A stretch of 64,000 nt of DNA, taken from Perna viridis (taxonomy: Eukaryota). The notes under the pieces are model-generated. The model ran no database searches. It saw only the letters and a list, made by a program, of their open reading frames with translations, and was not told the DNA's origin. A program made the position numbers and the translations under genes. Shown one piece after another: positions 1 to 64,000 of this stretch (position 1 is the first letter of the stretch; every line of letters begins with the position of its first letter). Location: positions 1,550,001 through 1,614,000 of the forward strand of contig CM074511.1 of the NCBI GenBank assembly GCA_037379345.1, given 5' to 3'.

Positions 1-230
1 ATCCTAAAGAATTATATCAAATAGCCAAGGTCACAATTCATGTACATGTATGACAATAAACCTTCTAACCTCTAAATAACATGACAAATACATGCATATC
101 ATTTCCCTTAAAAACTGTGAAAACTGTAGTTTGGGTTTTTGAACACCAGATCCATGGTTTAGATAATTGTATGAACTGTCCTAGAAAATAATTAGTAATG
201 TTTGCATTGTTCATCAACTCAGTAACCTAC

Positions 231-359
231 CTTTTTATTGGTCATTATAATCAAATGTTTCTCATCCATATCAAACACCATATCTTCATGTATCCTTGCC
301 CCAGGTTCTACAACCAAGTCTTCATACATATGGGCAAGTGTCTGTGACTCTATAGCTAC
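231..359 (-). CDS. Plexin-A-like gene, coding exon 3 (end of Sema); missed by the ORF track
   Basis: ttttag|VAIESQTLAHMYEDLVVEPGARIHEDMVFDMDEKHLIIMTNKK|gtaggt; 43 codons; phase 0/0; equivalent to exon 3 of the plus-strand paralog. Confidence 0.88.
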
Positions 360-529
360 CTAAAATAAAAAACAAAATATATATAAGCTTTAGGTGTTAC
401 GACTAAGTACTGGTTTATTTCAGTATAAGCTTCCATTCAAAATAAAAATATTTCCAAGACATTACAAAAACACTGACTACATAAATCAGAATATGTTAGG
501 GGTATTTAATGAAGAACAAAACACAAAGT

Positions 530-628
530 TACCTATCAAGGTATTACTTATCAATGTTCAGTTCTGTTACAATGTACCTATCAAGGTATTACTTATCAAT
601 GTTCAGTTCTGTTACAATGTACCTATCA
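530..628. repeat. 45-bp tandem duplication
   Basis: tacctatcaaggtattacttatcaatgttcagttctgttacaatg, about 2.2 copies; explains the repeated peptide in ORF 394-702. Confidence 0.9.
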
Positions 629-1540
629 TGAAATCTTCATGCCATAAAGATAACAGCATAAAGTTTGTGATTTTTATGGTTCCTCATTCATCATATTTCT
701 GAATTCATATTGTTTTATACATGATAATGAATACCTGTGAAATGCATCACACATGTCAGTGTCAAACTTATACACATGTATATGTACATTTTAGACTCCA
801 ATACAGTTACATGTACATGTAGCATCTTCAGTTCATCAAACGAGAAGATTTTGGCATAGCACTAAGCTAATATGCTACAAGTTCATGTGGAACTGAGTTT
901 CATTGTAACATACCATGTAGAATATACTCAGCACTTGCATGAATACCCAGTTATATCAGAACTAGTTAAAGGGTATACATATGACATGTGGATGAATAAG
1001 GAATGTTTTAGTGACATCCTGTTCAAGTTAAAAAAAAATAATTGAGATTTGGAAATGGTCTTTTTGAAAAACTGAACTTTCCACTGCATTGATAGCACTG
1101 ATATTAGAGATAGAGAAACTCTAATTGAAACCAGGTTTGTTGTTATGTTTACTGACCAGACACATGTATCTGTTAAAGCCCTGACATCTACATGTACAGC
1201 AATGATAACAGAGAACATCAATAAGTTGCTAAACTTCTGATTCTATCTCAACAATCTAAATGTACTCCCAGCAGTTGTCTTACTATTCTCTTGCTTATTT
1301 TTATCTTGAAATAACAATCAAAGAATATATGGGCCAAAAATACCTAAAAATAATACCACATAGCATGAAGACGGCCAAAAAAAATATTCCATAGGCATGC
1401 AATAAAGTTAAATATAAATTATTTAAACTCTGCGCAAATGCCATCCCCCCCCCAAAAAACCACTCCCAAATACAGAAACCATATGGTCAAAAAATTAACA
1501 GTCAGTTGGCAAAGCTTCTGTCAGCAATGGAATTTCATAT

Positions 1541-1944
1541 CAGTGATTTTGTTCTTGATTTTAAATGCAGCCCCAACCCTTTATTTTTGGGAAATTTTTG
1601 CCGTATTTTTAATACATTGGGAAAATATGGTATGAGGGACAGAAACATGTCACATGCCGATCCGGAACTGAAAACTGACACCGAACTGACAAATATGTAC
1701 TCCTAATATTCATTAGGTTACAACTTAAAGAAAAAACATTCCCAAGAAGTGAACAAAGTACCAGGCCCAGAAATTACGTCTTAATAAATTTTTCACTGGC
1801 TTCTTTATTTGGTTTTCAAAAAATTATGCCGGACAATAGGGAGTTTTCCTCCCTTTGGGAAAAATATTTTTTCAACATATTGGGAAAAGTCCCCAGGGAA
1901 AATAGCCGATATTCGGTTGCAATAAAAGGGTAACAAAATCACTG
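1541..1944. mobile_element. MITE (~404 bp) inserted in a minisatellite
   Basis: TIR cagtgattttgtt (1541) / aacaaaatcactg (to 1944), extending imperfectly. It splits a copy of the adjacent minisatellite unit. Confidence 0.7.
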
Positions 1945-2145
1945 CACATGGCATGCATTTTGTCAGAAATGGATTTCAATGATATGGCATGTCTATATAA
2001 AGCTTCTGTCAGAATTGGAATTCCATGATATGGCATGCCTATATAAAGCTTCTGTCAGAAATGGATTTTCATATGGCATGTCTATGTAAAGATACTGTCT
2101 GAAGTGGAATTCCATGATATGGCATGCCTATATAAAGTTTCTGTC
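1945..2145. repeat. ~43-46 bp minisatellite
   Basis: tatggcatgcctatataaagcttctgtcagaattggaattccatga, about 4.5 copies, with a further partial copy at 1508-1540. Confidence 0.85.
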
Positions 2146-3360
2146 TTCTAAATGACCAGACCATTTAGTTGATAGATACCTGACTTATTGTAATAAAGAT
2201 CTTCACTGATGTTACTTTTTATATCAATATCTGGATGTGAAGTGACAAAAGTGAGTGACACTTTAATAGATAAAATCAAAAAGTAAGAAGACATTAAGCC
2301 AAGAAGAGATTACACTAGGAAAACAAAACAGGTTTACAACAATCAAGGTTGTGTAACTGTCAGTAATTATATGTAAACTATCAAAAAATCTGAGTGATTC
2401 CTAAAAATTCAGAGAATATCAAAGAAAATATCATAATTTGCAGAGGCATTGTGCCAAAACTTGATTTGAATCAACATTGAGGAAACAGGAACTGAAGTGC
2501 AACCATGATAAAGATGTAAGTCATGTTGACACTGTACATAATGAACATGTACAATATTCTTGGTGTAAATGTATGACAGTATCTCAAAATTAATTTAAAT
2601 ATGTGGAAACAACAACATATATTAAGTTTTATATTTCTGTAACATAGTCATTTCCTTGTGTGGTTCACTGTCATAACAAACCAATCAAAACAATTGAACT
2701 CTGCATCGTAATATCTTACTATTATTTGACATTCATTAGTTTCATCTCCTAAGACAAAACCATGGAATCTGCCAAGAATTTTCTACTTATCTTAAAACCC
2801 CAGACATTAATGTTATTGACAATAATTAATACAAAGAATTTCAATTATATATTCGTCTTATTAATATGAAGATGTCTCACATAGCACGAATTCTTCTACA
2901 ATAATATCTTCTAAGGTGAAAGGTCATAACATTGTGTACGAGCATACAGTATATGACTTTTCATTTTAAAGTACTATTAATAAATGGGAATCCCAAAGCC
3001 TCTACACATATAGTCTTTAATATGTGGATGTACATGAATGAAAATGACAGTTTTACCATCTGTATGTACTTGTATGAAGAAGATCTTATTACCACTTAAA
3101 TCCCCAATTTGATGAGGCTTCCAGGAAAGGAAGGTCTAGGCCTTTTAAAAGTTTTTAATCGATGGTCCACTTGAGTAAACTCAAAAGTCCTCAATAAAGA
3201 GTCTATGAAAATAGTTGAAGGTCTTGGACCTGAGTAAATGAATTAAAAAGGACCTTTGTCAGAAATTGAGGGTCTTAGACCTCAGACCACTCCTAATCTG
3301 AACCCCTAAATTGAGGGAAGAAAACATAAGATACATGTACATATATATATACTGAATATT

Positions 3361-3466
3361 ACATCTCAAATCTGTATCATGCCATATCAACCAGTGATTC
3401 ATATATCAACCCAAGGGCAACCATCCGGCTGGGTTGATACATCATGTAATACAGATTTTGACATGT
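3361..3466. repeat. Imperfect palindrome (probable remnant of a non-autonomous element)
   Basis: Nested inverted repeats aaatctgtat/atacagattt and tatcaaccca/tgggttgata. Confidence 0.6.
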
Positions 3467-6203
3467 CGTGTTCATTATATCATATATTTTAACTTAACTT
3501 CAGTATGGTCTGAGTAGAGGTGTGATATAGGGTATGTGATATAGGTCTAGAGGTTGAAATCATATTCATCTAAATATATAATATAATTATATATAAACTA
3601 TCATAACTACAGTATTATTAGACACTACAAATGGATATTTTTACATTTATCAATAGAACTATACAAAACTGAACAGAAAAAGTTGGTGTCAATGGCAAGG
3701 TTATTATCAGTAAACTCAAATAATAGTAAAATGCACATAGAATGTCATTGGTAACATTTGGTATAGTTCAGGTAATCTGCAAGCTGTTTGTACTAATAGA
3801 ATTATACAACTATTTAAAGTTTACTTTCCAATAGTATTTACTCCATCACAGATCAGTTCACAATTAGTGTGATCAAATCATCAGGTAGTACCTTAGGGTC
3901 TTACATTTCAATTATCCATAATTGCTCCCACAGTCTAATTGCATTTTACACAACATTTTAACATAATATGGATTTCTTTATGTTTTCCTTACTGCTTTTC
4001 TGTTAAAACTGTTCCACGAAGTTACACACACACATGTACAAATGTACCTGTATTAGGGATACAATTAATCAGCTTAATCTACGATGAATGACTATGTGTA
4101 GGAAACCTGGAACTTCTGATTCATTTTCTCTCCAAAATTCTTTTATTGACTGTCTAATCACACAACATCTACATGTGAACAGCATGTCATACAAATGTAG
4201 TTCCAGTTTCCTACTGACACATAGAACTACAAATTAATACAGTAAAACCAGTCTAAATTGAACCCTGAATGAAAGTGAAGTTTCTTTGGTCATTTTCAGG
4301 ATTTTGAACCTGGTTACACATAACATCTGTTAAAATTTAGCAAAACCTTCTGCTTGGATGAGGCACTTCCTTGTACATACAAGTTAGAGCACTTAATGCC
4401 ATGCAATCACCATTACAGACTTCTTGGGTAATTAATTAGTCTATCTATCTTTACATGTCAATTCCCTTAGATTGTTTTCATCAAATAACACCATCTCAAA
4501 AAAATACTAAGACACATGTACACAAGCAGATTTCTGAAGGTTGATTAATAATTACTGAGTATAAATACTCAAGGCTAAAAGATAAACATCTGTTTATATA
4601 AAATTGTACAGTTAACCAAACATCAAACCCCTTAACACTGATGACTGACCCATTCACCCGTCACTCACATTATAAACATACAATAAATATTACAGTTGTG
4701 CTAGAATTCAATGAAGCTTTAACCATTTGCAAGCAATTTTATCATAATTTTAACCCATTAAAAAAAATGAAAAAAATTACATGTACAAGACAACTACCGG
4801 TATGAGTATTGTTCTTAACCTTAATTTTAAATAATAATGAAATTTCTGGCCCACTGACAACCTAGTTTTTCTTTATATTAAAACCATTATCCCTTATAAA
4901 ATGGAGACAACTGTTTATGAAACACAATAAAATCTGGAAAACATTTCACTGTTTTTATTTAATTCATAAATGTATTTAATTAAAAAATGTACTATCTGAG
5001 TTTCTTCCTAACATAAACTTTTTTGCATTTGCAATTTTTTCACATCGAATCAAATTACAAACAATTCTAAATCTTGCCATTTAAAATATTTGTCCATTCA
5101 GGTGTGCACAGGTACTCTATGTTAGGCCATGTTTGTTTCCACTGAAAAAGTATATTAGAGCTCCCAGGTCAGTGTCTGATGACAATGAAAATACCCACTC
5201 TGTGTGACCTGTTAGCTGTGTAGGCCACTTCAGGTCTGTGAACTATTGTTCTGATAAATCGTGTTGTGTCACCACCGTCATTGCCTATTTACGCTGGTTC
5301 TATTCATATTTGTTATGTACTTAATGTGCATGTTTTAATTTGCATTGTTTAAACAAAATAAATTGCAAAATGATGTCAATCTAATACACCATGTTGACAA
5401 GATTTTTGATGGCCTATAATGGAGTGCTGACTTTACAAGATTTCTAGATTTTGGTGGAATATGCAGACAGAGCTTTTATGATATTAAAATGTTATAGTTC
5501 AGACAAGTGTTGCATCACTTCACATCTGTCAAATGAAAATAAAGTAGGCATTTATATATGTTAACAGACAAAGAAATGTCATTTTTAGATTGTACTTTTA
5601 AAAGATTTAATTTATTTTTTTCTCTATTTCTGTTACATTGGAATTCATTAATACTAGCTTGTTGGCATTAAGATTTAGTGTTTACTGATTTATATTGTAA
5701 CTATCACATGATGCCCAATTTAAAGATTTTTTCCCCATATTCAATAATTAAACATGTCTCCCTATAACACTACATATTAACCTTGTGTATACACCACGGT
5801 TTGCATTCATTAGAAAATCTGCCAATATAAATATGCATGTTTACATCTTACTAATCCTAATGCACCCATGTTTACCACTCAAATCCATCTACTACACATA
5901 AATTTGCATTTCAAAACCTTTCAGAGTAAGGAATGAAAATATTTTTGGGTTTTCTGATTGCTTTTCAGACATTTAAATTATTTCAAATTTTCTATTAGTT
6001 TAAAGAGACAGCCCTCAGTGATCAAAATAAAAATTTAAAAGAAAATAATTTGATGTGAAAATTTTATGTGGTAGAATTAAACTAAAAACAGACCTATAAA
6101 AGTAATTTCATCATCTATTTTCAAAGAAAACAACTCTAACTTTGTAATCTACACAACCATATAAGTACTTTAACTTACTACCATGAAGCTGGGTACACAT
6201 ATA

Positions 6204-8205
6204 CAGTACAGCTCGCAGCATAGTCTGATAAATACCTGATATAACTCCAATACCTGGTATACCAGGTATGAATCATTTGAAATTGATTATGTTATTTGTA
6301 ATATACAAATGTACAACTCACTAATTGATAAATAAATTCTTGTGTATCATATAGTAGAAAATGCAATTTACCTGTAAGGTAAAACTGACTTTTAATTAGT
6401 GCTTGAAAACTCATAAATGTGTATATAAAAATGAACAGATTTTGTTGTTGATATGAAATGAGCAATTAGACAGATGAATATATGAAATACATGTACATGT
6501 ATTTTCTATTTCTACTTTAAAAGAACTTTTTAAATAAAAAAAATATTTTGGTGTTTCTGGTGTTCTATCCTAACATGCCAACAGAGGATAAAATGTATTA
6601 ATTTTTAAAATAAAAATCAGACTACAATTTAATTTTAAAAGGGAATTTCAGTTGAGTTATATTGCGCCCAAAAAATTAAAAATAAATATTGCTTTTTTTC
6701 ATCAGGATTACATGTAGGTGTTCCAGTAAAAATCATTTGTAGGGAAAAAGTCACAGAAAATATTACTTTTTATAGATGTACAATGTATTTGGAGCTTTTA
6801 TGGAAAATATCAAGTGTAAAAGATGAAAATTGTATTTTATCATCTATTTCATACCATTTAATTCTGAAATTAAATAATTTTATGTTATATTTGCATACAT
6901 GACAGAAAATTTGAAAATTTCATTTTTATCCAATATAAAATAAATACAAAGAATGACATATGATAACAAAACAGTTTTTTTCATTGGCAAGGAAGTTATT
7001 TATTTTATTTCACTTATTACATTCATAGAAAAGGGGGGAGGCCACATCTACCAGAAGATGACAATATTCAGAATCCGACCTGCATAGGAATTTGACTGAT
7101 TTACATCTAATAAATGGTCATTACACATTACAATGAAAATAATTGAGAAAATATGTCTAAAATTGACATGTGCATTAAACCATACCTACTAGATGTAGGA
7201 TGTTCTTGAGGATTATATATGATTTCAAGCATTGTAACACATCAGTATTTTTCCTGTCACTTTTTTTTCAGTTAACCTAAAAATCAGATGTCCATGGAAA
7301 TATTAAGAGCACATAAAGAGTTATTACATGTGATCAGTAGTATAAGTTGACTTCACATAATTTGTGTTATATTGCAAATCATTGTCACTCTGTACTATTT
7401 TATATTTTTTGATAAAAAAGATAGATGCAAAAAAAACCTATTATAGAAAACTTTAAAAAAATATAAATAATAAATGATAAATTAATAGTTTGTCATAGTG
7501 TCACAGATTTATAACAAATAAACAAAACCAAATCTACTTTCTAAAACACATATCATTTCAAAGAGAAAGTTTGATTTTATTTAAAATCAAATCATAATTA
7601 CATGTAGCAACTCAAAGTTTTGTTGAGAAGTTTTATCATAAACGGTATATTCAGTGTTAAATGTACCTCTAAAAAATGTTGGTAGCTTTTAATTTGGGAA
7701 TCTTTTTGTGCAGTTATACATGAAGATTTCCTTATATCAAATCATAAAGCAGAAAAATGTGTGTTCATACAACTGAAAAAAAAACAAAATATAGTTTCCT
7801 AATTATGATTTTTAAAATAAATAAACTGCAAACTAGTTTTTCAAAATGAAAAATAATAAATATAAAAATTGTCACATACATTTAATAATACAATTCTGTT
7901 TATCAAAAGACAAACAAATTCCTACACATATATGTATAATGTTCAATTAAAACACTGGTAAATACACTAATTTATCTACAAATTTCCTGAGAACTAAATA
8001 GTTTTGAAATTTCAGTTTAAATATACTTAAAATTTCAAACCTTAAATTAAAAAAAAAACCAACTTATTTTTAATTTATTCTACTTATACACTAATTCTAA
8101 AATGCTGAGATGAGCCACCTGTGTGTGATAATTAACTGTACAGGCATTGGATGCCAGGTATGAGGTATGCCAGGTATTTATCAGACTATGCTGCGAGCTG
8201 TACTG
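6204..8205. mobile_element. Non-autonomous Tc1/mariner-type DNA transposon (~2.0 kb)
   Basis: Perfect 35-bp TIRs cagtacagctcgcagcatagtctgataaatacctg (6204-6238; 8171-8205), with TA on both sides. Interior is AT-rich and has no ORF. Confidence 0.88.
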
Positions 8206-8269
8206 TATAACAAACCATCTTCTAACACTTTACACATATAGCATTTTAGCATCTTCACATCTATTGATG

Positions 8270-8587
8270 AACTTACACTAGTAACAGTGGACATGTACTG
8301 ATTGTTTAACCAATGAATACTAACTTACACTAGTAACAGGGCACATGTATTGATTGTTTAACCAATGGATATTAACTTAAACTAGTAACAGTGCACATGT
8401 ACTGATTGTTTAGCCAATGAATATTAATTTATACTAGTAACAGTGCACATGTACTGATTGTTTAACCAATGAATATTAACTTAAACTAGTAAAAGTGCAC
8501 ATGTTCTGATTGTTTAACCAATGAATATCAATTTACACTAGTAACAGTGCACATGTACTGATTGTTTAACCAATGAACATGAACTTC
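8270..8587. repeat. 52-bp minisatellite
   Basis: aacttacactagtaacagtgcacatgtactgattgtttaaccaatgaatatt, about 6 copies. Confidence 0.92.
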
Positions 8588-8651
8588 ACCTTTAAATACA
8601 AAATATAGGTCCAATTTGTTCGTTCGTCAGACCAATTAGCATGAACTTTAC

Positions 8652-8840
8652 CTTTAAAATATGTCCATTCTGAGTACCAATGAATGCAATGGTATAGTCA
8701 TGTGTCACCGTCACAGTGATGGATGACACAGTTGTCTTCAAACCTAATGCTGCAGTAGCTTTTATTGGTTCAAATCCATCGATTGGCTGATTGACTTCCC
8801 ATTTACCACAGTAATCCAGAGTTATTTCTTTTACCATAGC
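8652..8840 (-). CDS. Plexin-A-like gene, coding exon 2 (Sema)
   Basis: ttgcag|AMVKEITLDYCGKWEVNQPIDG...YTIAFIGTQNGHILK|gtaaag; 63 codons; phase 0/0; typical plexin 'AFIGT.NG.ILK' motif. Confidence 0.92.
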
Positions 8841-9239
8841 CTGCAATCAACAAAAACCTTTTGCAACTATTCACAACTACATACTTTATATTTAACAGAT
8901 GCTACAACACACAAAATTATTTAAGAAATAATCACAACCTTATACAACCCATTTTTAAAGGTCATACACATGTATAAAACCTGGACATACTTTGCATACA
9001 CATGCAAGATAAAATTTACATGTGCAAGATAAAAGTACCAGTATTTTTTTGTATTTTCAGCTGCATTGTTTGATTAAAGACTATACAGTTATATTGACTT
9101 ATAATAGCTTTACTTATTATTAAAAATTTCAGCTCAACTGTCCAATTAGACAAATAAAAATTATGTAAGATGAATGTATACATGTACATCCAGAAATGAC
9201 AATATACATGTACATCCAAAGGACTGGTATAATACTTAC

Positions 9240-10358
9240 TTCAGCACCTTTAGTGCAAGGTTCTCTAGTTACAATATGATCAGGTCCAGTGTTACCAATA
9301 CCTTCAAAACAATTCTTTATATTCTTTGTAAACATTTCACTGATTTTTTTCAATGGATAAAAACACACAGCAGTATCATTCAAAGCCTCGGTACTTCCTG
9401 CCTTACCAATAGAAAATGTAGCAAATAAAACATCATTCTTTGTTGTTATAAATAAAGCTTCAGCCAAAAGTTTTCCTGGTTTAGCCACTCGTGCTGCCTG
9501 TAGTAAATTATACTTAGCTCCATTAAATTCACAAACGAGTTCAACTTCAGTATAAGAGTAAAATTTTTTATCATCTTGGCACACTCGTATTAATTTTGTT
9601 ATGTATTTCTCTGACTGAGTACTAGCTCTCTGAACTGTAGCCATGTAGCTAAATTTTCCAGATGAGAAACCATAAATATAATTCACATAAAACGACCATC
9701 GTTGCATTGCATCTATAACTTTTGAAGTACTGTGAAAAATATCCTTTTTTGAAATCATAAAAGTATTTAATTTACGACTAGAAAATGCAGGGATATCTTC
9801 TCTGACTAATCGAATTCCAGTAGTAGTGTAAGTGGTTCCAACATACATGACATTAGGAGGCGGTATTTCATTTTCAAATGAAGGACCGGGAGCAATAAAG
9901 GCCACTGTAGTTGCTGTCGCATTATTAGCCACAACATACTGATACTTAGAGTCATCATCATCAAACTTTGTTATATCAGATAATAAGTATTTTGTACAAG
10001 AACCTTGAAATAAACTTGAACAAGCTATAAGCCTTTTTCCTACATAGTCAATCATAAGAGCTTTGCTGTAACTTTTCATTGGCTTTTTGGAGTCACAGAA
10101 ACTTAACTCAATGGGTAAACAATCTTGACTATCATCTTTTGGACCTGTGGCTATTGCCTGGTCGACAGTAAAATTTTCAGATAATTTTATAATCTTATTT
10201 ACTCCTGCAACAAATATATATCCTGTAGTTTCATCTTTCACCATATGTCTGAATCCATCCTCAGGTTTTGGGTTAGAGTAAGTGAGCTTTATAAAGTGAG
10301 ATTCCATCAACACCACCCCAAACAGATGTAGTATTACCAGTTCTATAACACAATTCAT
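9240..10358 (-). CDS. Plexin-A-like gene, coding exon 1 (signal peptide plus most of the Sema domain)
   Basis: ORF carries plexin Sema motifs (VVANNATATTVAFIAPGP, MYVGTTYT, VNYIYGFSSGKFSY, YITKLIRVCQDDKKFYSYTEVELVC, YNLLQAA..KPG..LA..L...NDVLFATFS) resembling invertebrate Plexin A. Acceptor ttttcag lies 15 nt before the ATG (exon starts 10373). Phase-0 donor GAA|GTAAGT at 9240/9239. 373 codons. Confidence 0.93.
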
Positions 10359-12848
10359 CTTGTTCTTTCAAGTCTGAAAAGATAAATATAATATGTCAAC
10401 AATAATTAGAAGAGTTTTTTAAATAGTATGACATCTAAGAGAATATTTTTCTCATCAATGACTAGGGTTTATTTAAATCCTTCAAAGGTTGTTTTCTGTC
10501 TGTGTTCTGGCTACAGCACCATAGAGCTTGAGATTGTCTATTTTTTATTCATCAGTATATGCAAGTGTAAGTTACGAAAGCTCCTGATGTCATCAAACTT
10601 ATGCTCAGTACTTCAATTCCTATGGTAACATTTCGAAAAATCTTAATACATTAATAACTACATGTAGTATTTTTAATGGCTACAAATATTGTACACAAGG
10701 TTACTCAATAGAAAACCTTCAGTAATGCATGCCACAGTATACATGTATTTGATAAAATCTTTAACTACAAGTAAATGTATAAACGCACAAATTCATGTTT
10801 TAAAAATGTGCAGTTACAAAAAATGTACACTGTAATGCATACACTTACAATGATGTATGTTTGAAATGTTATTCAATATGAAGTTTTGCTTTTTTTGCAA
10901 ATATAATAACCTACAAATGTATACATATCATTTGGCATAAACTATAACATTTATGTGTACTACAAAAAAATTGCTAAATATCATGCACAATTGACATAAT
11001 GAAAATGAAAGGAATTACAAGTAATAAACTTAATTTTATACATGTACATTAATGTACTAAATAATGTAAACATGTACATGTACATACATTTCTACAAATA
11101 CCTTTACATGTAGGTTTATTCCTTACCATCTGACAACTTTCAAATTCACTTACAAGTAGTTCTATGGTGTGTGAAATATACTAACTCCCCTACCTTTATA
11201 CATGTACGTCCTATAATTCATATATTTACATTGAGGATTTCACAAGGCTATCAATATAACATCAATAACTAAATCAGTATAGCCAGGAAAGTAAATCCCA
11301 AAAGTATGCAAACATAATCTTCTAAATATAATCCAGCAACTTTCTTCAGGTTGTTATTGAGTATATAAATTACAGGTATATTGTGATATAACTTGTTATT
11401 ACACCTGTAAATCACAGGTATATATACAATCAGGTGAAAGTATCACCTGTGTCACCTACTTAAAGTAAATGATGACCACTATCATATTTTGACAGAACTG
11501 TTTGAAGAACACATGATTTATTAGAGTTGACATTTTTCTTACTATTATATTGCCACAAAAATACTAGCCAATCAAACAATGAAATGCTCTTACAAAAGAA
11601 GTATTTATAGATCACCATCCCTGATAATGAAGATTTTTCAAAAGAATAGAGATGTTTGGCAAAATATTATTAGTTTGAATAAGAAATGGTTGAGAATTAT
11701 TCATTACCACTAGATGGACAACACACTACATGTAATTTATCTTAACTTTTGTACATACATGTAGATGTATAACAGGTAGATTTATAAACATCTACTTAAA
11801 AACAGCTTTTACATTAATAACTGGCAAGATTTAGTTTATAAAAAGGTTAATAAATTCTGAAAGTCAACTGACACCTACACTTTTGTCATTTCTTGACTGA
11901 TAACACAATAATAATATCTAATTACCAACTAACATTATATCACAGGTTCATTAATCTATCTTGGGAATATACAATGTACACTGAACCCAGATGGTATATA
12001 TTGTCTGTGAATTGTTCAAATTTTTCTTTTAATTTTTTTCATGGATGGTACACCATGTACATGTAGACAAACTGTCATTTTTTAGTCTTTTAAGTCTGTA
12101 CTTGAAAACAACACCAAACGAAAAAATACAATGCCATTTTTAAATACTGTTTTTGAGACAGAAATGACTTCTGAGAATTGAATCACACTCCATAAACAAT
12201 GTGATTCCCAATACATACACATATACTTGTAAGCTGTACAGTATTATCTATTTAAATTAAAAGTACTCACTAGTATATGCATACTTAAAATTTGCCTAAA
12301 CTTAAATGGAGTTCAAATTCATATCTGCTTGAAAACATTTACAAAACAAAAATTGCTTGCAACTAAAATGTTTGACAAGGGTTTAGGTTAAAAAAAAACT
12401 TTGCATAGTTGATAGAATGGACATAATCAGAGAGGTTAAGTTTGTTCGATGACAGCTTGCTTTACAACAGTAACAATAGAAATTTGATATAACAGTGGGA
12501 TTACAAAATTTATGGGCAGTAAAGTGTGTCATCATTTTCTAAAATATCTCCTCATTTTGTTATAAAATAAATCCCGGAAAACGCCCTACCTGACATTAAA
12601 AGATAAACTCCTACACATTAAGAATAAATCCAAAATTTATAACTGAATTATTCATTCATGAGCACATTCTTAAGTATGGTAATAAATAACTTTAATCCAC
12701 TTTAAACTACCGGATGCCCTCTCCACCAATTTTTTTTGTCAATGAACTTCTTCTGCACAACTTTGTCAAGTTTATTTTTCATATTGTAACAACTTGAAAA
12801 ACAAATATATCGGGTGATATGTAATTAATCATTCCATGGAAAACTTAC

Positions 12849-13050
12849 CATTACTAAATATGTACTAAATCCACTGAAAAATAACACAAAATTAACTTTA
12901 AATGCGGCTACTATGTTTTCGTGTTATCACTCTTGTACTTTTTCAACACATGCGCCGTTGAACCGGAAGTAGCATGGTGCTCTATCGAGGTCAGTGAGCT
13001 CTTTGTTCGCATTGTTTGTTGTTTTGTGAAGATCACAGGTATATGGCGGT
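12849..13050. promoter_or_regulatory. Candidate (possibly bidirectional) promoter and first non-coding exons
   Basis: Local CpG retention in a CpG-poor window. Consensus ETS site ACCGGAAGT at 12962-12970. Minus-strand donor TG|GTAAGT at 12849/12848 and plus-strand donor CAG|GTATAT at 13038/13039 point outward. YY1-like ATGGCGG at 13043-13049. Confidence 0.5.
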
Positions 13051-13617
13051 TAAATTTAAATCATTTAATCTGTTAAGCAAGAATCAGTTAAAAAGTGACA
13101 AATATATTTAGTATTACGGTCAAGAAGTCGGTGACAATGTTTAAAGAATTAGTTCGATCTGTTGAAACTTATGAAAGGTTAACAGTTCACACACGGGCTT
13201 GCCCCCGGTCCCACTATCAAATATGTTGCCCCACTAGTATATCGCAAGGGGGATCCCATATTTGGGGGTACCTCGCTTCAACTCATTTTGTTTAAGATAA
13301 AATCGAATATATCACTATTTACTACTCGGCAATCACTTGTCAAATGATGAATCTAATGAATAAACACAAGTATCACAATCAAAAATGAGAGTTCTTCGTG
13401 ATGTCATCACTTATCTTTGATTTGGTTTTGATTGGCAAAAAATACATTGAGTGGCATGGGACATCCACTTTAAATCATCATAACTTATTTATTTTTAAAG
13501 AAAATTAAAAAAATTCTTTTGGTTCCCAACATTGCAAATAAATATCTTCTTATCCATGGAGTTTTTAAATAAATATTCAGTAATTAGACTACATGTACGT
13601 AAGATTTTAATTGTACC

Positions 13618-14135
13618 CAGTGCAGGTCCGGGTGTTAAAAGAATAGGCCTGCAGCAGCGCTAAGCTTGTCGTTAAAGGCAACTAAATAGTGCTGAGAAAC
13701 CTAGCTGGGGCTGAGGCGCTCTGCCCACAAAGCAACTGGGATGTGTGCCCCAGGTGGTGGAATGGGGTACCCCAGGCATGTTACATGCTGGGGTTGTCAG
13801 GCTATAATACGGAAAACCTGACCACAAACCATTGTGGTGCACTGTGTTGGGAAAGATGCCACGTTCCTTGCACGTTTAAGAATTCTTCTGTGGTAATTGA
13901 TAGGAATAGGAACCTTTGCACTCTGCCACAGGAGGCTGAATTGCCCAACCCTGCCCATCCCTCCCTTTTTTCTTGTGGCAATCAAAATTTGTAGACCTTA
14001 TTATCCTTGTGCCCCATCCTTTTTTTTTCATTTTGATCATTTCATGTTCATTTTGTCATCCATTTCATGTTCATCGTCTGAATATAGCTGAAATATTGCT
14101 GCTCGGACGTTAAACCCCAACAATCAATCAATCAA
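13618..14135 (+). mobile_element. SINE-like retroposon with (CAAT)n tail
   Basis: GC-richer body ending gaatatagctgaaatattgctgctcggacgttaaaccccaacaatcaatcaatc. The same 3' tail recurs, locally duplicated, at ~51987-52090. Confidence 0.6.
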
Positions 14136-15629
14136 TTATAATTTTATACAAAAATAGAGGTTTACATATAAATATCACTACAAATTTATTTTTCAAGTAA
14201 AAGAGTTATAAATTCACATACTTAATATGAATTACTTTATCTAAATGAAACATTTCATAGAACCAAAATTGGATATAAAATTATAAAGTTTTGAAAATTT
14301 GGATTCTAATCATGAAATTGTCAATCGTTTATTTATTTGTTTATTTGCCAACCAGTTTGACACTTAATGATATGCAAATTAGTGAATATGACATCACTAA
14401 TGAGATTGGCGAACTCTCCTATACTTCTAATTAAATCAACACAATGATTTTAGGAAATTTAGCGAGCGCGACGAAGCGGTGTGAGCTCTACCGTTATTAC
14501 ATGTACTTTCTAAATTTCCCTTAAGGTTCCCCAATATACTAACGAAAAAAAATCATGTCCTGGAAGTAACAAAAAGTGACTGTCCTTACAAAGAAAACTC
14601 ATCATTTCCTTCAGTCAAACAAATAAAAAAATACAGGTTAAGATTACATTTCAGTAAAAATGAATTCCTCTTTTCTGATAGTTTTCAAGTCTTTTTTTGT
14701 AATTTGTTTTACTTATTTAAAGAAGTGAATGTTATGTTTATATATGTAAAATCTTCGGGAAACATGTGAATGTACGTACGCATATCTCCGCTGTTCCACT
14801 GTTGCTGTTGTCAAGAACCTAACCCGCCTCGGAAAAAATATAACTCCGGTTATATTATCAAAATCGAAGCATAGATTTTCTAAGATAGGAAAGGCAATCA
14901 TTTTCTTGTTTGGAATTTGCAGACAGTCTTCTGAATATTGTTTACGTCACATGATATGTGTAAAATATTCCCATCATCCGCCGAGAACTGTAATATTTCC
15001 GGTATCTGTACAGATTGATCTGACAGGCCAAAATTATATAGATGTTGCTAGAGATGCCCTTAAGGGATTAAAAATGTAAAGCATTGCGAAGTGCTATAAA
15101 GTTATTGACCATTTTCAGAGCGAGGGGAAGGGGTATGGGGTTTGAATTTTGTGGGGAAAATTGTTCAAGTTATGCATTTATTGAAAAAAAAAACTCCCCC
15201 ATTAATTAACAAGACAGATTTTTAAATAAAAGTATTGCACTTGCGAAGCTAAAATTTTCATCCAGGTCGACCCCCTTCTTTGTAATTTCCTTTGTTATTT
15301 TTACGAGTCTTGCACAGACCGTACATGTGCAGTATGGTAAAGCTCACGGTGCTCGTTGATTTAGGCAGTGCCTATCCCATATAACATTCAAACTCCATAT
15401 TTATACAATTAATGAAATTAATGAGACTTGTCACAGCAAATCCATGTTATATATATGTCTCAGAATGTGACAACTCTTTTCGCTACAATGCTCAATCAGA
15501 TCAAATTGATACAGGGAAGACATTGTAAGCATAGAAGGGTCAGAAAAATTTCCAAACATGTCAGAACTGTCAAATTTTTAAAGCAAATTTTACTATACTA
15601 AAGCATTCACATAGATGAGTCTATCAAAA

Positions 15630-18600
15630 CTATTGTTCTTTTTGGATCTGAATCAGTCCTGTTGTGGCGACTAGGTCTGACTGTGTGGCGACATTAGCTT
15701 CTTTCGTTTAGCTGTATTGTATGGCTGAAGCCAGGCAAGTGCTCGTGGTATCCAGGTCTTTGATAGTTCAATCATCTTTTGGCTGTTATCATTCAACTCT
15801 TTCTCAACTAATGTTTAGGCATCAGAGTTGTCTTAGTAGCCTGTGTTGGAGTAGAGACTTCAGTAACATTCATGGTACAATGTAGCTGGTTGACTGTGGC
15901 TAATTGTAGGTGATGGCGGGGGACTGTGGATTGATTGGACTCTGGGGCATCTGTGGTAATGTAGTCACTGAAGGAGCAGGGGTATTCATAACTATTTTTT
16001 AAGGAAGTTTCAGTAAATACTGTTAAGTGGTGTGTTGGCAGTTACAGAGAGTAACTTTTCCTTTGCCATCCACACAGATAACTTGCTGGTGGTGCTGTCG
16101 TACCTCAACAGCCGTTCCAGTGCATTACCATCTCTTGGGATGGTTACCCATTTGGTTCTGGATGTAGACATGATCTCCAACTTGAATGGGTGGGAGGCGA
16201 TGTATGTGTTCATTTGAACATTCATGTTCTCTTGAATGATGTTTCGCAAGAGTCATTTCACTATGAGACATCATCTCTTTCCATGTTTCGTGAGGTGAAT
16301 ATCTACACATCAGTATAGAAATAGTGTCACATATTGGTCGTCCAAACAAAATCAGAGCTGGGGATGCTTTCGTCTCTGGATCTATTGAATTTCTGTGATC
16401 AGTAATTCCCTTTGGAATTTATCAACATCCAGTGAAACAGTTGCAGATATATTGTCCCATAAGAATTACACCATCAACAGTACACAGACTTGTGACAAAG
16501 TGGTGAAATGGGTGCAGATCCATTGTTAGCATTTTGCAATCTTCAGGAAAGCCATTTTCTATCAGTCTAATGAGATTCACAAATATTGGGTCTGAAGTTG
16601 TGGTCCCATGTAACAACTGTGAAATTGGCATTCAAGGCAGTTGTTGTGACAGAGACTGTGGATATGTAATCAGCTACCAGGCAGTTTCCACCCATCATTA
16701 CAACAGGCTAAGGTCTTACCAGCACACTTGCAGTACTTCTGCATCAACATTAATCCTGTTATCGACAGACCAGTCTATAGCCAAGCATGCCATACTCTTA
16801 GGATCAAACAGGCAGACCTCTGCCTTCATCTGTCCAATGGAATGTAGTTGAAGGTTTCAACATAGCATGAAATGGTTTCATTTGTTTTGTCATGGCGAAT
16901 GCATATGCTCCCTGGTTAATTAGCCCAAACCAAGCTCTTGCACCAGTGATATCAGTTGGTGTTGGGAAGTTGCATATGGCATCAAGAAATTTGATACTTG
17001 GTTGTAAGTTGAGGTAATTGTGAGCCCTACAAAATCAACAATGTCTTTGGCTTGGAACTTGTTTGGATTCTGTGTAATCTTATTATAAGGTCACAGGTCT
17101 AGCCATTCACATGCTTGAAAAAATGCTGCTTCAGTGGAATTTGCCCACATACATGTGTCATCCAAGCATTTCACCTTATCTTTGAAATCTGTTATAAATG
17201 TAACAGTATCAAGTCATTTGTTGTAGACATTTCCACTGACCTTGAATCCTTGTAGAGCCTTTTTGTACATGTAACGGCCCCAGGTGGTAATAAATGTTGC
17301 AAAGTGGCGTTCTTCTTCCCTAACAGGAACTGAGTCATATCCATTCCAGGCATCTATGTCTGTTTTTTTTTCATACCTTGAGGGGCCTTGTCTGCAAGGT
17401 GAAAAGGGCTTGGGATGTAATGGGTCTGGCGCAGTTTAGTGGTTTCAAGTCTAGTCCGCCTTAGTGTGCCATCAGCTTTTCTTATTACCACCAAGTTGTA
17501 GGTGTATTTTGACTGACTCTTTCCAGGACACCAATTGTAACATCCCTCTCCAGGTCAGGATAGACTTTATCATGATTGGCACAAGGGCTGGCTTGTGAAC
17601 TGCAACTGGTTTGGCTTTAGGATCAATATGGAGTTGGAGGGGCTCACACCATGAGTGGTAATAGTTGATATTCACAGACATTAAATGTTGTAGCACCATA
17701 GTAATCAAGAAACCATTCTTTCAATGTATCCACATTATCCTCTGTGGCCTTTATACCTGGAGGTACAATGTAAAGTTGTGGGAAGGGGAGGGTGTGTGGG
17801 TTGGTGTCGTTTGCAGGACCATGTAACTTTTCCTCTGAGTTCTCTTTAGCAGCAGTAATGTTTGAAGGTACTCCCAATATAACATTTGGGAAGTCTGCAT
17901 GGATAATTTCAAGAGAGGTGAGTGCCTCCCTGCAAATAAAGGCTCTTTTTATGGAATTAGAAACATAATTCAGTAGCCATGTTGATATGGCTTAGTTTGT
18001 ACCATCTTTAATTGTAATGTTTACAGCAACAGCTCCAATTACACCAAGGTCTTCTTTTATGGCCCCACATATGACAAGCTTCACTGGGATATCCCTTTCT
18101 TTTATTCCAAGGTTACTGGCTGTCTGTAGAGGTATGATTGAACTTTGGCACTCTGTGTCCTGCATAGGATGTCCAAAATATGCATGGTCCTTAGGTTGAG
18201 GTGTCATGCTGACCAAAAGCATTGGGTGGGGTTTCGAGGGTTGAGCTACCCACTGTCCATTAAAGACATGATGATCAAGACGTGCTGTTTGTTTATGCTG
18301 TTCAGATGTGATGCACAGTTGGTTGTAGACATACTTAACTCTGTCATGGTCTGTATCTCGATGTTGTTCTCTTGGTTGCCCCTGATTGTGGAGTTGCTGA
18401 CCTGGAGGCAGGCTCTTGAAGATGCATTATGGTGTCCCCAGGACCCACTGGTAGTACACTTGCTACTTGACTTGGTATAATGGCCTTTAACTTTGCATTT
18501 CGCACATGTGAATGTCCAGGCCTCACAACTTCATGATCTGGCCTTGTGATCATTCCTCTGTCCATGAGCAGGACCACCACATGGCCAACATTTTACTCCA

Positions 18601-19115
18601 GTTGTGTTTGTTTATGGTTCTGGCAAAGGCGGCACTGGCTGAATCTCCAACTGCACTCCTGGTAACTTTACCCTGTTCTTTCTATGTAATAAATGGCACT
18701 GTCTCTTCCAGTGTTCTGTCTGACTTTGGATCATCAAGCAGGTCTGACAAATTTCTGGATCTGCAATTCCTCCCACAAGGTTGTCCTTGATAATCTCATC
18801 ACTATAATTGAATGTATGGTTGCATACAGATTCTTTACACAAAGCTTGTACTGGCAGAGTGATGCCTGGCCTCTGAGACTGGCCTTATGCTTGACACAGG
18901 GGACTGTGTAATCCTGTTCAATTTAATGCGTTGTACTCTCACCTCTGACAGCCAATCTTTTTATTACATTAAGAAGATCTGGCTCTTTCATGCTGGCAAC
19001 ATTTATCTGAAGGCCACTCATGATGTATGTTCGAAGATTACCATCACAGCAATAAAATAGGGAAGTGGGTAGGACATTTTCTGCCATTACCATTCCTAAT
19101 TTATACATATTCCAC
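15630..19115 (-). mobile_element. Decayed Ty3/Gypsy LTR retrotransposon internal region (gag-PR-RT-partial RH/INT)
   Basis: Gag-like pieces (LLNVIKRLAVRGES, IIKDNLVGGIADPEI). RT DAWNGYDSVPVREEERHFATFITTWGRY...KCLDDTCMW at ~17360-17145. Integrase C-terminus HRNSIDPETKASPALILFGRPICD and LPPIQVGDHVYIQNQ. Domain order is Gypsy-type. Many stops and frameshifts; no LTRs recognised. Confidence 0.88.
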
Positions 19116-19156
19116 TTTCCCTTTCTTGTACATATACTAAAGAAAGGGAAAGTTTT

Positions 19157-19305
19157 TTGCTCATTTGCTTTTGTTACTTTGTATGTATGATTTCAGTTAC
19201 TTAATGTTCTTTGTTGTGTATGTCTGTTTTCCATGTCTGGTCTTTGTTCCTGGATTACATTCTTTTGATTACCGCTATAACCTTGGTTCCCTTGATTGCT
19301 CTTTA
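19157..19305 (+). mobile_element. Short 3'-terminal fragment of a Penelope-like (Naiad-type) element
   Basis: Near-identical reverse complement of 35738-35886, which is the 3' end of the RT relic at 35.7-36.45 kb. Confidence 0.78.
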
Positions 19306-20660
19306 TAATTGGAAAGTTAAAATACTCACATTTTTTTCATAAAGTTTTGATATCAAACATCCTGTATCATTTTACATTTGAATGTATTCCTGTAAGTTAA
19401 GGTAGTTATGAAGAAGGTGCGTCAATTTTCTGTTTAATTTCAAGTTCTTTTTGGTGGATCAGATATAAGTAAACTTTAATTTCTGTTAAGAGTAATAACA
19501 AAATCTCTGATAAACTCTAGGCAATTGTTGATTCTTTTTTTTTTCTGCAGCAGCACTGTTAATATACAGATTGGACAAGAATGGTGCCTTATTGGTTTCT
19601 ATAGCGTTTGACCTCCAAACCTACCAACAATGTTGTCAACCAAAAATTCCAACATCTTAATAACATAAAAAAACAGAGTAACCCTTGTTTGAATGAGTGT
19701 CCTTTTTTCACAAAATAAGCCTTTTCTCTAGCTAATACTGGACAAGCATATCTTCTACTGTTTTGTAAAGAAACATTGGTGAACATAATCATGCTGAACT
19801 GACTTATCATGTGGAAATAGTGTATAATATAGAAAAATCAGAAGTTTTTATACTATGTGTAGTACAAAAGGTAAAACTACCAGAAGAGAGACAGGTCGTT
19901 CGAATTTTTGAGAAGCAAGATTTGATTCATGCCGCTTGTAGAGTAGGCTTTATCACAGCAACTCTTGAGTTCATCCTTCACTGCTGTCAGTAGTGTAGTA
20001 AGGAGTTTGGGGAAGAGATTAGTTGTGCACTTGGTAGACCAAGCAATATATCTCTGTCTGTAATGACCTTTGTGTTGAAAAGTGTAGGTGTCCAATGAAA
20101 AGAAGAAAGAGCCATATTTTCATCACTTAAGGAATATCAAAGGAATTAAAACTGACACATGATTGGTAATTTTGTCTTCCTTTAGTATGTGTATTGTGCT
20201 GAGTGATTTAAAATATGTTTGATAGCCGAGTGTATTGTTAAGACAATATAGGGTATTTTGTACAGAAGTGCAGTAGTGAGGAGCTTTGTCTGCTGGCACA
20301 AAAACAAACTTGTCATGAAGATATGTTTAAATTTTTTAACCTGGGGATTGTAAAAAGATGAAGATTCTTGATTTTATTGACATTCTGAGGTGCTAAATTC
20401 CAGTGAGAAAAAAATGACTTATAGGACATTACTCAATTAGAAAGTGTCTCAGTTTTAGTTAATTTTGTTGCATATTCTTCACATGTGTCAATCAATGAAG
20501 TTTAGTTGATATGATAGGCTTTTTATAATAATTCCTTGCAATGAGTATTTTCAACTTTATTTATGTCACTAGTGATAACATGTCCAATAGGATTGAATTA
20601 CAAAGTGGTGTAGACACAATCAGGTAAAACACTATGGTTACTGGTACAAGCGATATATAG
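19306..20660 (-). mobile_element. Decayed Naiad-like Penelope retroelement (linker plus RT)
   Basis: Translated remnants: PDCVY...NPIGHVITSD (decayed CxC linker), LHDKFVFVPADKA, HKGHYRQRYIA.STKCTT, SGMNQILLLKNS, APFLSNLY, KELEIK, SKLYEK..FNFPI. Confidence 0.75.
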
Positions 20661-23600
20661 TGGGTTTATTTGTTATTGTTTTGGTTTTTTTTTTTTTTTT
20701 TTTTTTGAAAAGGGGGAGGGTTGATGTAAAAGGGATGACTTGAAAACATTTAAAAAGGTGTTCTGTGAGGGAAGCTTCTTTTCATTATGGATCTGTATTT
20801 TAGATATTCATACAGTATTTATTGACAATATATTTCAAAAGGGTGACGCATTATGGCTTATTAACTGATGGTACAGAAATGGGGTTCCTTTTTTACTTTA
20901 GGAAAAATGACAATACGAAATGAGAAGTCATCATGTTTGTTGTAAAGTTGGTCGTGAGATTTCCTAGTCCTAGTGCCTGTAGTGTCCTTTATCTCAAGTT
21001 CTTGCGATTACTGATCTGCCCTATGAAAAATTCAACTGAACCCAGGTTAAAAAATAAAACTTCTTCTAGAAGTTTTTGCCCTTGGAAGAAAAAATGTCCA
21101 TTTTCACAGACTTTGCCCTGTATTTCTGAGTTAAAAGTGTTTTATTATACCAATCATGGTCCGACAGTAACGTAACATTTATGATTCAATCCACTCATCC
21201 ATGTACATGTATATTATACACACAATGAGAATTGGTGTACAGTTATATTATAATAGCTAGTGTAAGAACCAGATAGGAAAATAAGTTACAATTCCTAAAT
21301 ATTGTTTTTCCTTATATTCATAAAATGAATTATGAGTTTTAGGTGAGGGATTCGAGCCTTCTGGGGTCTGTTTATTTAATTGATCTCACTCTCATTCATT
21401 TGCAATTACAAGCTATCACACAACATTTTTGAAATCAATGTAGGCTTATTGTACACAACTGCTTGTTAAGACTTGAGTGTTTTTAAATGCATTTTACATT
21501 AATTCTTAAAGAATTGAAAAAACTTGACATTTTTCTTTCAGAGAATAGATTAATTTAAAAAATGAGGAAACATTGAAATAAAAGCTAACAAATGGTTTGG
21601 GACATGCACACATACTGTGCTGTTTTAACAGGTAAAAAATAGTATATTGTAGAAAAGAACTAATTGCATTTTTTTTAATGTAAGAAATCTTACTGATTTT
21701 TATCAAAATTTTATTTCAGCTTTACTTCATGCATGTAAGATTAGAACCAAGAAGTTATATATATTTTAATACAGTATGTTGATTACAGTTACATTTAAAA
21801 ACAATGCATAATACTTTTGATCCTAAAAAGTTTTGAGTTATCCCCCCTTAACCATTTAAGACCATAATAAAAAGTAGAAAAAAATTATGGCTTTAAAATA
21901 TAAACCCATCTTAATCTTGAATTGTAAAAAAACAAAATTCAAATTGTTTATGCTGCAAATAATAACTTGTTCTTCATTTAATGATGGTAAAGATTTTGAT
22001 ATAATAAACAAGGCTACCAGAGTTATATCCCCTGGTATAAGAATTACACACTAATTGATTGTTGTTATTTTTTTTTTCAATTGAATAGTCTCCCTTTCAC
22101 CACACATCTTTCCAAATCACTCGATAAGTAAATGCAGAATATTTCACTTTGCAAGCAGGGGTTATCACTTTAAGTTAACAAACAGTTCTAGTTTCATGAA
22201 ATTCTTGGGAATATTTTATATGTTGAATTTAACTATAAACTTGAATTTCTTTTCACAAGTGCTCGTTGGTCCATTTTCAACATAAATTAAACTCTAAAGG
22301 TTCTTTGACATGTACTATAATCTACCACTGTATATTGGATTATAATAGAGAAATGTCTAATTGCAAATTTTAAAAGATCTTTGAACATTCATTCTGTGTC
22401 AGAAACTTGTGTGGGTCAAACATGTAGTAAGCAGGCAGATCCTGTGATATGGTTTGGGCAGCACAGAGTACATTATATCCCACCAGTTTTATTGTTTCAT
22501 TACAATGTTAAACTCATTATGGTGTCAGAAAAAAACAGGGATCTTTCTGTATCAATAGTGGATGACTCAGAATAAATGTTCAAAGATCTCTGATGAATCA
22601 GCCAAGTTATAAATGGACCAAAGAGTTATTTCCCTTTATTTCAAGGTGAAATAATGCTATGCAATTTATTTCATTGTTGCCATTTCAGTACATTAATGTG
22701 GTATCTAGTTGATGAAAATTATTAGAAAACACACACAGTCTCCCATGGATACACTTTTATTAGAAACTGTATCAAGCTTGGCAATACTTGTTCTGTAAAG
22801 GGTTTGACCTCTGTGGTCATATATAGCTATGCAGGGTATCAAACTTCCCCAAGCTGAAATTTAGGTTGTCCTTTGGAAAATACTTGTAGAAAAATAAATT
22901 AAATTTGGTTGTCCCCTGGGCAAGTATGATTTAATTTTTACTTGACTGAATGGTATTTTCACTTGTTCCAGGCAATAGGACAACCTTTAACATCATAGTC
23001 TGCTATGTAAAGCATTAGATTAACTTTAGTAATTACGGTATATTATTGACTGAAACAGTACATTTTTTTTGCCATACTCTGAGAAGCTTCTCAAGTTCTA
23101 TATTTAAATCACAAAACAAATTTTGTAAGAAACCAGAACAAATAGTAAATCATAACCTTGAATTAAAATAAATCAAGCTAAGAGATTGTATTTTAACATA
23201 ATCATTGCTGCATACAGTAGAAAATGATTATAGGAAACAATTACCCATCACTTATTGCAGACCTCTTTCTCTACTATTACACATCACAATTTTTTGATAG
23301 GATAAATAAAGACTCTTCCAAACAAGATTTAGTTGAAAAATTTATTAACACCTTTAGATATTTGGATATTTGGACAATACCTTGGCTCTAAATAATGATG
23401 ACTTCAGTATTTATACTAAAGATATACATCATGTAGAGCTGTCAATAATGGTTAACTTAACACTAAAATTTACAATAAAAGGGATGATTTTTCTTCCCTA
23501 TTGTCAACTATCCTTTACCATCATATGTTGTTTAAATATCACAATAAGTTCAGTTTGCTTGTATTTATAACAATGTTTCGGATTTTAATGAAAGGAATCT

Positions 23601-23882
23601 TTATCTAACCAAGGAACTACTACATCAAGGTTTTCGATATCACAAGCTTGTAAAAACATTCACAAAATTTTTCAACCAATACAAGGAAATCATTCTTGAA
23701 TACAGATGTACTTGTAAATGATTTATATGTGCTGGTATCTCTTACCCTTTGATTAATGTAATATTCTGCCCAAAACAAAGACATCTTGACACTCATCTAA
23801 TAAGTTAACTAAACCATTGAATAGAAATTTGTTGAATTCGTAAGAGATATAGTTATGATATTGATGTCAAATTGTTAAGGAT

Positions 23883-25358
23883 TTGCTCACCTGGTCAATA
23901 GGCCAGGTGAGCTATTGCCATCACTATGTGTTCTTGGTCTGTTGTCATCATCCGATAACTTTTTCAAACATCTCCTCTAAAACTACTTGATAGAATGTGA
24001 CAAAACTATGCATGTATATTCCTTGTGTGAGATTTTTTATCTGCTTAAAAACATTGCCCCCATTTCTAAAAATAGACCATAGGGGTCAAATTGCATACAA
24101 TTGGAAATAACTTGGTAAGGGTTGCATTTAGGTAGAACCTGTCTGGGGAAAATTGTTCAGCCTGATGGGATGGATCTATGCCAAAATATTTAGAAAGTTC
24201 AGTTGAATGATTAATTTATGGATCCTGAAATTGATTTTTTTCCTTAATTTTACATTTTCAACTTTGAGAATTTTCTCCTCTGAAAGTACTTGGTGGATTG
24301 AAACAAACCTTAGTCTGAATGTTATTTAGAACATCTTTAACAATCTGTAGGTGGACATTTTTGATTTTGTGAAAATATGGCCCCCGTTACTAAATATAGA
24401 CCATAGGGGTCAAATTACAGTATTTTGCACATAACTCAAAAGAAGTAAAATTGTTCAGCATGATGGGTTGGACCCATGCCAAAATTTTCAGAAAGTCCCA
24501 TTGATGGAAGAATTAGTTGAGTCCTGTAATGGATTTTTTTTACTGAATTTTACATTTCCATCTTTGAAAAACTTCTCCTCTGAAATAAGTGGATGAATTG
24601 AAACAAAACTTAGCATAAATGTTCCGTAGAATATCATTTACAATCTGGATAGGGATTTTTTTTCTTGCGAAAAAAACATGGCCATTATTACTAAAAATAG
24701 AAATAGGAGTCAAATTGTAGAATTTTGCATTTAACTCAAAAAAACAACTGGATTTGGCTTAAATCTGACAAGGAGTAAAATTGTTCAGTGTGATAAGTTG
24801 GACTTGTGCTGAAATTTTCAGAAAGATCCATTGACAGATGAATGAGTTTTGGGTCATGAAATGGATTTTTTTCCAAAGTTTTTGTATTCCCAACTTAGAA
24901 AATCATCTCCAAAACTACTGGATGGAATGTAACCAAACTTGGCATGATTGTACCTTACAATATCTTTAACATTCTATGTGTGTGGATTTTTGCTGGTTAA
25001 AACCATGGCCAATGTTACTATAAATTGACCATAGGGGTCAAATTGAAGATTTATGAAAGTGACTCCTAAACAAATGAGTTGAGCTTAATTCTGACAGGGT
25101 AAAATTGATCTGTATGGTGAGACCAACCTATTCCAAAATTTTCATTAAGATTTGTTGACCAATGTTAGTCATTGCTCACGAAGAGTCAAAAAATGACTAT
25201 GAGAGGTTTATTTTTTAATATGAAAACCAGGTAAATAACTCTATTGATTAAATGATTCTTGTGACAATAGTACAGTAAGGTCAAGAGTCAAGCTTTAGAA
25301 TGCTAAAAAAACTACTTTTGACCAGATGAGCAGTTCAGGCTCTCTAGAGCCTCTAGTT
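23883..25358 (+). mobile_element. Helentron-associated interspersed element (HINE/DINE-1-like)
   Basis: 5' subTIR gctcacctgg with a nearby inverted copy ccaggtgagc. About four internal ~300-bp repeats (starts ~23971, 24273, 24572, 24904). 3' subTIR ccagatgagc and terminal hairpin aggctct-ct-agagcct. T-rich flanks. Confidence 0.82.
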
Positions 25359-25449
25359 TGGTATTAACATTGATTCATTCATAGGGTCTTTACATAGAAG
25401 TTCAAATACTATACCAGTATTTAATGGCAGTTTTTGGCATGACATGATT

Positions 25450-25540
25450 TGTGTCCTTATTGTATGACTTATGATGTACCATGGTTCTCAACCCCACATG
25501 GGAAGAATTGGTGTTGATTTTACATATGATGGAGATATAA
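25450..25540 (+). promoter_or_regulatory. SECIS-like (type II) hairpin in the retroelement 3' UTR
   Basis: ATGAT (25471-75); helix gtacca..gttct / agaat-tggtgt; unpaired AA (25490-91); apical ccc/ggg mini-stem; TGAT (25515-18); lower helix tgtatg/catatg. Confidence 0.62.
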
Positions 25541-25759
25541 CTTTTTGTAGGTTTGGTCTGGAGCTGGCATGTCAGTTAACTGCTAGTTTGTCCTTAGTTT
25601 GTATATCTGTAATTTATGTTAGTTTATTTATTTCCATTGTAACAAGGACTCAGACCTTTTTGAACTGATTTTTAGGTGTGTTTAATTGTGTAATTGTGTA
25701 ATATTTTTTTTCCACAGGGGCCAAAATTTAATGGGGGGAAGGTTGTGATCATGCCAAAG

Positions 25760-26040
25760 TACTTTAACCCAGCCCCATTGTTTGCACTTGTCCAGAGTCT
25801 CTGGCTTCTGTATGTCTTGTTTTGTTTTCACCATTAGTTATTTTTTATGTTACTTGAATATATATGGGCAACTCTACCTGTACCTTTGCATAATGTTGTT
25901 ATAGGGCCAGCAGCAGCCTGCACTGTGGTGTGAGGGTTTCTTTGTGGTTCATTGAAGACTAATGGGTGGCCTTGGGCTGACATTTTTATCCCGATGGTGT
26001 TGTTTTCTCTTTGACATATTCACTATACCTATTCTCATTT
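25760..26040 (+). repeat. Dispersed repeat (second copy at ~31595-31855)
   Basis: Shared blocks ttgcac.tgtcc, ctggc..ctgtatgtcttg, catt.aagac..atgggtggccttg.gctgacattt and tctttgaca. Confidence 0.65.
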
Positions 26041-27746
26041 TATATATAAAAAAAATGTTTTGTTATTTCATAGTAATGTAGCAAATAATGTTTTTGTTGC
26101 TTTCCTCTCTCAACTTAGAGACATTTCAGAGATTTCTTTGTCATACACAAGATTTGGAGTCAGACTTGCTGTCTTCTTTTCAGTCACTAGAGAATAGTTA
26201 TCATGAAATTATAGAAAATAATCTCAATATTCCTTAAGTGTTAATTGACCAGATAATGACATTGTATTTTATTTACAGATGGTTGAATGACTATATCATT
26301 CTTGGACCAAAAATCAATATATTGCTCTTGGATGTGAGTAATCTGATGAGTCATAACATACGGAGAAAATAAACCCATGGTGAGTTCTACCATATTTTGT
26401 TCGGTGAGTTTTGTTTCCATAAATTTGTTCTTTTATTTATTTTTCAGTTTATTTCTGCATTTCAAAAAAAAATTTTTTCCCTCCTTGCTCTTCAACTAAA
26501 GATAAAACTTTTCTATTTTTGATAACTTGTATGCTTTCTACTAAATCATCATTTATTATAATGATGGTTTCAGTGCCCATTGCATTTCAAATGCATATTA
26601 TGTAAATTGAAGCAAATTGGTAATTGATATTTTTCATCAGGAATATCAGTGATTTTTGTATTTAGTTAGTCCATTAATGACAGTAAAAGTGACTTGTTAG
26701 TCATATCAGGACATAATCTTTCTTGTTTTATGGACATACAGGATTATTTATCTCAGTAATTGATTTTAGTTATATTATTGACTTAATCTCTGTATTATAT
26801 ACTGTTACATGGGGAGTTAGTGCTAACCATATACGAATGATTTCCCTCAGATTGCAAAAATTGTCCCTTCAATAATGGCCTTAAATTTGTGAATGAAAAA
26901 AAACTGAAATTTAATGACTCATCAGTGTTCTAGGATTCCTATTTTCCGTTACCCGGGGCAAGTGAAATTTGGTTCAGGGAAAGTTAGGTACTTAGTTACA
27001 CTTTCCCGTGGCAAGTTGAAAACTTCATATGCTGTAAGGATTTGTTTTGTTAGGAAAGCAGTCATTGAGTGTGGGAAAGTTGATTTTGTATGGATTTTTC
27101 CTGAGGAGAACCTCAATTTTCTGAAAAAACCTAGAACACTGCTCGTGCTTATTTCAATTGTTCATTGTCCATCCATAAATGGTTTCACTCAATTAATAGG
27201 CTAGGCAGATAATTTTATGTCAATTTTTTTGTAAAAAAAATACTCTTTTGAGACACTAAAACCTGCAAATCTAACAAATGTACATTTTTCAAATCCTTAA
27301 ATTATTGAGATCCTTAAAATGATAGATATCCTTTTATATTCTATCATAAAAATCTGTAGCTATTGTAACTGAATGGAAAAAATATTATCAGTTTTCATGA
27401 CAAAGTTTAGATGCCCTCTTTTAAATATCTGGCACTTTAAAACTGCCAGGAAAAGCTTGCAGGCATGTTATTGTTGTAATGAACAAAAAAATAAGTGTAC
27501 CTTTTTCTGCTCATCTGTTTATGATTTTAATTCTGAAAATTTGTGTGAAATTATGCACTTTTGAGAAACAGCCAACTGGTACAAGTATTGCATATACTTC
27601 TGTACCACCAATCAATATTTCCACAAATTTTCACGCTTTTAATTTGTACTAAATGAGACCAGGTGAATTTAGTATAAAGGACATCATACCCCAATCATAA
27701 CTGTATAGTACAACCTAAAGTGTAGTCTGGAGAAGCCAATAATATT

Positions 27747-28353
27747 AGATTATGTAATATTTTTTTAACTGGAGGGAGTTTCTCATGCTCATCTCGTCGA
27801 GCGACTTTGCCGCAAGTCGAGATGAGCATGAGAAACTCCCGCGAGTTGAAAAAATATTTAATAATCTGTTTATCGCTGTTTTGCTGAATTGTAAAGTATT
27901 AGTTTTCTTTTATTTTTAGTTTTCCTGACCTAAATATGTAAGTTTTATAAGCGCTGCAAATGTCCTTTAGGGGCTGTTTTTCGGCGACGTGCTACATGAT
28001 GTCACATGTGTTGGCCAGCTGTGATCACATCATTTGAAAAAAAAAATTGGTTAACTATGACGGTCACGTTTAAAATTTGTGGAATAATTTTGGGATTTAT
28101 TCATTTTAACTGGGTAAGTTACTGTATTTAATAGTTTTCCATTATAAACTAGAAATGCCACAAATTAGCCATTATTTCATAGGCAGTAGACAAATAGATG
28201 GTTATTTGGGTCGTCAAATATTCCTACGCTGTTGCTTTTATGTCACGCAAGGGCATAGAAACTAGCGATAATTTTCATTCTCACTCGACTGGCGTGAGAT
28301 TGAAAATTATCATATAGCAAGATCAAAGGGACTTTAAACAAAATAGCGATAAA
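27747..28353. mobile_element. Non-autonomous hairpin element (possibly Crypton-like)
   Basis: About 50-bp arms around a perfect 23-bp stem (27774-27796 / 27818-27840). Inverted pair tttatcgctgttttg (27869) / caaaatagcgataaa (to 28353). Second hairpin at 28266-28311. CpG-rich. Confidence 0.6.
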
Positions 28354-28795
28354 CCTTTAAGTTTAAAGATCAAATTTTTAAAGTTGAAATAGAAGTCCAT
28401 TCTCAGTTCTTCTGTAACTTGTATGTAGTAAATAACGTGATCATTGTAGTACTTTGTTTAGTAAGGTCAGTATAAAGTTATTATAGCCCCAATACGAAAA
28501 GTGGCTGACCATTTTTGTGATCAGTCTGTTCTTCTGTACATCTGTCCAATACAGATCATGTCCAGACTGTAACAAAGTTTTTTTTTCTTAGATAGTTTAA
28601 TGTTTGTCTTATGTTATGACAACCTCAATTCCAGAATTAATGAACTTTGAACGTGACAGAGTTTTGTTCTCCCAAAGGAATGTTGGGATTGCTTTTTTGA
28701 GGTTGTGACAGGGACCTTTTAGGAAACAAGGGTCAAAAGGGGGTGGCACTTCAATTCTGCTCAGATTCTTATCCTTTGTCAATTAAACTTCAAAG

Positions 28796-28890
28796 CTGTA
28801 TCAAGCTTGAATGTTGTGTCCATATTTGCCCCAATTTCAAGGTTCAACCTCTGCAGTTGAATCAAGCTGTGCCCTGTGAAGCATTTTGTT
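28796..28890 (+). repeat. Dispersed repeat terminus (other copies at ~22767-22833 and ~54301-54388)
   Basis: ctgtatcaagcttg...gtgtccata.ttgcc.caa...gggtt.gacctctgc.g occurs three times in the window. Confidence 0.7.
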
Positions 28891-31800
28891 AATGTAACAA
28901 ATAGTGTACTAAATGTAACATTTTATCATTGAAGTTAAGCTTTTGATATACTATATGTTGATGACGAGTACAAGTATTTGTTACCTAAGTCTCTGAAGTC
29001 AGGGTTGTTATTTCTTCCACCCTCAAGATATTGCATGTGGAGTGACAACCTTGAAACAATGGGTGGTGAAGCAGGGTTAGTGACCCTTGACCTTGATGTA
29101 AAGGGGTATACTTAGCAAGACAACATGTGCAACTTCATGTTCTTGAAGAAAGTTTACATTGAGGCATATCATTGACCAAAATTTTGTTATTATTTAAGGA
29201 AGGCCTTATAAAATTTATTGGAAGGAAAAGAAAAGGAAAAACATAAGAAAAAAAAACAGTTAGGGTTTCAGACTTTACAAAATGATATAAAATGTTTTAG
29301 CATATTGTTTGCAGTGTATTATCAAATGTTCATTGTGTATTATATATATCGATAATTCACATTGTGAAATAAATTCTGTAATTTCACTTCTCCATATTAA
29401 TGTCACAAAATTTAAAGTTTATGTTGCAAATATTAATAATTTATGGAGAAAAACTGGACAATTTATGAACCCTTTCACTAAATCTGGACCTTCTTTTGCC
29501 GTGTGGTCTTATTTTGGTTATAAACTATTTCCGATTAATTATCTTATTATAACATTAAATAAAGTATGATATACAGTTGGGTGACCAGGAAGAATGTGTG
29601 AGGATAATTTTACCGACACGGTCGATATAGTTTCGCTTTTTACCCTTTGACCTTAAAGACGCTTTTCCATGGAAACGCAAGTCACCTGATCGAAATTCTG
29701 TTTCTTGATTGGCCAAATACTGATAATTAAGTGGCATTAAAAAAAATGCATCAGAAATTGAAATTGGGTGCTATGTGTTATTTCCTGAATGAAATGTAGA
29801 AAATTATAAGTAAAAAGAACAAATTTTACCATGTCTGCTATTTTTGTTAAAGAAAGCACTTGTTTTCTTTATATGAGTACATTTATGTGAAATTTCTGAC
29901 ATGTTTTAATATATCATGTTGCAAAGTGTAAAATAGTATTAAAAAGGGATGCTTTAAACACATTTCTTTGTATCTACCATTAGAATTAAGTTTGCATTAA
30001 AATTGATATCAAATTAAAGGTCAAGGTTAGTCTAGAAGGTTCTTTATGTCTGTTCTTGACAGAAGAATCATTGAACTATCCTGTTCTGAACATAAATTAC
30101 TTCACAAGGTTCTGTTTAAACAAGAAAAAAAATCGATAAAGACTGGTTATTCACTAAAAAAAGGATCAGAAAACTTTTTACAACATTAAAGCCATCTGCT
30201 TCTCTTAAAATTTTCCTTTAGGCTAGAAACCAAAAGCTGAAAACTAAACAACAAAGATGATTTTCAATTTCATTATTATACAATAAAATGATGTTTCTTG
30301 CTATGAGTCAATAGATCTTCTATGCATAGCTGCAAATAAATTACCATGAAGCTGCTAATACACATCTTCAGAAAACTCCTTGATCAAAAGTCTCTGGTTC
30401 CCCATTATACTGGTTACTGGTTCTGTGTCTGGTACTGAAATCAGTTTCAGGAAACTGATGTGTCCCTGCAAAAAATTATAGAAATATCTGTTGAAGAGTA
30501 ATGAATTGGTCTGCAGTTTAATTAGATATTCTATTTTCATTTCATTTACATGTATATTTTTCTTACAAGATTAAAATTACATACATTTGCCATTTACTGT
30601 AAGTATAAACAAGTACATTAAATCAAAACATACAGATCGACATCTTTCATAGCATTTCAGTTCTTAAGGTACTTATGGTGTTCAACACTGCCAGTTCTCG
30701 TACATAAGGTGAGAGACTCTCTCAGACTTCTGGCAAAATTCCTTTTATCCTTAGATGTTTCTGGAATCTTACACATTTTATTTATGTTTTAATATTTGGC
30801 CATGTGGACTGAACCATGAAAAATATTCTCTGATTGATATGATTTCAAGTCAAAAGTGTTGGGTTGTGTTCTTTACCAGAACATTCTCATATGATTTATG
30901 CAAGTCAGTGAAATGTCAAATCTATTTTGCCCTTTTTCTTTGTTTTCTTAAATCATTTAAGAATTGTTAGATATACTGGTAAATTAATTCAGTTCCATTA
31001 ATGCTGAATAAACCACAAAGGCAATAATATCATTCCAAAGCACTCAGTGCAAATAAAGTGTTGGCTAAGAGGTAAAAATGGCCATGGGGATGAAATTTTT
31101 GTCCTTTATCTTGGCAGCCCCTTTTACATGGATTGCATCTTAGTTCACTTATGAGTATGTTGACAAGTTTTATAGCTAGAATGAGTTCCTGTAAGATCAG
31201 AGACTTTGATCTGGTTAGTTTGTCAAAATGATGTGTTCTTGAAACTAAAAGAGGACAGTTCCAGTCTTTCTCATTGAAATCAAGTAAGCAAATTCTATCC
31301 CTTAACAGAAGTGTAAAAACCAATACTTTCATATTTGTCCACCCCCAAAATGAAGATTTTTGGACACCACCATCCATGTAGGTGTGTCAAGTTTATGTTT
31401 CCATGAGTAGACTAGCAAAGTCAGTCTTACATGTACGACAGTCAGTTTGTTCCTTTCCTCATCTTTGGAAACTTATCGACCATAGGTAACGTTGGGGATA
31501 CATGCTCTTGGTAAAAATGTCAAAATCAAAACACATAATTACTGATGTGTACAAAGTATGCTCATACATGCTGAAGTAAGACTAGTTTATTAGCTATTAA
31601 TCCTCTCACATTTGTTGCACCTGTCCCACGTCAGGAATTTCTGGCCCCTGTATGTCTTGTTTCACTATCACTTTCAGTCTACTTTATGTTGCTGTAGTAT
31701 ATAGAGCTTGAGGAAATTCACTGTACCTGAATAATGAATGTTGTTTTGGGGCAGCTGGGGTAAGGGGTTCCTCATCATTCATTAAAGACCCATGGGTGGC

Positions 31801-32384
31801 CTTGAGCTGACATTTTTCTTTGTCTTTGACACCATATCCATTCTCCTTATATTTTATTAGCTATGTTATTCTTGTTCTTTTATCATCACTTAACTTCGAC
31901 CCTATCAGCCTGGAATATTATGAAAAAAGTTTCAATCATTCAGTTACCCAGGTTAATTATACCCTGGCTTCATAGAAGCCTGATAGTATTAGGATCACTT
32001 TAATCAGGTCCTTGATATTCAGTAGCCTTTAAATTTACAAATATGTGGCAGAGTATAACTAGAACATCATTCCCAGATATCAACTATACTTACACCTTGA
32101 GATGTTTGATTTGTTGTTTTCAGTTTAATGCATTGTTGTAAAAATCACATCTAAACCTTAGGGTATGTTACTTAACAAAGTGAACTAAACTCTACTCTCT
32201 TAGAGGAATATTATAGAGGTTAAACCAAATGTACTAACTAGTTTATACCAATCCTTCAACAAAGAACTTAAGTGAACAGATGATTTTTGTGTAATAGATA
32301 ACTGTTTTATAAGTTGTGTCTATCAGTTATAAAGTATCACTACTAATCACTATAAGAGAAAGCCAGTTTTTCTTTGTACTGTAT

Positions 32385-32810
32385 ACTTGACACTTCAGCT
32401 AGAACCATTAGTCATGTGTAGGCTACACTCCAGCCAGAACCATTAGTCCAGTGTAAGCTACACTTCCGCCAGAACCATGAGTCCAGTGTAGACTACACTC
32501 CAGCCAGAACCATTAGTCCAGTGTAGAGTACGCTCCAGCCAGAACCATTAGTCCAGTGTAGACTACGCTCCAGCCAGAACTATTAGTCCAGTGTAAGCTA
32601 CACTTCTGCCAGAACCATGAGTCCAGTGCAGGCTACACTTCAGCCAGAACCCTTAGTCAAGTGTAATTTACACTTCAGCTGGAACCATAAGCCCTGTGTA
32701 GGCTACGCTTCAGCCAAAATCATTAGTTCAGTATAAGCTATATTTCAGCCAGAACAATTAGTCAAGTGCAAGCAACACTTCGGCCAGAAAAAATAGTCTA
32801 GTTTAAGCTG
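32385..32810. repeat. 35-bp minisatellite
   Basis: agaaccattagtccagtgtagactacactccagcc, about 12 copies. Confidence 0.9.
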
Positions 32811-33939
32811 ATATGGCTTATAGAAAGTTTATTAAACTTGGTTTTAGTATACACTGTACTGGATTAAAAAAAAGATTTGGGGGTTTCACATAGCAAAACA
32901 TGGACTTTGTCATTTGTTAAATGGGGACATTGGGGACCTTTTTCTTATCAGTTACTGAATGGATTTGAAGAAACTTTCACAGAATCTTTATTACATGTTC
33001 CCATTTTGCACCTCCTATTTTAGAATTTGATCTAAATGAATTTGGGGTTTTCACATAGTGAAACATGGATTTTGTCATTTGTGAACATGGGGACATGGGG
33101 TGACCTATTTCTTATCTGCTACACCACTGTATGGAATTGAATGAAACTTTCACAAAATCTTTATTACATGGTGCACCTCCTATTTTAGATTTTTATTCAA
33201 TTCAAAATGGAAGTTTAAAGGTGCATGTTATCAAATGGAGGAGTGGGGATATCAAGTTTGTAAGCATTGCTCTTTTTATATCTGGGTGATATACCAATTT
33301 CATTAAAACCTGTAATACTTTATTTTACATATTCCTAATTCTTAAAAGGACTGATCTGTAATACCCAAAACACCTAGACAAAATAACACATTTATGATAG
33401 CTTGCTGAGAAAACCATAAGTTGTTTCTTATAACTTCAAAGTCAAAAGGGAATTCTCTGGTCTTTGATAACTCTGATTGCATACAGATGGGTTGGTGAAG
33501 AGAAATATGTAAACTTCATTATCATCATATTTTGGTAATCTGGGCTTATTTTCCCATCAAATTACAATTAGTTATTTATTTCTCAAAGAGGCTTTTACAT
33601 AGGGTAACTCTTCAGTGTACAAGTTTTCTGTCAGCTTTAAATCACATAAAAACAAAACTATTTACTTAAGTACCATCATAAATGTTCAAAACCTTGGCAG
33701 TTGATTATGTGAAAAAAATATAAGCTTGAATACAAACTTAATTACAGTGGATAAAAAAAAATCTAAGGAAAGGCAATCAGTGCAGCTAAAGTTTGATACT
33801 ACTGCAGTCAGATTAAAAATTACCAGATCAGCAAGCACAAAGCTAGAAAAATTCTGTAAACATTCAATGAAACTAACAAACATCTACAAGTAAGTTTTAA
33901 ATCATTTTGTCAGTCGGTTCATCAATATACCTTGTATCC

Positions 33940-35060
33940 TACATCCTACATGTACCTTGAAGGTAAACCAGTGAGCATTACTTGTCAGTCCATCCTACAT
34001 GTACCTTGAAAATAAACTAGTGGGCATAACTTGTCAGTCTATCCTGCATGTATGTTGTAAGTACTTGTCATTCAATGTGCCTTTTAAGAGAACTAGTGGG
34101 CATTACTCTTCAGTCAATATACCTTGTAGGTTTATCCATTGGTATTACTCATCAGTCAGTCTTCCTTATTAGGGACTAGAACCAGTGGTCACTACTTGTC
34201 AGTCCATCCTACATATACCTTAAAGATAACCCAGTGGTATTACTTGTCAGTCCATTGTACATGTACTCTGAAGGTTAACCATTGGGCATTACTTGTCAGT
34301 CCATCCTACATGTACCTTAAAGGTAAACCATTTGGCATTACATGTCACTCTATTTTTCATGTACTTTGAAGGTGAACCATTTGGCATTACTTGTTAGGCC
34401 ATTGTACATGTACTTTGAAGGTAAACCATTTGGCATTACTTGTCAGTCCATTGTACATGTACCTTAAAGGTAAACCAGTGGATTTTACTTGTCAGTCCAT
34501 TGTACATGTACTCTGAAGGTAAACCATTTGGCATTACTTGTCAGTCCATTGTACATGTACTTTGGAGGTAAACCATTTGGCATTACTTGTCAGTCCATTG
34601 TACATGTACTTTGAAGGTAAATCATTGGGCATTACTTGTCAATCCATCCTACATGTACTTTGAAGGTAAACCTGTTGACATTACTTGTCAGTCCATCCTA
34701 CATGTACTTTGAAGGTTAACCATTGGGAATTACTTGCCAGTCCATTGTACATGTACTTTGAAGGTAAATCATTGGGCATTACTTGTCAGTCCATCCTACA
34801 TGTACTTTGAAGGTAAACCAGTTGACATTACTTGCCAGTCCATTGTACATGTACTTTGAAGGTAAACCATTGGGCATTACTTGTCAGTCCATTGTACATG
34901 TATCTTGAAGGTAAACCAGTGAACATTACTTGTTATTCCATGCATTGGGCATTACTTGTCAGTCCATGCTACATGTACATTGTAAGTAAACCAGTGGTAT
35001 TACTTGTCATTCAATATATACATAGTAAAGGAACCAGTTGGCATTATTTGTATGTCAATA
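33940..35060. repeat. 49-bp minisatellite
   Basis: tacatgtactttgaaggtaaaccatttggcattacttgtcagtccattg, roughly 20 copies; central copies are the most homogeneous. Confidence 0.92.
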
Positions 35061-35302
35061 TACCTTGAAAACCAAAAAGTGGCCAAGCATTATCCATTTG
35101 TCTGGAAGATAAGTTGACTATAGGTAGATGGATCTCTTAAAAATTGTACCACAAGATATCATACCACCTGTGTGTGATTAGCGTATGTTTGAGTTAGCTG
35201 GATAAGCTAAAAGATTGCCATATAAATCAACAACCGATCGGCTACCTTACATCACTGTCCACGTAACGTTAACAAGGGAAATGCAATTTATTATAATAGT
35301 AC

Positions 35303-35520
35303 TTCACGCTAAATTTGCCGTAAGATTTTGGGACATTCCTATCCTAAACCTGATCCGCCATTGTTACCAAAAGAGCATTTAGAGGAGGGCATACCATTCA
35401 AAGTTACTGGAATCGATTTCACAGGACTGTTGCACACTTGAACAATACAAGATTAAAGGCATTCATTTACCTTTTCACATGTGCATCTTTGCAAGCACTG
35501 CATTTGAAAATTCTGGTCAT
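35303..35520 (+). mobile_element. BEL/Pao integrase fragment
   Basis: PKPDPPLLPKEHLEEGIPFKVTGIDFTGLL and KAFIYLFTCASLQALHL match the BEL integrase pattern PF..TGVDFAGP...K.YICLFTCA.TRAVHLE. Confidence 0.75.
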
Positions 35521-35737
35521 GGCACCAAAATGTGTGTGATTAGCATATGTATGAGTAAGCTGGATATGCATACATAAAAAGACAGCAGTATAAATCAATC
35601 ATTTAATCAACAACTGATTGGCGTAACGTTAACAAAGGAAATGCAATATGTAACAATAGTACAATAGTCACTGAATTCATGATACCACCAAAGGAAAGCT
35701 GGGATTTATTTTCAAGGGTTTGTGAAGTAAACCCCTT

Positions 35738-36450
35738 TTAAGAGTAATCAAGGGAACCAAGGTTATAGCGGTAATCAAAAGAATGTAATCCAGGGACAAA
35801 GACCAGTCATGGAAAATAGACATACACAACAAAGAACACAAAGTAACTAAAATCATACATACAAAGTAACAAAAGCAAATGAGCAACTTGGACCACTAAA
35901 AACTGGGAGCATCCTCTGCTTTTGGGAGGAGACAAACAAGGAAAGGAAAACTATGACCCACTGAATGAATTAGTTTTCATGGTGTAGAAGGATACACCAT
36001 AACGATCCATGAGTTCATGATGATGACCATAAAACTTCTGTAGTAATGACTTCAGCATAACCCTGGTCCAGTAGCCTATATGTTAGAGTTCTAGCGGGAT
36101 ACAAAAAGTCTGTGTAGTTTCAGCAAGCTCTGGCATAATGTATGAGTTGTGATATGAACAGTCCATACGCAGGTGCTGAAGGGATGTTGCCACAGATGAA
36201 AGGAAAGTTGACAATTCTGAATGAAAAGTCATCATGTTTGTCGTAAAGTCTGGTCAATATTTTCCTTTACCATCGATTTCTAGGTGTATGTCAGGATATG
36301 AGGCTGACTTCACAGTGTCTGTAGGATGCGATGTATCAAATCCCCATAATGATTATTGTATAAAGATAATACATCATCTACATAGCAGAAACTGAGATTA
36401 AAGGATCTAGCCAAACGATATTTTTTCTTTCAGATTAGGTCAGCTATAAA
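35738..36450 (-). mobile_element. 5'-truncated Naiad-like Penelope retroelement (RT palm/thumb plus 3' end)
   Basis: LARSFNLSFCYVDDV, SASYPDIHLEIDGKG, LYDKHDDFSFRIVNFPFICGNIPSAPAYGLFISQLIHYARAC and FYGHHHELMDRYGVS, followed by a 3' terminus also found at 19157-19305. Confidence 0.83.
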
Positions 36451-39400
36451 GAGTTAAGGAGTGAAAAATTGGTTTGAAACAAGCATTTTTTTTTTTCGTC
36501 TATATGAAGAATTAAGTAAATGGGAATGGATCTCTTTGAGATTGTGCCTCAAGGTCACTTTACCCCAAAAAGAAGGTTTGGATTGATTTTGGAAATTGTG
36601 ACTGATACCATTAAAGAATTAAGGGTCATAAAAGGTCCACATAAGTTCTGGTCATACTCTTATCCTGTATGCCTGGTGGTTATATTAAGCTGTACCCTGC
36701 AAACCATTTTATGTATACCCCCAATGCCAAAATGGTGGAATATAGTGATAGGGGTGTTTGTTCTTCCTTCATTCCTTCCTTCCTCCCTTTTGTCCTCCCA
36801 TCCCTTCCATTACACAGATGGGTACCCATTCCTTATCTGTTACTGTTCCTACATCACTGAATGGAATTTAATGAAGAAGACTTTCACAGAATCTTAATTA
36901 CATATGTCCATTGTGTACATTAATTACATGTGTCCATTGTGTACATTATTTTTTAGATTTTGATCCGAAGCAATTTGGAGTTTTACATACAAAACATAAC
37001 TTAGTCATTTATGAAAATGGGGATATGAGGGTACCCATATCTTATCAGGAATCCCTTCTATATAAATAAATTGAATTTGATTAAACCTTTGTAGAATTTC
37101 TTTTTGAAAACCAAATTATTAAACCATTTGGTTGAACCCACCAACACCTCTACATTGGTACCAATTAAACCATTTGGTTGAATCCACCAACACCTCTACA
37201 TTGTTACCAATTAAAGCCTTCCCCTTTCTGCTTTACTGAAGTTGAGCCAACAAACACTATAATATTGGGACCACTTTCAACATTTAAAGCCTGTGTTTTA
37301 TTTACTGAAATTGAACTTAAAAACACTTTAATATTGGTACGATTTAATTCTTCTTACCCCCTTTCTGTTTGGCTCGCATGTGCCAATTTATGGATAGGAT
37401 AGCCACTTAAAGAAGTCAAAATATAGTGAAAGTTTTTGTGGGCTAAAGTCATTATAGCCCCTGTCTCATTTGCTGAACCCACAAAAACTGATATCATTGA
37501 TAACTTTGAAACCTGTATAGTTCTGAGTGATTAAGTTTAGTAAAAACACTGTTTTGGGAACATTCATGAAAGTATCAGTTTCTATAGTAACGTTTATAAT
37601 GCTCTTTAAATTATAGACAAGACTTTGATGAAAGCCTTGATATAAGAACATTATGCAATGGTTGATGGTTATGTAATGTTTTTATGAAAGATGAAGGTTT
37701 GAACACCACATGTATATCTGACAGAACAGGTGTGCATCAAGTATAAATCAGTAACAATTATCTCCCTCAAACAGACTTATAATATCAATTTCATTACAAC
37801 AACACTAAAGTTTGAAATAACAGGACTCTTTAGACAGCTAAAAAGTTGTTTAGATTTTTTGTTCCCAATTTATAGTGTACATAAATTTCACTGTCTGCAT
37901 TCTCTTGATTTGAAATTTGTTAATTGTTGATATTAGTAATTTGTCTTACTCTAACAGTATACAGCAAAGGATTTTATTACATTCCTAAAAACCTTTGAGC
38001 AAAAAAAGACCCAGAGCATTTGATAAAGTGGTAGTAGCCATGTAATATTTATAATTAGGGACTGCATCAATAATGTTGAAGTATTTACTATATATATATA
38101 TATTAACTAACATTTTAGGGTGAACATATTAAATTATGATAATGAGTGTATTTGTTAAAAAATCTTCTTTTTTTTCCCGCATTATCACAAATTTTTAGTC
38201 AAATTTTGTAAGCACTTACTCTCTAAACATGAAATGAAAAAACACTGTGACTCTGTCATAATAAATTAGGTGATGTTAATTTACTTTTGGGCTATTGAGT
38301 TACATTCACTTTAGGAATGCTTAAAATTTTGCTATGCATATTCCAGTAATTACAATAACGCCCAAGTAGCAGTTTCAATACACTGTAATAATAATTGCCA
38401 CAATTTCCAAATGTACAGCAATATTTAAAAAAGAAAGGCATAGTACAGATCTTAGAAGAACTTTTTCAGTCTAACATATTAGTTTAATGTAGTCAGGAAC
38501 TAGCCCCCTTTCCTTCTGTTTTCTTGTATGAATTTTAAATTATATCGACTAAGCAGTTACAAAAAAAATGTCATATTTCTTTTGGTCAATATTCCACTTA
38601 AATATTAGTAAAGGTCCATTTTCATTAAATATTTTGATGGTAAAGACCCTCACACTTTTGATCTTGTGGTAAAGGCATTTAATGGAGATATTAGGTAATA
38701 ATGAATATTTTCTCCATTAACTCAAACCTCACTGCACACAACACATGCTTGCCCTGTTATTAAACTTATCTATGAATTTGACAGCAGACGTAAAGTTTAT
38801 GACTCTCATAAATCAGGGCAAGCAGACGTTCCTATTACCCATAATCCTTTGCACTGTGTTTCAGGAGCAGAACTTGCAGTGTAAGATGCATTTGCACCTG
38901 TGATTCCAAGTTTTTACCTGATATTGTAATTGCTTGCTTACTTCTTGGATATATTTAGAGAAATTCAAGGTAGGTGAATTAAGTTAAATATTTATCAATT
39001 TTCTACTTGAGATGAAGATGAATACTTAATTTAAAGGTATTCTTTTAGAAAAGTGTCGTGATTGTTTGAAAAATCAGTTATGCAAATTGCACAAAATACA
39101 ACATGCAGTTGAAGCGTTTGATAAACTTTTTTTGTTGATGAAATATATATCTTTTCTTTTTAACACAAGATTGTTTTCCATTTAAACATTTCAAACAATG
39201 AAATGCTATTTAAGTACCCGATATCCTTACACTAAATATTTAGCTATAAACCTAGATACCATCTATTTTTAAACAGTTTTACATAAATCAGAAATGAAAT
39301 TTTATCAAGCTATTTTCCTCAATTCATTTTGTACAACTGTATCATTACTGCTGAAAAGTTCCATTTGTTTTTGGGGCTATAAATTAAACAAGACCTAGGG

Positions 39401-42400
39401 TTTTATTGACACCCAGTTTGTATTTAAATAGTGTGTTTGTTTTCCACCCTATAAAGGCAGGAATGGGATTTTTATGTATCTAGACTTAGATGCCTGCTAC
39501 CAAGATTGCCTTTTAATGTAAGGAATGCTGAAATACTACTCTCAATAGGAAACCCACGGGGAAATTAAGTGATCTTTACATGACAACTTCCGTAAAAACA
39601 AAAGCATTGAAATGGTTAACATTCTTCTTGTGTCTGGTGCAGGGGGAGGGTTTCATGCAATCCAAATTATTATATTCTGGTAAATATAATAACGTTCTGT
39701 AATCAAAAATTATGTTGTTTAGATAAAAATGTTACAAGTTAAAAATTGTGTACTACAAATGTGATTACGGTATATATGTATATTTGTTCTGAAATTTACT
39801 GCACATTTAAATTTTCAGAAATTTGCTACACATTTCAATGATCAGAAATTTATTACACATGTCAATGATCAGAAATTTATTACACATGTCAATGAACAGA
39901 AATTTACTATACATGTCAATGAACAGAAAGTTATTACATATGTCAATAATCAGTGGTCTAACATACATAGGGACACATATGTAGTGTCAATACTAATGAT
40001 AGATTTTCACTTCCACCATTTTACTGCTGAAGTACAAGTATTTGCCCTGTTTTATCCAAAATGTGATGAATTATAATGTAAAGAAGAAGAAAAAAAATAT
40101 GTATGTGTTAATGTTTTCAAATGCCAACACATTATTTCTCATGAAACATAACATAGTTTCAGTGAGTAAATAACATAATATAATGTACATTTGTATATAT
40201 GTGTGAGAAAAAAGGTTTAATATAATAATATAAAGGATTTACTTTTATGTTGATTAGCCAAATAGATCTTTTTAGTTTTTCTACTGCTACTTGAATAAGA
40301 ATCTATTACAGCAAATGGACAGTGAATATATTAAAGGAGAAGAACATGTTATTGTGCAAGTCATAAATATCGAAACTAATCTGTTAAATATTCGTGAAAA
40401 TTAAATTGAAACAAAATAATTTCCTTTTCTTAATTAATTAATCGAGACTTATAATTAAGAAATTTGAATTTTTCGCGCCTATGGACGGCACCATGATCGG
40501 TTGAACTGTGACATCACGAAGTCGGTTTGTAAAGTAAAAGTAAATAGGTAATTGATTACGCTGTTTGAAGAAATCACAAATTTGGGACTTTTCACCTATA
40601 ATTTCAACCCAAAATTAATAGAAGAAGAGATTGAGGCACAACATGTAAGCAAATGTCAGACATCATTGACAAATAACGGGATTTGCAGCCAGATGACTAG
40701 CATTTGTAAGGAAAATCTTATGGCTACTTCCAAAGAATGTTCCTGTTGCTGATAAAAAAAACTTTTAGAAAATTTCTCTTATATCATTCATGCAATCATA
40801 AGCTTGACAAGTCATCATGTTTTGGTGATTAGATAAACATGATTGTAGAAATATTTACGAAATATTCTTTGTTTACATATTATTTGCAGTACTTGTATCA
40901 GTATCAAACTGATTTAGTGACCTCACTGGCCAATCGGAAGCTATTGGTAAAAATCAATAAAATCTGGCTATTATCTTCCTTCAGATAGGAGAGTTCTGCA
41001 AGATGGCTTTCCACTTGTATTTCAAGGACTTTGAACTTTGCATAGCCTTCAGCATTTTATAAAAGCACATTTTGCATTAAAGGTTATTTTTTTTGTTTAT
41101 GTGGGTATGATTTTTCATAAGAACCCAACTTAATGCAAAGGTGGTCTTTGCCTTTAATACAGAGAGACTTGTCATCCCATGCTGTCTTCCTGAATCCTGT
41201 TTTTTTTTACATTTGTTTAAGAATTGTGTTCATTGGTGTATTCTCTGTTTTTTTTACATATTTGTGTTCATCAGCCACACCAGGTTGTGGGTTTTCTCAA
41301 GAGCAACAAAATTCTGTAGGCTTTCAGGAGCTATGCAAGTCTGTTCTCAAGAGCCACACATAGTCTGTTGGTTTTCTCAAGAGCCACACAGAGTCTGTGG
41401 GTTTTATTAAGAGCCATTTCATCTTGCATTTTCTATTTTGAAGGAGTAAAAATGACCTACGGTGAGGGAGTGTTCCTACTGTTTTTAATCATAGATCATA
41501 GATTTATTCACTTCTTTTTAAACCTCTATAATGTTGATGTGGAGGGCATCATCACCTAATGTGATTACATCTGTCACAGTAAACATAAAGGGAAATACTG
41601 GCCAAACATTCAACAACAAAGAAATACTTCTTTTTCTGGAATATTAAATTTTCCAAGACATATGCATGTGTTGTGCAGCATGCAACTCTTCAGAACTTTG
41701 ATATGAGAATACTAAATGTAAGCCAAGCTTTCCCTCATCCTTTGTTCCTGACCCATAAATCTGCATTCGTTGATGCTAATTTCCCCTTTGTGACGTAATT
41801 CTCATAAAAGTTACCAACTGTATAATTGTATTTCAGTTCATAAAATTTTGTTTAGTATTCAATAAAACAGTGATATTGTCCACAGTTTTCTATGTTACCT
41901 TGCTGTTGTGTGAGTCATGTATTGATCCTTTATAAAGCACTGCTTCTATAGACAGGTGATTTTTAACTTTGAAAAAAAAATGGGCTGACTCATTCTTGGA
42001 AGCTTAACATCAAAGATTTCAAGTAGGAAATTCATGTACATGACAAGTTTCCATTCCATAGGTGTTTGTTGGAAAATACCAGACTCATTAGCATGAACTA
42101 GGAAGGCTTTTAGAGACAGAAATATGATAGCCATAGTTACAATAGGATCAAATTTGATGATTTTAAATTCTTTTTGTTGACTTTTCATTTGAGTCTGAAA
42201 TTTCTGGTTTGCACATCAAAACTACAAAACTAAGCCCCTGAACCAGAGAAATGTAAATATATATATCATGATAGACGTTAAACAGAAGTTGAAATACTGA
42301 TTTTTTTTTCTTTCAAAATATGTTGATAAGTTCCTTTTTTAGGTTGAAGTTGATAGTTTGACTGTGCATTTTTCTTTCAGAATAAAACTTATCCTTACCC

Positions 42401-44281
42401 ATTCTACAAGATGTTAACAAAATTAAATTTTATAGCACATTGAATAAGAAGATTGTGGGAAATAGGCAGCTATTCAGAGCGGGTCCATATCAATTTTATA
42501 AAAAAAAAAAAAAAAATTTAAAAAAAATAAATAAATAATTAAAAGTATCTTGTGTAGACCATGAATAAACACATGGAATAAAATATTGTATTATAAGCAA
42601 GGGTAAATAATGGTTTTAATTTAATTTTCTAATTATAATATTGATGAATTCTTTAGTGTTATGTCATTGAGTTCAACCTTTGTCCTACAGAATAGATTTT
42701 AATTAGCCATAGAATTATGTCATCACTTCTAAAACTCAGTTGATTTTAATTATCTTCAAAACCTGCAAAAAGTGTAATAAATTTATGCTAGTAATTTGTA
42801 TGGTTGGATAGTCATTCATATCCTGTTTCTAGATCAAACAGAATTTCTATTGCAACCTATTATTATGGTCACATTTAGAAATATTAATTTTCTCCAATAC
42901 TAAAATTTTTTATGTTACATGAAAGGAATGGAAGTCTCTTGATAAAAGGGCTGTTATAATGCAAATGTTGCAGTAGATTGTACAGTTCACACCCAGTCTA
43001 CAGTTATCACACAATGGGGGTCTTTATTGCTACACAATGCACATTTAATTATGTCTTTTTAGACTGAAAAAAAAACAGTCTATTTAGTGAAGCTTAAAAT
43101 GTGATAGCATTGAGATGACAGGAATAGACAATACAGTATATTTACAATAGTTGTAGATTGATTCAATTCATTTCTACATAAGTCAATTTTTCTGGAAATG
43201 AAAGCACAGAAGTCATTGTATAGGCAGATTAGAAATGTAGTTTTGATAATAACTGGGAAATCTATGAAGACCATCTTTATCCAAAAATAACACTTCATGC
43301 TTTACTGGTATGTTGTGACTTTGTTGTTATGTTTTATTGATATTTAACCATTTTGAAAGGGTAATTCTGGACCATTTCCCAAGGGTAATTCTGGTTCATT
43401 TTTCTGTCCTTGGTAGATTTTTATTTTTTGTGTTTCCTCTTGTTTTAGACAAGCCAAAGCCCTATTTCTAAATTAATTAGATTGATAAGGAGCCAGACCT
43501 CTAGTGACATCTTAATTGCAGTAATTTCTTATTCAGCATTTTAGGCTTTACCATTAGAAGTTCTACATACAGCAACTTTGATCAAGAAAGTTTTTTAAGA
43601 ACTTGGTCTAATAACGAAGTCATATTACTATCATGTGTTAGGTTTGAACATAATGTCCATTTTTCAGTTGAGTAGATAAACTTCTCACATCATTCATGTG
43701 AATCCATGTTATATGATACACAGCTGTATACCCAATACACATTTTACATCAATACTGTTTACTTGGGTGAATTAGTTAAATAGGTTTTCATATCAGAGAT
43801 CAAATATAAGAAGCAAACATCAAACTAATTCTTTATTTTATTAATCTTTCTGTAAATGTATAAAACTATTAAAAAGTGCATCTTTAATCCTTCCATAAAG
43901 AGATTCATTTACTGGCTTGATGTGGGAATAGAACCATTGATTATTTTTTACCTTGAGAAAACTCTAAAGTCCCATTTAAATGGTTTAGTATCATTAATAA
44001 ATTACACATGATATATATGTATAAGGACTTTTTTCCATCATTTTTGTGGTGAGTTAATGTTTTTTCTCATTGAGTTACTAATTGGAGAATTCCTTTTAGT
44101 TTTAAGTATATTAAATGTTGTATGTTTCCTGTTAATCAAGTCATTAAAAGGGTCCTAAGGAATTTTTTTGTAAAAATAAATTTTTTATTCAAAAATGAAG
44201 AAAAAGTAATTGCATTGTCTTGAGAAATGCTCATTGTTTAAAGTTTGTCAGTGTTCTTCCAGTTAAGGTGTATAGTTCATT

Positions 44282-44738
44282 TGTATGTTGGAGATTATAG
44301 CTGTAACATGTATGTTGGAGACAATATCTGTTACAAGTATGTTGGAGACTAGATGAAACATGTATGTTGGAGACAATATCTGTTACAAGTATGTTGGAGA
44401 CTAGGTGAAACATGTATGTTGGAGACAATATCTGTAACAAGTATGTTGGAGGCTATAGCTGAAATATGTTTGTTGGAGACTATAGCTTTAACATGTATGT
44501 TGGAGACTATAGCTTTAACATGTATGTTGGAGACAATATCTTTTACAAGTATTTTGGAGACTATAGGTGTAACATGTATGTTAGAGACTATAGCTTTAAC
44601 ATGTATGTTGGAGATTGTAGCTGTAACATGTATGTTGGAGGTTATAGCTGAAACATGTATGTTGGAGACAATATCTTTTACAAGTATTTTGGAAGCTATG
44701 GCTGTAACATGTATGTTGGAGACAATATCTGTAACAAG
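44282..44738. repeat. 27-bp minisatellite
   Basis: tgtatgttggagactatagctttaaca, about 17 copies; generates the spurious (MLETIALTC)n ORF. Confidence 0.93.
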
Positions 44739-44836
44739 TGAAAGATAGATTATTTCACAGGATTTTCTTGGTTACTAACAAAAGATCAAGTTTGTTTCAT
44801 TTATATAAACTATTTTTCTTTGTTTTCTAGATAACC

Positions 44837-45871
44837 ATGATGTTACATCTACTAGTGCTTTGTTTAACTGTTGTCAAAGTGATGTCATTAACTGTAGAAA
44901 AACTATATCGAGATCAGCAGAGTCTCCAGACCTTTGTCATAGATAAACATTCAGGAGAGGTTTTTATTGGAGGACAAAATACTCTAGTCAAATTATCATC
45001 AGATTTACATGTGCTAAAACAAGTTGATACAGGACCAAAGATGGACAGCCCTTTATGTCCACCACCATCATTACCTTGTAATAGGACCAAGAGCCTGGTG
45101 AATAGTGTCACTAAAGGTCTACTCATAGATTACCATAGAAATAATCTTATTGTATGTTCTAATGTGTACCAAGGATCATGTCAACTTCGTAATCCTGTAA
45201 ACATTGAGCAGGTTAAACATGATATTACCAAACCAATTGTAGGACACGATCCGATTCCTTCTGATTTTCTGTTGATAGCTCCAGGACCAGAGAGTAATGC
45301 ACTCTATGTTGGTAGTAAATACCATAATATCAACCCTAATGGTGAATTGAAAGTATTCCGTGATAAGGTTCCTCATTTAGCTAGTCGTAATTTAGATAAC
45401 TTTGAATTAACCTCAAGGAATGTCAGTGATGGAACTAAAATCTCATTGCTGGATTCATATAAAATGGATTTTCATGTTAACTTCTTGTATGGCTTTTCCC
45501 ATGGAAGCTTTGTCTACTTCATTACACTACAGGCTAAATCTCTGGATGATAATACTATGGAAACAAAAATTATTCGTGTTTGTCAAAATGATAAATATTT
45601 CCGTTCATATGTTGAAATTCCACTGCTATGTTACAAGGATAAAAATAAGCCTTATGTCATTGCCAAGGGTGCTAATTTTGAAAAAAGTTCTGGCAAATTG
45701 TATGTTATTTATGAGCAGAGTGACAGGTATATGTCGGTGTCATCTGCTTTCTGTGGATACCAGATGGCTAACATTAGAATGATGTTTGATTCCACTGTGG
45801 AGCAATGTCAGCAAGGTAGTGGTTCTATTGGACCATCACATCTCCATACTAGGGAGCAATGTGCAAAGTCT
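44837..45871 (+). CDS. Divergent plexin gene, coding exon 1 (signal peptide plus most of the Sema domain)
   Basis: Hydrophobic N-terminus. Motifs VFIGGQN.LVKLS, LIVCSNVYQGSC, IAPGP, VNFLYGFSHGSFVYF, KIIRVCQNDKYFRSYVEIPLLC. Acceptor ttttctag 6 nt before the ATG. Phase-0 donor TCT|GTAAGT. 345 codons. Confidence 0.93.
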
Positions 45872-46019
45872 GTAAGTATTCAGTTGTATCCCCTGTTTGT
45901 GGCAGTAACTGTACATAACAGGATTGTAACTTACTTGTCAAGTATATGTTTAAACTGCAATATTGAATGTAGGCAAGGACTTGTATTATGTTAAGTACTT
46001 AAAATTAGGACTATTGAAA

Positions 46020-46917
46020 ACATTATCCTGAGAGCTTTGTAAGCTTTTGTATATCTGGGTACTTCATTATCTAGCTCTGTAAGCTATTGTGTAACTGGGT
46101 AACATTATCCTGAGAGCTTTATAAGCTTTTGTATATCTGGGTACTTCATTATCCCAAGACCTATGTAAGCTATTGTATATCTGGGTAACATTACCCTGAG
46201 AGCTATGTAAGCTATTGTATATCTGGGTACTTCATTATCCTGAGAGCTTTGTAAGCTATTGTATATCTGTGTAACATTATCCTGAGAGCTATGTAAGCTA
46301 TTGTATATCTGGGTACTTCATTATCCTGAGAGCTATGTAAGCTATTATATATCTGGGTAACATTATCCTTAGAGCTATGTAAGCTATTGTATATCTGGGT
46401 ACTTCATTATTCTGAGAGCTTTGTAAGCTATTGTATATCTGGGTAACATTATCCTGAGAGCTATGTAAGCTATTGTATATCTGGGTAACATTATCCTGAG
46501 AGCTATGTAAGCTATTGTATATCTGGGTACTTCATTATCCTGAGAGTTATGTAAGCTTTTGTATATCTGGGTAACATTATCCCGAGAGCTATGTAAGCTT
46601 TTGTATATCTGGGTAACATTATCCCGAGACCGATGTAAGCTATTGTATATCTGGGTAGCATTATCCTGAGAGCTATGCAAGCTATCGTATATCTGGGTAA
46701 CATTATCCCGAGAGCTATGCAAGCTATTGTATATCTGGGCAACATTATCCTGAGAGCTATGTAAGCTATTGTATATCTGGGTAACATTATCCTGAGAGCT
46801 ATGTAAGCTATTGTATATCTGGGCAACATTATCCTGAGAGCTATGTAAGCTATTGTATATCTGGGCAACATCCTGAGAGCATTGTAAGCTATTGTATATC
46901 TGGGTACTTCATTATCT
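46020..46917. repeat. 42/44-bp minisatellite
   Basis: cattatcctgagagctatgtaagctattgtatatctgggt(aa|actt), about 21 copies. Confidence 0.94.
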
Positions 46918-48054
46918 AGAAGATATAGCTTTGTTTGTTAATTCTTTCAGTTAAATTACATTAAACTCAGAAAGTTATATAAAAATCTATTGCAGCTTTC
47001 TTCTTCATAATTATACCCATCAAAAAAGGGATATATAGGAATCACCATGTGTGTTTTATAATCTTCTCTCATAAAATCTTCCTAAGCTTTTACAATATGA
47101 AGATGTCAAGATTTGAATATTAAGGATTTATCTATCTCAGCATTGGGGATTTCTATTTGGTTACTAGTGGAGACTAACAGAGATTCTTAGTGGAAATGTT
47201 CAGTTGTTTCCACTATTATGCAGATATTTAAGTGTTAAGGTGTAACATAACAAAGTCCTTCACTTTCCACCATTTTTGTGTAAGCAGTATCACATCTTTT
47301 TTGAGTTTTCCTCTTACTGCCCAGATCTTCCACTTGATACAAGCCATTATTGAATAAGTTATAGGATGATAATAGATCTACCGTGATCTGACATCAAAGA
47401 CTCCATCTGGTGGTAAAGTTTGTTGCCATGGCAATGTGGATCTCATTTCATCCTCCATTACTTCTGTCCTAACAACTTTTGATCATGTAACACACCAAGA
47501 ACATCCTACCATGATTTAGCTGAGTCAATATTTGTCTTGTTTGGGCCAGACAGCACTTACGTTTGTAATTTTAGAACTCTTAAAAACATTTTATGGTTTT
47601 CAAAAGTTATAAGATATATGGTTTCATGTTATTTAAAGACAAAGCAAAGGAGAATGGTTTGCTTTAAGTGGAAGTTAATTGGCTGGTTAAAACCCTTTTT
47701 TTTTGTACCGAAACAAATATTCCTCGATATCATCAGCATGTCATGGTATGCAGTGTTACATTACATGAACTTCATTTTGAGAACAAAATAAGTTTCTCCA
47801 GTAAAAGTCTTTATCTGCAGTAGCACTCTTGAAAGGATGGTTTTGAATAAGTTAATTATGAGGATTTCAATATGTCTCCACAAAACCAGTCGGTGTCAGC
47901 TTGTCTGTTCAGAATTGGTTTGGGGAAGAATCCTCTTACCCTGTAAATTTCAAAAATGCTGTTTATTTTACGAAGAATGAATCTAGGGCTTCAATTTATA
48001 GGTATATAGTCAGTAAAAAATGTAATTTTTACCCAGTTGCTTACTTTTAGTTGT

Positions 48055-48300
48055 TCTGACCTGCCATTTGCTCTGAGAGTAATTTATGTCTGACCTCCCA
48101 TTTATTTTGATAGTGTTCATGATCTGACCTCTAGTCTGCTTTAAGAGTGTTCATGATCTGACCTCTAGTCTGCTCTAAGAGTGTTCATGATCTGACCTCT
48201 AGTCTGTTCTAAGAGTGTTCATGATCTGACCTCCCATCTGCTCTAAGAGTGTTCATGATCTGACCTTCCATCTGCTCTTAGAATAGAGCTGACCTTCCCT
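48055..48300. repeat. 34-bp minisatellite
   Basis: gagtgttcatgatctgacctctagtctgctctaa, about 7 copies with degenerate ends. Confidence 0.85.
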
Positions 48301-48911
48301 CTGCTTATATTGAATGACTACTGTAACATGCTCATTAATCAGGCTGGAATCCTATTTACAGATAAGTTTTCATTGTAGGCCAGATAACAAGTAATGTAGT
48401 GAATTTGTTTTATGCACTCAACACGTCATAAATTGCTACTTTCTTATCTCCAGAAGATACTCATAATTTGTGAATTAAGATTCTGGAAGGCATCATTTTG
48501 TTAACTTTCACTGTTGGTGTGGTGGGTATATCAGACCATACGGGGTGGTGGGTATATCAGACCATACTATTGCTGTGCTGTGTTAACTTTCACTGTTAGG
48601 TTGGTGGGTATATCAGACCATACTGTTGCTGTGCTGTACCATTCTGTGTCATCTAATTTTCTAAACTGCTTCCCGCTATTTCATGAAGATAAGTGGCTCT
48701 TTCTACATATAGATATATGCTGGCTTATTTGACCTTGTTTTAAGTGCATCAGTTATGCTATATCATGTCTAACCATTTTTTTTTTTTTTCCTAAATTAAA
48801 AATCTAAAAATTTCTCTCAATTTAGATTTAATTTTCCCAGACATTTCTTCAGTTATAAGAACAGGTATTTTCCTGCCTATTTCGCCCTTGCTGTGGACAT
48901 CTATTTCTTTT

Positions 48912-49837
48912 TCTAGTTCACCTGGCCAAAGGCCATGTGAGCTATTGCCATCACTTGGCGTCCATCGTCGTCATCCGTCGTCATCATTAACAATTATACA
49001 AAACTCTTCTCCTCTGCAACTACATGACTAATTTGAACAAACTTGGTATGAATGTTCCTTGGGGTATCCTACATAGAACTGATGTGGGGATATTTGATTC
49101 ATCAAAAAACATGGCCGCTGTTACTAAAAATAGAACATAGGGATCAGACAGTAGTTTTTCACATATATCTCTTAAATCGTTAGGTTTAGCTGAATTCTGA
49201 TGTGGGTAAAAGTGTTCAGCATGATGAGATCTATCTCTGGTCAAATTGTCAAATTTTGGTTTTAATGCATTAAGCCATGTTGGAGTTATTGCCCTTTTTC
49301 AACAATTTTTGCTATTTTTAATGTTATTTCTTTCAAAAATCTTCTCCTCTGACACTACTTGACCAATTGAAACCAAACTTGGTATGAATGTTCCTTGGGG
49401 TATCCTGCATAGAGCTGGCTTGAGGATTTCTGATTCGTCAAAAAAAACATGGCCCCCATTACTAAAAATAGAACATAGGGGTCAGACAGTAGTTTTTCAC
49501 AGATATCACCAAAACCGTTAGGTTTATCCAAATTTTTTTCAATAGCTGAAATGATCCATATTACATTGTATTAGGACTACAAAAGTCTTCAGACTCCTTG
49601 CAAGAGTTATTGCCCTTGAAAGGGAAAAAATACATTTTTTTTAGAATAGTTTTTAGTCAATATCTTGAAAACTATGATAGATTAAAAGAAACTTTCAATT
49701 GTTGAAAAGATGTTGTGATAGTCCTACCAAAGACTTCTTGAGTCAAAATTGTTGGACAACTTCTTGTTTAATTTATTGCCTTTGAAAGGCAAAATTCAAC
49801 AAGATGAGCGATTCAGGTTCCTGGGAGCCTCTTGTTT
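48912..49837 (+). mobile_element. Second HINE, related to the 23.9-kb copy
   Basis: tagttcacctggcc-aaa-ggccatgtgagcta; (CGT/CAT) microsatellite; two ~335-bp internal units; 3' caagatgagcg plus hairpin aggttcc-tg-ggagcct. Confidence 0.82.
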
Positions 49838-51584
49838 CCTGTCATTTTCTCTCCTACTGGGGACATCTACCACTTTAAGTCCTGCCAAAATACTACTGTT
49901 TTATTATCTTGAAACAAAAAGTCACATACCTTCTGTCTGAATAGATAAAATGTCAGTAGAAAATTGAAAAACAATACATGTTCATGTACTCATTCTATAG
50001 AAAACAGACATCTGTTGACAATATCTGTCACCTGTAATATAAGTCCTTCTTAAACTGTCATTTACATTAAGACTTTACAATTCAGATGTCAAAAGCATTC
50101 ATAGCAGTTTAAAAAGATAATTAAAACTTACAAGTAGTGTATCAGTCTGGGGATTCAACATAGAATGCTTTAGGGATTTTAAAGCTACAGTTGTATGTAT
50201 AACTGCTCTTTTTTCAGTTTTAATATGTAACTTCAGTTGATCATGATTAATGGACAACTTTTTTTCTGAAACTTGAACTGTTTCTAATTAAATATGATAT
50301 TGAATCTTCAGAATTTTACTTTTTAAGTGCGAGTTTGAAGCCTCAATCTTGATAAAGTTGTTACAACACATCATTACCATGACGATTGAGTTCAAAAGTT
50401 TGCCCTGTCTGTCGCAGTTCTAAAAGCGTAAATGTTACAGAAACATCATATCAATGTTTCGGATGGTGAGCATCTGGTGAAAAAGTTTCTAGCAGCGCCA
50501 CAACTCCCACAGGCAACTTTGATCTGTTTTGCAGTAGATTTCTTCCAAGCTATAAAATAGAAATTATGTTTTTTACATATTTTTGTATGCATACTGTTGG
50601 TGCAGTCATAAAGAGAAATGATTTTTTGATTTCCAACTTTGCCAACTGATTTTTAGCCTCACCAAAGTATAGAAGATGACTTGAACAGCTGTTTGACAAA
50701 CTATTTATCTCTTCTTTGATATTAGAGAGTAATTGAGGGGTTTTATGGTGTTATATTGGAGAATGTAAGGAATCGAGAAAATCTTTACTGATCACATTTC
50801 TATCAAAGAAGTTCTACGTTAATTGTATAAAGTAATTCTGATATACTTAAAGCAAATTTATTTGAAATATTAAGTACAACTAAATGAAAAGCATACATAC
50901 ATTTAATGTAGAAATGCTAATGGCTCCGATAATACTCAATTTTAAAAGCATAAATCTTTTGTAGTTTCCTTTTGTTTTACTTCTCAGTAGAAGCGTATAA
51001 CTTCTCAGAACTGCCAGACTTTATATTTTGGCTTGAATTTAGAACAACAAACTGAGTAATATTCAGAGAAGATTTTCTCATCCAGACATTCAAGCAAGGG
51101 TACTAGGGTTCAGTTCATATTTCAGAAACAGCATATTCAAGATGTTATAAATATTTATAAATTATGATGAAAACAGAATTATTTATTTTATTTATTATGA
51201 GCATGGTAAAAATTTTGTTGATTTATCATGGTAAACTGTTTATTTTATCTGCTACAAGAAGAGATAGTTGATGAAAGTGATACAGAAATAATAATAATGT
51301 TTTCTGATAGTAAATCCACTTTTGATATCGTAAGCTACGAACTGCAGTTTTATATTATCAGGGGTTTTACTAATAGACCTAACAATGTATGTATCATTGT
51401 CACGTTCCTCCACTCGATCAAGTTAATACTGGGAAACTGTACATATATTGGACAAAGAAGTAGTTGGGTCTCTGTATTACATGTTGTATTTATGGTAAAG
51501 TCCAATGTTGTCAAAATTGGGAAGTATTGCGACCTGTATATAATATTCTGTAAGAGTTAATGGACCCTAACAACAAACTTTCAG

Positions 51585-51764
51585 AATGGGCCTGTAGTAT
51601 TATGTGGAGAATCAGACCAGTACCCATCCATAGAAGGACTGAACCCAATTGATGAAGAGGCCTTGCTAGAACTTCCTGTTACCAGACTGACATCAGTCCT
51701 TGCTACGAAGAAAGGGTCTAGTGAAATAGTCTACTTAGGAACTGACACAGGCAAACTGATTAAG
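51585..51764 (+). CDS. Plus-strand plexin exon 2 (Sema)
   Basis: ctttcag|NGPVVLCGESDQYPSIEG...EIVYLGTDTGKLIK|gtatac; 60 codons; phase 0/0. Confidence 0.9.
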
Positions 51765-52787
51765 GTATACCTACAGTAAATAATAACTTCAGAGTTGGTC
51801 TTCTCTAATTAAATGACAATCCTAAGGTAGTCAGGTAGTCAAATGGACAATGAACAAAGAGATTTAAGCCTTCTTTCAATTTATATTTAAATATCTATGA
51901 AATAGAAAGTTGCAATTTTATATTATCCAGTTAAGCACCTAATCAGGTAGTGGTCTTTCAATTAAGGGAATCAATTCCCTGAAGTTATCTTCACCTGAAT
52001 ATAGCTGAAATATTGCTGCTCGGATCTTCACCTGAATATAGCTGAAATATTGCTGCTCGGGCGTTAAACCCCAATAAGCAATCAATCAATTTGACATTAT
52101 CTATAGGCCTTAGTCTTTGCCTCATAGGATCTTATAGTAAACCTTAAGTTTTCAGGATTTTTTTTTAATTAGACAAGGAGTTTCAATCTTAATTTTGACC
52201 ATTATTTCCCATAAAGGAAATGTCAAAAATAATTTTTAGGTCCATTTAAAAAAAAATGGTACGAACTTTGGTACACCAGAACAGGTCAGACTAAAAGTAG
52301 ACTTCTTATACTTTCACTTATATTTTGAGTTCCTAAAATAGACCCCTTTTCTGAAGCACTACGTAAATACTGTTTTTTTTGTGTCATAGCTTGATATTTA
52401 CCCTATCCTTTTGATGAAAAATGATAATCATTTGTGAAAAAACAAAAACAGGAAAAGGCCAAAAGAAAGCGCACTATGTTTTTTAGCCTCCATGTCTTAT
52501 ACCGGCTCAGAAATATGTAATACAAGACTGATACCTATATTATTGGATATAAAGCTAATGCCGATGTCCTGTGATTTTTCATGAAAGATTTTATTTGCAG
52601 CTTCAAAATATGTAGTAACTGTTTGCTATTTTCTGTTATTCTGTTTTATTGACTTGTATAATGTGTTTTAATATTGATTTGTTTAAAAAAAAAAATTGCA
52701 GGAACAAAGATAAAATGCACATCCCTTGACAAATTATTCAGAATATTTCCAAACTTATTGGTATTATGTTTTTTTTATATATATTAG

Positions 52788-52913
52788 GTTGTAGTATCAT
52801 CTGGCAACCAAGTATCTATTGTAAAGGATATAAATATTGATTATGCTCAGCCAGTAATAAAATTGGAGTTTAGTGCTGATGGTTCAAAGGTCATGGCCTT
52901 GACATCAAATAAG
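52788..52913 (+). CDS. Plus-strand plexin exon 3 (end of Sema)
   Basis: attag|VVVSSGNQVSIVKDINIDYAQPVIKLEFSADGSKVMALTSNK|gtaaat; 42 codons; phase 0/0. Confidence 0.87.
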
Positions 52914-53307
52914 GTAAATACAAGACAATGGCAAGATATCTTCCAGTCTTCATGGTCTTGTTCAATTTTACCAGTTTCAACAGTTGAAGATTGAGTCAAA
53001 CTGTCAAATAAATTGACACTCTTTAATTAGTTAAGATGTTTAGTAATTTAGGAAGTAAGTGCCTTCATAGTCTAATTTGAGAAATATAATGTGTTTTACA
53101 TTAAGTTTTAATGCATTTTAACACTTTCGTAGTGCCAAGTTATAGAAACATTAATTACCTTACAGAAGAATGATCAACACTGCATTAGTTTCTATACTTA
53201 TAGTGTTGTAAAAGTCAGTTTATTTTCATTTTTTTTTTTGCATAATTCAATTTTCACTTTAATGACTATAACTGAATGATTTTTGAATGATTTTGAACTT
53301 TTTGCAG

Positions 53308-53408
53308 CTGCTGATGGTAAACCCAGACCACTGTAGTGAAAGGAAAACATGTGGAGAATGTTCTGTTGGTCAGGATCCTGTCTGTGGCTGGTGTGTTCTA
53401 GAAAACAG
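53308..53408 (+). CDS. Plus-strand plexin exon 4 (PSI1, first part)
   Basis: tttgcag|LLMVNPDHCSERKTCGECSVGQDPVCGWCVLEN-AG|gtacac; canonical PSI C..C...DP.CGWC; phase 0/2. Confidence 0.92.
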
Positions 53409-54787
53409 GTACACAATTCATACCAATACCCATATGGCAAAACCTGTCTCTAACTTTGTCCACAATGTCTGAAATCATGTTAATCTTTCAGCTAGAAACT
53501 GGTTCAGTTATTCTTTTGATATGACCACGAGAAAATTCACATTCATTCAATGATATGGCATTGTTGGTGTTGTCTTTTGACACTTTGTTAAGGCACGATA
53601 GCATTGTTATAAAATGTTCATAGCCAGGTTCCAAACCACAAAAGGAAGGTTAGTATCAATGTTGGCATTATGACGCCATCTGATTTTGAATTAGAAGCCA
53701 AAAACAAGCATAAAATATAGTTTGACTCCAGTGAAAGCATTTAGGTGTATATACTTGTAATATTGCTCTAAAATATTCTATACCACAAAGGTCAGACTTG
53801 GATTGATTCTAGAGGTTAAGACTTTGACATAATGAATGAGGGGCCAGAAACAAGCATTTTGCTGATGTCCAGACAATAAATTGATTATGAATAATTAAAT
53901 CTTTTTAAAATTGCACCAAAGGAAGTCTTGGATTAATTTTAGGGGCTATGATTAGGAATTAGGGGCCAAAAATGGGCCAGTAAAAAGTGTGTTGCTATTG
54001 TTCAGACAATAACTTAAGTAAAAGTGAATGGGTCTCTAAATTGTACCACAAGGTGCCTTACTTCAAAAGGAGATAAGAAATGATGGTGGTGTCTTGAGCC
54101 AATTAAAAATTGTTCAGATTTATGGATGATTACTTGGGTAAAAAGAAATGGATCTCTTTGAAATTGTACCACAAAGTACCATTCCTAAAGGAAGATTGAG
54201 GGTGTGACTGGAACAATTTAGGAATTATTTAGGAAATAGGAGCCAAAAACAGCCATATCCTTATTCCATGTCAAGTATCTAATCACAATCAAAAGTCAAA
54301 GCTGTATCAAGTTTGAATGGAGTGTCCATACTTGCCTCAACTGATCAGGGTTAGACCTCTGCAGTCTGCCCAGGGAAGCATTTTATTTGAGGAATTAAAC
54401 TTTTGTAATTTTATACAACTGACAGTAGATTTACAGACAGTTGCCCTATTTATGGAAATTAATACGTAGATTTCATGTTAATACTATTGAATTGGTTTCA
54501 GTGTCATATTATCACATATTCTAGTAGGACTTGCTTCAAATTTCTTTAGACCACAACCATGGTAAAAAAATGATAAACACATAACCACTTGGTGCAACAC
54601 ATAGGCTGCTACTATTTTATAATTTATAAATATGAAAAAACAGTTCTATTAGAATCGCAATAAATCACAGAAACTCCCATTTTATCTTTGTTTTACCATG
54701 GACTGGCCATTTATGTTGTTAAATGAACTGAATGAGAATGGGACTTATAATGACCCACATTAAATCATCATTTGGATTATTTTAAAG

Positions 54788-54926
54788 TTGTACAGAAGAA
54801 GATTCTTGTTCATTACATTCTGTGGTTCCTCATTGGTTGATTCAAGGATCATGTGCCAAGATGGTGGAGATATTTCCTAAGAATCTTAGTTATGAAACCA
54901 TTAAACTCCATAAAAAACTATCTGAG
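54788..54926 (+). CDS. Plus-strand plexin exon 5 (PSI1 end and IPT1 start)
   Basis: tttaaag|T-CTEEDSCSLHSVVPHWLIQGSCAKMVEIFPKNLSYETIKLHKKLSE|gtatgt; phase 2/0 fits both neighbours and supplies PSI cysteines 6-8. Confidence 0.86.
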
Positions 54927-55395
54927 GTATGTTTGAACTGTACTGTAATAATGATTGAGTGGTATTAAGTTACTTGAAAAGCTTTTGTTAGTGTAAAATG
55001 AAAAAGGAAAGTAACAGTAACGTTAAAGCTTTCCAAACGTAGAATTACAACTTGTATTACGTTATTTGTTGTCTAAATGATATATACAATAAAACCTGTG
55101 TTAACCAAACCCTGATAAATCTAAAAACCTGTCTAAACCAAACCCTGATAAATCTGAAAAACTGTCTAAACCAAACCCTGATATATTTTAAAACCTGTCT
55201 AAACTGAACACTTTAATAAGTCCATTGATGTCAGTGTTTTGACAGGTTTCACAGTAATTGTTTACAGAGGTGTCACATTCACATACTTTTTTTCTCATTT
55301 CTGAGTTATGGAACTTCAATACACCAAAACAAGAAAAGAGAAATGTGTATATCACAAGCTTTAGCATAGCTACATTAACTATGTCTCCTTCACAG

Positions 55396-55570
55396 ATTCA
55401 GTTCAAGCTAGAGACGATAATGTTATCTCCTAATCAGAACAAGAACTCTCTGGACCTACAATGTTCATTTGTCTCCATGAAAACCAAAGCCAAAACAATA
55501 GCTCAGATTAATGAGGGTGTTGTCAAATGTCCTTTACCAGAGGAACTTCCAGTGGTACAGCGTGGTAAGG
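55396..55570 (+). CDS. Plus-strand plexin exon 6 (IPT/TIG)
   Basis: ttcacag|IQFKLETIML...LQCSF...VVKCPLPEELPVVQRGK-G|gtgagt; phase 0/1. Confidence 0.88.
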
Positions 55571-56782
55571 GTGAGTGAATGCTGGGCATACTAAATCCTG
55601 CTTGTAGATGCTTATACTAAAAATGCATAATGTAAAACAGTGAAGTTTTCGGATTGGTTACATACTGTTACCACTTCAGAAGAGGGGGTTCTATTCAAAC
55701 GCCTTGGTATAAGCGAAAATTGTGAAAAAAAAATTTAATTTGAGAAAACTTAACTTTTTGTCAAAATGTTACCAGTTGTTTCATGCATGTAAAATATGAA
55801 CAGCAAAGTTTTTTTTTCATTTCCAGTTTCATGTTTTAAGGTATGGTTAAAAGAAGTAATTGTTTTACATTTACTTTAATTTGTTTTATTAACTAGGAAT
55901 ATTCTGAAACCAAGATAATCTTAAAAGGGTCAGAATTTAGTTATAGGGACTGTGTTTTTTACCAAGTAATACCACTGTATATAAATAATTTCTGTGCAAA
56001 ATTATAAAAAATGTGGAACAAATCTTGCAGTTTAAACCATGACTTTTTTCGTTCCCATTTATTGTATTATCTTCCTAAAACCTACAGGAGAAAAAGGTAA
56101 TAAAACCACAAATGTAGATATCCACATGTAGTCTAAATTATCGTATTATATGTTTTACCCCCCAACAAATATTATAGTATGGTATTGTAGTGCAGTTTTA
56201 TACCTTAGACATAGAGCAAACACCCCTCACCTCTCAAGCCCAGCATTTACATTTCAGAAATATACTTACTTTGTTTTTTTACTAGAAGTTTTGACTAGTT
56301 TGGTCAATCTTTTAGCCATGTTATCATCATGTTTTATTTATTTGAATTTCTATGGGTGTTATAATTCCATTCCGTCACAGTCCTGTACATATCACAATTC
56401 TCGATGATCTAATTGATTTTGTAATTTTTAAAAAATTGTCATGTTTGCATTTTTCTGATAAATTGCTGAAAAAACATTATGCATTGTCATTTTCCTAGGT
56501 AATAATTAGTCTTTATTCCTTACTGCTTATATAATTCCAAAGTGTTTTCTGAAGATTAAAGCTGCCATTATTCTGTTTTCACCCTCATTGAACCAAAAAC
56601 AGTGTTTCCAGTTTGAATGTCTTGGTTGTAACTTGATTGTGATTGGTGGATTGTTTCTCTTCTGATTTTATGCCCTGTATTATTGCAGTGATTTCATTGA
56701 AGATTTATTCATAATGAAAGTTAATTTTCTGAAAAATAAACATTGTGCAGCTTGTTGAAACCTGCATATATTGTTTCCTCAG

Positions 56783-56873
56783 ACTTCCATGATTTACAAG
56801 TAGAGTTCCATATCAGTGGTAAACCAATTGTCAAGAGGAGTGTTCCATTATACGACTGTAGAGTCCATACTAG
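56783..56873 (+). CDS. Plus-strand plexin exon 7 (IPT end and PSI2 start)
   Basis: ttcctcag|AC-FHDLQVEFHISGKPIVKRSVPLYDCRVHT-AG|gtaaga; phase 1/2; plexin-typical YDC. Confidence 0.88.
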
Positions 56874-57985
56874 GTAAGAATTAACTAGGGATACTATCTC
56901 ATTAATCCTTATGTGTTTTACATGCTGTAATAGTATTAATTTTTACGGTACCCAAAAAAATAATTAACCTAAATAAAGTGTTAAAAAAATCATATCTTGG
57001 GTAATATTTTTTTCGTAGCTTTCTGTTCATTATGGTGTTTGGGCATTAAGCTATGAATATTGTCTTAGAATAACAACTTAGTTATAATAACATATCAGTT
57101 GTTCATAACATTGTAAAATATAAGGAAAAATAATATTTTGTGTCTTTAGTTCATTGTAATGACGTCATAATGGTGCTGCAATTTTATGTCATTTATCAAA
57201 AACTGCTGAGAATTGTAAATTTTGATGGTTTTTGTCGAGATATTTACATTTAGAAAACTATGTCCACACCCAAGAAACAGTTTTATATTTTAACATATGA
57301 TAAACTATGTAATAATGAATGTATTCACTAAATATGAAGTTGTTTCTTAGATGTGGACACCATTTTCTTTCCAAAAATATGTCCAGAAAGTGACCAAAAG
57401 TACAAAATTTTACCGAATATCTGAATATTGGTAAACTTCAAGCAATTACTCTGTCCTTTCAATGCAAGAATTATCAAGTCTTTATGTTTTCTCATTTGTG
57501 ATGGATTTAAGTCTGAAAATTCACAATTAAATCATTTAACACTTTATGATTAATTTTCAGTTGAATTTTAGGCCATTAAGACCCTTATCGCCCCTTCTCC
57601 TTATTGCACCACAAAAAGCTAATACATTTGCATCAGTTTGTTTGAAACTTGCAGGACATGAATTACAAGAGAAATTTTCATTTTAAAACACTATCCATCC
57701 AGTTTTAGACTGATTGATTTTAATGTTTTAGTATGATTTTTTATGGAAGATGTTTGTTTTCATCAAAGGAAGCTCTCTTTCATTTTGCACTGTTTCCCAA
57801 TGGTTTGTTTTAGAATTATTGGACTTTCAGAATGATGAAGATTTATGATAATTAGGTGAGAGCAGTGCTTTATATATCAGCTTGGTTTTGATCAAACTTA
57901 TCACTGTTAATGGATGGCCTTTCACCTTGAATGCTTTGAGCCTTTACATTCTTACACTCCTGTTCAGTATCACATCATTTAACAA

Positions 57986-58252
57986 CAAGGTGTTGTTTGA
58001 ATTTAGAATCATTTTGGAATTAAGAAAATGACCAAAAATAAATTTGTAAAACTAACCCTTACTAAGGGGGTTAGTCATGCGGCCATGGCTAAGGGGTAGG
58101 GTTAGTAGGATAACTAAAGTCAAGGAAACTTACTAATCCCCTTTAGTCATGACAGCATGACCAACCCCCTAAGACTAGGGGTAATTTTTATAAATATTTT
58201 TTTCACTTATTTCCTTAAATCCAAAATAATTCCAAATTCAAATAATACCTTG
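57986..58252. mobile_element. Foldback/MITE, nearly fully palindromic (~267 bp)
   Basis: caaggtgttgtttgaattt / aaattcaaataataccttg, with complementarity continuing inward (gggggttagtcatgc / gcatgaccaaccccc). TTAA lies near both ends. Confidence 0.8.
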
Positions 58253-58310
58253 CTTAACTATTTTTAACGAATGACAAAACTATATGTTGATTCAAACTCT
58301 ATATTTACAG

Positions 58311-58404
58311 CTGTACAAACTGTACTAGTTCTAAGTTCTCATGTATGTGGCAGTATATGGATGATACTTGTGTCAGTACAGCAACTAATACAGCATCTAA
58401 ACAG
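58311..58404 (+). CDS. Plus-strand plexin exon 8 (PSI2)
   Basis: tttacag|C-CTNCTSSKFSCMWQYMDDTCVSTATNTASKQ|gtaatt; phase 2/0. Confidence 0.87.
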
Positions 58405-59030
58405 GTAATTAATCTCCATCCCTGTGACACACGCAAACCCCAACCACTCATCCTAACACAGCTTCAAGACAGATAATCGCCCTCCCAGACACACATTCAT
58501 GCACACACACACACACATGCACAAACCCTACCCATAATCCTAACACAGCTTTTAGTCAGGAAATCCCCCTCCCAGACGCACACAGGCCACACCCACTCAT
58601 CCTAACACAGCTTCGATTTAAACAAGTAATTAATCCCTCACTAAAACTTTACTCAGCTCCGAAGGAAGGTTGGTATGATGTATAACTCTTGTTTGTCTAT
58701 CTCTCTCTCTCCTGCTGTCTGTCCATTGCACATTTTTTCATGATAGTTTTTTTCCAACTTTTTTTCACAATCAAAAACAATTCCTGTATGCAGACTGTTT
58801 ATAGACAATATGGTTTTATTTTTTCCTTGTCATAGTTACTTGTTATTTTGACACAAGTTTCATTAAAGTGTGCCATATTGTTGGATTTAATTTTTTTTTT
58901 ATTTTTACAACTTCCTGTTTGTTGCCAATACAAGTTTGGGTGCAGTGTATTGACTTTGGGGTAAGGCTGATAGATTACCTGGAATATGTAGTGGGTCATG
59001 TAGTACATTGTGTTATTTTTGTTCATGCAG

Positions 59031-59147
59031 TCTGGTGTTATAAACCCAGATGAATGTCCAAGAGTGGAAAGTCCTTCCAGTGTATCAGAGATTGTTGTCC
59101 ATTCTGGTGAAAGTAAACAGATAGCTGTCAGGGCAGTCAACTTTAAG
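59031..59147 (+). CDS. Plus-strand plexin exon 9
   Basis: catgcag|SGVINPDECPRVESPSSVSEIVVHSGESKQIAVRAVNFK|gtttgt; 39 codons; phase 0/0. Confidence 0.88.
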
Positions 59148-59565
59148 GTTTGTTTAGTCTTCAATACCAATTTTTATATGATTGCAAAAAATCCTACAGT
59201 GGTATGGCTATATGGTGAAGATTTCACATTCAGGCTCAAATTGCAGCTTATTGTTCATTTAAAATTAAAGCATCGTATACAAAAAAGTTTTCTAGGAAAT
59301 TTAAGTAACAATTACTTCAGAGGTAAATGTTTAAAATTACCTATAGTAATTGGGCTAATAGAGTAATAGTTAATTTGAAACAGCATGATAAGATAATTTG
59401 ACTGGCAGAAAAGTTCACTTGTTATTAAGTCTAAAAAATAGAAAAATATTTCTACGTTAATGTGATAAAAAACTATTATTGATATACTTACACCGATTTA
59501 GTGTTAATGTCCCTGATTTTACTTTACTTTTATTTTCTTTTTTTTTTTGTTTGTTTGTTTTTCAG

Positions 59566-59670
59566 ACAGAACAAAGGAACAATTTACATTGTAGTTTTCA
59601 GTATCAGTCCAAGGTCAATGTTGTACCAGCCAATATCACATCGTCTACACTGACTTGTGAAAAAGTCAAG
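59566..59670 (+). CDS. Plus-strand plexin exon 10 (IPT2)
   Basis: Long polypyrimidine tract, then ttcag|TEQRNNLHCSFQYQSKVNVVPANITSSTLTCEKVK|gtcaga; 35 codons. Confidence 0.88.
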
Positions 59671-60030
59671 GTCAGATATATAACTGTATTAGTTATGATA
59701 AAGTTAGAAAAATCTTTTGTTTAAAAATGATTTTGAACTATATACCATAAGCAGGTGATGTTGAAAAATGACATTTTTAGTTTAGCTTTTTTCCTATTTC
59801 TCTCTTTTACACTTAGTAAATGACAAATTCACAGTTTAAAATTTAGTATTTTTTACATTGTATCTAAAGAAAGGAAATCATTATAAAATTAATTTAGATT
59901 CTGCTCTGTAGATTATCTACCTTTAAGAAAATCAGAAAGCATTGAATGAAAATGGGGGAATGTTCCATTTAAATTGATTTAAGTACTGAAATTACTTATT
60001 ACATTTGATTGACTGTACAATATGTTACAG

Positions 60031-60130
60031 TTTGAGTATAGTGAATCAGGCAGTCCCTCCATTATAGCTAACTTCAAGATAACATGGGGATCTAACAGCT
60101 ATGTTCTTGACAATCCAAATCAAATATCAG
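60031..60130 (+). CDS. Plus-strand plexin exon 11
   Basis: ttacag|FEYSESGSPSIIANFKITWGSNSYVLDNPNQIS-G|gtgagt; plexin 'W......DNP' motif; phase 0/1. Confidence 0.89.
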
Positions 60131-60205
60131 GTGAGTTGGTTGCATCCATCAGCCAAAAACAAGAATAATTTTTGAATCTGTTTTCAGATTATAGACAATC
60201 ATATA

Positions 60206-60673
60206 CAGTCAAACCTCCTTCAGTCGAAGTTGTAGGGACCATGCAAAAATGTTCGAGTTATCCAAGGTTCGAGTGATCCGAGGTCGAGGGTAAACCAGGA
60301 ATACTAGTAATTTCGTCCATGATTGTATCTGTATTTACATCATTTGTTGTGCTTGTACATTTACATGTACTTCACTTTACACGATACTTCGTAATGTCAT
60401 ACGTTTCATATCGGAAATTATTTGTATGTTTTGTAGTATATCGTGTATGAAATACTGAACAGCACCGAGTTTTTTAGTGAAGTTTCCTTTTAATTTTATC
60501 TGTATCAAAAACGTCATAGTCCATAACATGCTGCTTTGTTTGTTCACAATCGGGTGTATCGTCAAACCATGTGCTCTACAATATTACGATAAAATTTCAA
60601 ATTCACTAGCAAAACGAATATAATCATTGAAATACCCTTACTAATCAGAGTTCAACACATCCAGGTTTGACTA
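60206..60673. mobile_element. Tc1/mariner (pogo-like) MITE
   Basis: TA-cagtcaaacct ... aggtttgacta-TA, with a CpG-rich interior. Confidence 0.65.
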
Positions 60674-60689
60674 TAAATTTTCTGTATAT

Positions 60690-61535
60690 ATTTTTATACC
60701 TCCTACAAATGAATTTTAGGGGGTATGTAGGTTTCACCCTGTCTGTCTGTCCCAACCATTTTCTTAGCAGCTTGCTGCATTGTTATGAAACTTTATGTGG
60801 TGTAATATAACCACATAGAGATGTGCATACTGTCAGGAATTAATGTAAGGACAAAAATTGTAGAAATGATGGCTAATAAAATTGGTGTTTTTTCAGCTAA
60901 ACTTGGTCTCATGTATTGTCGGCAACTCCTTCTCAATGACTTGCATGATTGTTATGAAACTGAATGGAGTATTTAAATACCATATTGGAATTTGCATATT
61001 ATTAGGAATATATGTTTGAACAATAATTGTAGAAATGATGGCTATTAAAATTGGTGTTTTTTCAGTAAAACTTGGTCTCATGAATTGTCTGCAACTCTTC
61101 AACGACTTGCAGGATTGTTATGAAACTTAATGAAGTGTTTAATTACCAAATTGGAATTTGCATGTCATCAGGAATATATGTTTGAACAAAAATTGTAGAA
61201 ATGATGACTGTAGGAACTCATCAAAATTTGGTCTGATGTATTGTCCAAAACTTGGTCTGATGTATTGTCCATAACTTGGTCTGATGAATTGACCGTAACT
61301 TGCAGGATGAAATTCAATGGAGTGTTAGATTACAATTTTGGGATGTGCATATTGTCAAGAATTTGTCATATTCTGTTAATGTGATGTCAACTGTTTGAAG
61401 TTTAACAGCAAGTGGTTAGTCTATCCACCATAAAAATTAGGTTCAATATGAGTCATATGTTCACATTCGTCCCCAAATGTACAGGGTTCAATAGGCTGTG
61501 GGGTTATATAGTCACACAGGGATAATTTTTTTCCA
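60690..61535 (+). mobile_element. HINE-like element with a (GTCT)n start and ~170-bp internal repeats
   Basis: ttttatacctcc...gggggtatgtagg...ctgtctgtctgtcc, then repeated 'aattgtagaaatgatggct...aaacttggtctcatg' units. Related elements at ~62070-62510, ~36710-37100 and ~47010-47220. Confidence 0.6.
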
Positions 61536-61717
61536 CTTTATAGCGGAATTCTGCTAATTGAAATCCGGATTTTAAAATCTTTAAAACAGTGTAGTATTGT
61601 AGCTGGGAATCTGTATTTCATATCTTACTTTAGAGTTGTACTACTAAATACTTCTTGATTGTAATTATTAAGTTAGAACATGACCCTATGTACAATATAA
61701 TGAATTACATTTCACAG

Positions 61718-61884
61718 TGAGAATATTCAAATGTGCTTTACTGGTGTTAAACTGTGGACAGTGCCTGAGTCTGCAGCCTGAGTATGAATGTGGTTGGTGT
61801 GGAGATCACTGCTCTCAGCAAAAACAATGCAACAGTAGTTGGCAGGACAGATCAGCTATCTGCAGTAATCCACAGATACTTAGA
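61718..61884 (+). CDS. Plus-strand plexin exon 12 (PSI3)
   Basis: ttcacag|TG-RIFKCALLVLNCGQCLSLQPEYECGWCGDHCSQQKQC...ICSNPQILR|gtaact; eight PSI cysteines; phase 1/0. Confidence 0.92.
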
Positions 61885-62571
61885 GTAACTACAATAAATC
61901 ATGCTTTCCTTCACTTAACAGATGAGTTTGTCACATTTTATCAGAGCAAGGTTACAACCTTATAGATGATGATAATGTTTTTTTTTTTTTTTTTAAAGTC
62001 CTTGACTACTCTTACGAGTGTTGCAAGGAAGGAACCTAATAAGAAATATTTTCTCCCTATATACAGCTTGTATTTTAGACAGCAATCAAATTTTGGGGGT
62101 ATATAGGAATTTCCTTGTCTGTCTGTCAGTTTACACATCTAATCAAACTTCTCATTAGTGCAACCCCCTCCTTAAATATTCAGTAGATTTTGATGTAATT
62201 TTATTGGAATTTTGGGCATCAAATGCAGATTTGCACAAAGGAAGAATATGTTTTACATATATTATAAAAATGCCTGCAAAGATAGATAATGCTTATGGAT
62301 TTAACATGTGAAATACTTTGAAGGCAACACTCTTCCTGAACTGTTCAATGTGTTTTATTGAAATTTGTTTATAAGAAGTTAAACATGGTATGTACATGTA
62401 TTTATATAAGTAATTAATGAGGCATGAGGCAGTATCCAACTTATGGGTAAAGTCCATTTGAAGAAAGGGATATTTTAGTTTTGAGCTTGGTCATAGTATT
62501 CTTAGTTTTATAATAGGAATGAAATGTCATTATTTTCTCAAAACTGGTATAGATTTTTCTTTTTTCTGAAG

Positions 62572-62723
62572 TTTTCACCATCAGTTGGACCAGCAGGAGG
62601 AAAGACAAATGTATCCATTAGTGGTATAAACCTTGGTAAAACAGCAACAGATATTCAATCAGGTGTGACAATAGCTGGAGTTAGATGTACTGTACTACCA
62701 GAACATTATCAACCTTCTTTCAT
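62572..62723 (+). CDS. Plus-strand plexin exon 13 (IPT3); gene continues beyond the window
   Basis: ttctgaag|FSPSVGPAGGKTNVSISGINLG...VTIAGVRCTVLPEHYQPSF-AT|gtaagt; classic IPT 'P..GP..GGT.V.I.G.NLG'. Confidence 0.92.
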
Positions 62724-63292
62724 GTAAGTATTAAGGATGACTGATGAGAATAATATAGCTAGCTTAAGCTGAAGTTAAACAAGTGGCTATAAAAATTCCC
62801 ATGATTTGCCCTTACCATAAGGTTTTGGGTATAAAGATGAATTGGTCTGTATATTATTTGTCTTTCTTGGCATCTATTATTCAAATGATTTGAAGTGTGA
62901 TCATCTATACCCCATGTGAACCTTTGTTCGTCATTATATTCCATGGGAACAGAGTTCAGGGGGTATATAGAAATCACTTTTTTTTTTGTCTGGTCCATTT
63001 CTTCTTTGTTCTGTTGACATAGGCATACCAAATTTGGCGCATGTGATGATGAGTTAGGTACACCTTTGAGCTCAAGTAAAAAATATTGGACTTTAATATT
63101 CATACCATGTATCACCTGATTCTGTCCTTACATGACTTTTCAACATACACAGCCAAATGTGCCACATATGGTAAACATATGGTAATCATTTGATATTTAA
63201 CATGTGATGATTATCTATGTGATTCTCATATGTTAATTTTGGCTTTAAAACATATGGTAATTATATCTGTGAAAAGCACCTGATTATCATAT

Positions 63293-64000
63293 AGTAAGTA
63301 ATTATTTATTATAGTGACATGTGTACAAAATCAAACTAACAAACAATAATTTTAACATGAAATAAGATACACCCGGCCCACTGGACCTATAAGTCACTTA
63401 AATTAGCTTTATCTATATACAATTTCAAGCAAAGTAAAACAACAGAAAAAAAAATCATTTTGAGTAAATGAACTGTCTACGCTTACAATAAGCTTTTAAA
63501 ATAAAATTTGAAGTTTGTCTGGGAAAATATTTCACAAGTTGAATTAACTGTTCACATTTTGGTAAGGTTTTGAAAGTATCAAGTCCATTTATGTTATTGA
63601 CAAGCTCAGTTCTGATATCATTGTAAAAACAACATTCGGTCAAAAAGTGTATTTCATCTTCAATTACATTGTCAGTGTCACACAAACGACATATTCTTTG
63701 ATGTTTGGGTTCACCTACATAGCGGCCTGTTTCGATCCTCAAAGGGAGAATTCCACATCTGAACTGTGCCATCATAGATCTCTCAGATTTCGATAAGTTC
63801 ATTTTGACGTATGGTTCAATTTGGAAGAACGATTTAAACGTTTTGTAAGTCCTCAACTTTGGTGAGTTTTCATTCATATCAAACCACTCATGTGCGTACT
63901 TTTCAACAAGAGAGTCATTTACGGTGTTAAGATCACATACGAGTTTATTACTAAATTGATGATTGAGTCCAATGTCATTCATCACAGACTTTAAATCTGA
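63293..64000 (-). mobile_element. Young LINE (RTEX-like) ORF2 3' end, 3' UTR and (TTAC)n tail; antisense in a plexin intron
   Basis: Open ORF to the window edge with KLRTYKTFK...FRCGILPLRIETGRY...RICRLC...EDEIHFLTECCFY..IR (C-terminal CCHC knuckle). Stop at 63455. Ends AATAAATAATTACTTAC. Confidence 0.85.

Follow-up and report, generated by a model that had tools for sequence, protein, structure and literature searches.

A hairpin near positions 25450-25540 of the 64,000-nt stretch of Perna viridis DNA analysed here (the window) is, with a probability of about 90%, a selenocysteine insertion sequence (SECIS) with which a once-active family of Naiad retroelements read five in-frame UGA codons as selenocysteine (Sec). 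The anatomy of the family, its TGA counts, the cysteine-motif positions of these TGAs and the tRNA-Sec genes were observed directly in the genome. By established Sec biology, host SBP2 and eEFSec would act on the element mRNA: SBP2 would bind the kink-turn core of the hairpin and recruit eEFSec and Sec-tRNA. Recoding of the UGAs would then yield an endonuclease-reverse transcriptase (RT) selenoprotein of ~1000 residues with five Sec, placed at predicted metal-ligand positions. In an older lineage of the family, Sec would have stood at the position termed DKA+8 and Cys at the second position of the CxC motif, and a younger burst would mostly have reversed this. Selenoprotein Naiads as a kind are already published (Craig et al. 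2021); new here are a predicted type II SECIS, Sec at CxC, the number of five sites, and a two-way swap of Sec and Cys.

The region of the hairpin is repetitive. First-look genome searches returned 2853 candidates for the 3' part, 495 for the RT and 47 for the endonuclease; 40 candidates for the hairpin region were scored and were 81-85% identical. The 5' part of the element was recovered by walking 5' through genomic copies. Long copies, represented by 40 endonuclease-bearing loci, have the order endonuclease, CxC, DKA, RT, hairpin and tail, and the hairpin lies downstream on the same strand in 20 of these loci. The frame spans ~1000 codons from an ATG and contains a GIY-YIG endonuclease and the RT. 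The endonuclease is N-terminal, upstream of the RT, and is accompanied by CX2-5CxxC and CCHH fingers; PADKA was found, and the CxC position reads U-N-U or U-N-C. The family model of 3996 columns fits the length (3.4-4.4 kb), frequent 5' truncation and high copy number of Naiads. Pfam left the decayed endonuclease pieces undetected and matched RVT_1 below the cut-off only. As judged by eye against the published sequences, in the part of the source available, the layout is that of the Naiads in Craig et al. (2021; PMC8557442).

No intact copy of this Sec-type family was found in the genome, and the frame was read from column counts. Every copy seen is decayed, most of them being 7-17% off the column majority. 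A first profile was rebuilt, since ~430 nt in the RT region were collapsed in it and DKA+8 was miscounted. In the rebuilt alignment, 11 of 301 rows were dropped (>25% divergent or <80 nt), and rows that agreed at 95% or more were merged. Two family copies on different contigs, L202 and L206, are nearly identical including their flanks, and this likeness suggests a segmental duplication. A younger, Cys-type Naiad family is also resident in the same genome. Its copies are ~95% alike (6036 first-look candidates), carry Cys at CxC and DKA+8, and have a 3' end that attracts many RNA reads. Pieces of other Naiads, chiefly of this younger family, occur in the window at 19157-19303 (+), 19892-20320 (-) and 35739-36423 (-), and loci L063-L090 and L239-L244 are of the same nature. 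A search with L057:120-620 was rejected, as it found a nested copy of the younger family in place of the Sec-type one.

The copy in the window is composed of two parts, 23230-23882 and 25357-26045, and is ~10-12% diverged (Table 1). The placement of the hairpin in the 3' UTR of a Penelope-like element, proposed in an earlier note made from the sequence alone, is thus borne out: the host element is a dead Naiad copy that matches the family profile. An intact relative, P0001, aligned by tblastn to the first part in four pieces with 52-78% identity. In other family copies, 23882 continues directly into 25357, and the sequence between them is therefore a later insertion, placed in a T run. We take this insertion to resemble the non-autonomous Helentron (HINE) repeats of bivalves; related pieces are also present at 48918-49501. 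The family stop, at 25402-25404, is TAA in 49 of 68 copies and has mutated to TCA in the window copy. The window has one more piece of the Sec-type family, a short 3'-end fragment at 31597-31854 (+) that lacks the hairpin.

Table 1. Parts of the Naiad copy in the window
Feature	Positions	Strand	Basis
C-terminal part of Naiad ORF, frameshifted and 5'-truncated; runs from RT motif C region to thumb/C-terminal extension	23230..23882	+	profile, E 1.5e-162
Nested insertion of 1.47 kb; repeats of ~300-324 bp inside it	23883..25356	.	junctions in other copies
ORF end	25357..25404	+	family alignment
3' UTR and tail, with the hairpin inside	25405..26045	+	profile match 25357-26045, E 8.4e-191
Type II SECIS-like hairpin	25448..25541	+	sequence reading and descriptor

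The TGA codons of the family are the first line of evidence for Sec. Over 970 codon sites in 290 family rows, TGA is the commonest codon at only five, all of them cysteine-motif positions: the second Cys of the CX4CxxC finger (16/26), the first Cys of CCHH (17/29), the Cys before GIY-YIG (16/30) and both CxC positions (27/32 and 14/31). At a sixth site, DKA+8, 13 of 42 copies have TGA and 22 have Cys; one copy, L230, reads TGT in the second alignment and TGA by direct reading, and the count may be 14 versus 21. At the 21 remaining Cys sites, TGA makes up 15 of 871 codons, and the commonest codon is retained in 71% overall. No TAA or TAG majority exists inside the frame, two A-run slips of the model having been stepped over. 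At three CGA sites TGA reaches 17-22%; these were not accepted as Sec sites but put down to CpG decay, as their CAA counts match. The genome holds two tRNA-Sec genes scoring 78.7 bits (cut-off 47). A tandem array of ~50 tRNA-like genes with ~520-bp spacing, just below the tRNA-Sec cut-off, is located at G000:C6:43388203-43414625. The proposal that the family recoded UGA as Sec is accordingly supported by the conserved in-frame TGAs, in the majority at cysteine motifs only, and by the downstream hairpin.

The same TGAs bear on another explanation, namely a non-autonomous lineage with a dead ORF that was moved by another Naiad, in which the TGAs are inherited nonsense and the hairpin is a product of chance. 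The decay of all copies (7-17% off the column majority in most), the presence of the younger Cys-type family as a possible supplier of RT, and the lack of covariation would agree with it. Such a lineage would, however, be predicted to carry TAA and TAG as well, and at non-Cys sites, whereas all five or six sites are TGA at cysteine motifs. These TGAs also match published Sec sites and the W/Cys columns of independent relatives, and TGA and Cys codons exchange in both directions. Inherited nonsense is hence extremely unlikely, and recoding of UGA in an active family is preferred.

The window copy itself contains an in-frame TGA at 23719..23721 (+), which the earlier note had left open as a Sec codon or decay. 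It was rejected as a Sec codon: the family has GGA (Gly) here in 36 of 68 copies and TGA in 9, no column co-segregates with it, and Cys appears in 0 of 49 relatives. The codon is most likely the result of decay of a Gly codon at a mutable site, which settles the alternative on the side of decay. The proportion of TGA (9/68) nevertheless exceeds that at other GGA sites (9/421), an excess only partly accounted for.

The second line of evidence is the hairpin. Direct reading confirmed the geometry claimed for it. Helix I (25448-25466 / 25523-25541) has 17 of 19 positions paired in the window copy and 19 of 19 in the family column majority. Above it are an internal loop of 5+4 nt and the core, with A25471 followed by UGAU (25472-25475) opposite UGAU (25515-25518). 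Helix II (25476-25489 / 25503-25514, with a 2-nt bulge), an unpaired AA (25490-25491) and a CCC/GGG mini-stem (25492-25502) with a loop of 5 nt complete the structure. The type II features present are thus the UGAN/KGAW core, the preceding A, the AA, helix III and helix I. According to SECISaln, helix 2 ranges from 11 to 16 bp and a G/Y pair stands above the core (Chapple et al. 2009; PMC2647825); the hairpin has the G/Y pair, and its helix 2 would fall within this range. In the accessible parts of the literature, the eukaryotic type II SECIS shares with the hairpin helix I, the internal loop, the AUGA/GA core, helix II, the AA, helix III and the G/Y pair (PMC2647825, PMC2761289). The hairpin differs in its 15-nt AUGA-AA spacer with a 2-nt bulge, a form missed by the Rfam SECIS models. 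This spacer fits only with the bulge, leaving ~11 helix II pairs plus the core, and is longer than in four comparison hairpins (12 nt in two clam Naiads, by eye, and 12-13 nt in two host matches). The core-to-AA distance is stressed for SECIS by Latreche et al. (2009; PMC2761289). The lower helix of 19 bp is unusually long.

In other family copies the AUGA lies 60 nt past the ORF stop. The closeness to the RT frame that had been claimed holds for these copies but not for the window, in which the hairpin is 1.6 kb away from the frame because the 1.47-kb insertion splits the element. On its own, the window copy folds no more stably than shuffled sequences (z 0.45 for 25430-25560; z -1.11 for the 98-nt core). 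The family column-majority hairpin reaches z -4.95, with 0 of 300 shuffles equally stable, and the best of the other 100-nt tiles of the family 3' region has z -1.72.

A SECIS descriptor of our own was used for detection. Its first version, with an AUGA-to-AA spacer of 11-14 nt, matched 0 of 66 family copies and missed the hairpin; after this miss, the spacer was loosened to 11-16 nt and the energy cut was eased. The loosened descriptor, for which 0.5 matches per 64-kb strand are expected by chance, found the hairpin as its only + strand match in the window and as its only match on either strand along the ~4-kb family element. It was passed by 15 of 65 family copies, among them 7 of the 34 found through ORF queries, by 1 of 290 control pieces and by one of two host controls. 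None of 28 3' ends of the Cys-type Naiad family of the same genome passed.

Two further checks of the hairpin were negative. Rfam cmscan, run over 24500-26500, 25430-25560 and 20 family copies, matched no SECIS model, and RNAalifold on 57 neutrally decaying copies gave no consensus pairs, so that compensatory changes were not seen among these copies. The single lineage-level change within the hairpin, from A-U to G-U, kept the pairing. A genome search with SECIS_1, in which 129 of 20424 candidates were scored, yielded two sub-cut-off matches (L237 and L238), neither from the Sec-type family; both have canonical geometry and are probably SECIS of host selenoprotein genes. The neutral decay of dead copies and a weak Rfam model explain both negative results, which still count as negatives.

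These results also concern the view that UGA recoding was real while the hairpin only mimics a SECIS, for instance as a 3' structure recognised by the RT. The spacer, which exceeds that of the clam and host hairpins by 3 nt, the long lower helix and the missing Rfam match speak for mimicry. It is nonetheless very unlikely in view of the UGAU/UGAU core, the AA, the G/Y pair and the probable fit of the helix 2 length, the standing of the hairpin as sole descriptor match on both strands of the element, 60 nt past the stop, and the Cys-type family being without such a hairpin. The reading as the SECIS of the family is therefore kept.

The window copy is inert: its 5' part is missing, its frame is broken and interrupted, and its flanks are silent in the RNA runs examined. 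The RNA reads of the family stem from diverged copies and lie on both strands, and the endonuclease is thinly covered by them. Takeover of the window hairpin as a SECIS by a host gene was considered, as this copy still passes the descriptor and RNA of the species contains pieces from the 3' part of the family; one such contig, 938 nt long, extends across the hairpin region in the copy examined. The flanks, unique on both sides, have a depth near 0 in three RNA runs, though, and, among the joints listed, no GT..AG one crosses the locus. RNA joints give no support to the exon-like stretches near 26130-26380 either, and these were rejected. The nearest long ORFs, >10 kb away, are plexin-like by our own reading; those at 9129-10367 (-) and 44831-45994 (+), which point away from each other, presumably represent first exons with plexin/semaphorin domains. 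Divergence is 0.105 in the hairpin and 0.106-0.107 in its flanks, the equal decay expected because the copies are dead. Takeover at this locus is thus scarcely credible, and the hairpin is best regarded as a relic of the family SECIS.

Genome-wide, hairpin copies number 1345 first-look candidates, 40 of which were scored. Applying the 7/34 descriptor rate to these unconfirmed candidates suggests, as a rough figure, a few hundred intact-looking hairpins. A search for exapted hairpins found no outlier among the 30 best-matching loci, which are 4-10% diverged (40 of 1345 candidates scored). The earlier idea that the copies spread SECIS elements through the genome consequently stands for the sequence, at the level of first-look candidates, but not for functional adoption, with none among the 30 best loci.

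Selenoprotein Naiads of clams and spiders are on record, as the earlier note stated. The accessible part of Craig et al. (2021; PMC8557442) describes four families: Naiad_Mmer and Naiad_Scon in clams, and Naiad_Sdum and Naiad_Smim in Stegodyphus spiders. The comparison with the two clam families covers the first 400 letters of the published proteins and, for the C-terminal halves, the DNA. Within this scope, Naiad_Mmer (Mercenaria mercenaria) and Naiad_Scon (Sinonovacula constricta) resemble the family in their N-terminal GIY-YIG endonuclease, CxC, DKA and RT, and in a SECIS just past the stop. By eye, they also share the UGAs at the first Cys of CCHH, the Cys before GIY-YIG and DKA+8 (the last as in the family's older lineage), and the spacing U-x10-U-x4-C. 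In contrast to the five UGAs of the family, the clam Naiads have three or four, and both have Cys codons at the second Cys of CX4CxxC and at CxC. Naiad_Sdum has a UGA at the second Cys of its CX2-5CxxC finger, as in the family. The spider Naiads, compared through their published descriptions, have UGAs before GIY-YIG and at DKA+8 like the family but, unlike it, none at the CCHH and CxC sites. The SECIS of all four published families are type I, including those of the spiders, whereas the family hairpin is type II and unrelated in sequence to those of the clams. The source was the only report of Sec-Naiads found, subscription journals lying outside the literature search.

The Cys-type Naiads of mussels and oysters (Naiad_Mcor, Mgal, Mphi, Bpla and CGi) have the same clade architecture as the family; in the part of the source seen, they carry Cys at the UGA sites of the family and C-x2-C before the YVG motif, and are not listed as selenoproteins (PMC8557442). 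In a set of 86 endonuclease homologues, two of the endonuclease sites carry Cys in 62 and 64 cases and W in 14 and 11. All three endonuclease sites are W in the two nearest homologues (59% and 55%); we infer that W at these sites would be TGA translated with a table in which UGA is Trp. The 34 RT relatives that are closest reach 90% identity to P0001, and 32 of them start downstream of CxC: 27 after DKA+8 and 5 between CxC and DKA+8, the remaining 2, which are rearranged, starting before. Contig ends may be the reason for the late starts in some cases. W at DKA+8, the first CxC position or endonuclease sites also occurs in the more distant Naiad proteins P0036, P0043, P0046, P0048, P0049, P0052, P0083, P0130, P0132, P0134 and P0139. 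Judging from these protein entries, TGA was probably read as Trp there as well, which would make them further unreported Sec-Naiad families. A metagenome scan for relatives with DNA found nothing.

Older and younger copies of the Sec-type family differ in where Sec is placed. In copies with TGA at DKA+8, the second CxC codon ends in C (4/4); in copies with Cys at DKA+8, it mostly ends in A (11/13). The states at the two positions go together (4/4 vs 1/13; p 0.002), and four further columns are linked to them. They also follow a midpoint-rooted tree built from 29 copies after both codons and the CpG sites had been masked. This tree contains a star-like clade of 22 copies (94% support), in which DKA+8 is Cys in 19 and TGA in 3; those three may represent intermediates or recombinants. 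Among the 7 copies that branch deeper, DKA+8 is TGA in 6, or in 7 with the direct reading of L230. The clams, with U at DKA+8 and C at CxC, agree with these deeper copies. Older copies thus appear to combine U-x-C with Sec at DKA+8 and most younger ones U-x-U with Cys, Cys and Sec having swapped positions.

A wider reading would make Sec-Naiads a single lineage of wide distribution, with Sec moving from one metal-ligand cysteine to another, the U-x-U motif being gained while DKA+8 returned to Cys. In it, the family would have scattered a few hundred hairpins that still look intact and donated one of them to a host gene, forming a new host selenoprotein. This combined reading is unlikely. No evidence for the route from a transposon SECIS to a new host selenoprotein was found at the locus or at the 30 best-matching loci.

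The family adds to the four published ones a case with Sec at CxC, a type II SECIS and an exchange of Sec and Cys in both directions across two waves of copies. The database relatives that are read with W or are shortened suggest that apparent stops conceal many further families of this kind. Swaps between Sec and Cys are normally inferred across species; in this genome both states are preserved among fossil copies. Their presence side by side permits a test of whether the retrotransposase depends on where Sec stands or on how many Sec it has.
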